Assembly (NCBI GenBank): GCA_030141605.1
Contig: JAQGDQ010000001.1
Coordinates: 434,001-498,000 of the forward strand
Direction: 5' to 3'
Length of the DNA: 64,000 bases
Source of the DNA: Tubiluchus corallicola
Lineage: Eukaryota > Animalia > Priapulida
This document shows, piece after piece, positions 1 through 64,000 of this stretch. Position 1 is the first letter of the stretch, and each line of letters starts with the position of its first letter. Both the position numbers and the translations under genes were made by a program. The notes below the pieces were generated by a model. That model did not search any database, was not told where the DNA came from, and saw nothing but the letters and a program-made list of their open reading frames with translations.

Positions 1-779
1 TACGTAGTAATATAACCTCTGCGTCTGAATACAGTTGTGATTCCAAACTTCGTCAGAGAAACTACCAATTAGTCTTGACCCAGCAAGTAGCATCGAAGAA
101 CATTAGACTAGTATACGTGATGTTTACGTTATCAGTGCGACGTTAGTTACGATCGTAACAAAAGCGAAAAGTACCTGTTACCACCCTGGATGTGGTTCTG
201 TAGTAGGTCGATCTATTTGTCAGTCAGTGGCTAACTCCACTACTGCAGACTGCAGGCCAGCATCTCTGGGACAACTCTGGTGGACGACCACAGGTTACAC
301 CAACTAGGCTCTCACAGTATCACCATGTACATTGCACACCATATCTTGTGTGAAACTTTCTAGTACGGCATTTCTCTTCCAAAACATATAACTTCACAGA
401 GACGAGTAAACGACCTGTCTCGTTCTGTGTCAAGTTGCCGTCTCTATCTAAACGGTGTTCAATGAAGTTCATCGAGAAGCCACTCGCGTAAACAGCTATA
501 ATTTTATTCACCTGTACACTATCGTTAACCTTGACTTAGCCACTGCATTACAGCCGCGATAGGGCAGACAAGAGTGGGTCAGACGGAATTCCAAAGGGGG
601 TTTGTTAGTAGGTGCCTACATCCTAACAAAATATCAGTATTTAATAACACAATTAACTATCACTGCCAGTAGCTAAATATCATACATATCAACTAATTGA
701 ACATACAGTATGAATAGGGCTTAATGTTGCATAAGCATAATGTGAGAACTATTAAATGTAGGGCGAAACATGACACATA

Positions 780-1409
780 GTCTACAGTTTGGGTGCTGAT
801 AGACGTGCGTATAAGTTTTGTGCAGTCGGGTATCTTTATCCCATGTGTAGCTGCCCAGAGTTTATTTTTCGCCCTGAGCGATTCTATTTGTGGCAAAAGG
901 AAAGGATGTTCTATCACAACCACGGTCGCGTTTTGTGCGACTTTTACTTTAAAGTAACGTGTAAAAAATCGGGAGAAATATTTAAAAATGTGAAGAAAGG
1001 GAGGTTACCATTAGATTCGGGTGTTCCCGTTAAGTTGGTATTGTTGAAATGTCTTATTGCTAACCTAGACTAAATATAGTTTTCATGAAATTTAGCTGGA
1101 AATGTTAATTATTACATTACTAACTGTGCATCCAACCCAAAATGGTGGCTAGCAGCGTACTTGCAGCTTGATTTAATTCGCGGGAGTACTGGGCACTTTA
1201 CGTCATTACCGCCCTACGTCATTTTTTCAAATATGCCGGCAACGACTTCGTTTTGCGGGAGATAAAAAATATTTTAAATTTCTCTTACATTTTTAAGCAA
1301 AGCATTCTATGCGCATTGCGCATATATTGTGTGGTGATTTCAATTTTTTTATGTTTAATTGTATATTAAAATGCAATAAATGTTGTTTGAGGGTTGGTTC
1401 TTCCTTTAA
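780..1409. mobile_element. Partial copy related to the Kolobok-like element
   Basis: Shares tggctagcagc.tacttgcag.ttga.ttaattcgcgggagtactgggcac and the flanking region with 33600-34090 (reverse complement). Ends in CCT|TTAA. Confidence 0.6.
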
Positions 1410-3197
1410 GATAACTTAACTGAATCTGTTAAGCTAAGGCTTTTATACAGAGTATCTGAATGTAGCTTTGAAATATCAAACATCAAATATTATAACGATT
1501 TATAATCATAAATACAATTACTACAATATAGATACTCAATGCTATATTTTGTGAAAACAAGGTCTTAAATCTTAAACGAAGCTGGCTTTTCGCGGGTTCA
1601 TCTTCCTCGTCATTATTCATTTATTTTATAACTAAAAAATTTCGTGAAATGCAAATGCAGGTAACAGTACAATAACAATCCTTTTTTGCATTTTTGCTTA
1701 GCAGACTGTACCGCAGCTCTCTTGGCAGGCTGTCAAATTAACATCGGCAAAGGACCATCGGCCAAAGAACCACTCTGAACTTTTTAAAGGTGTCAAAGGA
1801 CTACCTGTCAGGGGGCGAACTGAGCATCTCCACTCAAAGAACCACGGTTTGTAAGAAAAGTTAAAACTCAGCTATGCACTCGACCAACAGGTAAAAGATT
1901 AACAAATACACAAGACTAACAGATGAAAAACTAACCAAATCCTTTAAAGGAATTAACGAAAAGTTGTTTTTATTATGTAATCTTAAAGATAGAGATTTCT
2001 GGCGGAGCTTTTAATAATTTTTAGTTTACTGAACCGTAGAACAGAATACAAGAAACTATATACACTAGAGATAAAAAAGGAACGCATCATAACAATACAA
2101 AGAAACCACATCTGTATGGTATAGTGGTTCAAACACATCTAAACACATACAATAGAGCAACACATATAACTGTGTATACGTAAGATGGAAAATTATCATT
2201 GTATTTAAAATTTCTAGGAAAGTATGAGTTAAACCTCAGTCAACTGTGCATTCAAAGGTTTTTTGGATATATCTAGCATTAATATTTATAATTTCTACAT
2301 CTTGCGACGAATTTAAAACACAAACTTCTCCATAACAAACATGTACTGGAAGCTAGCAGAAAATCAGAGAGAATAATAAAAAGATTCCTATCTTATTTGA
2401 GCGTACAGTGGGCATCCAGTAGGTACAGTTACATGAAATACAGCCTCTAATTTTTTCAAACAATATATAAATACTCGTTGTTCTACAAGTATTTTTTCGG
2501 CTTATGATATCAACCGATTTCAATTGCTAGTTTATGATCACTAATACAAAACCTTGTTAAAGTAGTTTTAGAGCACGTTTCTGCATAATTATTTTCTATC
2601 CTATACGTATTTTTAAAAAGTTTATACGTTCTATGTTTATTACTATTTTGAGTAGGTGCAGCCAGGTTCATTTCCTGTTACTAATACCGTCATTCAACTT
2701 TGTCATTGATGGCCCTTATTAATTTCTTTTTTATTAAATGTACCTTAGTGCTGCCGGACATGTCCAAAGCCCAAATCAAACAACAGTTTTAATGAACGTC
2801 TCACAAAAGTCACCATTTTTGCTGATGTCTTTCGAAAGATCTTATGCGAGACTATTATCTGGCGCGCCCAAGAGATGGAGCCACAAATTCAACAATTTTC
2901 AATTCATTAATAAACAACGTTAATTGACTTAATTCACACTCCTTACAGCATTTCTCACTGTTCTAAAATCATTATACAGCAACAAACGACACATTTTAGA
3001 TTAACACTTTCAGATTTCAACACACCATAACATGATTCTAAATTACAGGAATATGGTGACCATGTATATCTGAAGCATGCAAACAATATCAAACAATCTA
3101 ATTGCTACACACGGATTAATGACATAAGAGAAATGGCGCAAGGGTATATCACACATTTCATACCTTTATGTTTTAAAATATTAATGCTATCCCTAAA

Positions 3198-3199
<2 letters not shown>

Positions 3200-3236
<37 letters not shown>
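3200..3236. repeat. (TA)n microsatellite (others at about 6978-6999 and 36786-36819)
   Basis: Directly visible in the sequence. Confidence 0.95.
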
Positions 3237-3241
<5 letters not shown>

Positions 3242-4530
3242 AAAATATCATTTTGCAAAACAGTTTGCCTTTCATATGTTTGATATTTATTGAAACTACT
3301 GCAAGATTAATATATTTGTACTGTCGCGTGCAGCTAAATTAGCTAAACTAACAGCTTGATTGTTGAGGTGGAATGTGGAGGATTTGGCTGAACGCGGATG
3401 CCTAATAAAACATCTGATGATTACTCATGATCTTACCTTAACGCGCTTTTGAACTATTTTTCACCTGTGTGATTTTTCGCTTTGGAATTTTATTATTAGA
3501 GTTTAAGTGTTATAATTATTCAACGTAAGCTATGCGCACAGACATCGTTTTGTAGTGAATGTTGATAATCATGAATCATAGATAACACCATCCTGGAAAT
3601 ATACTGACGATTTCTGTGAACGCAGTTTGCATATTTCGGCTAGTGTAGTAAAGGCCGAGTTAATCCTGTGTCTGCAAAGTAATTATTAGCACTTCGCAAT
3701 CCAAACCCGAAAAGAAAAGACGCAGATCATCAGAATTTTTCCTAAACAGTGCCATGTACATATATGTTAAAGTAGTAGGCGTTAAACAGCTGGCATTAGT
3801 AATGTGGTAAAAATTTGCTAACAAACAGTAAGAGGCTTACTTATAAGAAACTTACAAGAGATTTTTCTCCGCATTGTCGATGGCTTTACTACTTATTGTT
3901 CGGACTGGATTTCCGTTCGGAAATAAAACATTTTTTTCATTGTAAAATTCCCTAGCCCTACACTGTTATTTTTCCAAAAAAGATTCTCCACTATTTCATA
4001 TCTTAAAATTTTATTTTATTCATACATACTGTTTCATTTATTTTTTGAATGATTTATCCAGTAATTTAGTCAAGTATTATTAATTAACTATTACACGAAT
4101 CATCATAAATTGTAGCATTATGCAAAACGGTAAAATATTAATTGTGCATTGATAAAAACTGACTGCTTATTTTATTCTAATTTTACATTTCAATAAATTT
4201 CGTGACGATTAAGCTCTTGCAAAAACATTGGCAGAGACATCCACATCCCTATGGGGATTACAAGCATTTTAACTGTTATGCCACCAGAGACTGGGCATTG
4301 AAACAGGCAATAAATTATTAAGAAAATCGTGATGTTACCGATTAAAAAATGTAATAATTACAAACAGCAGAGACAAAATCAGAAGAAAACAAAAATCAAA
4401 TGCAATCAAAATCTTAAGCGCACATGGGTTTCAAAATGCGTGACTGGGGTATGGAGCTTGAAGACGTTCCATGTATTCGTGCGTTATTAATGCATAAAAA
4501 ACAGAAAAACACCAGAAATATATTGCTTAC

Positions 4531-4574
4531 CTAATAAGTAGCCAGCGACTAGTGAAAGGGCAATTTTATAAGCT
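4531..4574 (-). CDS. Candidate 44-nt internal exon (AYKIALSLVAGYLL, hydrophobic)
   Basis: Flanked by gttgttatAG and G|gtaagc. Open when entered in phase 2, which matches the upstream exons. Confidence 0.3.
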
Positions 4575-5689
4575 CTATAACAACATACCGGCTCATACAA
4601 GTAAATTCTTTAGTTATTAATAGATGAGTCTAAATAGATTTTATGAACTGCGTGTTTTTGAGCTGTAGATTAGCTATCTCGACATTAAGTGGAAAAAACA
4701 GGACATTAGAGAAACGATTCCTATCTTTTGGCTTCTCTTTTACTGCATGCTCTACGTAAGCTACGTGTGCATGTTTCATAATGTAATTTATGCAAAATTG
4801 AAGCTCACTTGCGTAGCATCTGTAAATGGCATACTGCCGCATACATTACCCTTAGAAAATGAAACGGCATAAAAGTGAATGAATGGAAACACCTATCTAG
4901 TTAAAAGACTCGAAATCCAAATAAAAATGTTGTTTAGCGATACAAATTTAAATGAAAAGGTTAAATTATTTAGTCGTGTGAATTTCGTACAATTTACGGT
5001 TCGTATAGTCATTGTTAGGGTATGAACCTACCCTTCTTTCTAAGGCAGCTATGATTGACACACAGGGCACAAGATATTGGAGCCAAAAGTTACACAATTA
5101 AAATTGCATGTCTGCGCGCTCTCGTTGAAAACAATGCATTAAAAAACAGTTGCGCAACTAAAAGTTTGAGCTCAAATTGTAAGCCTATTTATCGAAACCA
5201 TAAAAATGCTGTGTTTCTCATGATTGCTGTATGTTTTATTTCACAATCTACACTGTTACCTATGATATAGGCCGTTACTGATGGCATAGTCAGCTTCAAT
5301 AAGCGTAAAGTGGCGTTTACGGAGAAATTCATGTTAGTTGATAACCACGATTCGCAGCTATACATGAGACTAAACACCACGACAGCTTTCAGAACGATAT
5401 ATTTTATCCAGACAGAACCATCACTATTCTTATGCACAAATGCAGCATGTTTAAGTTCATGCTTTAATTTGTCTTTGATGTGTAGATTGACGGTAATAGC
5501 TTGCCATCAGAGTTAAACACGGCATCAAGGAAAGTGTACTGGTTACGCCACTTTATTTGTAAAGTGTCTGTTGCAATAGGCTCATGATCAACGCCATCGC
5601 CATTAATAACAAACAACTTTGTTCTTACCAGGTTAATAATAACCCTCTGCTCCTCATAGAAAGATTTAAGTTAGAGAGCTTTTCGGTGC

Positions 5690-6110
5690 ACGCACTTTTT
5701 GGGCCAGCCAGTCATTCGTCATCAGGAGACAATGTTGGTTCTGCAGCACATCAACTTCACGGCAAACAAAGGTTGTCTAATTAGAGGATTGTTAAACAGT
5801 GTAAAGAGGAAGTCGCTTGGAGGTGCTCCCTGTGTAACGCCAAACCCTGTTTTGTATTTGGTGAGGGGCTCAGCACAGAGTAATAGTTGTCATAATCAAT
5901 ACAAATGCTCTTCTTGCGCAGTACCATTAACTTAGCCTTTGACCAATTGCTGGAATAGTGCCCGGACAACAAAGCAGAATTGAAGTATATACACTCGTGT
6001 TGAGAAATATGCTTAAGCAATGATACGGGTATCCCATCAGCACCGGAAAATTTGTTTGAGTTAACTCTGAGTTGCCTTGCCAACTTCATCTGGGGTAAAT
6101 GGGTCATCAA
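5690..6110 (-). mobile_element. LINE RT remnant
   Basis: KFSGADGIPVSLLK, FNSALLSGHYSSNWSKAKL and DNYYSV(NYRPI-like) motifs. Confidence 0.6.
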
Positions 6111-7991
6111 GTGGGACATAAGGACAGTTGGTGATGCCCACACTTATAAGAAGTACACTGGAAACGTCCAAAGTCCAAGGTAGAATGAGATCAGAAGGCT
6201 TATCGGATGTTTGCTGCTACCTATTCCGCGAGGATACTGTGCATTGAACATGGGCAACGCACTGAAACATACAACGCGGTGCATTCGCATGGCTCCGTTT
6301 GGAAAGTTTAAAACATATTGAAACATGTTAATACGCTTACACTGGTTGTCTTTCCGTTTGTTAATGAAACCTTAAAAACCCACACTTTTTACGTTTGGCA
6401 TATCCATATAAGGCTTGCTAATTAGTGATGAAAATAAATATGTGAAGATGTCGTTTTTTCCAGTTTGCTGCGAACTTGTATTATAGGGTGTATTCCCTCA
6501 GCATTTACTCGACTTCGGCCACAAGTTCAAGGCTGCCTTCCCCAAAAGGAGCATATTTTAAAACCGAATGTAGCGCACGAAAGGCCTTCTATCGTGAATT
6601 GCTCGACATCCCATGTAAAGACACGCATGCTTTACTCCTTATGATCAGCCAAGGACGGCATCGAATCTGCGTTCACACCATCCGGAGAAACATTTCTCAT
6701 GAAACTAAAAAAATCGGCAATCCAGCATGTTTCAAGGGGATGTTCATAATTAATGAAAGTGCAGCACGTGGTGCCATCATAATTTTTTTCAGTAAGAATT
6801 TGCACTTGCTTAATTAATTCATTAACTATTTCGGTCCGTAATGCATGCCTAACACTCATTATCCGGCGTCATTGAATTTCAAAGCTTTATCAAAGAAACC
6901 TCTGCTTAGTATTTACTTTCAAGAAACGATGCGGTGTTAACATTATTTATCGTAAAGCAACTGTGTCAGCAACAACACTATATATATATATATATATATG
7001 CACCATACCTTCTGTGGAGGATGGATACTAATGTTGTTATCATTTCACGGTTAAAATAGCCCCCCTCTCCACTATTTCGTTGCCTTAGACTGCCAAAAAC
7101 TTCAATTACTGCAGTTTTGAGACTTAAAAACTATATACAATACATAAGGAAAGAAATAGGCATGATTAAATGTCAAGGGAAAATCTACGAGGAAGGAGTT
7201 TAGAGAAGGTGTACTCAAAAGAAAAGAACATTCAGATCTAGGGTCTGCATCTTGCTGTCCTTGCAACTACTGCCGAATGTGCAGTTTCCTAATGTGCGGG
7301 TAATTTGCGAGATGGTCATATCACTGCACGAAAATGGTAGCCATACTGACGTAAGTCGGAAAGCCAAAGCCAATTTTTCAATCAACTCGGTTTAGTCTGA
7401 AAGTTTGACTGATTACAATATTGCGTGTACTGCTATGGATAAAAGTGACATTGACGGGTCTACTATGTTTACCATGTTTTGAGCAGTTAGAGTTTTGCGA
7501 GCATTTTAATTTGCCAGTTCATTATACGAGTATCGCGAAGTATTTCATGACATCTAACATTTAATCAACATCAATGTATTAATATCTCAATCTCAAGGCG
7601 GCAAGTCCATTTAAATAAACTTTCCGAACTGTAGTTCTTATTTCAGTGTTATCCCCAAGGTTGCGTAATGAAGAATTCGTATTTATATTTTAAAATATAT
7701 TTATGATAAAAATAAAATAGAAAATGTTCGCATAGTTTATATGCAGGCTTGCAAATTCAAAATGTTTGTAGTCATTCGCGAACGTCGCTGTATGAGTGTT
7801 TGTCATTACGGACAAGACCTTCAGAGAACCTGTTCAACATGGGATTATCCTGTACCATACCCTATAACAGAACTAATAAAATTAATCGCGAACAGGCAAG
7901 ATTACACGTGGCGGCAATCAAAGCACTAGAAATTGCTCCGGCTTCTTAGGGTTTCATAATTCTATCGGGTGCGTTCAATCAATCTACTTAC

Positions 7992-8018
7992 CGCGAACAG
8001 CCTTGCCCCACGATGTGC
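7992..8018 (-). CDS. Candidate 27-nt phase 2-2 micro-exon (HIVGQGCS)
   Basis: Perfect donor gtaagt and a frame-preserving length, but the acceptor has a weak pyrimidine tract. Confidence 0.25.
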
Positions 8019-9019
8019 CTACTTCCTAATCAACGAACGTTTTAATCGGTTTAAAATGTGGGTAAATTAAATCACATTTAGCATGTCATTTAATAACATA
8101 AACCACATCAGACAGAACAGCCCTAGGCAGCGGGCTCTGTGTAACCACAAATGGGAGAACCATAACGATGATGATGATGACAATATAGATCAACAAACTC
8201 TTGCACACCTTGTCGTCTACGATGTTCGCTCTTAAAAATACAATTATATATTTAGTGATAATTACGAATGTTTTATGTTAAGTGCTAATTAATTATCAGT
8301 CAATATTAATCTAGCTGGATAGTAATTGCTCTACGGCAGGTAAACAATGTGTTGACTGGATTAGTGAGCCAAAGCGGTAAAAGTACGATTACTATCCAGT
8401 ACGTGTTGTATTTCTCGAAGCCTTCTGTTTTTGATTACCCGCAGAACATGCTAGGCTCCAAATTAACGCAATTAGTTAGTAATTACTCTACTTTGAAAGG
8501 CCTAAACAAATTCCACTAACATGCCACAGATCAAAAGGCAAAAGTCACTGGACATGTGTCAGCATGCCCTGTATTCATGTTTCATTCAATTTGATGTACA
8601 CATGATACTAAGGATCAAATATCGGAGGAACGCATCCCCTTTTTTCATTTTTACTCCCTCCTCGCCCCCGGTTTCGGCATGACTGGGGTTATAAATCGTC
8701 AAAGAAAACTCATATGAAACGTGAGGGAAAGGGTTAGCGTAAAATAAAAGCAATTTTTCTCTTCGCGACTCAGTTTTCGAAAACCGTTTGATTAATGAAT
8801 TAACTGTACACATTTAATCCAAGTTTCAGGTTTGGCTGTTACATGAAGGTAGTTGAGACGACGAGTATTAATTGCTTCGCGCTGCAAGAATGTGGCTTTT
8901 TGACGTGTACGAGGAACCCAGGGCCGTTTCGCTAGTTAGTTCTGGCGAACAGCAAAACTTAACGACAATTTTACTTTATTAAAGTCAAAAGGATGTCCTC
9001 ACAACAATTTTGACAAATC

Positions 9020-9970
9020 CAGCATGAAATTGATCAACATTACAACAATGACATGGATTGAATCTTTTTTGACCAATAAAAGACAACGTGTAGCTATTGG
9101 TAATATTGTATCTGAATATGTTTGTGTAATATCTGGTGTCCCCCAGGAACGTGCTCTTGGACCGCTTTTGTTTCACGTTTTATTAACGATTTATTTGATG
9201 TGGTTGACACCGTAACAGTACAGAGTTATTTGCAAATGATGTAAACTCTATATGTAAACTGTGATCAAAGTTTTTGGTCAAGTCAAAATAGTGATCTTCA
9301 GTTAGCCCTGGATACAATTAACTTATGGGCTAATGAGTGGCAACTAGTTATAGCCATTCCGAAATGTAACATTATGCATATTGGAAATACTAATCCGGGC
9401 GATGAATACCACTTTTCTGAATCTCATTTACCCGTCAAAACAAGTGTGCGTGATCTTGATATTATAATTTTTCATGACCTGAAGTGGACATTGCATTGAG
9501 GTAGCTACTAAAGCCAATAGAATTACAAATATATTGTTTAGAATATTTTTTACTGATGATAAAGACGTATTGTTAAAATCGTACACAGTTTACATAAGGC
9601 CAGTCTGGAAACCAGCTTTATTGAGTAATTTAATGCCATATCCTGAGATTCAGGAGATTCTAAATCTAAAGTCTTTAGAAGAGAGATGCATTCAAAAATA
9701 TTTGGCTTTATGCTACCAAAATATTCGTAAAGATGTTGATGTTGATTTTGACAATTTTTTTGCCCGTGTATCTTAGAGTAGAACAAGGCAAAATCACTCT
9801 GAAACTTTTCGTGCGCCGAACTGCTAAAGTATCATTTGGTCAATTTTTCTCAAATTGAGTTGTACTGATTTGGAACTCATTGCCTGCATATGCTGATGGT
9901 GTATCACTCGTAACTGCACAAAATATTAAGTTATTTAAAAGCCGCTTATATAATGTTAACTTGCATAAAT
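9020..9970 (+). mobile_element. CR1/L2-group LINE 3' remnant (decayed RT)
   Basis: WIESFLTNKRQRV, SGVPQ..LGPLLF, LFAND, KCNIMHIG, LLKSYTVYIRP and WNSLP motifs, with stops and frameshifts. Confidence 0.85.
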
Positions 9971-10142
9971 TTTTTGTACACAATAGGCACCTATAACCAG
10001 TTAATCTCTATGTGTCTTTGCCACACTCTTGTAAACATTGCATGTTTTTTGCCAGCGTGTTTTATATATTGTTTTTGTTATAGATTGTATTTTACTATTG
10101 GATGTGACTAAATTAAATGAAAAATTAGTAACACGATTTCAA

Positions 10143-10280
10143 GATGTTGTTGATGATGATGTTGTTGTTGATGATGATGATGACGACGACGATGATGATG
10201 ATGATGGTGCTGGTGATGGTGGCGGTGGTGGTGGTGGTGAAGGTGATTAATATAATGATAATGGTAATGATGAGGAGGTA
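10143..10280. repeat. (GAT/GTT/GGT)n degenerate trinucleotide repeat
   Basis: Directly visible; lies just downstream of the LINE 3' end. Confidence 0.9.
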
Positions 10281-11088
10281 GGCTAGAAGGAGGAGCAATT
10301 GGGTCAGAAATTTAATCAATTTTAATATTACATACTGGGCAGCAGAACCGATTGTTAATGACGATGACGGCAAGCTAACGATGTTACCGGTGTTAACGGT
10401 AACAACGGTAAACGTGAAGCAGTGCCTACGTTGTGTATTGTAGTGTACTATACGGTTTCATTATAATATTTCTAACAACAAAAGGCAAACATACAAGAAA
10501 AACTAAATACTCAAAAATCAACTTACCAAGACAATTTTAGCGATAATTTTCATTTCTCTACGTGCTCACATGCACTTGCGCTTATATTGTTCATAATAGG
10601 CCGTGCAATGACGTAAATCAATTCGGTCATATAGATTACGGCTGAGACGACTTCATTAACTGCACAGTAATATTGTTTTCTCGCGCTTATTCGTAAGTAC
10701 AAGCCAATTACAAATATTAAAGGCAAAGCTTTCTTATTAATGCACCTTATGAGGTCACGAATGGGCCTATTATGCTGATCAAAATATTCAGGTATAATGT
10801 TGTTATTACAATGTGAATGTGGCATTTACGAATGCGTCACTTATTAAGTAAATTTTTAAGCAATTGTTAGCGTTAGTCTAGTCCAATCTGTATACTAAGT
10901 CTTCTCCCAAGACAAACAGTATTTTCATTTTATAAGCAAGAGCAGGTCCGGCCTACGTGGTTCATTAATTTTAGCAAATCATTGCCAAAATTATGAAAAA
11001 TAACATTAAAAGCTAAAGATATGTTTTAAATTATATGAAAGAGTATAGGTTTATGATCGTATCTCAAATAAAAAATGCGTTTTCGTAC

Positions 11089-11459
11089 CTTTGTGGTTGA
11101 GGTTGAACATGATAAGCATACTGTGACTCATCTTTTCTACGATGCGTACCATCATCTGACGAATGATTTCTAAACCCTGCACTGGAACGAGGATTGGACG
11201 ACCATGAGGTAGTGGCAGCTCGACTTTGTTCATTCTCTCGGTGCTGCTGTTGCGCCAGCACCAATTCCTCGTCTAGTAAAGTATTCCATCTTTGGCGTAA
11301 GTGCGCTCTGCGACGGGCTAATGTCTTAGCCAAAGAGCTGCTTGTGTGATGGACGGGAGTGTGGGGCAAGGAACTGGCAACATCAGCGGGAAAGGAGTGA
11401 GTCCTTGACACTGCTGCTGTTCTTGAAGTGGTTGGCTGCGGTTCCAATTTAAAACTCAT
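11089..11459 (-). CDS. Probable alternative first coding exon of the same unidentified gene
   Basis: ATG with an in-frame upstream stop. About 123 codons of Ser/Arg-rich sequence (RTHSFP, RRRAHLRQRWNTLLDEE), ending at donor AG|gtacg (phase 2). Confidence 0.55.
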
Positions 11460-12358
11460 CTTGTCACTTCCAATGATTCAAAAAGCTCCTCCGGGATAAA
11501 GGCAATGTTCTTTCTTTTCAGTACTACTAGTTCAATACGTAGCGATTAGAAGTTGCCATCACTAATTCCACTCGTAATTGAAATAAAAATACAGATGATG
11601 AACTGGAACTAGAAGGAAGAATACTCTACTACAAGCCTTCTGCTAGCGCGTCTCTTTGTAAATATATCGGCAAGTAGCTGAATAGAACTTGACAACTGCG
11701 TGCATATGCATTGTACTCAAGTCATTAGAGGCAACGCGTGGCGAAGGCAGCAATAATATTTATTAATAACAAACGAATGCACGTCGCTATAGCACACAAG
11801 ATTTGCGTATATCTGCATATTGCTATACTAAAAGATTTCTACGAAGGAATAAGCGAACCTGCGCGGTAATGCAGCGTATCAACGGTCAACCACATAATGC
11901 GCGCGCGGTGAAACGATTTATGTCTGTTTTACACGATTATAGCTGTTATGACTGTTATATTCCCTTGTCTCCTGCAAAGACGGCAAAGATTTTGCGCAAC
12001 GGCTATTCTCAGCGTAGTACCAAACGGATTTCAATCAAAAAATTTGCTTAGAATATGTCACTCTATAGCCAGCCCTTTCGGCATTTCCTGAATCGATATA
12101 GCGGGAGATAATACTACACAGCTCATTACTATTCGCAGAAGGGTGAGTGGCAACGTCAACGTAATTTTATTAGCGGCTTCAGCTAGGGGTTAGCTGGTTA
12201 ATCCATCTTTACCCACATAATAAAGCAACTGAAAGCTCCATATAATATAATATATTACACAACTACTTTCACAGGCGATTAATTCTGCTTTTTTGTTTTT
12301 ACCTTTGCGTATTTTTGCTTTTTTGGATCGAGAAGCGCTATGGCATATGCAAAAAAAT

Positions 12359-12564
12359 ATGGATGTAGTATAATAAAGTTGATGGTCTTTCTGGGAGATT
12401 ATTAAGGTTAAAATTATTAGTCAGACACATAATTCTTATATTAGGATAATTAGCTGAGCAAGGGTTAATGGATGTAGTATAATAAAATTGATGGTCTTTC
12501 TGGGAGATTATTAAGGTTAAAATTATTAGTCAGACGCATAATTCTTATATTAGGATAATTAGCT
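12359..12564. repeat. About 97-bp tandem duplication (109-nt period)
   Basis: atggatgtagtataataaa...ggataattagct occurs twice, with 2 mismatches and a short spacer. Confidence 0.9.
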
Positions 12565-13109
12565 TTTTATTTTATAATTAGCTTTTTAATTAAAAGCTAG
12601 TAAACGCACACCCAGAAAAGACACTATTGCAAGAAGGACGCAGAAAATCGATGGTTAAAAGAAACAGAGAAAATCACTCCTTTGTCTGTTCACTTACTCG
12701 CTCACAAACTTACTCACTTGTTTTTAGTATTTCTAATAAAATAATAATGACAAATGAAAACGTTTGTTAGTGTCATGCATAATGTAAAATAAAATTTATT
12801 TTTAAGAAACAAAAACTTGTTGGATAGCGCATGGATAACAAAACACAAACTCAATAACCACCGGTAAATTGTTTAAAAACCTATACCTGTAATAATAAGT
12901 CGCCCCTCATCATCGTTTGCAGGACAGTAGCACACACGCACGCAATCGCATACTCTATTTACTCTAGCAGAAGTGTAACTATAGCTAAAAATGTTTTTTC
13001 TAAAGGGTTAGCAGGAAATAATTTAAATTTTATAGGTGAACGCAAAAGTACAATGAGGCAAAGTTTTAAGTTTCTACTGTCTGTCCTTTGACAGTTAAAA
13101 GGCTACATT

Positions 13110-13351
13110 GAAAACAAACAAACAAAGAAACATACATACATACATACACACACACGCGCACACGCACCCACACACACACACACAGACACACACACACACA
13201 CACACAAAAAAAACATACATACATACATACATACATACACACAAACATACATACATACATACATACATACATACATACATACATACATACATACATACAT
13301 ACATACATACATACATACATACATACATACATACACACCATCATACATACA

Positions 13352-13382
<31 letters not shown>

Positions 13383-13482
13383 CATACATACATACATACA
13401 TACATACATACATACATACATACATACATACATACATACATACATACATACACAGAAAGAGAGAGAGAGAGAAAGAGAGAGA
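13110..13482. repeat. Compound microsatellite (CA)n/(TACA)n/(GA)n
   Basis: Directly visible in the sequence. Confidence 0.97.
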
Positions 13483-14885
13483 AAATCTTGATAAGATCTG
13501 CATCATTGGACAATAGACAAAATACCCAGCTATAGTAGCCAGCAAATTTAACAATATATTTGATAATAGAAAATTGCTATTAAATTTGACTAATAGTTGA
13601 TCAAAAATCATAGTGAATATCAGGGTAGCTAGGAATTTTTCCGCATACTGAACTAAATGTAAGAATGCTAGCTCTCAAGCTAGAACAAGCAAAAAAGCAA
13701 AACTTATCCTTTAATCAGTTTCCTATGCGTCTTTGTCAATCTCTCTCAATTCAAAACTAGTCCTACCTTAGCGCGCTGGTAGCTTGCAAAAGGCCTAAAT
13801 GGATTAAAAGCGTGTAAGGTGTCGAGAAAATAATAAACGCACTAGATGAATGTTATTGCAGGACAGATCGCATAATAATCGCGTCTTCTAATCTTTTAAT
13901 GAATTATTATATTATTTAATCTCCCTAAATCTTATCGCGTTTTGTCCATACTAAGCAAGAATCAGGTAAGTCCTTGAAGAAATGAGGCATGATACCCACC
14001 TCCATTTGGGCTGTTGCGCTATGAAAGCGACAACAACAGCAATTAAAACAAGTGTTTTACTCGAAATTAAATGCTGAAAAAGTGTGTTATCGTTTTTATT
14101 TTTTGCATTTTATTGCTTCCGTAGCGGTCTACAGGGAAATAGTCAATCATTTTTGACAACACCGATCTACGATAATCTTTGTATGAAATTAGTGAAGAAA
14201 ATTGTTATTTACCGTAAACCACAATTGATTACAAGCGCACGAGATGGCGAAAACTAGCACATGCGCATATACAGAAAATCTGTAGCACAGTCACTGTGTG
14301 AAGCCACACAAGTTAATACTACATGACATGATGCATCTTGCGAGGTGCATGCTTTCGCCACCTTGTGCCCATAAATGTTAACATCAGCACACAGCCGTAT
14401 ATATTGTCACTTTGCAATAAATGAGAGTTCTTTTCTTCCGCTATTCTGTTATTGGACATTAGCATAATAATCAATCAGTATATCTGATTAACAGCAGAAA
14501 CAGCAAAAAGAATTTGTTAATTCAGTGTCTGTGATACCAAAAATTCTTGACATTACTTTTTTTCATTTTGCGTCTGCTCTTAAAAAGTGACAATATTTTT
14601 ATAACAATGTAGCTTTTAATAATCCAGTTTTCAAAAGAATCTTGGACGATCATACCAGACTGATATTGGTTTTCATCTTTGGTGTATGAATTTATAACGC
14701 ATGATTCACAATGCATGAATTTAAAATGATTTTTGAGATAACTATTGCAACGTTTCTCTTTCACGTACACGATAGAAATATGCTTGAAATCAATAGATGA
14801 GTTTCTTTAGCTAATTATGTAAAGCAGCACTGTTACTCATAATTCGAGTTTTCACATAAATAGTTGTAAATCAGCTTGTACTTAC

Positions 14886-15142
14886 TCTTCTAATAACTTC
14901 ATCCGGCGAAACTGAGTTGTTTTCATCTGCGTTTGAACTAAGGCGCATGTTTTAGCATCAGATATATCCACACATCTTCTCTGGCGCTTGTATGCAGTGC
15001 TTTTCTTCGCTTGATTTAAATCGTCTTCCTCAGCTTCTCGTATGGCTTCTATTGCTTGTAATGTTGCCCAATGCAAAGCAGGAGAGGACCCACGACGCCT
15101 CGTGGAAGAACGACGGACAGACGCACCTCGAAAGGCACTCAT
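14886..15142 (-). CDS. Probable first coding exon of an unidentified multi-exon gene
   Basis: Acceptor ttattttgtAG 2 nt before the ATG. Encodes MSAFRGASVRRSSTRRRGSSPALHWATLQAIEAIREAEEDD... and ends at donor GA|gtaagt (phase 2). Coding-like GC content. Confidence 0.55.
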
Positions 15143-16829
15143 GTCTACAAAATAAGTAGAAAAACATTTTTACGGAACCGTATGAAAAACAATACATACA
15201 ATACATGTCGAATTATAAATTGCATGTCGCACATGTTTTGCACGCGAAATAAACATATTTCAAGATCGACTACAAGTAGCTAGGCCCCATAAGTAAAAGT
15301 TACTTTGAACTACCAAAAGGTTGTCATTATAGTGGTTCTTTAACAATTAGCATTACAAAGGAAAGTGCAATGGTGTTTAATCTTCAAGGGCACGTAATAC
15401 TGAACTGAAGTTACGTGTCACTTTACGCCCACAACCATTTTTAAAGCTTTTGCTTTTAATTTTCATTAGGAGGTTAAATTCTCACATGCCTTTTCATCGA
15501 CTCGTATCGTATTGCGCATGCGTCGAGGATGAAACCACTTAGAAACTGGGATTATTGAACATTCAAATTACAGAAACTTTGTGCTAATTTTTTTGTATTG
15601 GTTAATTAAGCTAAAAGGGTTATTATTACACAATTTATATGTTGTTCTTAGTATAAATCAGAAGACAATAAACTATGACATGTAAAACTTCAAAAAATTC
15701 GAGCTATAAACGTATTCCGCCCAAACAACGTGCTCATATAAAGTGCTTAATGAAATAATGATCATAAATTTTATTGAACATTAAATAAATGCAGTAACTG
15801 TAAAGAAATGGAAAATGTTATTGTTTATAACACCATGGTAGGACGAAAAAAAATTATTGTGTTAAGTGTTGCGTTAAGTGACTAATGTCAGACTATTTCT
15901 TTATGACCGAAAGAAAGAAACATAGTATGTTAGAATTAGACTCATCGAACTTATTTGTGAGTGTAACCAGAAGAAATAAAACAAGTAAGCAAATTACTAT
16001 AGCAAAAATTTGAATAAACGTCTAGTTCATAATGTTTTATGCGAAATGGGTGAATGAATGAGATATAGAACTGGTTGTATAATTGAATAAATGAATAAAA
16101 GCTCAACCAAATCAAATTCAAGTGAGGATTTTTTTATTTGTGTTTGACATATGCAAAAATGACAAATAGTCCACCGAACGACATAATTATGTAACTTGAA
16201 TAATCAAGCAAGAAGTTTCGATTTACTGTATCCTCATTGATAATTTTTTTGCGAAATGGAGCTACTGCGAAGAATAAGAAAGAAAAATTCAATATTTCCG
16301 CGTATTTTTTAAGTTAATCTCGTTAAAATACGAAAACTCCTGGCGTCGAGTAGGTAGTATAGTTCGGTACCCATTTAATGGTGGATGTTATCGGCCTATT
16401 TAGGCAGGTTTCGTAGACGCTGCCACCTTTCTTCAACCGGCGTCTTCTTAAACTCATACATCTGATTTTCAAAATTTTGCGCTGAATATTACTGTTACAA
16501 AAATTTACTTTTTTAGGGGGTAACAAACAATTATAATGAAATATCTCTATTGACACAGTGAGGACCCTTTTGGCTCCAAACCCAGATTTCTGGGCAATTG
16601 CGATTATCAAACTAATAAAACTGATGCGTGTTAACAAGTCTGGAGCTCGTTCTGTTTCTTATTATTAAATCTGCCATACGAACTTTGTTTTTGTGTGATT
16701 TTTTGATACTTATTTGTTGTTTTATTTTGTTTTTACAGTAATAACGCTAAACGCCATTTTTTGACATTATTGTTATTGTACTAGTAATGTGTCTCACTCA
16801 GTGTAACAAGATAGTCTTTGTCAGTAAAA

Positions 16830-16958
<129 letters not shown>

Positions 16959-19040
16959 CACTATTCACGAATACTATAGGCACACTGTACAGTGCACAAG
17001 TGCTGTTTTGCACCAGCAATGATCTACACTGTTACTTGCTTAGTTGTCATACTTTAGTGGACTCAGTAATCTGCCAGGCACGTACTTCTTCGCTAAAGCC
17101 TAATTAACTCTGAAAAAAGAGTCAAGTTTTGGAAATCGTCATTTTTTGTTGACACAACTAGGCTAGTCATTGAGTAAATTAGACATAAAACCACTCAAAG
17201 GCATCGTAACTGTTTAAAAACAAGCAAAGATATGGTGCTAATGACAGCCTCAGTTTTAGTCAGCTAACAATAATTAAAGAAATAAGTCTGATTGAGGTTA
17301 CTTTGCACTTTAGAAATGATTTTGAGGTGCAACACCATGAAAGTCCACAACTTTTTAGTTTCAAGCGTTCAAAAGTTTAGCACAACACAGTTTCACATCC
17401 GATTGCAATAAGATCTTATTCATTTGCTGTTTTATCACAAAAGCTTCCCTTTCGTAGTTACCATGGTAACTATAATACCGCATCTTACGGCGTTTTTCGT
17501 AATATGGAAGTTCGTGGTTTTGTGTTGTCCTCGTATTATATATTGCAGTCACAAAAAGACCTATAGATCTCACCTTACTGTTTCTCAAGTGAATTTGTGA
17601 AAGAAAGTTAAGTAAATATAATTATAATGAGTTTCTATTGCATGGCTTCGTCACATGTGACATTAGTAATTCACATTATCAGATGACACGCAGTAGACAT
17701 AATCAGAAGCCCGTCATGCATTTCTTCTGTCCATGATACCTATGAAAGTCACAGGCGACTTTTCAAGCATCTCCATTGTGGCTTGTTGCTACGGTAACGG
17801 AAAGGCGTCCGTTGTGGTTTAGTATTCCGGCCTTCTGAGGCTTCTTGAGTTTAACAATAACCTTGTATCAAGCGCACATTAGAATAAAAAGCCATCTGCT
17901 ATGCCACAACACATTAACTCAAATTTTCCCTTGAGCGAGAAATTACTAAGAAGGAAAACCTCGCGAATTTTCTTTGCCAGATGACAAGCAAAATTTTAGT
18001 AAGTGCAAAGTCATGTTAATGTTATTCAATAGGCATTATTATACACTTTCAGTACAACTATACGAAATTTCTTCGGCTGTTAACAAGCGATGCAGTAAAC
18101 CTGTATAAAAGTACAGCTGATGTGGTTTATACAAGCTTATGAAAACTGTTTAAGAATTAATAATACTTGCCATGAATGCATTCGCGAATTTTATAACAGT
18201 GTTGTTTATAGCTGAGTCACTAGAGCCAGATATATCAGCCAACGAGTAACTGTTAAATTGCTTTACTTTTGACACTGGCGATTCACCGATTGGTCGCTTT
18301 CCAGTTATGAATTTTTGACTACATGTGCTGATAAGTTAGCAAAAATGGTGATACAGTCAACTAGTCGAAATTAATTTGCTTATTATAGCGAATGTTACAA
18401 TAATTAGATGTATATTACTATGGCAGTTTAAAACAGCAGCAGCTTTCAAATCATTTCATGGCGTTTTTCATGCCGAGAGACTACGTCTCGAAAGAATAGC
18501 GAAATTTTCGCATGATTTTGGTACATTTTAGATATTTCGTGCTACAACTTGCAAAACACTGATACACCGCGAGGCGGCGATGGCTGATTTGACATCACAA
18601 AAATGTAATAAAAAAGATGAACGTTTTCTTTGTTTTTCTTGCATCTGTGAAGTTATAGCACAGAACGCAAATAATTCAGGCAGTATAAGGACCAGTAACA
18701 GTGATAAACAAATGTTTTCTGCCATTAGCAGTGTTTGTGTTAATCTGACTTCGAATATGCGTATTTGTTGTTAACTGTAATAATAAGCCACTGATCATAT
18801 ATTATTTTAGCACTGTTTACTCTTATACGTATTTAAGCTCTTCTCTCCTCCATACTGGCGGTTTTGTGGAACAGGTGCTTAGACTGAAAACGCACCTGCC
18901 CATGCTGCTGCTGAATTCACGGAGCCATTACATGTCGGCATAGTTATGGCTGCCGATATGCAATGGCTTCGTAAGAGACGATCCATTGCAATATAGAATG
19001 GGGTGCCTTAAAAACTGTTATGTTAGTGCAAACATTTTTT

Positions 19041-19704
19041 ATTGTACTAATTTGTGTTACAGATGAACTGACGAATACGTGTTTCATAGTGGTTATTTTT
19101 CTTAAAGGGGAGCATGACCCAATTTTAAACTATAACTCAACAATCTAACATTAAAATATAGAAAGACAGTATTTTAAAGAGTGATTTACGTGAAGAAATT
19201 ATCACTTCAGAAACTAATTTCACGTTCGCTAGGTTAATTTTTCGCTATTGTACCTGGAAATCGTCATTTTCTGTTGACACAACTAGGCTAGTCATTGAGT
19301 AAATTAGACATAAAACCACTCAAAGGCATCGTAACTGTTTAAAAACAAGCAAAGATATGGTGCTAATGACAGCCTCAGTTTTAGTCAGCTAACAATAATT
19401 AAAGAAATAAGTCTGATTGAGGTTACTTTGCACTTTAGAAATGATTTTGAGGTGCAACACCATGAAAGTCCACAACTGTTTAGTTTCAATTGTGCTAATT
19501 TGTGTTACAGATGAACTGACGAATACGTGTTTCATAGTGGTTATTTTTCTTAAAGGGGAGCATGACCCAATTTTAAACTATAACTCAACAATCTAACATT
19601 AAAATATAGAAAGACAGTATTTTAAAGAGTGATTTACGTGAAGAAATTATCACTTCAGAAACTAATTTCACGTTCGCTAGGTTAATTTTTCGCTATTGTA
19701 CCTG
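19041..19704. repeat. A-B'-A' duplication: about 215-bp direct repeat separated by a copy of 17130-17364
   Basis: 19041-19256 is nearly identical to 19489-19704, and 19255-19489 is nearly identical to 17130-17364. Confidence 0.93.
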
Positions 19705-21657
19705 TTCCGCCATCTTAGTTAGATGTGCTCTAACGCCGGCATTTCAGAAACGCGCTGTACAAAAACGGCGTTGTACTTGATCATAAGAACATAGTTCAGT
19801 TGTGACGTGGTGCACATGTTTGAGGTCTCATGCGATAGCACAGTGGTAAACTTTTAAAGTTAAATTTGTAAACATAAATTCCCCAATTTCGGCAATTTAT
19901 ACTATTATTACCAAACTATGTTCGGTTGTGACGTCATCGTTTGCTTCGCCCACCGGCAATTAATTAAGTTTTTAAGCTATTCTTTAATTAATAAAATCCT
20001 TTCGGTAACATCGTAGGTGTTAAAATGTGTATGTTCCCATACATCAAAGTAATGCAGGTTATGAAAAACCGTCTGGCTTTTATCTCAAGATGTCCACATA
20101 TAGATGTGTATGTTTTCAGACAATGACTAGAACAACTGTAAGTCGCTGCATATAAATGTAGAGCTTTTTAAAAAATCTATTAGTTGTTTATAAGGACTAC
20201 AAAATTACATTCTGAAACTTTCAAAAAACTGTAATTAGTAAGTTCTCTGTTTTTGATCGTTTGACAATTTACATTGTCGTTATTACTTGGGTAATTAAAT
20301 CGGGTGTTCTTGGAATTTTTTAATTACGCCAAATTGCACATTGACGTATGTAAGAGGTACAATTTTTACGTGCTATCTATATGCAATTAAATGATTCTGT
20401 GTTCATCGTTTAGTGAATTCTTATAGTAACTATTTGCAACCCAGAATTTAATTTGTACTGGTCATTGAGCTGTTCACCAGTTAAACGGAAAATTTATTCC
20501 ACGTCAATTTATTCCAAAGACACTAATTACTTTAACATTGTGGAATACGTGATTATCATTTCACGCGACATACCTATCGTTTTTTGACTTAGTTTATCGA
20601 ACTGGAAAACAAAAGCTGCATCAATTTGAATGCTAACAAGACAGGTTCCAAAACGCAGGGACACTTTTGAGAATTTTTATGCGTGCGTTTTAACAGACGT
20701 TTGAAGACTTATAGAATAGTGCGATATAGAAATTAATGTTACAAATAAATGGCAAATGGATAGTACGCGCAGGACTTTATGCACTGCAGCAAGTGGTGAA
20801 ACTTATCAGATGCCATAAGCACACAAGGCTTTATAAAGGAATCCAATATGTTAGACTGACATTTGCTGCACGAATTTCCACATTAGCTACAGATGTTCAC
20901 GACAATTTATCCTCAAGTACTATTGTAACTCTAGCTACCACATAGCAAGAATTACATGGCCAGAGCAGGAATTCTACGAGCTTAGTCACAAGACATTTTT
21001 TCCGACAATTTTTAACAGCTTGGTAAAAATTTCACGGAACGCATTTGGTAGAAAAGGCTTTTGGGATAGCGATTACATTAAAGTAAAACCAGACTCATCC
21101 TTCAATTGTAGGTCAAAACAATCTACTCTTTAAAAAATTGAAAGGAAAACATACCATTTTTTCAAAATGACTTATGTGAAAGAATTATTACCACTCAAGC
21201 GCAATTTCGCGTTCGCGCTGCTAGTTCTTCGCTGTTACATGTATTTCGCCATTCGCTAGTTAGACGGGTACAAGCGCCTGCATTTCGGAAACGTATTGCA
21301 CAAAAAACAGGTACTGTACCTCTCAGTTCAGATGCGGCGAACTACACACATTCGGGGTGTATATGATGGGGGCGTATATGAAAAATCATCCTGTCTTCAT
21401 TTAAGAAATGTAGGCCTGTATTTCAGTGATTTTTTTCGTCCGATGTTTCGCACAAAATAAGGCTTCTCGCGCAAATTACGAGTATAGTTTAAGCGTTATC
21501 TGCCCAGAGGCGCTGCGATTTCATATTCAACGTGGTATTCAACCAACACTACAAATTACCATTATAAACATTTAACGCAAAGCCATATCTGCTAGCACAT
21601 GCACAGTACAACACGGAGTTACACCATGTCAGGTACAACATCTATAAATTACAGTTT

Positions 21658-22140
21658 ACTAGCAAAAGTAAATGCATTCTGTGTGAGTAGTTTGTGAGCT
21701 GCCCTCTAAAAATTTCACTCGCGAATCTAAATCACAGGAAATTGCAAGATTAATACATTTACAATTAAAACATCTCAGCTCAGTAATTAAGTTCAGAAAC
21801 CAGTCTGCTAGCTAGACATGTGTTCATTGTGTTAGTCAGTCAGCTATATATATGGCTGACTGACTAACACAATGAACACATGTCTAGCTAGCAGACTGGT
21901 TTAGCTGACTGACTAACACAATGAACACATGTCTAGCTAGCAGACTGGTTTAGCTGACTGACTAACACAATGAACACATGTCTAGCTAGCAGACTGGTTT
22001 CTGAACTTAATTACTTAGCTGAGATGTTTTAATTGTAAATGTATTAATTTTGCACTTTTCCTGTGATTTAGATTCCCGAGTGAAATTTTTAGAGGGCAGC
22101 TCACAAACTACTCACACGGAATGCATTTACTTTTGCTAGT
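21658..22140. repeat. Long fold-back palindrome (arms about 190 bp) centred on (TA)n, with a 49-bp triplication in the right arm
   Basis: The left arm 21658-21845 is the reverse complement of the right arm. The unit tagctgactgactaacacaatgaacacatgtctagctagcagactggtt starts at 21853, 21902 and 21951. Confidence 0.95.
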
Positions 22141-22161
22141 TGCCAACGGAACACCCAATTA

Positions 22162-22378
22162 CTAACCAACCAACCAACCAGTCACCAACCTACTAACAAA
22201 CTAATCAACCAACCGACCGACCGACCAACCAACTAACCAACCAACCAATCAACAGCCAATCAATCAACCAATCAGCAAATCAACCAACAAACCAACCAAC
22301 TAACCAAAAAATTCCAGTTAATTGAAAAAAAAATCAGCCAATCAACCAACCAACTAATCGACTGATCTATCAACAAAC
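22162..22378. repeat. Degenerate (CCAA)n microsatellite
   Basis: Directly visible in the sequence. Confidence 0.85.
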
Positions 22379-23853
22379 TTACCTACATGTCCATGTCTTT
22401 GCCTACAGACTACCAGCCAGGCAGCAAGCCAACGAAAGGCCCAAACGAAATAACCAGCAAATCAATAGCCTAGACTGTTTACCGACTAACCAGTCACCAA
22501 CTTACCCAGCAATCAAATGGCTGCGAAGTACCAGACAAAAATTTCGTTTGTTTGATAGAAAGTGAAATATAATCAACAACATTTTGTATTAACTGCCTTG
22601 TCGTTGTTGTAATGTTGGTTTTTGTTGTCAGGGACATTATAATTATAATGCACAAAACGCGACGATGTAATACAAAGTCCAAACTGAAATCTTGATGTCT
22701 ACAATGTGTAGAAGTGAACAAACAACAACTTAACATTTGGTTTGTTAAGAGTCCAGGGAGAGGTTAAGTTGTAAGGCTCATAACTCGCCCACTGCGGGGC
22801 TACAGAACTTCTAGTTTTCATGTGTGTGTTAACCATCATCCTCACCAATAATATAAAAAAGAAAATTCGCTGGAGTCTGTTTCAGTATTTAGTACTGGCA
22901 CTTTAAAATTTCACAAAAATCAGCAAAATTCGCCTTTCTTGTAGTTTTTCAATATTTTTTCTATCTATATGCAGGATTATAAGTGACAAATCTGTATTCT
23001 AAATTTCACGAAAACGCACGAGCTGAGATAATATCATGAATGACATTATATAGAGGGGCACTGTTAGAAAAAACTGCCATATCAACGCACTTTTTTACTT
23101 TCCATAGTAATTACGTCCATGTGTAAAAGTAGACATACTTGGCTCAGGTCGTATATGACAGTAGACACGTTTAACCTGCAGTTTCTGTGACTAGTGCTCT
23201 CATTTCCTAGTAGCAATAGACTCCTTTGCCATGGAAATTGCTAGAAATTTGGTTTAGTTATGTCGGAATTTTCATATGACTACAAATATAAATAATTGCC
23301 TCTTCTGATGGATTTCAGGACAGGACATCATGCATGCCCCAGGTACTGAGTCCGACCTTGATTCAAGGCATTCTCTACACACTGAATCACTAGTGGATAC
23401 CAGGAAAGACTAAACAATAAGCCCTCTAATAGAAAAGAAGTACCGATTGTTAAAATTGAGAGTCATTGCTAGCGAAAGAATCTGACAACACTCGGTATAT
23501 ACATATAAAATAGAAATCCGTTCATTTTTTATACATTCGTTCATTTCTTATACTTTTTATATGAATAAGCTTCATGGCTATACATAGAAGATTATGAATA
23601 TCAGTACAAAAATGAAAAACTACAAAACTCAGTCAGAATTAACTTCTCTAAGTCCAAAATACTGTTCATATTGTAGCAGCATAATCCTATCACTGAAGAA
23701 TAGTACATGTAATCAAAACCATAATATCCAAATAATAGAGAAAGAATTATCGATGCAGATAGATAATCACTAGAAGATAGATACAGAAATATAGACAAAT
23801 ATATCATGGGGAATGTGATAAAGTGAAAATCTTACTGTCTAAACATGAGACAA

Positions 23854-24120
23854 TATAAGCGCATGGGCCGCTTCTAGGGGGATGGCGGTGATATTTAGCT
23901 CAGAAAATTTTTCTTCGCCCAAAATTTATTGTTGGCACAAAATCGATACTTCTGACAAAAAATACTAATAGTGTGATTGAACGATTGCGCCGATGGCACA
24001 AAAATTTTCGATGTTTTACAGTCAAAAAATCACCGGACAAATGATATCAAGTCTGTCCCATATTTTTTAGGCATTCGCTCAGATTTAGGGCAATTTTTTG
24101 TCCTGGCTTGTACGCCTATG
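23854..24120. mobile_element. hAT-type MITE
   Basis: Termini TATAAGCGCA / TACGCCTATG; 8-bp TSD tgagacaa/taagacaa (7/8). Confidence 0.6.
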
Positions 24121-26587
24121 TAAGACAATGAATAATAACTAGGTAATAACCTGTACATAACATTTACAAAGCATAGAAAATAAACAGTACATAAAACATT
24201 TTCCAGTCCTTGCAAGAAGCAATTTCCATTCCGTAGATATTTCATTTGTTTGAAGATGGAAGCGCTCTAAGTCCAGTGTCTTTAGTACAGGCTAATAGAT
24301 TCACAATATTCGTTTCGTGCGGATAACTAGTCAGAAAACCGCATTTAACGCTGGTAGACAGCCCAGAAAACGAACATTTTAGTTCAGCAGTGGCCGCCAT
24401 CTTGAATGCTGGAGTCCAATCCAGTCGGTAGTTTAACCAATGTGCTGGCCAGGCCCCTAGTTGCCAAAGATGAATATTTATGATGTTTTGAAGTATTTTG
24501 ACAAAATTTGACAACTTATGTTTACCTACACGAAGCTTTTTGATGAACGTTGTTACCTATATTTTCACCCTGATATATGCCTCTTTCAGATAATAGATTT
24601 ATAATAGGGTGGAAATTCGCTCCATCGAAATTGTCACTGCAGCATAGTGGGATGGGATGCTCTATTCACAGACATATCGATATTTTTGTCCCCGCCCCCC
24701 GCAGTGGGTGAGATATAAGACTTTGAAATGACTAAGTATTTGCATCTTGTGCGTAATGCGAGCTTAAAGACCCCCAGTAGAGCCGAAAGAGGGGGGTTTG
24801 GGACAAAAGTCGAGAAGTCATTTTGGAGAAGATAACAAGATCCAATACTGTGCAGAGTCAGATCTATTCAAACTCAGTGGTTGCTGCGTTGCTTCAAATA
24901 TGAGTAAAAAATAGAGAAAAATAGGTATTTTTTCATGAAAATCGGCCTATGCCGTACCTCTGCTACTATGAGGAGTTGGGCCAAGCGGATTCACATAGTG
25001 AATACTAGTGACTAGTGGACCTCATACCCGAACTTTGGTCTGAATCGGCTTACCTAACCTTGTGCCGGAATTTTTCGATTTTGCATGGTCTTCTCGCGGA
25101 CGCATTGTTTCCAGTCCTGCATCAGAAAACAACCTTCAACTTCTCCTTTCAGTTTTGTAGCGTGCATTAAAAGCAGTGAGACGGTAATATAAATAGCATT
25201 CATATATAATTTATCAATATCAGTAAAATTATTGTGTGTCAGCAAGTACTTAAACAAGCTATACATAATATCGTGTGCGTAATTCTCTTTCATGGTTTGT
25301 GCCCCTAAAATTGCTAGTTTTCAAATTAAGTTGGCTATGATAATCGTGATGCGTATAGTGTTTTATTTTGTTATCACACATCATTATCTTATATATAAAA
25401 TGGTAAAAACCAACAAAAACTCTTAATAAAACAAAAACGGAGAACTTACATTCCCTTTTTATACAAATTTACGTTGAGTGAGCTGCCCGATATTTGTCAC
25501 TTAAAAATGTTAACAAGGCCCGCAAAATTAAATTAATAACTTTTTGTTTCCTAATGTCAATTCACATCAATGTAATTTCGAGGACATACAATCATTGTTT
25601 ATTAATATGCTTATAAACGTACGCATGCGTTTGAGTCTAATTTCGCTTTTTTGTATTACATTTGGGGTTAATAAAACAAATCGCCTATCAATTTATTTAT
25701 CCATTTCGCCATTGTCCATTGGTCAACTAAATAGACGCAGTGAGACTGTGAGAGTGAGGCTACAGCAAAATCTGTTGTAGCTTATAGATAGTTCTCATAA
25801 GTTAAGTAATACATTATTAGCAATACTTACCTTTCAACTTCTTAGAGGTACGTCAAAGACGAAACACTAACGCATTAAATCTATGACATTGTAAATAGCA
25901 AAAATGAATATTAACTTGCATTCAAATCAAGCTTTTCGCAAAATTTAACAAGCAAATTTTGCCGTGCTAAACTAGAAATCTCACCTGAAACGTTTATGCT
26001 ACTCAGACTGTGATAAGTCATAGAATCGATTTAGATCACATATACGCGCGTCTTTTATTCCGCTCTGCGCGTGGCTAGGCTTATAAACATGTTGATCCGT
26101 CATTCGCAGCTGTCACTGAATCTAAAGTTCGTATCAACGCCAGGTTTACCACTTATTAATAAATTCATCGAGGAAGTTCGTATTAATTAGGTTGCATACG
26201 ATTTTCAGTTCTCTATCTTACGACAGTAATGAATTTAGTTTTAGTTTGAGAATGCGTTATATTAAAATGACGTCATTGTACTTTTAACCGGTTGTAGGCC
26301 TAAAAACTACAAGAAGGGAATCCCCCTTCATTTGTCTGGTAAGTGATTAGCCTACCATGTGACTTTTAAAGTATTTAAACTTTTTGTTACAAAAGGAAGC
26401 AATTATTTTCCTGAGTACGATCGTATAATTAAAACTGGAGTTAAACAACTGTAACTAATATAGCGTGTGCAAAAGAACAGCTGCTGAACGCATAATATTA
26501 TCACGCATTTCGCAAAGAGATACAACCGAAAGTTTCAATTAATTGTTAGTCACTTGATTTTGCTCATTAATTGACTGATCTAGATTC

Positions 26588-26700
26588 TGCCCAAATATCT
26601 CGTGCCCCCGTGCCCAAATGCCTCCCAGCCAAATGTCCCTTGCCCAAACGTCAAGTGCTCAAATGCCTCGTGACCAAGTGTCCCTTGTCAAAATGTTCCT
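26588..26700. repeat. Degenerate ~15-bp minisatellite (gcccaaatgtc.c.t), probably a transposon subterminal array
   Basis: About 7 degenerate units. Similar-period arrays with a different unit occur at 1735-1850 and 60780-60930. Confidence 0.55.
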
Positions 26701-27882
26701 GCTGTTTCTCATAGAGACTTCCTGGCAAGTCGTTCCTGATTTTAGCTGTGAGGATACTGAATTTACTTTACATTTAACTATTTGTTGAAGGGATGTTCCA
26801 TAACTTCTCTTCATTTCTGAAACTGTCAAGACGGCTTGTATGTAACGAACTTTCTTTAGCATTTGCTGTAAAAGGAAGTGAAATCAAAGAGAAAAGACTT
26901 AGGCAAAGAAATGAAGCAAGAAGTTATTATCAAATGTTTCGGCAATTAAAAGCAGAAGCGCAAATGAATTTTTAAAATTACATGCGGATATCACCAAGTA
27001 TGTTCGTCTACTTACAAATTTTCACGGCACAATAGTCGCTGTTGAACGACTGCACGTTCTTGTACAAGCTTATCAAACTTACGTACGTTTCAGCACTCAA
27101 TTCATATAGTCCATTTTTGTTAATAATTCATTGTTGCTAGCGACAGTTCGCCGTTTGAGCATCCGCTATAAATAGACTCTTCTGGGTCAACAATGTACAT
27201 TGTTATTGGCTGTTCATATCAAGTCTAGCTTGATATCGTAAACTTGAATGACATTCAAATTTCTCTGTCATTCTCAGCGTCCATACGGTCCTCCAACACT
27301 GACAAACTCGAGAAGAACAGTGTTTTGAATGACCGTGTGGACGGCCTATAAGATAAGATAAGAAAAGATATTTAGTCAGGATAAATTGATTGAACAAAGT
27401 TGGTTTACAATAAGGTCCTGATTTGTGCGCAGTTTGCAGACAGTATTCAGGCTAATACCAAAAAAGCACATATATTTTGAGCAAAAAGAACGCATGTCAA
27501 AATTAAAAATAGCGCAAAAAGACGAGATTTGAAAAACACAATACAATTAATTAGAATAACACTCTTGATAAAAAGCTTTAAGGTAACACTTAAACAAGTT
27601 AATATCGTTACTGCTCCTTAATTCAGTTGACAAGGAATTCTAATACTTTAGCCCCCTTGTAGTTTAGAGATTTTTGTCCAGCTTGTGTTGAACATAACGG
27701 TGTTTGTAATTCATTTCTTTAGCTGACCGAGTTCGATACTGATGTGACTATTCAAAAAAGTGTTGATTTAAAGGATTTTGGTCACTTTTAAGTATTTTAC
27801 ACATAAAACATGGCATACGCATTTGCCGTCGTCCAGTGGTAACCACTTTCGTTCTCTGTGTGTAGTGATAATGTGTTCGCGT

Positions 27883-28266
27883 CTGTAGCGGATAGCCCTA
27901 TAGGCTGAATAGGCTGAAGCCTAAGGCCCGGCAAAATAAAACGAAAAAAATTTTTTTTGTAAAAAAAAATAAATTGACAAAAGAGCAAGGGGCCCGCCAA
28001 AATAAAATATAGAAAAAAGTTTTTTTTTCAAAAGTCAGTCACTATATTTCAAATCGGGTTTACACAATTTAAGTTTACACAATTCACGTTTACACAGTTT
28101 AAGTTCAAAATTTCAGTTTCCGAATTTTTCTGGGGGCAAAGTCAGTTATAATTACTTACAAACGACGAGAGCCCCACAAAAACACGTCAGCTCAGCAGTG
28201 TAGCAACATTTAAAAGGCCCGTTCCAAGCTCAAGCCTAAGGCCCATAAAATCATAATCCGCCGCTG
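27883..28266. mobile_element. hAT-type MITE
   Basis: Termini CTGTAGCGGAT / ATCCGCCGCTG, perfect 8-bp TSD gttcgcgt, and internal agcctaaggccc repeats. Confidence 0.8.
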
Positions 28267-28339
28267 GTTCGCGTGGGTCACATTTTAAAATAATTCGTGC
28301 ATTTATTATGTGTGACCTGTAATCTGCTCAGAAATGTAG

Positions 28340-28760
28340 TTCCAGCCGATGAATAAACCAAATACAATAGTCCAAATTGGGTAGTATTAAACAGTTATGA
28401 ATCAGCATTGCAACACGTGGTGAGATTTTGATGAATTCCACGAAAATAGCCAATCTTTTTGTTCACCTTACTTATCATGAAATCTATATGCGCTGTAAAT
28501 TTTAAACTAAAATCAGCTATTACACCTAAGTATTTTGTGATTGTTACAGAATTTAGAAGTTTATTATCATAAGCCAACTTATTATCATAAGTTGAATGTT
28601 AGGATCTTCTAAAGATGCAACTTTTTGATCAGTGCCAAACAGCGTTACATTAGTTTTATCTAAATTTAAAACTAATTTATTTCTGAAGACTAAGTTTGAT
28701 GCTTTTCCAAGTTCATGCGACATGACTTTGGTTATTGTCTGAAGTGATTTATGCTGACAC
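28340..28760 (-). mobile_element. LINE (L2/CR1-like) RT remnant
   Basis: NKLVLNLDKTNVTLFG and KYLGVIADFSLKFTAHI motifs. Confidence 0.75.
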
Positions 28761-29966
28761 GAAACCGCCAAATTAGATCCAGTTGAACTCAATATAAATT
28801 TAATTTTCGTCATCGTAGACCAACGTCAGATAAGTTTTTTGGGAAGGGTTAAAACAGTTTTAAGTTTTTCTTTAATCTTTGCCCGATGTACTACAACTAC
28901 ATCCTAACAGAACACATTGTGCTGTAAGTTAAGTGGGAAACGGTGATAAAATTAGATAAGCCCTACGCTTAAATAGGAAAAACAGTTAAAAAGCTTATGT
29001 CGGAAAAAGCTTAACCTTGAAAATTTAGCGTGGTCACTTGTCACATATTCTTGATATCCAATCGTCGTTTTTATTATTTAATTAGTGCAGACTAGCTGAC
29101 GGTGGAGTTTGTGGCTTCGCGCCTTGTAGTTTTTAGCTTGGTAAAAATATTAATGTTTAAAAGGGGTGCAGCTCATCCCAAGTTCTCCTGTTCCTCAGAA
29201 ATAATGACAAGAAAACGGGTAAAATACTGGGAGGGTTTTTTGTACCTGCTTTCTCCCGGTGTCCGCGTTCAAAGATAAACAATATAAAAAGGCGTTAATG
29301 ACTCTACATTTAAAATGATACGCATCATTAAAACTCAAAATCCAAGCTGGTGCTGTGTTGTCGTTTCAGGTGTATAAGGAAATTGTGTGATTGTATATGA
29401 GGTCATTTACCAATTCATGAAGTTGCGTACCAGCAAAATTAGGCCTATATAATGTTGCGTGATGTCAGCGACTACTGTAGCTATAGAAATATCAGCAAAA
29501 GCAGCAACGACAACATCACCATGATAATCTTTCCAAGTTAAGAATAGTGACTATCACGGTTTATCACCGTTTCCCACCTAAACTTATAACACATTGTATA
29601 ACGTATTATTACACATTTTTTGTAAAAAAAAGAAACAGTAGTATTTTTTTGTTTTTTGAAACTCTCTTAATTGTCGTGATGTCATGCCACAAATTGCATA
29701 GTCAATACCTTAATGGCAATCGCATATGAAAATTTCCTTAAAGGTATATATGGCAGACACCGGATAACAAAAGAAAAGTTTAAAATCCCCTTAAAACTAT
29801 ATAGTTAAAATGTAGGAAGTAGTTGTAGTACATCGGGCAAAGATTAAAGAAAAATTTAAAACTGCTTTAACCCTTCCCAAGAAACTTACCTGACGTTGGT
29901 CTACGATGACGACAATTAAATTTATATTGAGTTCAACTGGATCTAATTTGGCGGTTTCGTGTCAGC
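28753..29966. repeat. About 150-bp inverted repeat pair (28753-28900 / 29818-29966) enclosing a nested MITE
   Basis: gctgacacgaaaccgccaaattagatcc...gtactacaactac is matched in reverse complement with few mismatches. Confidence 0.85.
28921..29590. mobile_element. MITE with about 30-bp TIRs and an acattgt direct flank
   Basis: gctgtaagttaagtgggaaacggtgataaa / tttatcaccgtttcccacctaaacttataac. The flanking duplication is 7-9 bp depending on the boundary chosen. Confidence 0.65.
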
Positions 29967-31195
29967 AGATATAAAAGTGCACATGGCCTATTCAGAAAAA
30001 ATATCAGAAAAGTATTTCAAGGTCATTCAAGCTCAAGGTTATTCAAAATGGCCACAAACAAATCTTTAAAGTCAAAATTATCATAACTAGGAAGCATTTT
30101 AGACTATATAAATATATTATTATAGATATAAAAGTGCATACAGTTCATCAGAAAAATAGTGTTTCGAGATCATTCAAAATGGGCACCGATACAGCATTAG
30201 TCGAAATTGATCAGTTAGAAAGCATTCAATATGGCATAAAGTTGAGTTATTTAGACTTTAAAGTGCAGCCATTTTGAATGGCCTAGACTTAGAATAACAT
30301 TGAAACACTATTTAGCTGATAGATCATTTGTACTTTTATAACAGCTGATGATACATTCATGCAATCTTAAATGCTATTTAGTTGACATATTGTGACTACA
30401 AAGCCATGTTAGTGGCCATTTTGATTTTAAAACCCTATAACTTTTTTCGCCAAAGCAGATTTCACAGAATTTTTAAATATCTTATTCGGACTTATTCCGG
30501 ATGGCTTTCTTAGATGTCTGTACAAAACTTCAGCTTTACATTACTTTTGTTTGTTTTTAGGCTAATGTGACTGTACTATATCCATTATACCATTAAGGTA
30601 TGCCTTAGATAATTTTCAGTTATGGACTAAAACCATGGACAGTTTTCCTTTAATAAGCCTCAATTCCAAATAAAACAACAAAATACTAACAACCATCCGG
30701 ACTCCAAAGCTTATTCACCTCAGAAATGATTATACAAATGAAGGTAAATGACACGTTGAGACATGATACTATAAATCATTGCACCATTAATATAAATTAC
30801 TATCCTGCTGTTGTGCCAACTCATTTATTTGCATCTGCTTCTACAGAGTGAGATACAGGTATAATGAAAAATCTAATATTCAAATGAAATTCACCAAACA
30901 GAATAGAACAAAGGAACTTAAATAAATTCATTTTCTCTGCATTATGATGTTCATAGAAGTTGTTATTTAAAACACTTTTTTACCAAAGAAGCGATATCTG
31001 ACCAATATAAAGTGATTATAAGAAATGACAAGACAGTGTAAACAACATTTTTTAAATCTAAATAGATTTGCAACACATCAAAACTACATATAATATGAAA
31101 TACATTGTGTATATCATCTTGTGCTAGGTATATCACTACATTTCAGGAAACTGTTGACAAGCAAATTGTTGTTTAGTCAAAGGTATTTTGATGCA

Positions 31196-31843
31196 TCAAT
31201 TTTGTTGTAGTGAGAAAATCAAATTGCGCAGCCAAGCACGTTTACCAGTTATAAATGACTGTGTCAGCTCTTGTTTGTCTTTTTCAAGTAAATTACAATC
31301 TTGGTTAGTCACATATTTTTCGCACAGCTTCTGAGCTATGCAAATAACATACATGCCACAATCATAGCCATTCTTTTGCTGTGGACAGTCCTCATCCACA
31401 AACTCACCAAGCTCACCCCACATGAATCTAACAAACTGTTTCATGAGTCGAAGTGCAGCAGGGCGGTTGCTCCCAGATATCGGATCGTAGTGGAAAGTTT
31501 TTTTGCCCTTTACATCTATTACAAGCAGACTCCAGTGAGTTCCACCTGTTGTCACCAATGAACTGTTGTCATTCACAGCACAAAAGAGAAACCGTTTTGA
31601 TGTTAGATGAAGTGGCGCTAAAGACACTTTCAGCTCCTCCACACTGTCAATCATTTTAACAAATTGTGTCACTTCTGGTCCTATGAAGAGTATATCATCT
31701 CTGCTGGTAAACATGACATTTTGGAAATATTCGAATGCAAAACCGATGATCGTGTCATTCAACCAGCCATTTTTCTCCACTGTTTGTAAATCAGATGCTC
31801 GAACAAGGCTATCAAAGAAGCTCAGTATAAGAGGATCTTCCAT
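31196..31843 (-). CDS. SENP8: NEDD8-specific protease (SENP8/NEDP1/DEN1), peptidase C48, 215 aa, single coding exon
   Basis: MEDPLILSFFDSLVRASDL..WLNDTIIGFAFEYF, AVNDN..GGTHWSLLV (catalytic His) and CPQQKNGYDCGMYVI (catalytic Cys) match the SENP8 family. The true ATG is at 31843; the ORF track start at 31900 is a TTG. AATAAA (-) at 30824-30829. Confidence 0.96.
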   Translation of the reverse strand: MEDPLILSFFDSLVRASDLQTVEKNGWLNDTIIGFAFEYFQNVMFTSRDDILFIGPEVTQFVKMIDSVEELKVSLAPLHLTSKRFLFCAVNDNSSLVTTGGTHWSLLVIDVKGKKTFHYDPISGSNRPAALRLMKQFVRFMWGELGEFVDEDCPQQKNGYDCGMYVICIAQKLCEKYVTNQDCNLLEKDKQELTQSFITGKRAWLRNLIFSLQQN

Positions 31844-31915
31844 CACATACAAACTTATACAACTTGTGATGCAAAAAACTATAAAAAACGTTTGAACCAA
31901 AATCGGGAGCAGTTT

Positions 31916-32146
31916 CTACTTCTCAGCTGGTTGGCTACTATAAGTTTTCATGGCATGAAATGCTTTGGCAACATCTGGATTTTCGTTTGCAAACTTTTCT
32001 GGTGTGTTTATATTTAGCCATTCAGAAGTTTTCATTTGCGATTTTAGTTTTTCGAGTAATTGTTCTAGTGTTTCATTCTCTGGTAAAGAATCCTTGTTGC
32101 TGTTGTCACTGTCAAGGTTTTCTTTTCCATGAGCAGACATTTTCAT
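31916..32146 (-). CDS. Unknown 76-aa small protein (MKMSAHGKENLDSD...LEQLLEKLKSQMKTSEWLNINTPEKFANENPDVAKAFHAMK...) directly upstream of SENP8
   Basis: Open frame with protein-like composition (amphipathic helix), preceded by a strong acceptor ttttttgttatttttAG (exon starts 32157). Its stop is 72 nt before the SENP8 ATG. No family recognised. Confidence 0.55.
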   Translation of the reverse strand: MKMSAHGKENLDSDNSNKDSLPENETLEQLLEKLKSQMKTSEWLNINTPEKFANENPDVAKAFHAMKTYSSQPAEK

Positions 32147-32991
32147 ATAATCACAGCCTAAAAATAACAAAAAAGTTGTTAATGTTTTAAATAGTTGTGG
32201 CGACTTGACATAAGCACAAAATCACTGCAAGAGGTTAATTTTACAGTTTAACAGTGCTTCAAAAATGCGTGTAATTGATCCAGATCAGTACTACTTTCTA
32301 CTGGGCAAAACAACTTACACAACCACCAAAAACTTAAAATTCATGACAGTGATTGCCGTTTTATGATGCTCTATGTGTGGATGGAAGTGAAGTAGTTCTT
32401 ATGCAATCATTTTGATGTAATGTAGTATGACAAAAAACAAGCCCGAAAACAAGTTTTTTTGTACAGAGTAAAAGCACAAAAAGTATATGAAAAGTACATA
32501 CATGCTAAAGTGACTTGATAAAAATAATTTAATTTCTTTAAGTTAGGCACGAGCCAAGAGGACTAGGAGGGTTCTACAGCACATCCATCAGCATGTGCTA
32601 GGCAATCGAAATTAAGAACGCCACCGACAATCAGATTTGGTACTGGCTCTGATAAGTTTCATTTGTCACACTAATTGTTGAAGCTTACTTCAGTTTTCAC
32701 AGAGGGCAGATCAGAATATGACTAAAACACTTCTGTTGGTTCATCTTAAAGGCATAGCCTTAATAATGAACAAAGTCTGAACTAGCTTTACCTATCCATC
32801 TTGGGTAAGCCATGCTGTTTATTGATGAACATGCTTCGCAGTGTGTCAAATTTCGTAAAAGTTTTGACTCACTAACTTAAATTAAATTCAGGTATAGATT
32901 TTAGGTACAAAGACTACAAAGTACAAAGAAACTTACAAGACCTTAAAGTGCTGGGAAGAGCAACAAAATTTCATTTTAACTAAATATTTTC

Positions 32992-33070
32992 AACTACAGA
33001 GTTTTAACAAATCAAAGTTGGGTACACAAAACTACAGAGTTTTAACAAATCAAAGTTGGGTACACAAAAC
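32992..33070. repeat. 38-bp tandem duplication
   Basis: aactacagagttttaacaaatcaaagttgggtacacaa x2. Confidence 0.9.
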
Positions 33071-33145
33071 AAGTGTAGTAATCAAGGTCAACTGTACTCA
33101 AAACATTTGAGTACAAACATCCCAAACTTCATTTAGGCAGTTTAA

Positions 33146-34666
33146 AGGTCCTATGACACTATTTTTATGCTAGTTTATTTGAAGCCTAAGCAGAATTAAA
33201 ACAGTTTTGATGCATGCTTTTATGTGATATGGTAACTTAAATTAAGCGCCGTTGGTATTGTCACAAATATTATCGCCCGCCATGACACTCAGCACTGTGA
33301 AATCACGTCAGGAAGTGGCAAATACCAGTCACAGTACAGTAGATAGCCAGTGGCCTCAGCAAGCAGAGCACTGTGAACACTGACCAGAGTGGTTATTGCT
33401 GAGTAATGATTTATCTATTAATAAAAACGTTTCTTACTATAGTATTTATCTATTTATAGCAAACAAACTTATAAGAAACAGTTTTTATTTTACAAACATG
33501 CAAGGAACAGCAAATTTATAGCAGCAAACACAGTATGCAAAGAACTATGATGTTATTGTATCATTACTTAAACTGTGTGTATGCTGTATGAACAATAGGT
33601 GTGCCCAGTACTCCCGCGAATTAGATCAAACTGCAAGTAAGCTGCTAGCCACTATTTTGGGTTAGATGCACAGTAAGTAAAGTAATAATTAATCTTTGTA
33701 ACTAATAAAATTAAGTACACAGATTAATCAGTGTACTCCCGTGAATTAGTTCAAGCTGCAAGTAAGCTGCTAGCCTCTATTTTGAGTTTGATGCACAGTA
33801 AGTACGGTAATAATTAATCTTTGTAACTAAATTCCATACTTAATCAAGGTTAGCAGTAAGACATTCGAACCCTACCAGTTTAACAGAAACTCCCCGATTT
33901 TAATAACAACTTTCCTTTCTTCACATTTTGAAATATTTCTCCTGATTTTTTACACGTTAGTTCAACATAAAAATGGCACAAAATGTGACCACAGTAATGA
34001 TAGGACATCCTTTTGCCACAAAAAGAAACGCCCATCTATCCTACTGGGCATGGTGAAAAATGAAGCTTATGCAGTTACACGTAGAATAAAGGTAAGATTT
34101 TACAATTTTATATGCTGATAAAAACGATCGCTGTTTGTCAGGAGCATTGTCTGAACAGGACTTCGGGCAAAAGATACCTTGGCAATGAGACATTTATAAA
34201 ACAGAAGTGATCAGAAAATGAACAAGAAAGCAGCACAGCGCGAAATACCAGTGATGCAATGCTAAAACTTTTACACATTGTACTTCGTTATTAATATTTT
34301 TTCATCTATAAAATATAGTGCATTCAAGTAAGTGTAGACAAACGTATTATTTGAGCTTAACACTAAAATATCAAAATACGAGTACCCAATCTCTTCATTA
34401 CCGGCATATCGCTAGATTTTGCCCACATGTAAATACCGCGAGAATCACATATGCGCATTGTTGTTCCTAACGTGATGTCACTTCCGCTTTTTTCCCCCCA
34501 GATTTTTCGTTTCCCTAAAAATGTCAGTGCAGCACTAAATTTGAAGTGTTTCCACCATTTCAAACTGAAATGCGTATGTTTATAAAAAAATAAAGCCACT
34601 TTTTTGTATCAGGCTAGTCAATAGAGAATTTTGACAGGAAGTGCCTACCAGGGTGTCAGTGGACCT
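33146..34666. mobile_element. Kolobok-like non-autonomous DNA transposon
   Basis: TTAA|AGGTCCTATGACAC ... GTGTCAGTGGACCT|TTAA (12/14 TIR match, TTAA TSD). The internal part 33600-34090 is homologous, inverted, to 820-1200. Confidence 0.7.
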
Positions 34667-34673
34667 TTAAACA

Positions 34674-35306
34674 ACTATTTTCCCGTGTATAAGAGACCCC
34701 TTCAATTTTTAGGCAAAAATTCTGGAAAAAAGTTTTTTGGTAATGAATAACTTTATTCATCATAGAAATCATTAAATTCCTCATCACTCTCATCAAAAAT
34801 ATCAACTGGAGTCAGACCTTCAGCAATTCCAGCCAGTTCATCATCAGAGGAGTCACTCTGCTCAAAAATGGCATTGTCCTCTGTGATGCTCGTATTGCTT
34901 ACAACCACTTCATAGTCGAACGCGACACGCCTTGCTTAGGCTGACTCATCTCGTTGACCTCTGCCGACGTATCAATGACGTCGACGGGCATGCAGAGAGC
35001 TTATGCAGATGCGTTGATTGACTGCAGAACAATCGATTTCTCTCCAATACCAAAGAGACATTTAAAAAATAATAACTTACCCGGTACATTAATTTTATCA
35101 TTAGAATTTAGCCATGGAGAAGATTTATTGAAAGGAAACTATAATTATTCGAAATAAAACAGTTGTAGAGCACTTATTTCTTTAAAATCATTAGTGTCAC
35201 AATTTATGCATCTTATTGAAAAGACTTACTCCCATGTATTTGTAACCCTATTTTTAAAGTGAAAATTCTGAGCAAAAAAGGGTCTCTTATACGCGGGAAA
35301 ATACGG
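34674..35306 (-). mobile_element. Second pogo/Tigger derivative of the same family, inverted, 26 nt past the CDK2AP1 stop
   Basis: Same TIRs, and about 400 bp near-identical to 40849-41250 in reverse complement. Retains the acidic transposase tail EDNAIFEQSDSSDDE...DEEFNDFYDE*. Confidence 0.88.
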
Positions 35307-35332
35307 TAGTTAACATATCTGTGGCATACGCG

Positions 35333-35545
35333 TTACATCCGCGCACTCCTTTCTGTCTCCATTAAGCATTCACGAACAAGTATACGGGCATGAACAATGC
35401 CCCGTTTCAATCTTTCAGCTGAAGTTTTGCTTCCAGAATAGGTAGGACGAATATCTTTGCCCATATCTTCGATGACAGCCAGGAGTTGTCCATATTTTGT
35501 CTGTGGCTGCTGCTGTTGTACTATCCTTTGTGTGTGTGATGATGT
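35333..35545 (-). CDS. CDK2AP1: CDK2-associated protein (DOC-1, NuRD subunit), coding exon 2
   Basis: Acceptor gttctttAG, phase 0. Translates to [70 protein letters not shown], the CDK2AP family C-terminal helical domain. Confidence 0.95.
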
Positions 35546-35695
35546 CTAAAGAACATAGACTAGATGAATTATCAGAAAAGTGAAACCCCAGAGGAATTTT
35601 CCTAAACATAGCTAGCTTTATCAATTTCACTAAGCTAAATTCAAAAACATTCCCATAAACGAAAATGAAAAATGGCACCAGGTTTCTATAATATG

Positions 35696-36784
35696 CAGTT
35701 TAACAGAATGGGGAAAACTTGGCTCATTTCGCCTAAAAGTTATGAGACCTTGCATAATGCTAGAATTTTCATCCTCAAAAGCTGTTGTTAGAGCAGATAA
35801 GATGAAAATTTTGGTGACTAAATATATGTTTTCAAGGTCGAGAATCTATAACTGATCTTTAAAACACTGACGGCATTACCACAATGAGGATTTCGAGACG
35901 GTCACCAAGATGACTTCAGCTGCTTGTATAATATATTAGCTATAATGTATGTTCTAAGGCAAATAGGATGATGATTTTGATTTTATAGGTCAGGATTAAA
36001 GTTCAAATAGGACTTTAAAGGTCAAGAATCGGAAGTGTATCCAATATGGCTGCCATTTTCAAGATGGCCAAAAAGATGGCTGTCGCTAGTTTATAAAGGC
36101 CATATGAAATTGTGTACGCTACAGGCCCTGTGAAAGCATCAGCACTCTCACCATTCAATGCCAATACTGGTCACTGTCAGACTTCAGCATATGCAATGAA
36201 AAGAAAATGATGACTTGGCCCACATGGAGACGGTAGCAGAAGCCCTGGTAGATGAGTGAACTCATTTCTGTGCTGGAACATTTTGATGTACTCACTGATG
36301 TTAGTTTTAAACCACGTAGGAACATGTTCACCAAAAAGGGAAGGACAATGTCGGCAATTTCTTCAATATCTGCCACACTGTTGCATCAGACAGGATACTG
36401 TTACGCCAGGCACTGCTCAACTTTAGCATTACTGAAGGGGCTGAAAAGGTCCACTGAAGGGATATGGGAACCACACTGGACATTAAGACATGAAGCACGT
36501 CAACAACTCAAATGTTGCTGTCGTCTAGCCAAAGGATGTCGTGACAGATGTACTCATGTCTAAGTAAGTCTTGTTTGTACAGTTCTGTGTGACAGTTAAT
36601 GCAACAGGTTGCAAAGTAGCTATCTATGTAGGTTTTATAAATCTAAACTTGAACCATTTGTTTTTAAGATTCTTTGTCAGATTCTATACTGAAGGTAATG
36701 TGCATGTATTGATACTGTTGATATTATTAAAGTTCAACACGAATAATTGTAATTCTTCCCCCATACATAATTGATCTTTAAAAC

Positions 36785-36822
<38 letters not shown>

Positions 36823-37079
36823 AAATACAAGCAGCCGCAGCAATCTTGAAATTCTAAATAAGATGAAGCCACAGGTACTTTAAGCATCAGATGTGGATAC
36901 CACAACAATGAAAATCTATATTTAGTTCGTATATCTATATCGAAAACCTCACATTGACAGTCACCAAAATTGTCACCTTATCTGTTCTAACAGTTAGGAT
37001 ATGGCCTAGTCTCGTAAGGATAGGGTGTCTCGTAACTTTTACGCAAAATGAGCAATTTTTCCACCATTCTGCTGGACTA
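35696..37079 (+). mobile_element. Academ-like DNA transposon remnant in the CDK2AP1 intron
   Basis: Degenerate TIRs of about 55 bp ending GGACTA. Internal FTKKGR..., WEPHWT...LKCCCRLAKGCRDRC...LVCTVLC resembles the Cys-rich C-terminus of Academ transposases. Confidence 0.6.
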
Positions 37080-37837
37080 GATGTCATGGGCCCAGAGGCC
37101 CACTTTGTTATTTGCTTTTAGTCTTGCCAGCATGGACTATTTTAGTCCTTTTGGATCTGGCAGTTTTTAATATTTAACAAGGGCAAATTGAAAAATAATC
37201 TGCTTTTTCTCTGGTTGAAAATAAATCTTTAGGTGAAACAGCTAATATAAATGAATGATTGGCATAATTTCATTTTAAAAATGGCACCCATTTCTGAAAT
37301 GGCAATAACTGGAATAGATGTCATAATCGCTTCTTAATATTTATTTTCTGGGAATTTCTTTTGAATTATATAAAGCTTGAGCAAAAACTTGCCAATCATT
37401 TTGCTTTTATGTTTTCGGCCATTTTCGCTAATTTTCAAGCTAGCTAGCAATAGCTTTGGTTGTCAAACTGATAAGAATTTTAGATGTCAACACCTCTAGA
37501 ACTTTATAAAAACACCTTTTCAGGATTTTCTCCTAGTCTGTTATCCATTTGAGAATCCTGAGTACAAATAGTATTAAGTAGTTATGAAAAAAATAAACAA
37601 AAGAAATCACATAAACCATGTCAACATGCACAGGCAGCATCATGCACCAGACACTGACAAATTTGATTATTTTATTTACGAACAGCAAATGCAACAAAGG
37701 CAAGTATCATAAAATTAATAAACAACAATAAAAATAGATCATGCATTATGAACACAATTAACATGAATGCAAAACTCTTACACTGGGCTGGGCAAACATA
37801 CATTATAAAATGCAAAATGTTAAAGATTTTATTATAA

Positions 37838-38210
37838 CTAGCAAAGGCCCCGCAAAAAATTTTGCATATATAAATCCACTCACAATCAACAATGCGCAAA
37901 CATTCTATCTAGTTTATTTACCTAACGCAAAGCCAGCAGCGGCTTTTGCAGAATTAAAGTTATAGGGTTAGGTGCCGAGTATACTGGAATAATGGTATAA
38001 TGAACGGGCTATCTGTCCATAGCCAGCACCAGCTTAAGCCTGTTCCCGTTCTCCAGAAATAAGGGGTATAAAATAAAAGGCCACTTTTGGAGGTTTCTCG
38101 TCCCCCATTCAGCCGGGAGGACCAGATTAAAAAAAAGTTCAATAATCACCGCAAATGGTGCCGTCTTCGGAGCTGTAGCCTCGAATCTTATATAATATAT
38201 ATATACAAGA
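37838..38210 (-). mobile_element. Short Helitron-like element
   Basis: A|TC 5' end and CTAG|T 3' end on the minus strand. Both ends are homologous to a second copy at 38261-40790. Confidence 0.5.
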
Positions 38211-38780
38211 TTCGAGGCTACAGCTCCGATATATATATACCACCGAAATTAATATATAGACTAGCCAAACCCCGCAAAGGAATTTTGCACATACACTCAC
38301 AGCAACAATCCACACCACACCACACCACCCACACAACACACCTAACACATTATAGGTTTACATATCAAATGTAGATTTAGGTAATTCATATGTGTCTTGG
38401 TAACTCAAATGTAGACTCAAGTAGTTCAAATGTATTAACAATGGTTTTTAACAAATCATAAGCGTTTTTAGTAAGTCAAATGTAGACACATGTCAAATGT
38501 GGATAGGTGGTAAAGCTTAAGGATGTTAAATTTAATCTCCTTTAATCTTAATTTAATGACTGCTGTGAAAATAATAACTTTATAGGTCTACTAATAGTTC
38601 ACTAATCTTCTGTAAACTTTACATACCATTGGAACTGTTAGGGAAAACAATGCATTCTTAAAATAAACAATGTTTCTTGAGAGAAACTATTTCATTATTG
38701 CAGTGCTAATGCATTACTTAAAAAACTAATTAGTGATTCACTGTTCATTAGGAACCGATTTATTCTTTTCTGCCGACATT

Positions 38781-39813
38781 ATGGTTTATCAAATAATTTC
38801 GTTTGAGGATAAACAACTCATTTTTCAAAGTTATAAAAGAGGTGATGATTACTTACATCTTGCACAGCAACTTAGTATAAAAAAATCAACTGCGTGGCTA
38901 TTATTAAGACAGCACTGGAGGGTAGAATTGTCAAACCACGTGGCGGCTTCAGAAGAAAGCTCGTCAATGAAGAAATGGGAGACTATGCAATTAATCTTAT
39001 AGAGACTCATCCAGAATTTATACGCTAGAGCAAGTCATTGCGTCTATGCATCGAGACATGCCTGAGAAACCACGCACATCCCGCTCAAGGTTAGCCAATG
39101 TGCTAAAAGGGCGTCTGATTGTAAAGAAAAAGTTAGAAGACGCTGTAGCAGATAGAAATAGTGAAAGAGTGAAGCAAGAACACTTTCTATATGCACACTG
39201 GTTGATGGAGAGAGGTTTGCAATGTGAAATTATATTCATTGACGAAGCGGGCATAAACCTGTGGATGAAGAGGACGAGAGGAAGGGCAATCCAGGGTCAG
39301 AGAGCCGTGCGAGTTGTGCCTAGTCATCGCGGAAGCAATCTTACCATGACTTTTGCAGTAAGCAATACAAATGGCCTGATATATTATTCCTTAACAGAAG
39401 GTGGAATGAACAGAAAATGTTTTAATAATGCATTTCTTCAAGACGTAACAGATAATCTGCATGACGATGGTCGGGAAAAATTTTTCATTTTTGACAATGC
39501 ACCTGCTCATAGGGGAGCAGCCTTGCTGCCAGATTTGAGCCTACCAATTCAAATTAAGAGGCTTCCTCCTTATTCTCCCTTTTTAAATATTGTCAAGAAT
39601 GTATTCAATCAGTGGAAGGCTGAGATGAAGTGTCTTCTTGCAGATACTAGAGAAAATCTTCTAGTGGAGAATCACGGCCAGAGAATGGCAACATTAGCTC
39701 AGTTAGCAGAACAGTCTGTTAATATCATAACACCCGCAGATGCAGCCAATTATTTTCAGCCTATGCAGCAGTATATACCATGCTGCTTAACCTACGATGA
39801 TATTCTAATGTAA
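38781..39813 (+). pseudogene. Tc1-like DDE transposase, frameshifted, with the catalytic Glu replaced by Lys
   Basis: HTH-like N-terminus from the ATG at 38781, frameshift near 38910, then IIFIDEAG, FIFDNAPAH and LPPYSPFLNIVK (normally NPIE). Confidence 0.85.
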
Positions 39814-40247
39814 ATCTTGTTCATATTAAATTTTTATTCATGTTTGTTGTTCATTTATTGTTCATGAGTCAGCGGTACTATATATCTAAAATGCTGGTCT
39901 TGAGCATTGATTACAATTTTAATTTTGCAGATTTGATTAATTATTCAAAAAATGTTTCGTAAAACGTTGACAAAATGTAAAATGTAGAATAGTGTATATA
40001 TTAATAATTGTGTGATTGTTAACTTATTTATGTACAACGTTTTTAAGTGTTCTTATCAAATAAACATTTTCTTTACATTTGAAAAATGTATTAACGTCCA
40101 TACAAATAGTTGCAAATTAATTAAATATAATAAAAATTGATGCTGCCGATAGCACCATGACCACAAAAGATCACTTTAATTTGGTTTTATCTTTTTGTAA
40201 TTTGCACTTAAATTAGTTAATTACCAATTTATTCAAAGTACCGCATC

Positions 40248-40400
40248 TACATTTGACTTACCTAAGTCACATTTGAGTTACCAAAACACATTCGAAATTC
40301 CTATGACTACATTTGACTTACCTAAGTCACATTTGAGTTACCAAAACACATTCAAAATTCCTATGCCTACATTTGACTTACCTAAGTCACATTTGAACTT
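40248..40400. repeat. 60-bp tandem repeat (about 2.5 copies) in the right subterminal region of the Tc1 element
   Basis: ctacatttgacttacctaagtcacatttgagttaccaaaacacattc.aaattcctatg recurs at a 60-nt period. Confidence 0.9.
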
Positions 40401-40848
40401 TCCTGTGTCTACATTTGACGTGTAAAACCTATAGAATGGCGGGTGACAACAATGCCTGGAACAGCCGCGAAATTTCTCAAACTCAAAGACAATGGATGTC
40501 CAAACGTGCAGCTTAGGGGGGTCGAAAAAGAACTTTGAAATACATCCCTCACGTTTTATCTAGTGGACATCTCTCCCAACATAACCTTCAACATTTTGTA
40601 GACCGCTTCGTCCTCTTTCTGGGAGTGTGCTTATTTTTTCTTAACTTGCCCAAACAGTTTGAACAAATTGATTCGAAAAATGAAACCCCAATGGGAAATC
40701 TGTGGGTCTGGAAATTTTGTTTGATATATAGATCGCCTAAAATGGTGCCATCGTTGGAGCTGTAGCCTCGTCGGTTTTATATATATATATATAAGTACAT
40801 TTTGGAACTTTGCTTAATCTATATACTAACTTCGGTGGTATATATATA

Positions 40849-41549
40849 CCGTATTTTCCCGTGTATAAGAGACCCTTTTTTGCTCAGAATTTTCACTTTA
40901 AAAATAGGGGGTCTCTTATACATGGGAGTAAGTCTTTTCAATAAGATGCATAAATTGTGACACTAATGATTTTAAAGAAATAAGTGCTCTACAACTGTTT
41001 TATTTCGAATAATTATAGTTTCCTTTCAATAAATCTTCTCCATGGCTAAATTCTAATGATAAAATTAATGTACCGGGTAAGTTATTATTTTTTTAAATGT
41101 CTCTTTGGTATTGGAGAGAAATCGATTGTTCTGCAGCCAATCAACGCATCTGCATAAGCTCTCTGCATGCCCGTCGACGTCATTGATACGTCGACAGAGG
41201 TCAACGAGATGAGTCAGCCTAAGCAAGGCGTGTCGCGTTCGACTATGAAGCGATATTCTTATCCTAAACCTGCGACTTGGCCAAACCTGGAGAAGTCACT
41301 GAAACACTGGGTCCAATCTCAGAGGATGAGTGGATTGTCAGTGTCTACAAAGATGATCATGGAGCAAGGGAGGAGGATTGCTAGAGAGATGGTGGAGAGC
41401 AATGAGAACGGAGAAGAGACTTGAGGAATTTAATGATTTCTATGATGAATAAAGTTATTCATTACCAAAAAACTTTTTTCCAGAATTTTTGCCTAAAAAT
41501 TGAAGGGGTCTCTTATACACAAGGGTCTCTTATACATGGGAAAATACGG
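40849..41549 (+). mobile_element. pogo/Tigger internal-deletion derivative retaining a CENP-B-type HTH fragment
   Basis: TIRs CCGTATTTTCCCGTGTATAAGAGACCC and TA flanks. Contains WPNLEKSLKHWVQSQRMSGLSVSTKMIMEQGRRIA (HTH_Tnp_Tc5-like). Confidence 0.88.
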
Positions 41550-41775
41550 TATACCACCGAAGTTAGTATATAGATTAAGCAAAGTTCCAAAATGTACTTA
41601 GTGACAAAGGTTAAAAAACACCTTTCGAAAGCACAATGAGAAAAGTCTAATGAAAGCCTTACTTGCGATGTAACAACCAATGTTGTCTTTAAATACTGTA
41701 TTACCTATTCAAATCTTAGATCATACTCATAAAAATATATGATCAAGAGAAGCAATTTTCATGTGCCTATCTTAC

Positions 41776-41886
41776 CTGTTGTGGTGTAGATGAACGCGTG
41801 TCTGGATCAATGCTGCGTGGTGTACCTGGATTACTAGCTTGAAATGAATCTACAGAATCATCACCATTTTTTATGTCCATTGTCAT
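41776..41886 (-). CDS. CDK2AP1: CDK2AP1 coding exon 1 (MTMDIKNGDDSVDSFQASNPGTPRSIDPDTRSSTPQQ)
   Basis: ATG at 41886 and donor CAG|gtaag in phase 0 join exon 2 in frame to give 107 aa, a family-typical length with a disordered N-terminus. Upstream acceptor ttttttAG at 41917-41918. Confidence 0.8.
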
Positions 41887-43467
41887 GAAATGTGTTGACA
41901 GTCTTTGTTTCCAAAACTAAAAAATTTGAATAAGTTTACTGATGGCAAAATCAGCATTTATTGGTAATTTGGAATGTAAATATTAATCAAAAATAATAAA
42001 ATGGGCCTTCATATAAAGAGATTAGCGGAAACATTCACTGATGACGTAAGAATAATGACCTACGAGCCTAGAAACGAGTAATAACCTAGAAAAAACTAGG
42101 AGGTGCGAAAGTGTAATAGCGCCAATTAGCACAGTATCACGTAGTACTAGTAATTCATAAACTTTGAATCCACTATATCGAATCGCCGATCACTCGCTGG
42201 AAATCGATAGGGACGGAGTGCTACCACTTGTCTAATAGAAAAATACACTTCACTCTCAAAGTTCGATTTCGCAAGTGACAATTTTCATTTCTGCAGTCTC
42301 ATAAATTCGCCATGATCACAAATTCACAATAGATACATCACAGGTGTGGTGCCCTCTGTTGCCAGATTTAATAACCAGTATTAACAATATGCGACGGTGT
42401 CTTGAAATAAACGACTAAATTAAAATTAATGTAATTCGCTGGTGAGAGACTTGTGGTTTTTTTGCACTGATCGTTGCTCTATCGTATCATAAAAAACGAG
42501 TTTTTGAATGCCACCTTGCTCGCCAATTCTGCGAAGAAGATCAAACTTATCCACGATAACAACATATTTACAACTCAGAGAAAAAAATATAAGCCTGCAC
42601 AATCACAACTGGTAAAATCTGCATAAGTCAAGAAAAGCCAGTACATTAAGTCACACTTTTGAAAAAAAGAACCTCAAAAATTAATCACCAGATTTACAAT
42701 CCACAATTGTCAGAGCCTTATTTTATACCAAATATGTTTCAGCATTAGCCAAGTGTTGTATATTGCTGTAGGCCTAATAGCATTAGTACAAGAAAAAATT
42801 GTAATCGCTTATCGACTATCTCTAGGTTTTGTACGACACCTGCAGTCCTGTGCACACTGAAGGTGAAGGCCGCGGAGCATAATAAAGAAATAGCTATAGC
42901 CCATGCGCTTTTTGTCCAAAATTTAGTAGACTCATTTGAACACTGTGCACATAAAGAGTAGAAAGTGTTTCAATTTATACATGTATTTTAATTGCAGCAA
43001 CTTGCCTGCACTTGTAGAGCGGCTAAGCTAACTGCTTCTATCAACACAGTTGTAGACAATGCCTGGCAGGGTACGTAAAATTAAATTTTGGCGCGGGGCA
43101 CAAATAAGATTAATGTCGTACCTATTTTTTATTTTTGTTCATTAAATTTTAAATGACCCATTATAATATTCTAGCTCTCACAATATTTTTTAAGAAATAT
43201 TCGCTTCTTGATTATAATAGTAAAAACCATGTCATTTGGTTTTGCACTTTCTGGTTAATCGTTATAATTCGGTAAAATGCGTAGCTTTTAAAATGAACGA
43301 AGTAGAATACACCGCAAGTTTACTTTAGGATTTTATTAAAATTTGTCAGCATTTTATTTCAAAAATATCTAGTGCATCACAAAAACTATAAGTGTGCGTC
43401 ACAAATCACACCAAAATTTAACGTCAGTATACTAGTGCAAGCAAGTTTAACCGGTGTTATCACAACA

Positions 43468-43520
43468 CTATACATACATACATACATACACGCACACGCA
43501 CACGCACGCACGCACGCACG

Positions 43521-43563
<43 letters not shown>
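43468..43563. repeat. Compound (TACA)/(CACG)/(CA)n microsatellite
   Basis: Directly visible in the sequence. Confidence 0.95.
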
Positions 43564-43567
<4 letters not shown>

Positions 43568-44439
43568 TCATTGAAAGCTTAATTGGTATGCTTTAAAAGA
43601 AACATTTAGCAGAAAGAAGCGTGGTTTACTTCATTAAATTCTTACAACTAGCTGCCAACGCAAACACGACTACCTAATTCAATAATAATTAATAAGTCAA
43701 TCAAGTGATGTATGTTTATCAATGCCGCTGCGTGGAAAGCCTAAATTACTGGTATGCCTAACTAGCGGTACAAGAGATACTTAAAAGAAATAAATAACGA
43801 ATTATTGACAATAAAAATGGTTTAAGCTGTTATACCATGGCTGTTTAGAAGAAATAAATTGGTTTCAACAGCTATGGACTCAAAGAACTCTTGCATCACT
43901 CTTACACTTATACTGCAAAATTATAGGCTAATGCATTTTAACCAATTTTAATCAGAACAAATATAAACTGTAGCGTTTTAGCTAACAAACAGAGTAATTT
44001 GTGTATTTTAAGTGGTTTATATAGGTTATAATTAAGTCAAGAAAGGAAAGCAAACGCAACAAAAATGACTGTTTGCCAATCAAAAATGAGGAAGAGTGCT
44101 AAAAGTTCTAAAATCAAGCGATTCAGTGAAATAATTGAAGGTACGCTGGGTAGGTAAGATAGCATACGATAATATGCATTTTGTTCTAGGTAAAAACCCA
44201 TTATATCAACGCACACATACAATAAATATTTGTATTGTATGTATCTATGTATTGTACATAGGCTACATATGTACAATACCTACCACGTCACACGCACATA
44301 AAATAGTAGCACAATAAAGTTATTTACAGATAAAAAAAACTGGCAAGATAGGTGTACAAGATTTAAATATTTGAAACTGATAGATGTTTTCTGTATATAG
44401 CTGATTTATTCAATATTGATAAATTTAGATAAAAAGATA

Positions 44440-45950
44440 CAATTACTGTTAAAAATTTTATTTATGTAACTGTTACAAATTACATGACCCAGATATGTTT
44501 CACAACTGACTTGCTTGAGTAATATGTCACCTATGCTCACATCACAGGTTGGTAACTTGCTCATGCTATTTGGCTTAACAGAAGGCATTTTAGTTTTTTT
44601 CCGCATCAATACATGCAGATGTCATTGTCTTTTGTTTGTAGATAAATTGGGCATCTGTTGCAGGTAACAAGTTTTCATAACGGCACAATAAAATATGTTC
44701 CAACAGTTTGCTTCAGATACTTGACAGGGCAATAGGGCTGTAGTTGTTCACATCTGTGAGCTCGTCGTTTTTGTCTTTTACGAGTAGCACAAGAATGCTG
44801 TAAGTAAGATGACAGGCAGGTAAGAGTGCGTAATGCAAGGTGAAAATAGCAAGCCGGGTACTCAAACTTTATGACCGGCAAAAATATAGTGTTCAGCTAA
44901 CAGACCATCAGGACCTGCTGAACTGTGGCGGGAAAGAGAACCTCATTTGCTGAGACTATTTGTTCATTTAGAATTTGTTTGCTATTGAGCAAGTGTTCAA
45001 GTTTTGCACGTTCGTGAGAATTGTCAATACTATTTAATAGTAATTTATAGTATTCATGCCACATATCACAAATGCCTTGTTTTCCGACAGCATTGCCTAT
45101 TTTCGTGGATAGTGGAACTTTAGCATTAGAGACTGCCTTTTCACGTCTCCAAAATTTAAGAGTTGCTATTCTCTTACTCGCATGAAAATATTAGACCATG
45201 GAGAGACTATCCATAGTGCTAAGTGCCATCTTGTCTGCTTTGATGACTTCTTGCTGACGACGATCGTAGCGCTTGCTTAAAACTAGCTCTTGATCGGCGC
45301 CTTTGATCTGCGATTGGTCCTTGCCTGGGTTTCCCATTGTGTACCGATAAATGAAGTATGTCCGTTGAAAGACGATATTTTTCGGCAACGAGGTCGTTCC
45401 ATCATACCACTTGCTTTGCATGAGAACGTGTTTGATGATAAGCAATTGCCGTATCAGCTGCAATTTTCAAAGCACTAACAATGTTATTGTAGAACCTATT
45501 TAGAACAAGGGATGTATGATCACCAACTTGACAATAAACATTATTGCAATAAATAGCGTCAAGCGGAACATGAACTACCTCTAATGGCTGAAATGGACGC
45601 TCATGTGGAGTTACTAGGTCTGTCTGCAAAATTCAACGAAAAATGCACTGCCCAGGAAGAATATTTTGTCAACAACTCGCTTAACAAGCACCAGAACACC
45701 AAATCGTTTGGCGGAGAGATTTGGTTTCAAGAATGTGTTAATCTTTTGGTTTTAAGAATGCCGTGATGCCAGTAATACAATCAATTTTGCAATAAAATGG
45801 ACTTACTAGATTTTTCGTAAAACCGGGAGATGTGCTGCGGTTTTAAAAAGCTGGGAACTTGTATGGTCTTCTAGGGGCCATAATGTGAAAATTAGAAATT
45901 TGGCTTGTACAGTGATCCTGGTCAAATGATCAAAAGCACACAGGACATTC
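44440..45950 (-). mobile_element. Decayed LINE ORF2 remnant
   Basis: SSAGPDGLLAEH, YLGHVIC and related fragments, with many stops. Confidence 0.6.
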
Positions 45951-48380
45951 AGGACGTAGATCAGTTCGAGCCATAACATTAAAATTTAATAACACCAAAA
46001 CTACAGTATGTTACGAAACTTGCAAAGTACATGGCTAGGGTAAAGGCTCTTTTACTTTTCGTTTCACGTATTCCGAAGGCTTCGAATTTCCATGGGTTTA
46101 TCTGCGATAATTAGAGAAATGCTATCGCATGAAATGTTTTTATTAACGAAACGATTGCTGCTACTAACAATACTTAGTTCAGCAGCTGCTGTATAGAGGC
46201 ACACGATACAAACTATAGGCAAAACTGTATGTAAAATGTCAGTGGTAACAGTAAAAGCGAGTGTTTTGTTGTGGGAAGACAGCAAAGCTCCCTGTTCACG
46301 AAATGAGTTCGATTGTGGCTAAAACTCACGCAAGAAATTCGTTTCATTAAATTAGTGTTGTACACTTAAGAAATTACACAATGTAACTGTAGAATTATCT
46401 ATGTCAAAATTCAAAAATTACTTAAGGAAATTGGCACCCTACACAACTACTAGTGGTAAAGCCGGTCCTGGTATCTGCAGTAAGTTTTGAAAACTTTGAA
46501 CCCCAATATCTCAAGTGTTATTTTTCTAAGTCTTGTTGCACCCAAGTCATATACTATAATTACACTGACAAGGAACAGAAATGCACGCAAATCAAAATTT
46601 GTCACTGTGGCGTTTAACCAATCAGCGCTATAATTGCATTACTGTTGGTAACATACTGGTTTTCTTATAGATATGCAGTACTATTTCATCTGCAAATAAT
46701 TACATGAGAAGCTCATTTAACAGTTGTTAAATTATTTGGTAATTAAATGGCAATTATACTTCATATTTTATAATAATCGTAATAAATTTATTTATATCTT
46801 ATAATATGTCTTATAAGTATATCCCAAAAATAAATTATAATTTGCTAACTCTAAAATATTACATGATCATACAAGCATTGAGTGTCCATAAAACATCATA
46901 ATATATGCCCATCACTACAAGCTTTAGCAATAAAAGGTTGGTGTCGCAGTTGCTTAAGCAATTTATTATACTGCCTGGTCAGCATTTAGTAGAGAAACTG
47001 CCTTTTAATAATATAGGAATGTAAAAGCACTGAATGTAAAGCATTTCATCAGGTTTACCACAAACGTGAAACAATGGAGGCCTTATGTGTTGACAACAAT
47101 ATATAATGCCAACTAAATTACATTGCCTATATCAAAATTACAAAAAAATAATAAAGATGCAAAGGTGATACTAAACACGGTTACTTCTGGTACTTTAATC
47201 AGGTCATCTAACTATTGTCAGACACAAAACGACCAATAACAGTGCAAAATGTTGGTAACAAAAAAAAACATTATTCAACTAATCAAAATCGTACTTACTA
47301 TATAGTGTTTTCAATAAATACAAAATTTCTGTAAGGCGTACTGGACAAAATACATACAATTCAAATGAACACGGTTAAGTGCCTGACAGCAAAGGCTTCC
47401 CACTTAAACCACCCTACTAAGGTGGAGCACAAGTTAACTACTATTTAATTTTACAATAATAAAAATTTATTACAAGGCACAAGATGAAAATTATTTATTT
47501 TACATAAATGCTCAAGAAAACCTGTTATTCTCACATCTACATGATTTAGCAAAGTGCAGTGCAAATGATACAAAAAAATTACTTTATCAATTTCAAAACA
47601 TTTGAATAATTTTGGTCTTACTCTAACGAAGTGTATTTGGCAGAATTGCTATAAGTTAAAGATTAAAGGAAAACACTATCTTAATTCTAAACCATACCTC
47701 AAAATGATCTGCAGTCTGAATTATTTTTTCAATCTCAAAACTCTCCAATTATATTAGTTTTCATTGTTGTATGACCTTAATCATACATACCCAGATGGGC
47801 AAGAGATACTATAATTTTCAGAACTTCTTCATGAAATAATGCTCTAGGCAAGCTTAAACTTAAGGTAAAGGTAAACCTAAAATTTGGTATGACTTCACGT
47901 TCCACTGTTAATGTCACAGCAGTGGTGCATATCAATTTTTGCCTTCAAAAACATGGAGGAAATGTCCAATAGCATTCTTCTCTTCAGAAAATCGTAAGCA
48001 GTAGTAAAGCCAGTGCTGGTTACACTTGCTGGCCGTAAATAAATTTCAACTTTAAACTAATATTTAATTACCAGAAAGAGAATTGTAGTCATTGTTAAAG
48101 GTAATAAAGTGCATGATTCAGACCACAAGTTAAAATGAGGTATGTTTGGAAAAATTGCTCAATTTTTATTAAGCTTATTTATTCCCGCTATAAAATCGAA
48201 TTCTGACAAAGGAATGCCCACAATCATTTCCCCTACAATGTCAAGGATCATCATCATGAATCATATTATCATTGCCACTACATACACCCTCGCATTATCA
48301 CAAAACTTATACGACCAATCGTTAGCTACTATGCTCAATACCCTGTTGCCATTTTACATTATTTGAAATTTTAGTTAGCA

Positions 48381-50114
48381 TTACTTTTCTTGAGGAGCCA
48401 TACTTGGACTCTGTGTCTGATGCTTAACAAGTTTTTTTACTCTGTCAATTTCTACCTTTATGCTCAATTTGTCCTTTTTTTCTTCATCAATTTCTTCCAT
48501 AACTTCCTCAAGCTGCCGCTTAAAGTCTAACTGGATTTTGTCAAGTGCAGATTTTAGTATTTTAATTTCCTGTTTTAGTTCCTGATTTTCACTTTGAAGC
48601 ATCTGAAATTCCTTTCGTGATATTGATGACTCCTGCAAATTTTTCAGCTGCTTTTGCATAAGTTCCAGTGACAAGGCACTGCTTGGTTGCTCAGCTGGTA
48701 ATGTGGACCCACCAACTAATGAATGTGGTCTTGTTGCTGCCGAAGCAGGTGGCGGCACTTTGCTTGGAAATGCAGACTTTACAAATGTTTTTTCCTTTTC
48801 CAAGCCATCTTTTTCATCGCCATTAGTAACAATGGACTCACTGTCCTTTAAAAAGATAGTAGACGGAGGACGGCCTGGACCTTTAATTCGCTTAAGATGT
48901 GTAAGCTTCTCCAAAGGTGCAACTTGATCAAAGCTACTATCATCTGCTGTGTGATCTTGCAGCTTTTCAGAAATTTTGTTAGGCGTGTTTGATGCTGAGC
49001 TTGCTTGATCGGAATGTTTGTCCTTATGATTGGATAAATTTGGCTTAGAAGGTACTTGTGGCTTTTCTTGAGGTGAACCAGTATCATGAGCTGCAAGCTT
49101 TCTGTCCTTTCCACCAACAAGTGACTCAGGTCTAGGTGGTGGTGGCTGCTTACCAACTACGGGAGTTTTTACCTTTTGCTCTTCTGGAGGAAGCAATTCG
49201 ACAAAATTATCAGGAAAAACGCCTACTTTTCCATTTAATTCACCTTTCCACCAGCCAGCATCTTCTATTGTTCTACTGGTAATTGTAACAATATCTCCTT
49301 CTGCTAATGTCAGTTCATCTTCATTTTCAGCTTCGTAAGGAAATATAACTTTGCACTTCTCCACAGTTTGCTTGGAATGTTGAATATCACCAGGTGTAGG
49401 TGGCGGAGGTTTCTTTGGCGGTACTTTATGGTTAGCTTTGTTCTCGGCTGAATCAGAATGAGGAAATTTCTTTTCCAAAGCTCCCCAACTGACAGGTTTC
49501 AACTTGGGGCCACCATCCTTAAAAATATTTCCAAACCCTGGCCCCTTGAGTCCTCCATGAATTTTCTTTCCCCCATGAATTTGACTTTCTGGAAGTGAAT
49601 CTGTCTTTTCCACACTATCCTTTGTATGATCCTTCTGTTCAGAATCACTTAATTTTTCTTCTTTAACAATTTCTTTAACAAAATTAGAAGGAAATACACC
49701 AACTTTACCTTTTATTACACCTTTGAACCAACCCTCTTCTTCTTCGCCCAAAATCTCCAGAACATCTCCTACTTTAAGCATTAATTCATCTTTATTTCGA
49801 GGCTCATAATCAAAGAGTACTTTTGCTTGCCGATTCTTTTCTTTCAGTAAAGATTCCCTCTTCTTAGGTGCTTCTCTTGGTCCCTTTTTGCCAGGCGCTT
49901 GTTTTGGCCTTGCATCACTCATAATGTTAGTAGACTTTGATTGTATCTTAACGAAATTATCTGGAAATAATCCTGTTTTCCCATTCAGTTCTCCTTCCAT
50001 CCAACCATCTTCTTTCTGTCGACAGTTCTTTATGATTTCGCCCACGGCAATACTCAATTCGTCATCATTTTGGGCTTTGTACTCAAATTCAACAACAGCT
50101 TCTACAGTATCCAT
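48381..50114 (-). CDS. SH3KBP1: CIN85/CD2AP family adaptor (3 SH3 domains, proline-rich region, CPI-like motif, C-terminal coiled coil), 577 aa, uninterrupted CDS
   Basis: Three SH3 repeats (DELxL..GD..GWW.G.L.GK.G.FP.NFV), the GFGNIF motif, KKPPPP tracts, EKLTH..R..GPGRPPS and a terminal coiled coil. Acceptor ttttgtattAG at 50153-50154. Confidence 0.95.
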   Translation of the reverse strand: MDTVEAVVEFEYKAQNDDELSIAVGEIIKNCRQKEDGWMEGELNGKTGLFPDNFVKIQSKSTNIMSDARPKQAPGKKGPREAPKKRESLLKEKNRQAKVLFDYEPRNKDELMLKVGDVLEILGEEEEGWFKGVIKGKVGVFPSNFVKEIVKEEKLSDSEQKDHTKDSVEKTDSLPESQIHGGKKIHGGLKGPGFGNIFKDGGPKLKPVSWGALEKKFPHSDSAENKANHKVPPKKPPPPTPGDIQHSKQTVEKCKVIFPYEAENEDELTLAEGDIVTITSRTIEDAGWWKGELNGKVGVFPDNFVELLPPEEQKVKTPVVGKQPPPPRPESLVGGKDRKLAAHDTGSPQEKPQVPSKPNLSNHKDKHSDQASSASNTPNKISEKLQDHTADDSSFDQVAPLEKLTHLKRIKGPGRPPSTIFLKDSESIVTNGDEKDGLEKEKTFVKSAFPSKVPPPASAATRPHSLVGGSTLPAEQPSSALSLELMQKQLKNLQESSISRKEFQMLQSENQELKQEIKILKSALDKIQLDFKRQLEEVMEEIDEEKKDKLSIKVEIDRVKKLVKHQTQSPSMAPQEK

Positions 50115-51379
50115 TAGTTACGACAATGGCATAATCACCGAAGCTGACAGGGCTAATACAAAATTAAAAAAATGATCACTTTCAGATTGCAATTAATCGA
50201 GTTTACAATTTCATGAGTGCGAAATACTCTGAAGCACTTATTTACGTGTTTGGCAGAGTAGGGTTATTCGCGACAATTTTGCAAAAGCTAAAAGTGTTAA
50301 CATTGAATAACGCCAACTTGGCACACCCGCAGCAATCAAAATCTTTTGTTGCACAGAAGGGTTGGACAAAGAGTGATCGCCTATTCTAAGCGAAAAGTAA
50401 TCGCTAACATTAAGCTGAAAAATATTAATAAAATAACTTATTTTAAAAAAGACGAAACATCAAAAAGCACTAAAAGGAAGTATTATGCGTAAACCAAAAA
50501 ATATGTTTACAACTACTCGTGATTATTTTAATGTATACAGCGGCCCTATCATGCATTTCCCGACACTGTTTTTTATAACGTTATACATATTTAGCATATG
50601 TACGACATCATACAAGAAATTATTATTATGCATAACCAGTCAAGGATTGTTGTAGGCAATAGCGCTATACACATAGCTAGAGAGATAGATAGATAATTTA
50701 TTCATCTCCTTCAGTTGTACACACAAAACAAACAAAAATCAATTTGAAAAGAGAAAGCCTGCCAAAAAGTCAAACGGTTATCGAATCAGCTACCCTTCTC
50801 ATAGAACACTAAGAAATAATAATGGCGCCAACAGTGAACTTTTTAAATAAATAATTTGAGTAGAATGTAAAAAATTACAAAGAGGGCAAAATTTAAAGTT
50901 TGAACCAGTTAAAATGTTCATATTTACATAGTACAAAATTACAATCTGCTTACACAGTATAATTTCACAACTTCACATTGACAGTAATTGTGTTTCCCAC
51001 ATACACGCAAAGCATTAATTTCATAGATGCATTTAATGTTACATATTTTTACAGTGAACATTATTTTTATTTAAATTATGTACTAATTAATTAATTAATT
51101 AGACGGCGTTACTCTCATTTATACTCTCAAGAGGTACCATTTATACTGCTGGTAATCTGATAGTACATAAATATTGTCATTATCTGCAGCTATTTTAATA
51201 TTTTTCTGAGTGGCCCTTCCTTTGCATGAGCCGTGTGTTTTTTAGCTTCTTTTTGCTGTCTCTTAATTTGCTGGTTTAGATATCGAATTATTTGCTTGTT
51301 TATTGTTAGTTTGAATTGATATATGCTCAAACTTGTCTTACTTAGCTGTTTATCTTTAATAAAAGAATATTATGTAATT

Positions 51380-52355
51380 AAAATTCAAATCGAATTTGCG
51401 GTTTTCCAACTGGAATCAAACAGAATTTCAAGATTTCAAACCTGAATCGAATTCGAGTTCAATTTTAAAAATTTCCAATTGAATGTTCTAATCGTAATTG
51501 TGTAAAAAGTGGTCTCACAAAGATCATGCATACTACATGAATTTATTCTGCAGTTAAAACAATAATTTCCTTAAAATTTTTGCCCATAATCACAGCTAAA
51601 TTGCGCTGATTGCACAACATTTCGAATATTTTAATGATGAAGACCATTTTAGGTTCGAATCAAATTCGAACCAAGAAAAACTTTTTGGGATCAAATTTAA
51701 ACGTTGCATATTTGCTACAACACGCTGCAGTTTATTAGAATTTTTTGGAATATTGTTTACTTAACAATTTGTTGGAATATTGTTGTACCTGGTGATGCGC
51801 CATTTTTACTGTACGCCTTTGGGCATATATTGTTCTGAAGCTTTATACTAGTCGTTATCTATTTGAAAGGTAATTAACTTACAATTAGGCTTACGTACAG
51901 CTCGAAAGCTCATCAAATCCATTGTGTGGAGATAATTTTTAATCGAATCACCATTACAAAACAGTGAGACATCATTAGCAGGGGTGACCATCGAATGCTC
52001 CAGTTGGGACATTCGAATCAAATTCGAATGTTCGAATTTGATTTAAAGAAATATCTTTACATTTACAATACACTTACAATTACAATTCAATTAAAACCTA
52101 AAATTATGTAGATTTAAATAATTCATGCAATTAGCCAGAATTTCTCTGCAATTTCTGTCGACAATTATTTTTTAATAAATTATTAGTGTTTTCACAGCAG
52201 AACAAAATCAAATAACATATCATATTTTTGTGATGCTGCCTTTCATTATTGATTTGAAAATTCTTAAAACTGAATTCGATTCGGATTCGAAAACGCCGAA
52301 ATTCGGTTTAATTTGAGTTCGAAAGTCATAAATTCGATTTCGCGTTCTGCCCTGG
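51380..52355. repeat. TTCGAA-rich repeat region, probably old DNA transposon(s)
   Basis: Many ttcgaa/gaattc motifs clustered at 51380-51470, 51650-51675, 51990-52040 and 52270-52340. Confidence 0.45.
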
Positions 52356-52949
52356 TAGAAAGTGCTAACCCTTAATCAAAAGGCAAGTGCCAAAGATGAA
52401 GCATTCGAAGCGATTTCCCGATATTTGTACAGCCGGCTTAACTGGTTGAAACATTTAAAAGCCAATTATACATGTTGGGCGCCGAGTAATACATTAGCCG
52501 AAGTAGGACAATTGGCGTACATGGGCTAGCCCAAGTAGGACACTAGAGACAGGAACGTGAATTGAGCGTCAATCGTACTGGCACCGCCCGTTGTGTAATG
52601 TAATAATAATAATTAAAAACGGCAATACACGTTGAATAATTTATTATACATCTGATAAAATAAAAGAATTTTATTCTGAGCTGGTAGAATTAATCATTGC
52701 CAATATTAATTTTCTTTGAAGTGAAATAAGCGCACCTTTTAGGCGATTTCAACATTTGCTTAAGGTATATCATTTTTTATTTTGTCTTGCTTTGGATACT
52801 TAGTTTAATGTTATGATGGTATTAATGAAGCTAATAATAATGATGATATTGTAAATTGTTAAGAACTATCCATCATTATTATAAAGTTACATTTTTCTAA
52901 AACAAATTCAGTTTTACACCTCTATATTGAGCCCCATAATTTCTCTAAA

Positions 52950-53270
52950 TTTCATCACTTGTCTGATAATAGCTTTGACTCTTACTAGTGTGCCCGTGTT
53001 TGGTGAACATAGATCTTTTTCGTTCACCACATGATTTCCAAACACTTTTTAGCTACTTCACATTTCACTAGGTGTTCAGTCATATCACACTCCTTCACAG
53101 ACAGTGGACACATTAAATTATCCTTACACTTGTTTTTATAATTACACTTTAATTTGATCATATTTAATTTCCATTCAGTAATTTCATACACAGTTTTTTC
53201 ATCACACTCCATCACATGTTCCCAGTTTTCCACACTATTTTTCATAAATCTCAGTTTTGTCATATCATCA
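52950..53270 (-). mobile_element. LINE 3'-end remnant (CCHC-like knuckle)
   Basis: LNMIKLKCNYKN..CPLSVKECDMTEHLVKC. Confidence 0.6.
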
Positions 53271-53321
53271 CACTTTTGTACTTGGGCTTCCCATGTACGA
53301 CGCTGCTTTTTCGCAAATGTA

Positions 53322-53393
53322 GCGCATGCGCTTTACTGGGAATGCCTACTTCGGCTAGTCGATTATTCGGCGCCCTATAATTACAATATGGCG
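53322..53393 (+). promoter_or_regulatory. NRF1-type palindrome GCGCATGCGC plus YY1-like AATATGGCG overlapping the MRPS7 start codon
   Basis: GCGCATGCGC at 53322-53331 and AATATGGCG at 53385-53393, in a short GC-richer patch. These motifs are typical of nuclear-encoded mitochondrial and housekeeping promoters. Confidence 0.55.
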
Positions 53394-53573
53394 CCGCCCA
53401 CATTTATTTCTTCGATAATGTCTGGCGAAAATTTAATCAGGATTTTATATCATAAGTCTTTAAATTGTAACTGTTATACTCCTTTGTTGTTGCATATCAG
53501 AAGTAGTCAATGGTGGCCTATCTATCAACAACCAATAATTGATAAAGAGGAACTAAAAACCCCTTTACCTAAG
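53388..53573 (+). CDS. MRPS7: Mitochondrial ribosomal protein S7, coding exon 1 (presequence region)
   Basis: MAPPTFISS...IRSSQWWPIYQQPIIDKEELKTPLPK with donor AAG|gtatct in phase 0, joining exon 2 in frame (239 aa total). The PIIDKE motif resembles the MRPS7 N-terminus. Confidence 0.85.
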
Positions 53574-55574
53574 GTATCTTATTTTTTATGGAAATTTTAA
53601 TTTTGTAAAAGTCTGCTGTGCTTCTCTAGTTTTAAAGCTAACAGCTAATATTTTGTTATCATAGCAGTGGCATACTGGCTTAACTAGCTGTTTTTGAAAA
53701 AAATGATATTTACAAAAAGAAATGAGGTGTTCAAAATTTTGTAGTCTGTAATATATTGAATCGTTTGCAGGCCGCTGTACTGACTTAGGCCGTTTCCGGT
53801 TCAAGCAAAACAAAAATATACTTTTGACTATACATAGCCAATACCCGTAACGAGCTGTAGTTTTAACTGTAAGTGTCTGCCAAGCCTCGATACTCCTGGG
53901 TGTCAAGTGTCAAGATGTAGAAATGCCAAAGAGAAAGGATACATGAAAAACAGCTAAGGGATCTGAGGAAGCCTGCTAAGCTCCACACAGAATCTGACCT
54001 ACTATAGGTGTTAAAGGTTTATTTTTATTGCTGGATTTACGGAATTTTAACATTTAGGTACATACTAGCAAATGATCAGTATTGCATTTGTTAATGATCC
54101 TTGCTGAATAAGCTTCTTCAATTCTGATATTTTAGCAAACGACAACACTACATTTCTAGCATAGTAAACTTGGATCTGCAGATTGACAGAGATGTCAAAA
54201 CTAGGCTTACATTGGTACTGGTATTTAAATACATTCCTTATAAGCTTACTGGACACCATGTTTAATTTTCACACAGTTAATTTTCGAATTAACCATAATT
54301 GTTACATATGCTTTTTTAGCTTTCTTAAGTTTACTTTTAAATAATGTTTGTTGTTTAACTTGCTTAACTTCTTTGGCAGTATGCCTTGCAGCTAGCAGCT
54401 GAGTGTTGTAATTTTAACTTGGGTAAGATGCATTAGAGAATTAGAATGACTTTGATTATATATACAATAAAATGCATAGTGTAATTCTGTAAAAATTAAA
54501 AAACATCATAAAAAGCTGCCAGAAGTATTGTAGTTTCAAAGCATGAAAATTTTGTTTATTTGTGGGTTTAATTTGCCAACTTGACGTATTTCATCCTTAG
54601 ACTGCAATGTGGTACAGAAATTCCTTTTTTATTGTAGGCTAATATAAGCATCAGTACAGAAAATTCTAATAATTGTTCAGTTTTTTCACAATTTTTTAAC
54701 TACAAATATTAAAGGTTTGTAAGTCACGTGCTTTGCTGTACCACATTGCTGACTCACTGCTAATCTGGACCAACTGACATCCACACGCCTCCAAATGGCT
54801 ACGAAGACGATAGGGGAAAACACTTTCGCAAGGTAGTTACCCTAATTTGAACCGACCTTAAAACTATATAGCCCAAAATGGAATTTTACCCTTCTTTCTT
54901 TTTGAGTACTTGTCATTTACGGACTACTCACAATCTATTGATTAGTATTTTTAATTTTGAAAAAAAAATTTCTAAGTGAAAAGACAAGTGTTCAAGGGAA
55001 AACTACGTCTTTCACCTGGAAGTTGAGCTTGCTTTAATATTTGAGGAGAATGTTAGAAAATTTCAGCAATAAAATTATGATAAGTGCCTCTTGTAATTAG
55101 TAAAATCAATTTAAAGTCGCTGTAAAGATCATGTTAGGCTTGGGCACGCTCATTGTGAAATAAAAATTGCCTGGTACCTGGTTGTGGTACAATATAAAAT
55201 GATAAACTAGAAATTATTAATACTATTTTTTGCTTTTTGATAAATCTCTCTGCCCGCTATGTAATTAAAATGTAGTTGTTGACGGAAGTACAACAGCCCC
55301 CGGAATTAACACTGGCATAGTAACAGAATAATTATTATTTTAATAAGCTAAAACTGAACTCTATACACTAAGCAACCTCTGTGCCTACTATATACTTGCA
55401 GAATTGCATGCTTATCTGAAAGTCAACAAAATTCTGTTTAATAATTATTTACACATTGTACAGTTACTTACACATTTTAAGCAATAATCCTGTCGATTAA
55501 AGATATGTGAGCACAATAAAGTTGTTGCTAATTGATCCTATAAATAATTTTGCAAAAGCTTTGCTATGCATAGC

Positions 55575-56307
55575 CAGTGGTGGCTCGTGTATAGGTACTG
55601 TGGTACTGCAGCATCCCCTGTTTTCAGTCATTATTATCGATAGTATTCAATATGATAAGTCTTTTTTCTTTACACTTGTGCGAAACCGAAGCACGTGAGA
55701 GTAGTACTGCGTGCTTCACAGCCCCAGTAGGTGTTTGGCTGTTGTATGCATGTGTATATGTGTGAGATAAGTGCTGTGCTAGCATCTGCTGCTAGATAGC
55801 GAAAGTACTGTCTCTCACACATTTCATTTGTCACGTGTTTATGGTATACCATCATATTCTTGGATGTGATAAAGTGCAGACTTAGCGTGTGTGCTTAAAA
55901 CATAAATAATTTAATCATGGACGCATTGCATCCCCAAGAAAAAGTTCTGTGACTGTAAGTGAACTACAACAGCTTAATTTTTCACAGTTGTCACTCCGTG
56001 AGAAAGTTGCATTTAAGAATAGAGGCCGTTCAGCTCCTGATCTTCAAATATCTCAGCCAGGAACAAGGAACAATAAAAAGTATATTCATAACTTTAATTC
56101 TGAATGGTACCAAAGGGAAAAATTGTTTTGCTTCCGTGTTTAGGATTTTATCAAGTTTATGTATAAATTTTCATATCTTTGTTTGTTTAAAATTACAATT
56201 ACAACTTACAACATTAAAATTACATTATGTTTGTTTCGTTTTACACTACTAAGACAATGGCTAAAAATTTTATGAAACAGCACCCCCACTAATTTTAGCT
56301 GCCGCTG
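55575..56307 (+). mobile_element. hAT deletion derivative in the MRPS7 intron, with an N-terminal transposase remnant
   Basis: TIR CAGTGGTGGCT / AGCTGCCGCTG; TSD tgcatagc/tgcatacc. ORF 55949-56143 (FSQLSLREK..GRSAPDL..FNSEWY) resembles ZMYM/TTF-type hAT N-termini. Confidence 0.75.
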
Positions 56308-56516
56308 TGCATACCTTCTCGGTGTTCATGCTGTTCACCAACTTGTCGCAGTGTGCCTGCAACAAGGTTTGTTTGGCGGGAAATAAGAAACATTTAAATT
56401 TCTTTTGACGGATGCAGTCAATAATTAATATTAGACCTATTGTTCATATTTTTTCTGAAGTCGTATTAATTCATTGAATATAATGAACGTATTGAATTAG
56501 CAGTTTGTAATTTTAG

Positions 56517-57050
56517 GATGATGAGAGGAATTTTCTTCCAATAAAAGCAGCAAAAACAGAGGATCACACATTTTCGTACTATGATCCAGTTGTGAACAAG
56601 TTTACAAACATTATTATGCTGAAGGGCAAAAAAAGTCTAGCAAGAGACATTATGATGAAAACATTTGAACAGATAAAACGGATACAAATTGAAAAGTACA
56701 ATAAAGCTTCAGAAGAAGAAAAAGAAAACATTTTGTGCAATCCTGTGACAATTTTCCACCAGGCCATTGAAAATTGCAAGCCGTTGTTGTTACTAGAAAA
56801 TGTGAAGAGAGGAGCGATTGTGTATCAAGTGCCTGTGCCAATAACTGACCGTAAAAGTCAGTTTGTGGCAATGAAATGGATGCGCGATACTTGCAGGGAC
56901 AAGTACAGAACAGTGCACATGGAATTTAGTCTAGCCGAAGAACTGATAAATGCAGCAAACCATACTGGCCGTGTTATTAAAAAGAAACAAGACTTGCATA
57001 AGCTAGCTGAAGCAAATAGAGCTTATGCTCATTTTCGCTATGGTAAATAG
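56517..57050 (+). CDS. MRPS7: Mitochondrial ribosomal protein S7 (uS7m), coding exon 2
   Basis: Acceptor ttttAG|GAT. PIKAA..DPVVNKFTNIIMLKGKKSLAR..NPVTIFHQAIENCKP..YQVPVPI..HKLAEANRAYAHFR is the uS7 signature. AATAAA at 57559-57564. Confidence 0.96.
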   Translation, partial: DDERNFLPIKAAKTEDHTFSYYDPVVNKFTNIIMLKGKKSLARDIMMKTFEQIKRIQIEKYNKASEEEKENILCNPVTIFHQAIENCKPLLLLENVKRGAIVYQVPVPITDRKSQFVAMKWMRDTCRDKYRTVHMEFSLAEELINAANHTGRVIKKKQDLHKLAEANRAYAHFRYGK

Positions 57051-58039
57051 GAACGTGTATTTTTGCCAATGGGTATACTGAGTCGTTTGAAAACAATGAA
57101 ATGTATTATAAAGTATATACCCGGATTCATATATTTCTAAACTGTTTTCCAAACAAGAAATAGATCTGCACTTTTCAACTTCTCTCAAAATAAGATAGAA
57201 CTTCCCAGATAGACTGTTAAGAAAGCTTAATCATATAAGCACTTGAAAGCAATTTATTAAATTAGAAAGTGTAAAATTCCCCAGCTCCACTGGTAGAGAA
57301 CTTCTGCTTTTCTGGCAGCTTCTCTAAGACCATTACACCACAGAGGTATTCTTGTTTAGAGAGTTCAGAAGTTCTTAAGGATTACTTGAACTATTAAATG
57401 AATAGTTTTCCGCAGCTTCTCTTGGTTTCATTTTATACTCATTATAATGCATCTTTCCAAAGAACCATAAATTTATAATGTAGTAAGTTTACATAGTTCT
57501 TGAAAAAATTTCATTAAGTTCCATAAGTGGTATGCACGAGAGAGTTCATTGCAGTTATAATAAACATCACTGTAAATGTAATTTTGTGGAAGAAACAGCT
57601 TTTATTAAAAAGTTTATAGCACAAAAATATTGAAATCATGCAAACCTAGCCTAGCAGTTATCTTCAGTGTGACGAGTTTTCTATGTTCAGTTCATGAAGC
57701 CTGCAGTTCATGAAAGTGACTAAGTGACTTCTGTATGCACTTAGAAACCAATGATGTGGTAGAACGGGCCTGCAGAGAAAAAGATACATCATCTAGTAAA
57801 ACTATAGACAGGTGTTTGAAAACAAAGTTAAATAGAATTGTACTTTGCACATTAAGAGAAGGCTTGTTAGAACTTGTAAAGTTCTGAATATGTAACTGAA
57901 TATGAGAGAGGAGAGCAACCATATGACTGATTTTGTTGTTCATTTACAAAAATTGAAGTCCAAAGAACTGTATAGGTAAATACATTATTTTTTGGAAACA
58001 GGCCATGTGGTGATATTTTTGGAAAAAAGTTTTTGAGAT

Positions 58040-58960
58040 ATTTTTTATGGTTAAATCAAGTTTAACCACTTTTGAAATCTGTTGGAAATTAAAGTCTTTT
58101 TATAGTATTAACTTCTTGAAATTTCTGACACGTTGATGATATAAAAAAGCTGTGTGCTAAAGTTGGAATCAGATTGCATTTGCAAGTGATTGATTCAAAA
58201 TCAGCATGTATACAAACCAGTAAAAGTATTCTTCCTAAAAGCAGAGATTCTATCTTTCGAAAGACAGATGTAGAGACTCTATCCTGATCATGATGAAGCA
58301 GTACATATTTAAAAAAGATAAAGAACAATTATTTTCAATTGTTGCAAGTAAATTTGATACAAAGCTGACAGGAGTTTAAATAATCTAAAAATAACGGTAG
58401 GTGATTCATAGATTTGAACAATACAAAAGTGTCACCTATATAACATTTATATAATACAGGTTTAAATTCTTTAGGCCAACTTTTTTCAATAAACAAATAC
58501 TCGAGCAAAAGTAGAAGCTCAATGGTTAGTCCATCACAGCTTCTTGAATTTGTCCATACAAAGCATTGTTAAAATGAAATTGTTCAGAAAGTTCCATAAA
58601 ATGGTGCAGTTGTTCTGCGTTAAGATTACTAACAAGATTAGCATTAGTAAAGAGAGAACGAATACAGATATCATAGGTTTCAATAAGTTGAATGCTTGTC
58701 AAGAGTTTTTCAATGTCAAAACCGACCATAATGAGTTAACTGTAATTATTCGAAGATTAAATTCTTTGATGAAGCTGTACAAATCTTTAACAGTATACTC
58801 ATTATTGGAAAGAAGTTCACAAATAGGTACTAAAAATTTTGAAATAGTAAAAGTGACAGTACCAAGAGTCTCATTGGTATATTAGGTTTGTATATTTTTG
58901 GAAGTCTCATTAACCTATCATGCATAACTAGTAATTTTGTGCCCCTGGCCAAAATACTGA
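58040..58960 (-). mobile_element. Penelope-like retroelement RT remnant
   Basis: KPNIPMR, MVGFDIEKL, FHFNNALYGQ, YIGDTFVLF (YVDD-like) and SVFRK motifs, in the order expected for a Penelope RT. Confidence 0.72.
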
Positions 58961-61900
58961 TTATGATAATTTTGTTTTGTGGCCAAGGCTATAAATAACT
59001 GGGAATCTATTAATATAAGAAAGTTCAAACGTTTGTCATGATTTTAATATTTTTATGGTTTAGAATTTTTAGAAAGGCTGTTCCTTCTACAATACTTTTG
59101 GATGCATGTATAAAGTAAGTTAATGCCCTCTTTTTAACTGTTATGCTGTCATGTGTTGCCTTATGTTATATAATAGTCAAACTTATACGAAGCTGATAAT
59201 GATTTGCTAAGCCTTTATTTTTATTGCTTTTGTGTGCTGCACACAACTGCACAGTTGTTGAATTTTCTGTTTTGGATTTCTTCTTTTCTTCGATATATTT
59301 ATTGTGATTAATTCTAAAACCTCGCAATCCGCAAAGCTTCATGTTCATAAAGGTTTAATAATTTACTAGTTCTTACTAAAATCTTTTGCAGTCTGCCACT
59401 CCAAAGAGTTGCAAAATACACAGTCATTGTGCTTCCTATGCGACAAACTAGGAAGTAGTTGTTAATTTTTCAATTATTAATTTTTTGTATAGAGTTTTAT
59501 TACAAAGACCAACTGGTTTGAGAACTCTCCAGCCTGTAAATTTACAGGTATAAAAAATTTTCTTTCAATAAAAGTTTTTATTAAGCTTGGATTAGTCTTT
59601 TTTCTTATTACAGGTGCGTTGTTTGTCCTACACCCGCGAATGAAATCCAAAAATATTAGGCTTGAATTTGTTTAGGCATTATTTTGTCGCAGCTGGCCTC
59701 TTCGCTGTTACTCTTGCTGTTTCCTCATGAGTGTCACTGCAACGAGCCGTCATTATTTTGATGTAATTTTCGACAATATCGAATTTTGTCTGTAGAACGC
59801 TCTGCTAGAAAGACTTGCTTCTTTATGCATAAACTACTAGCGATAACGAACTGTTTTAGCGCATCAAATATTAATATACAACACAGTAAACATTTTATCA
59901 TTTCGCCAGTAGACTGAATAAGGAAATCACGCGATTATCGAATACATGTAAATCCCATGAAAATTTTCTGCCATTATTAATACTGATTATCGATCTGCGT
60001 TTCAAATTGATGCTTTGCTATTTTCTGTCTTGGTTTCGCATATAAATGCTAGTTTTAACACTTTAAAGCTTGCACGATCTTTCGTGGTTGAAAATTTTCG
60101 GAAGTTTTTTGCTCATTAACCAAGGATGATAATAATTCATATAACAAGTATAACGAGTGATTGTTAAGTCAAGACTGCATTTGATGAAATTCAGATTGAC
60201 GGCGGGTTGTTTAGTAACGTCGGAGACGTTCCGTGCTATATTAAGGCATTATTGCCATGTACGTGCTACAAGAACTGCTGGCGTGGTTTCAGAACTTCAC
60301 CCATATTTATCGTTCCCGACCACTAATTAAGGAGGTCTGCTTTTTCTGCGAAACGACGCGTCATTTTTTTCGCAATTTGATTGGTAAAAAAAACGTCTGT
60401 TTTTCCTGGAAAAACACGAGTTTTAAAGGGCCCTGTCGTTTTTCTCAAAACGTCATTAGATAAAAAAACACCGCTTTCATTTTCCTGATGCTGCCTTTCC
60501 AAAATGTGTGTATTTTTTAAACCACGTGTATCTTCGTTTCTCCCCAATCTAGTTATGAGAAGAGATAACCATGCGTGTATTTCTTAGATTTCTTTGGATT
60601 TTTTTAAAAAAATTGTAGCACCATCGAAGTATTTAATACACAAAACAGTATTTTCGGCTTAGTGAGTAGAAAGTATTGACAAGTAAATATGCAGAACTTA
60701 GCAGTTTAACCTTTGCAGATAAATATAAATATAATTATTTCAACACAGTGTAAAATTTAATGGTTTTTGGTTGACATCTGCGTGGTGTCCTAATTTTATT
60801 TGGTGGTCGTTTGGCTGGTGGTCCATTGCCTTTTCAGATGAATCTTTGACCAGTGGTGCTTTGTTTGTGTTGGTCCTATTGGTGGATCTTAGTTGTCTTT
60901 CTGGTGGTCTTTTGACTGGTAGTCCTTACTGACACACATTCTATTGTACCGCGTATCGAAAAATATTAAACTTGTTCATACAAAAGACTTGGGCGGGCAC
61001 TCCAAGCTTGAAAATACCTGGTGCGAAATTACCACACATGAAAAACATCTCGTTTTGATTAGAGTTTATTACAGGCCACATGACATGAAGTTACCTATTA
61101 TAAATGTCTTTTTAATCAACATGAAGGAAAACTTGTGAAAAGTAATAAACAAAGATAAAGAGATATTGACTGGCGATCTGAACGTGAACGAAGGTAGACA
61201 TCAAACTAGATTCTTACAAGATGAGAACAATTAACACACAAGTCGTTAATGCACCCACAAGAATAACTGAAACATCTAGGACCATAATTAACCACATACG
61301 CGTGAGTAATACTTAACTTACTCGTCACCACGGAGTTATAACCCATGTCTCATTGATCACGAATTTTTTGTGCGGAAACATTAATGCCCATGCAGCTGTG
61401 AAAAATCGAAACAAAGCAATTGATTCTGATCAAAGTGTTAGGTACTGCAAAATTAAACACGCAAACAGAGATATGATCCTGCAAGATTTAAGCACTACAG
61501 ACTAGGACCACTTGACAGCATTTTGGCATTTATTCTTATTTATTTTATTTATTGGTATATACATTACAATGACATAAATACGTAGACTAACAGCAAAACT
61601 ACAACAAAATACGGAAATTTATAAAACAAACTTATTCTGTTATAGGTTTTCAAAGTTATTTTATCACAGAATTTGACTTAAACCTGTTAATAATAATTGA
61701 CAAATATGCACTAGTGAAAATAAGAAGAGTGGAAAGAACTAGCATGGGCTGGGAGAAAGACGAAGTAATAGAAACGTACGTGAACATGATTACTATAGCA
61801 AGAAAGAGAAGATAACGGACGGTCCATGTTGTATTACGTTTGTTTAAAAATACAAATAAAAGTGTGTTTAATATTGTTAGGAGCACTGAGCATGAGTTCT

Positions 61901-62121
61901 TCCAGAATGACATTATTGGCCCATTATTCAACTCTAAGAAATTTTGTGCAAAACAACTACACCCTGACGAAGAATTCGCGACTAATGCTTGTGATATTGC
62001 TAACACCAACATTTCATACAGTTAACTAGTAATATCAATATACCTGATGACCACACAGTTAAAAACGGTCCGTTGCCATTCAACTCTATAGACCAAGGCA
62101 ACAAACGTAAGTACACAGTGG

Positions 62122-62659
<538 letters not shown>

Positions 62660-64000
62660 CACAGTGGGATTTGTTGGATTAACCAGTTGCAATGGTACAG
62701 AACGTTTCCGGAATCACAAACTAAATGTCAGATAATAAAGCTACGGAGATGAATGATAAATATAAGATTTTGAACTGCTTACGAAATTAACATATCGATA
62801 TTTTGATACAAGCATATTTCTAGAGGCTTGGAAATTGGCCCGAGTCACTCCAGTTCATAAATCTGGAGATACGTAATTATTGGCCAATTTCAGTGTTACC
62901 ATTGTTAGCAAAGTAGTGAAAAGCTAGTTCCAAATAAACTGCTGAGTTACATAGATAGCTATAAACTAATTTGCAAAGATCAGTGAGGTTCAGCCGTGAA
63001 GCAGCTTTTACTGCAATTTTGATGGGCCCTTAATAATACTGATTCCAGATGTTACACAGGTATTATATATACTTATGTTAAAAAGCTTTGGATGTGTTAG
63101 GTTATAGCATCCTTCTTGGCTAGCTGCAATTGTGTAGAATTACAACTACAGGCCTTGAACTATGGTTCCACTCATATTTAAAGAACCACGTTTGTAAATC
63201 GTTAGATTCGTGAGACCGTTATCTGGTGCTAAAACCATAAAATCTAGAGTACCGCAAGGTTCCATCGTTTGACCTAAATTATTTTTACTGCACATAAATG
63301 ACCATCCCCCAAAAATAATACATTGTTACCGAGAAATGTACATAGATGACAGCGCCTTGTATGCAGGTGACTGCAATTTAAATCAAGTTCAAAGAACCTT
63401 CAAAGTGATCCCAAAACGCAATCAAATTGCGAGAAAAAGTCAGAAGTTGGAAAAAGATACGTTTGTGGCCATCTTGGCAGCCATCTTAGATTTCTCAATG
63501 AAACAGTGTTAAAAAGGAAATTTTACTTAGTGGGATTGACCATTAAAACCTACATCTGGGCCTATCTGCAGTAGAAAGTTCGATAAAGCTAATATGCAGG
63601 AATGGCGGTGTTTGCGACCGGCTTGGCAGCTACCTTCTTGAAATCCGATATAGAGTGATACTATTGGAGGCTAAAAGTATTAAATATGGATTCCTGCAGA
63701 TATGATTTTCAATTGGGCGTATAGTAATAACAGATCATCAATAACAATAATAATAAAGCCGTACAATTGACTTGGTTTTAATAGAACCTGAAGCAAATAA
63801 AAAACATGTTTCTTTCAAAAGGCAACTTCTACCATTTTCAAAAAGCGTTTTTAATAGTCTACACTCTCACACTGAGCAAAGTTCATTATGAATGCCACTG
63901 TAAGGACTTCTGCTGGGTTCGTTACTCAGTTAAAAAATCCCTACAGAAGTGTGAAGTTGGAGCTGTGGCAAGTTGATTATCAAATAGATAGTTATCAATA

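Follow-up and report, generated by a model that had tools for sequence, protein, structure and literature searches.

The locus examined here raises the question of whether a short open reading frame (ORF) of 76 codons, lying immediately upstream of a deneddylase gene and on the same strand, is a gene in its own right, and how two such closely packed frames could both be expressed. It lies within a 64,000-nt stretch of a Tubiluchus corallicola contig, called the window below, in which all coordinates are given. On balance, we consider it probable that the ORF encodes a conserved microprotein, and that it forms the middle cistron of a three-gene mRNA, which would be read by re-initiation; its product, a relative of the C-terminal tail found on ACC-synthase-like enzymes (ACCS), is predicted to be helical and to serve in docking.

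Gene content and coding constraint

The locus is read from the minus strand. A T-rich tract precedes a splice acceptor (AG at 32159-32158; exon start 32157), and a leader of 11 nt separates the acceptor from an ATG at 32146 (acceptor and leader together, 32147-32159); the acceptor is in phase 1 relative to the ORF, and the frame is open from it to the ATG. The ORF (31916-32146) comprises 76 codons and ends in TAG at 31918-31916, with a second ATG at 32140 that would yield 74 residues and a conserved core at about residues 25-66. It is followed by an intercistronic spacer of 72 nt (31844-31915; 44% U, unstructured, z 0.83), in which a second AG lies behind a T-rich tract at 31880-31879. The only AUG inside the spacer belongs, in the window sequence, to an AUG-UGA start-stop (31843-31848) whose UGA overlaps the AUG of the next frame. 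Poly(A) hexamers (AATAAA or ATTAAA) are absent from 32157 to 31844, and exon 3 contains none before the stop of that next frame; the first AATAAA past this stop, at 30824-30829, is a candidate poly(A) signal for the whole unit. Each element of the layout reported by the initial annotation (the acceptor, the 76-codon ORF, the spacer free of AATAAA, the same-strand SENP8 frame and the second AG) is thus present.

The downstream frame (31196-31843, 215 aa, intronless) encodes SENP8/DEN1. It matches Pfam Peptidase_C48 (E = 1.3e-14), with the His-Asp-Cys triad and the accompanying glutamine of this fold in place (His103, Asp120, Gln156, Cys162). Among the matches listed (170 in total), those with names, including the best, are all called SENP8, and identity to the nearest annotated species is about 51%.

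Upstream lies CDK2AP1, in two exons. Exon 1 (41776-41892) carries ATGs at 41886 and 41880 and corresponds to one piece of a spliced contig described below; its 5' limit is provisional, and a further 5' exon at 42283-42297 was not accepted, since its match of 15 out of 16 letters is equalled elsewhere in the window. Exon 2 (35330-35545) matches Pfam CDK2AP (E = 3.7e-23) and ends with the stop TAA at 35335-35333 and a splice donor 3 nt past it. Removing the GT-AG intron of 6,230 nt between them leaves an open frame of 105 residues, and the sequence of both exons is contained in a homologue of 104 residues (P0157). A second intron (32158-35329; 3,172 nt), containing a repeat element at about 34676-35308, extends from the exon 2 donor to the acceptor ahead of the 76-codon ORF.

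Whether that ORF is a gene was assessed by comparison with X2, a sequencing run that we guess to be of RNA. X2 is 87-95% identical to the window and therefore comes from a diverged relative. The comparison lists 33 of 40 differences, the seven near contig ends having been left out, and 25 of those listed fall in codons 11-76, where pS is 0.35 and pN 0.07 (Fisher P = 2.5e-5); in core codons 25-66, dN/dS falls to 0.05. Stops, frameshifts or a dN/dS near 1 had been named as signs against the ORF, and instead the frame is intact in X2, with a dN/dS of 0.16 over codons 11-76. Differences in length are confined to two 1-nt deletions in the spacer, with no insertion or deletion in the ORF, and its stop TAG becomes TAA. 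Three Logan proteins match the microprotein at 77-86% identity, and these three database homologues all begin at the second ATG, with a Met-Ser start. By comparative sequence criteria, the 76-codon ORF is a real protein-coding gene under purifying selection. The locus hence holds three separate, non-overlapping ORFs with coding constraint, two with Pfam domains above cut-off and the third with the dN/dS given above, and this arrangement is kept across relatives that differ at about one-third of synonymous sites.

Several other features were recorded in the window. A near-identical short element (97.5-100%) with inverted ends occurs once in each CDK2AP1 intron, at 34676-35308 and 40847-41551, the copies sitting about 20 nt and 225 nt beyond the CDK2AP1 donors, and a DDE_3 transposase frame lies on the plus strand within intron 1 (38995-39813). 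An intronless frame of 577 codons on the minus strand (48381-50114) contains three SH3 domains and a coiled-coil-like C-terminal end; we take it to be CIN85/CD2AP-like, and its lack of introns, being unusual, possibly marks a retrocopy. A single frame of 177 codons on the plus strand (56517-57050) has a Ribosomal_S7 domain, probably that of mitochondrial S7. At 10800-15200 on the minus strand, frames 11064-11477 and 14882-15169 look like coding exons and have no Pfam match.

A probable three-gene RNA and its proposed translation

The initial annotation had proposed that the microprotein and SENP8 come from one transcription unit. Contigs from relatives support this and extend the unit to the upstream CDK2AP1, which that annotation had missed. 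A 766-nt X2 contig maps to the window in three pieces (41892-41776, 35545-35332 and 32149-31838). Ten letters lie at the joint between 35332 and 32149, as expected if a donor after 35330 is spliced to the acceptor before 32157; this agreement in number identifies the junction as that of the CDK2AP1 exon 2 donor with 32157. Use of this acceptor, also anticipated by the initial annotation, is accordingly supported in a relative, as a cis-splicing event. The contig then runs 78 letters beyond the ORF stop, through the spacer and 6 nt into SENP8, an overlap below the 31-letter bridging rule; X2 cover is absent at 31667-31837, a gap that counts neither for nor against continuity. No spliced leader was seen at 32157 in the one X2 contig over the site and in 30 of its 114 unplaced 5' letters.

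Database contigs suggest the same linkage. The three best microprotein matches lie on contigs of 1,543, 1,828 and 1,858 nt, as do the three best of 170 SENP8 matches, and the best of 351 CDK2AP1 matches is a complete two-exon protein on a contig of 1,828 nt; that these are shared contigs is deduced from equal nucleotide sizes, and CDK2AP1 is tied to one of the three. The model transcript in the window, at about 1,795 nt, compares with 1,828 and 1,858 nt for the contigs of relatives. The first two AATAAA hexamers past the CDK2AP1 stop fall within the intron 2 repeat, which has a 97.5% copy at 40847-41250. In relatives, the ORFs thus appear to be joined on spliced RNA with no cleavage between them. 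Our best reading is a cis-spliced tricistronic mRNA in which CDK2AP1 is followed after 14 nt by the microprotein and after a further 72 nt by SENP8. The RNA evidence consists of assembled contigs of relatives, and a contig that spans genes does not prove a single molecule; even so, we think it likely that single molecules carry all three frames.

In the model RNA, the gap between the CDK2AP1 stop and the microprotein start is 14 or 20 nt, depending on the ATG used, and that between the microprotein stop and SENP8 is 72 nt; 10 AUGs precede the microprotein and 20 precede SENP8. The strength of a start codon depends on its context at -3 and +4, and the CDK2AP1 start at 41880, with A at -3 and G at +4, is strong. 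Out-of-frame AUGs are not depleted (5 observed against 3.5 and 4.3 expected in the first two frames). The strong first start, the many upstream AUGs and the lack of depletion disfavour leaky scanning, whereas the short gaps, the low structure and a spacer whose sole AUG is a start-stop on the SENP8 AUG fit termination-re-initiation. A UGGGA element and structure were sought in the spacer and none was found. Ribosomes would finish CDK2AP1 and re-initiate at the microprotein AUG after 14-20 nt, and a second re-initiation after the 72-nt spacer would yield SENP8. Re-initiation behind a frame of 105 codons is usually inefficient. We see slightly less than an even chance that the three-gene RNA is the main template for the two downstream proteins and that its later frames are reached in this way, and not by leaky scanning.

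The best-surviving alternative is that the three-gene RNA is a read-through form, and that most of the microprotein and SENP8 comes from shorter RNAs entering at 32157 from another promoter, first exon or spliced leader; SENP8 would be the second cistron of such RNAs. The 20 AUGs ahead of SENP8 in the long RNA would favour it, as would the contig of 1,543 nt, which carries homologues of the ORF and SENP8 and is short enough to omit CDK2AP1. Drosophila offers a precedent: at 114 of 159 dicistronic loci, one gene or both can also be transcribed in monocistronic form (PMC4528330). Against it, the X2 contig crosses the acceptor unbroken at a depth of 128 and shows neither a further joint nor a loose end at that point, although contigs drop rare RNA forms. 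The CpG observed/expected ratio is 0.2-0.5 over 32001-33600, compared with 1.2-1.5 in two intervals upstream of exon 1, and so gives no sign of an internal promoter, in what is a weak test. We regard these shorter RNAs as a rather unlikely main source, and keep the three-gene mRNA as the preferred reading.

The microprotein family and other possible uses of its exon

The initial annotation had matched the microprotein to no recognised family, a view that did not survive a HMMER search over 1.84 billion representatives, which returned 23 relatives of 57-136 aa. Residues L30, W43, L44, T48, N56 and P57 are invariant across the family, and the microprotein carries the family motif, a stretch of about 40 residues in which a Leu, Trp-Leu, Asn-Thr and Glu-Asn-Pro are invariant. 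Two relatives (P0006 and P0026) contain two tandem copies of the domain. Among the 20 relatives looked up, five come from molluscs, measure 80-90 aa and bear the name ACC-synthase-like protein 1, two are uncharacterised or hypothetical and 13 are unnamed; some of the unnamed sequences have N-termini resembling introns or ACCS and seem to be fragments of exons, so the 23 are not a count of stand-alone genes. The microprotein itself (P0001) has no Pfam match, and the 22 other family members show only scattered sub-threshold matches.

Metagenome loci explain the mollusc name. In three related loci (L003, L007 and L009), it forms the last ~45 residues of Aminotran_1_2 proteins of 497-508 aa, whose closest solved structures are plant ACC synthases (1IAX, 7DLW and 1M4N). 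The microprotein is 44% identical to this tail over 52 residues (450-501 of a 508-aa ACCS), and the tail lies outside both the Pfam Aminotran_1_2 model and the part that matches solved structures. Fourteen of 17 metagenome loci with the domain are ACCS genes or transcripts, many of them near-duplicates. These alignments make the microprotein a homologue of both the ACCS C-terminal tail and the stand-alone mollusc proteins; we regard the 80-90-aa mollusc entries as mislabelled as an enzyme, their name having come by annotation transfer, presumably from a fish ACCS in Swiss-Prot with such a tail. The microprotein is not itself an ACCS, having no Aminotran_1_2 catalytic domain.

A phase-1 acceptor precedes the domain exon in nine of 10 genomic loci by filter and in the tenth by eye, as it does in the window; these loci perhaps represent four independent lineages. 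The shared acceptor points to a terminal coding exon that either became joined to ACCS or was released from it. In the mechanism that we propose, the microprotein exon would be a former terminal coding exon of the ACCS type that was detached and captured behind CDK2AP1.

AlphaFold2 predicts four short helices over residues 27-70 of the microprotein (mean pLDDT 69.7, pTM 0.32; 42 residues at pLDDT 70-90). Solved-structure relatives were sought without success in the PDB by sequence (best E 0.45), with Foldseek (none) and with VIA-align (best Z 3.4). Two other leads were rejected: SYCE3, which scored 0.82 in the ESM Atlas (no Pfam Synaptonemal_3 match in P0001 or in the 22 family members), and bacterial ESM Atlas clusters at 0.77 or below, dropped as unrelated. 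We read the protein as a putative docking module, which, because the domain is fused to ACCS, would most likely act on ACCS or on the partner of its tail. Binding in trans to ACCS, or to whatever the ACCS tail binds, is a tentative proposal that we rate as somewhat unlikely.

Homology to the ACCS tail points to ACCS, and not SENP8, as the partner. The initial annotation had suggested that the microprotein could be a partner of the deneddylase, and for this we found no positive evidence: SENP8 or CDK2AP1 lies beside the domain in none of the 17 related loci, most of which are short, whereas 14 tie it to ACCS. Prediction of a complex between SENP8 and microprotein residues 20-72, run without alignments, gave no answer (score 0.00). 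CDK2AP1 and SENP8 might then be co-regulated passengers of the microprotein and not its partners. An ancient linkage to CDK2AP1 was also considered and dropped; in Liolophura sinensis, the CDK2AP match and the family member are on sequences of different size (one species; possible paralogues).

Other settings of the domain were noted. In L017 (2-781), a stand-alone family member of 87 aa starts 57 nt past the stop of a frame of at least 152 codons, which has a signal-peptide-like start and no Pfam match, and which we take to resemble MZB1/Canopy; the contig shows no visible intron and may be another polycistronic or read-through case, independent of the one in the window. In L015 (1836-2720), weak SH3 domain exons lie upstream of the domain exon, and the donor after 2393 is in phase 1, such that the predicted splice would place SH3 and the domain in a single reading frame. 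In L016 (138-993), a stand-alone member of 57 aa lies 11 nt past a phase-1 acceptor, and a CFAP143-like frame follows it on that strand after 443 nt. A fuller scenario, in which three unrelated, conserved proteins arise from one cis-spliced mRNA by serial re-initiation behind full-length frames, SENP8 has no other mRNA, the freed tail exon controls ACCS in trans and capture behind other genes has occurred repeatedly (L017), is in our view unlikely.

The same exon structure permits an alternative in which the ORF is the last coding exon of a longer protein, as in ACCS, with its acceptor joined in phase 1 to a different donor, such as the internal one after 41826 in CDK2AP1 exon 1 or one belonging to an exon beyond the window. 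The acceptor resembles that of ACCS last exons, being of phase 1 and having no stop ahead of the ATG, in X2 as in the window, and phase-1 GT sites are present in the CDK2AP1 frame. Yet the sole junction seen is out of frame and uses a donor past the CDK2AP1 stop, no ACCS catalytic exon lies within the 64-kb window, and all three homologues retain the Met-Ser start; the phase and the open 11 nt may be chance. A weak ACCS match at 13-195 of the window contains stops, is absent from the profile search and was discarded. We consider a longer protein improbable, and a free microprotein the better reading.

Two further possibilities concern the spacer. The initial annotation raised a choice of acceptor, with SENP8 having its own mRNA through 31878 and skipping the microprotein; the T-rich tract and AG at 31880-31879 would allow it, but the AG reads AT in X2, whose contig reads across the site, and we find this choice unsupported and very improbable. 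Least probable of all, and scarcely credible, is read-through of the stop codon to a microprotein-SENP8 fusion: 31915-31196 is one open frame, the spacer being stop-free and in frame with SENP8, and a homologue (P0028) has an open stretch ahead of the SENP8 Met, but 19% of shuffled spacers are stop-free, the X2 stop is TAA and the two spacer deletions break the X2 frame. The AT and the spacer of 70 nt in X2 indicate a lack of conservation both for an acceptor at 31878 and for a read-through fusion.

Comparison with known systems

How ribosomes gain access to second and third cistrons in animals is unsettled even in Drosophila, and the locus, with its gaps of 14 and 72 nt, strong first start and absence of AUG depletion, offers a natural test case. 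It also brings out an unnamed domain of ~40 residues that some animals carry as an ACCS tail and others as a free microprotein. Standard annotation would lose the middle ORF and split the locus. Mature polycistronic mRNAs are already known in animals; the trio and the middle microprotein family were not found described, and a search of the literature in open sources, subscription papers lying outside its scope, found nothing on CDK2AP1, the microprotein and SENP8 together or on the ACCS tail; three papers that name both CDK2AP1 and SENP8 deal, judging from their titles and the opening of their abstracts, with other topics.

Den1, CG8493 and CG18292 are, we assume, the fly names for the SENP8 and CDK2AP1 counterparts. 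According to PMC4528330, FlyBase R6.04 has 159 dicistronic pairs, along with 7 tricistronic sets and 2 tetracistronic ones; simple scanning does not account for most of them, and most of the dicistronic loci also yield monocistronic RNAs. Like the locus described here, these Drosophila mRNAs are processed and cis-spliced and carry several separate ORFs, often functionally unrelated; Den1, CG8493, CDK2AP1, CG18292 and SENP8 are absent from its list in the 11 of 12 files searched. The genes and the lineage differ from those of the Drosophila sets, and one cistron of the present locus would be an enzyme tail that has become detached. In animal ACCS, that domain is the C-terminal tail of a PLP enzyme, whereas here the microprotein stands free of any enzyme domain.

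In SNURF-SNRPN, a conserved microprotein shares one spliced mRNA with a housekeeping gene and comes first, whereas the present microprotein is second of three, behind a gene of 105 codons. The human bicistronic SNURF-SNRPN mRNA is named in PMC7896298, which also sets out the mechanisms of polycistronic translation. Green-algal loci (PMC7896298 and PMC11892635) resemble this one in their short ORFs, short gaps and mature polycistronic mRNA. Their first start is weak, upstream AUGs are scarce and translation works by leaky scanning (PMC11892635); here the first start is strong and upstream AUGs are not depleted, which sets the locus apart from that type. Spliced-leader operons, which occur in nematodes, tunicates, flatworms and chaetognaths, likewise have packed same-strand genes, served by a single promoter, and a strong acceptor close to the downstream ATG. 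At this locus, however, the acceptor is joined in cis, in the one contig that covers it, to an exon of the upstream gene across 3.2 kb, so that, unlike those of spliced-leader operons, the cistrons would stay on one RNA.
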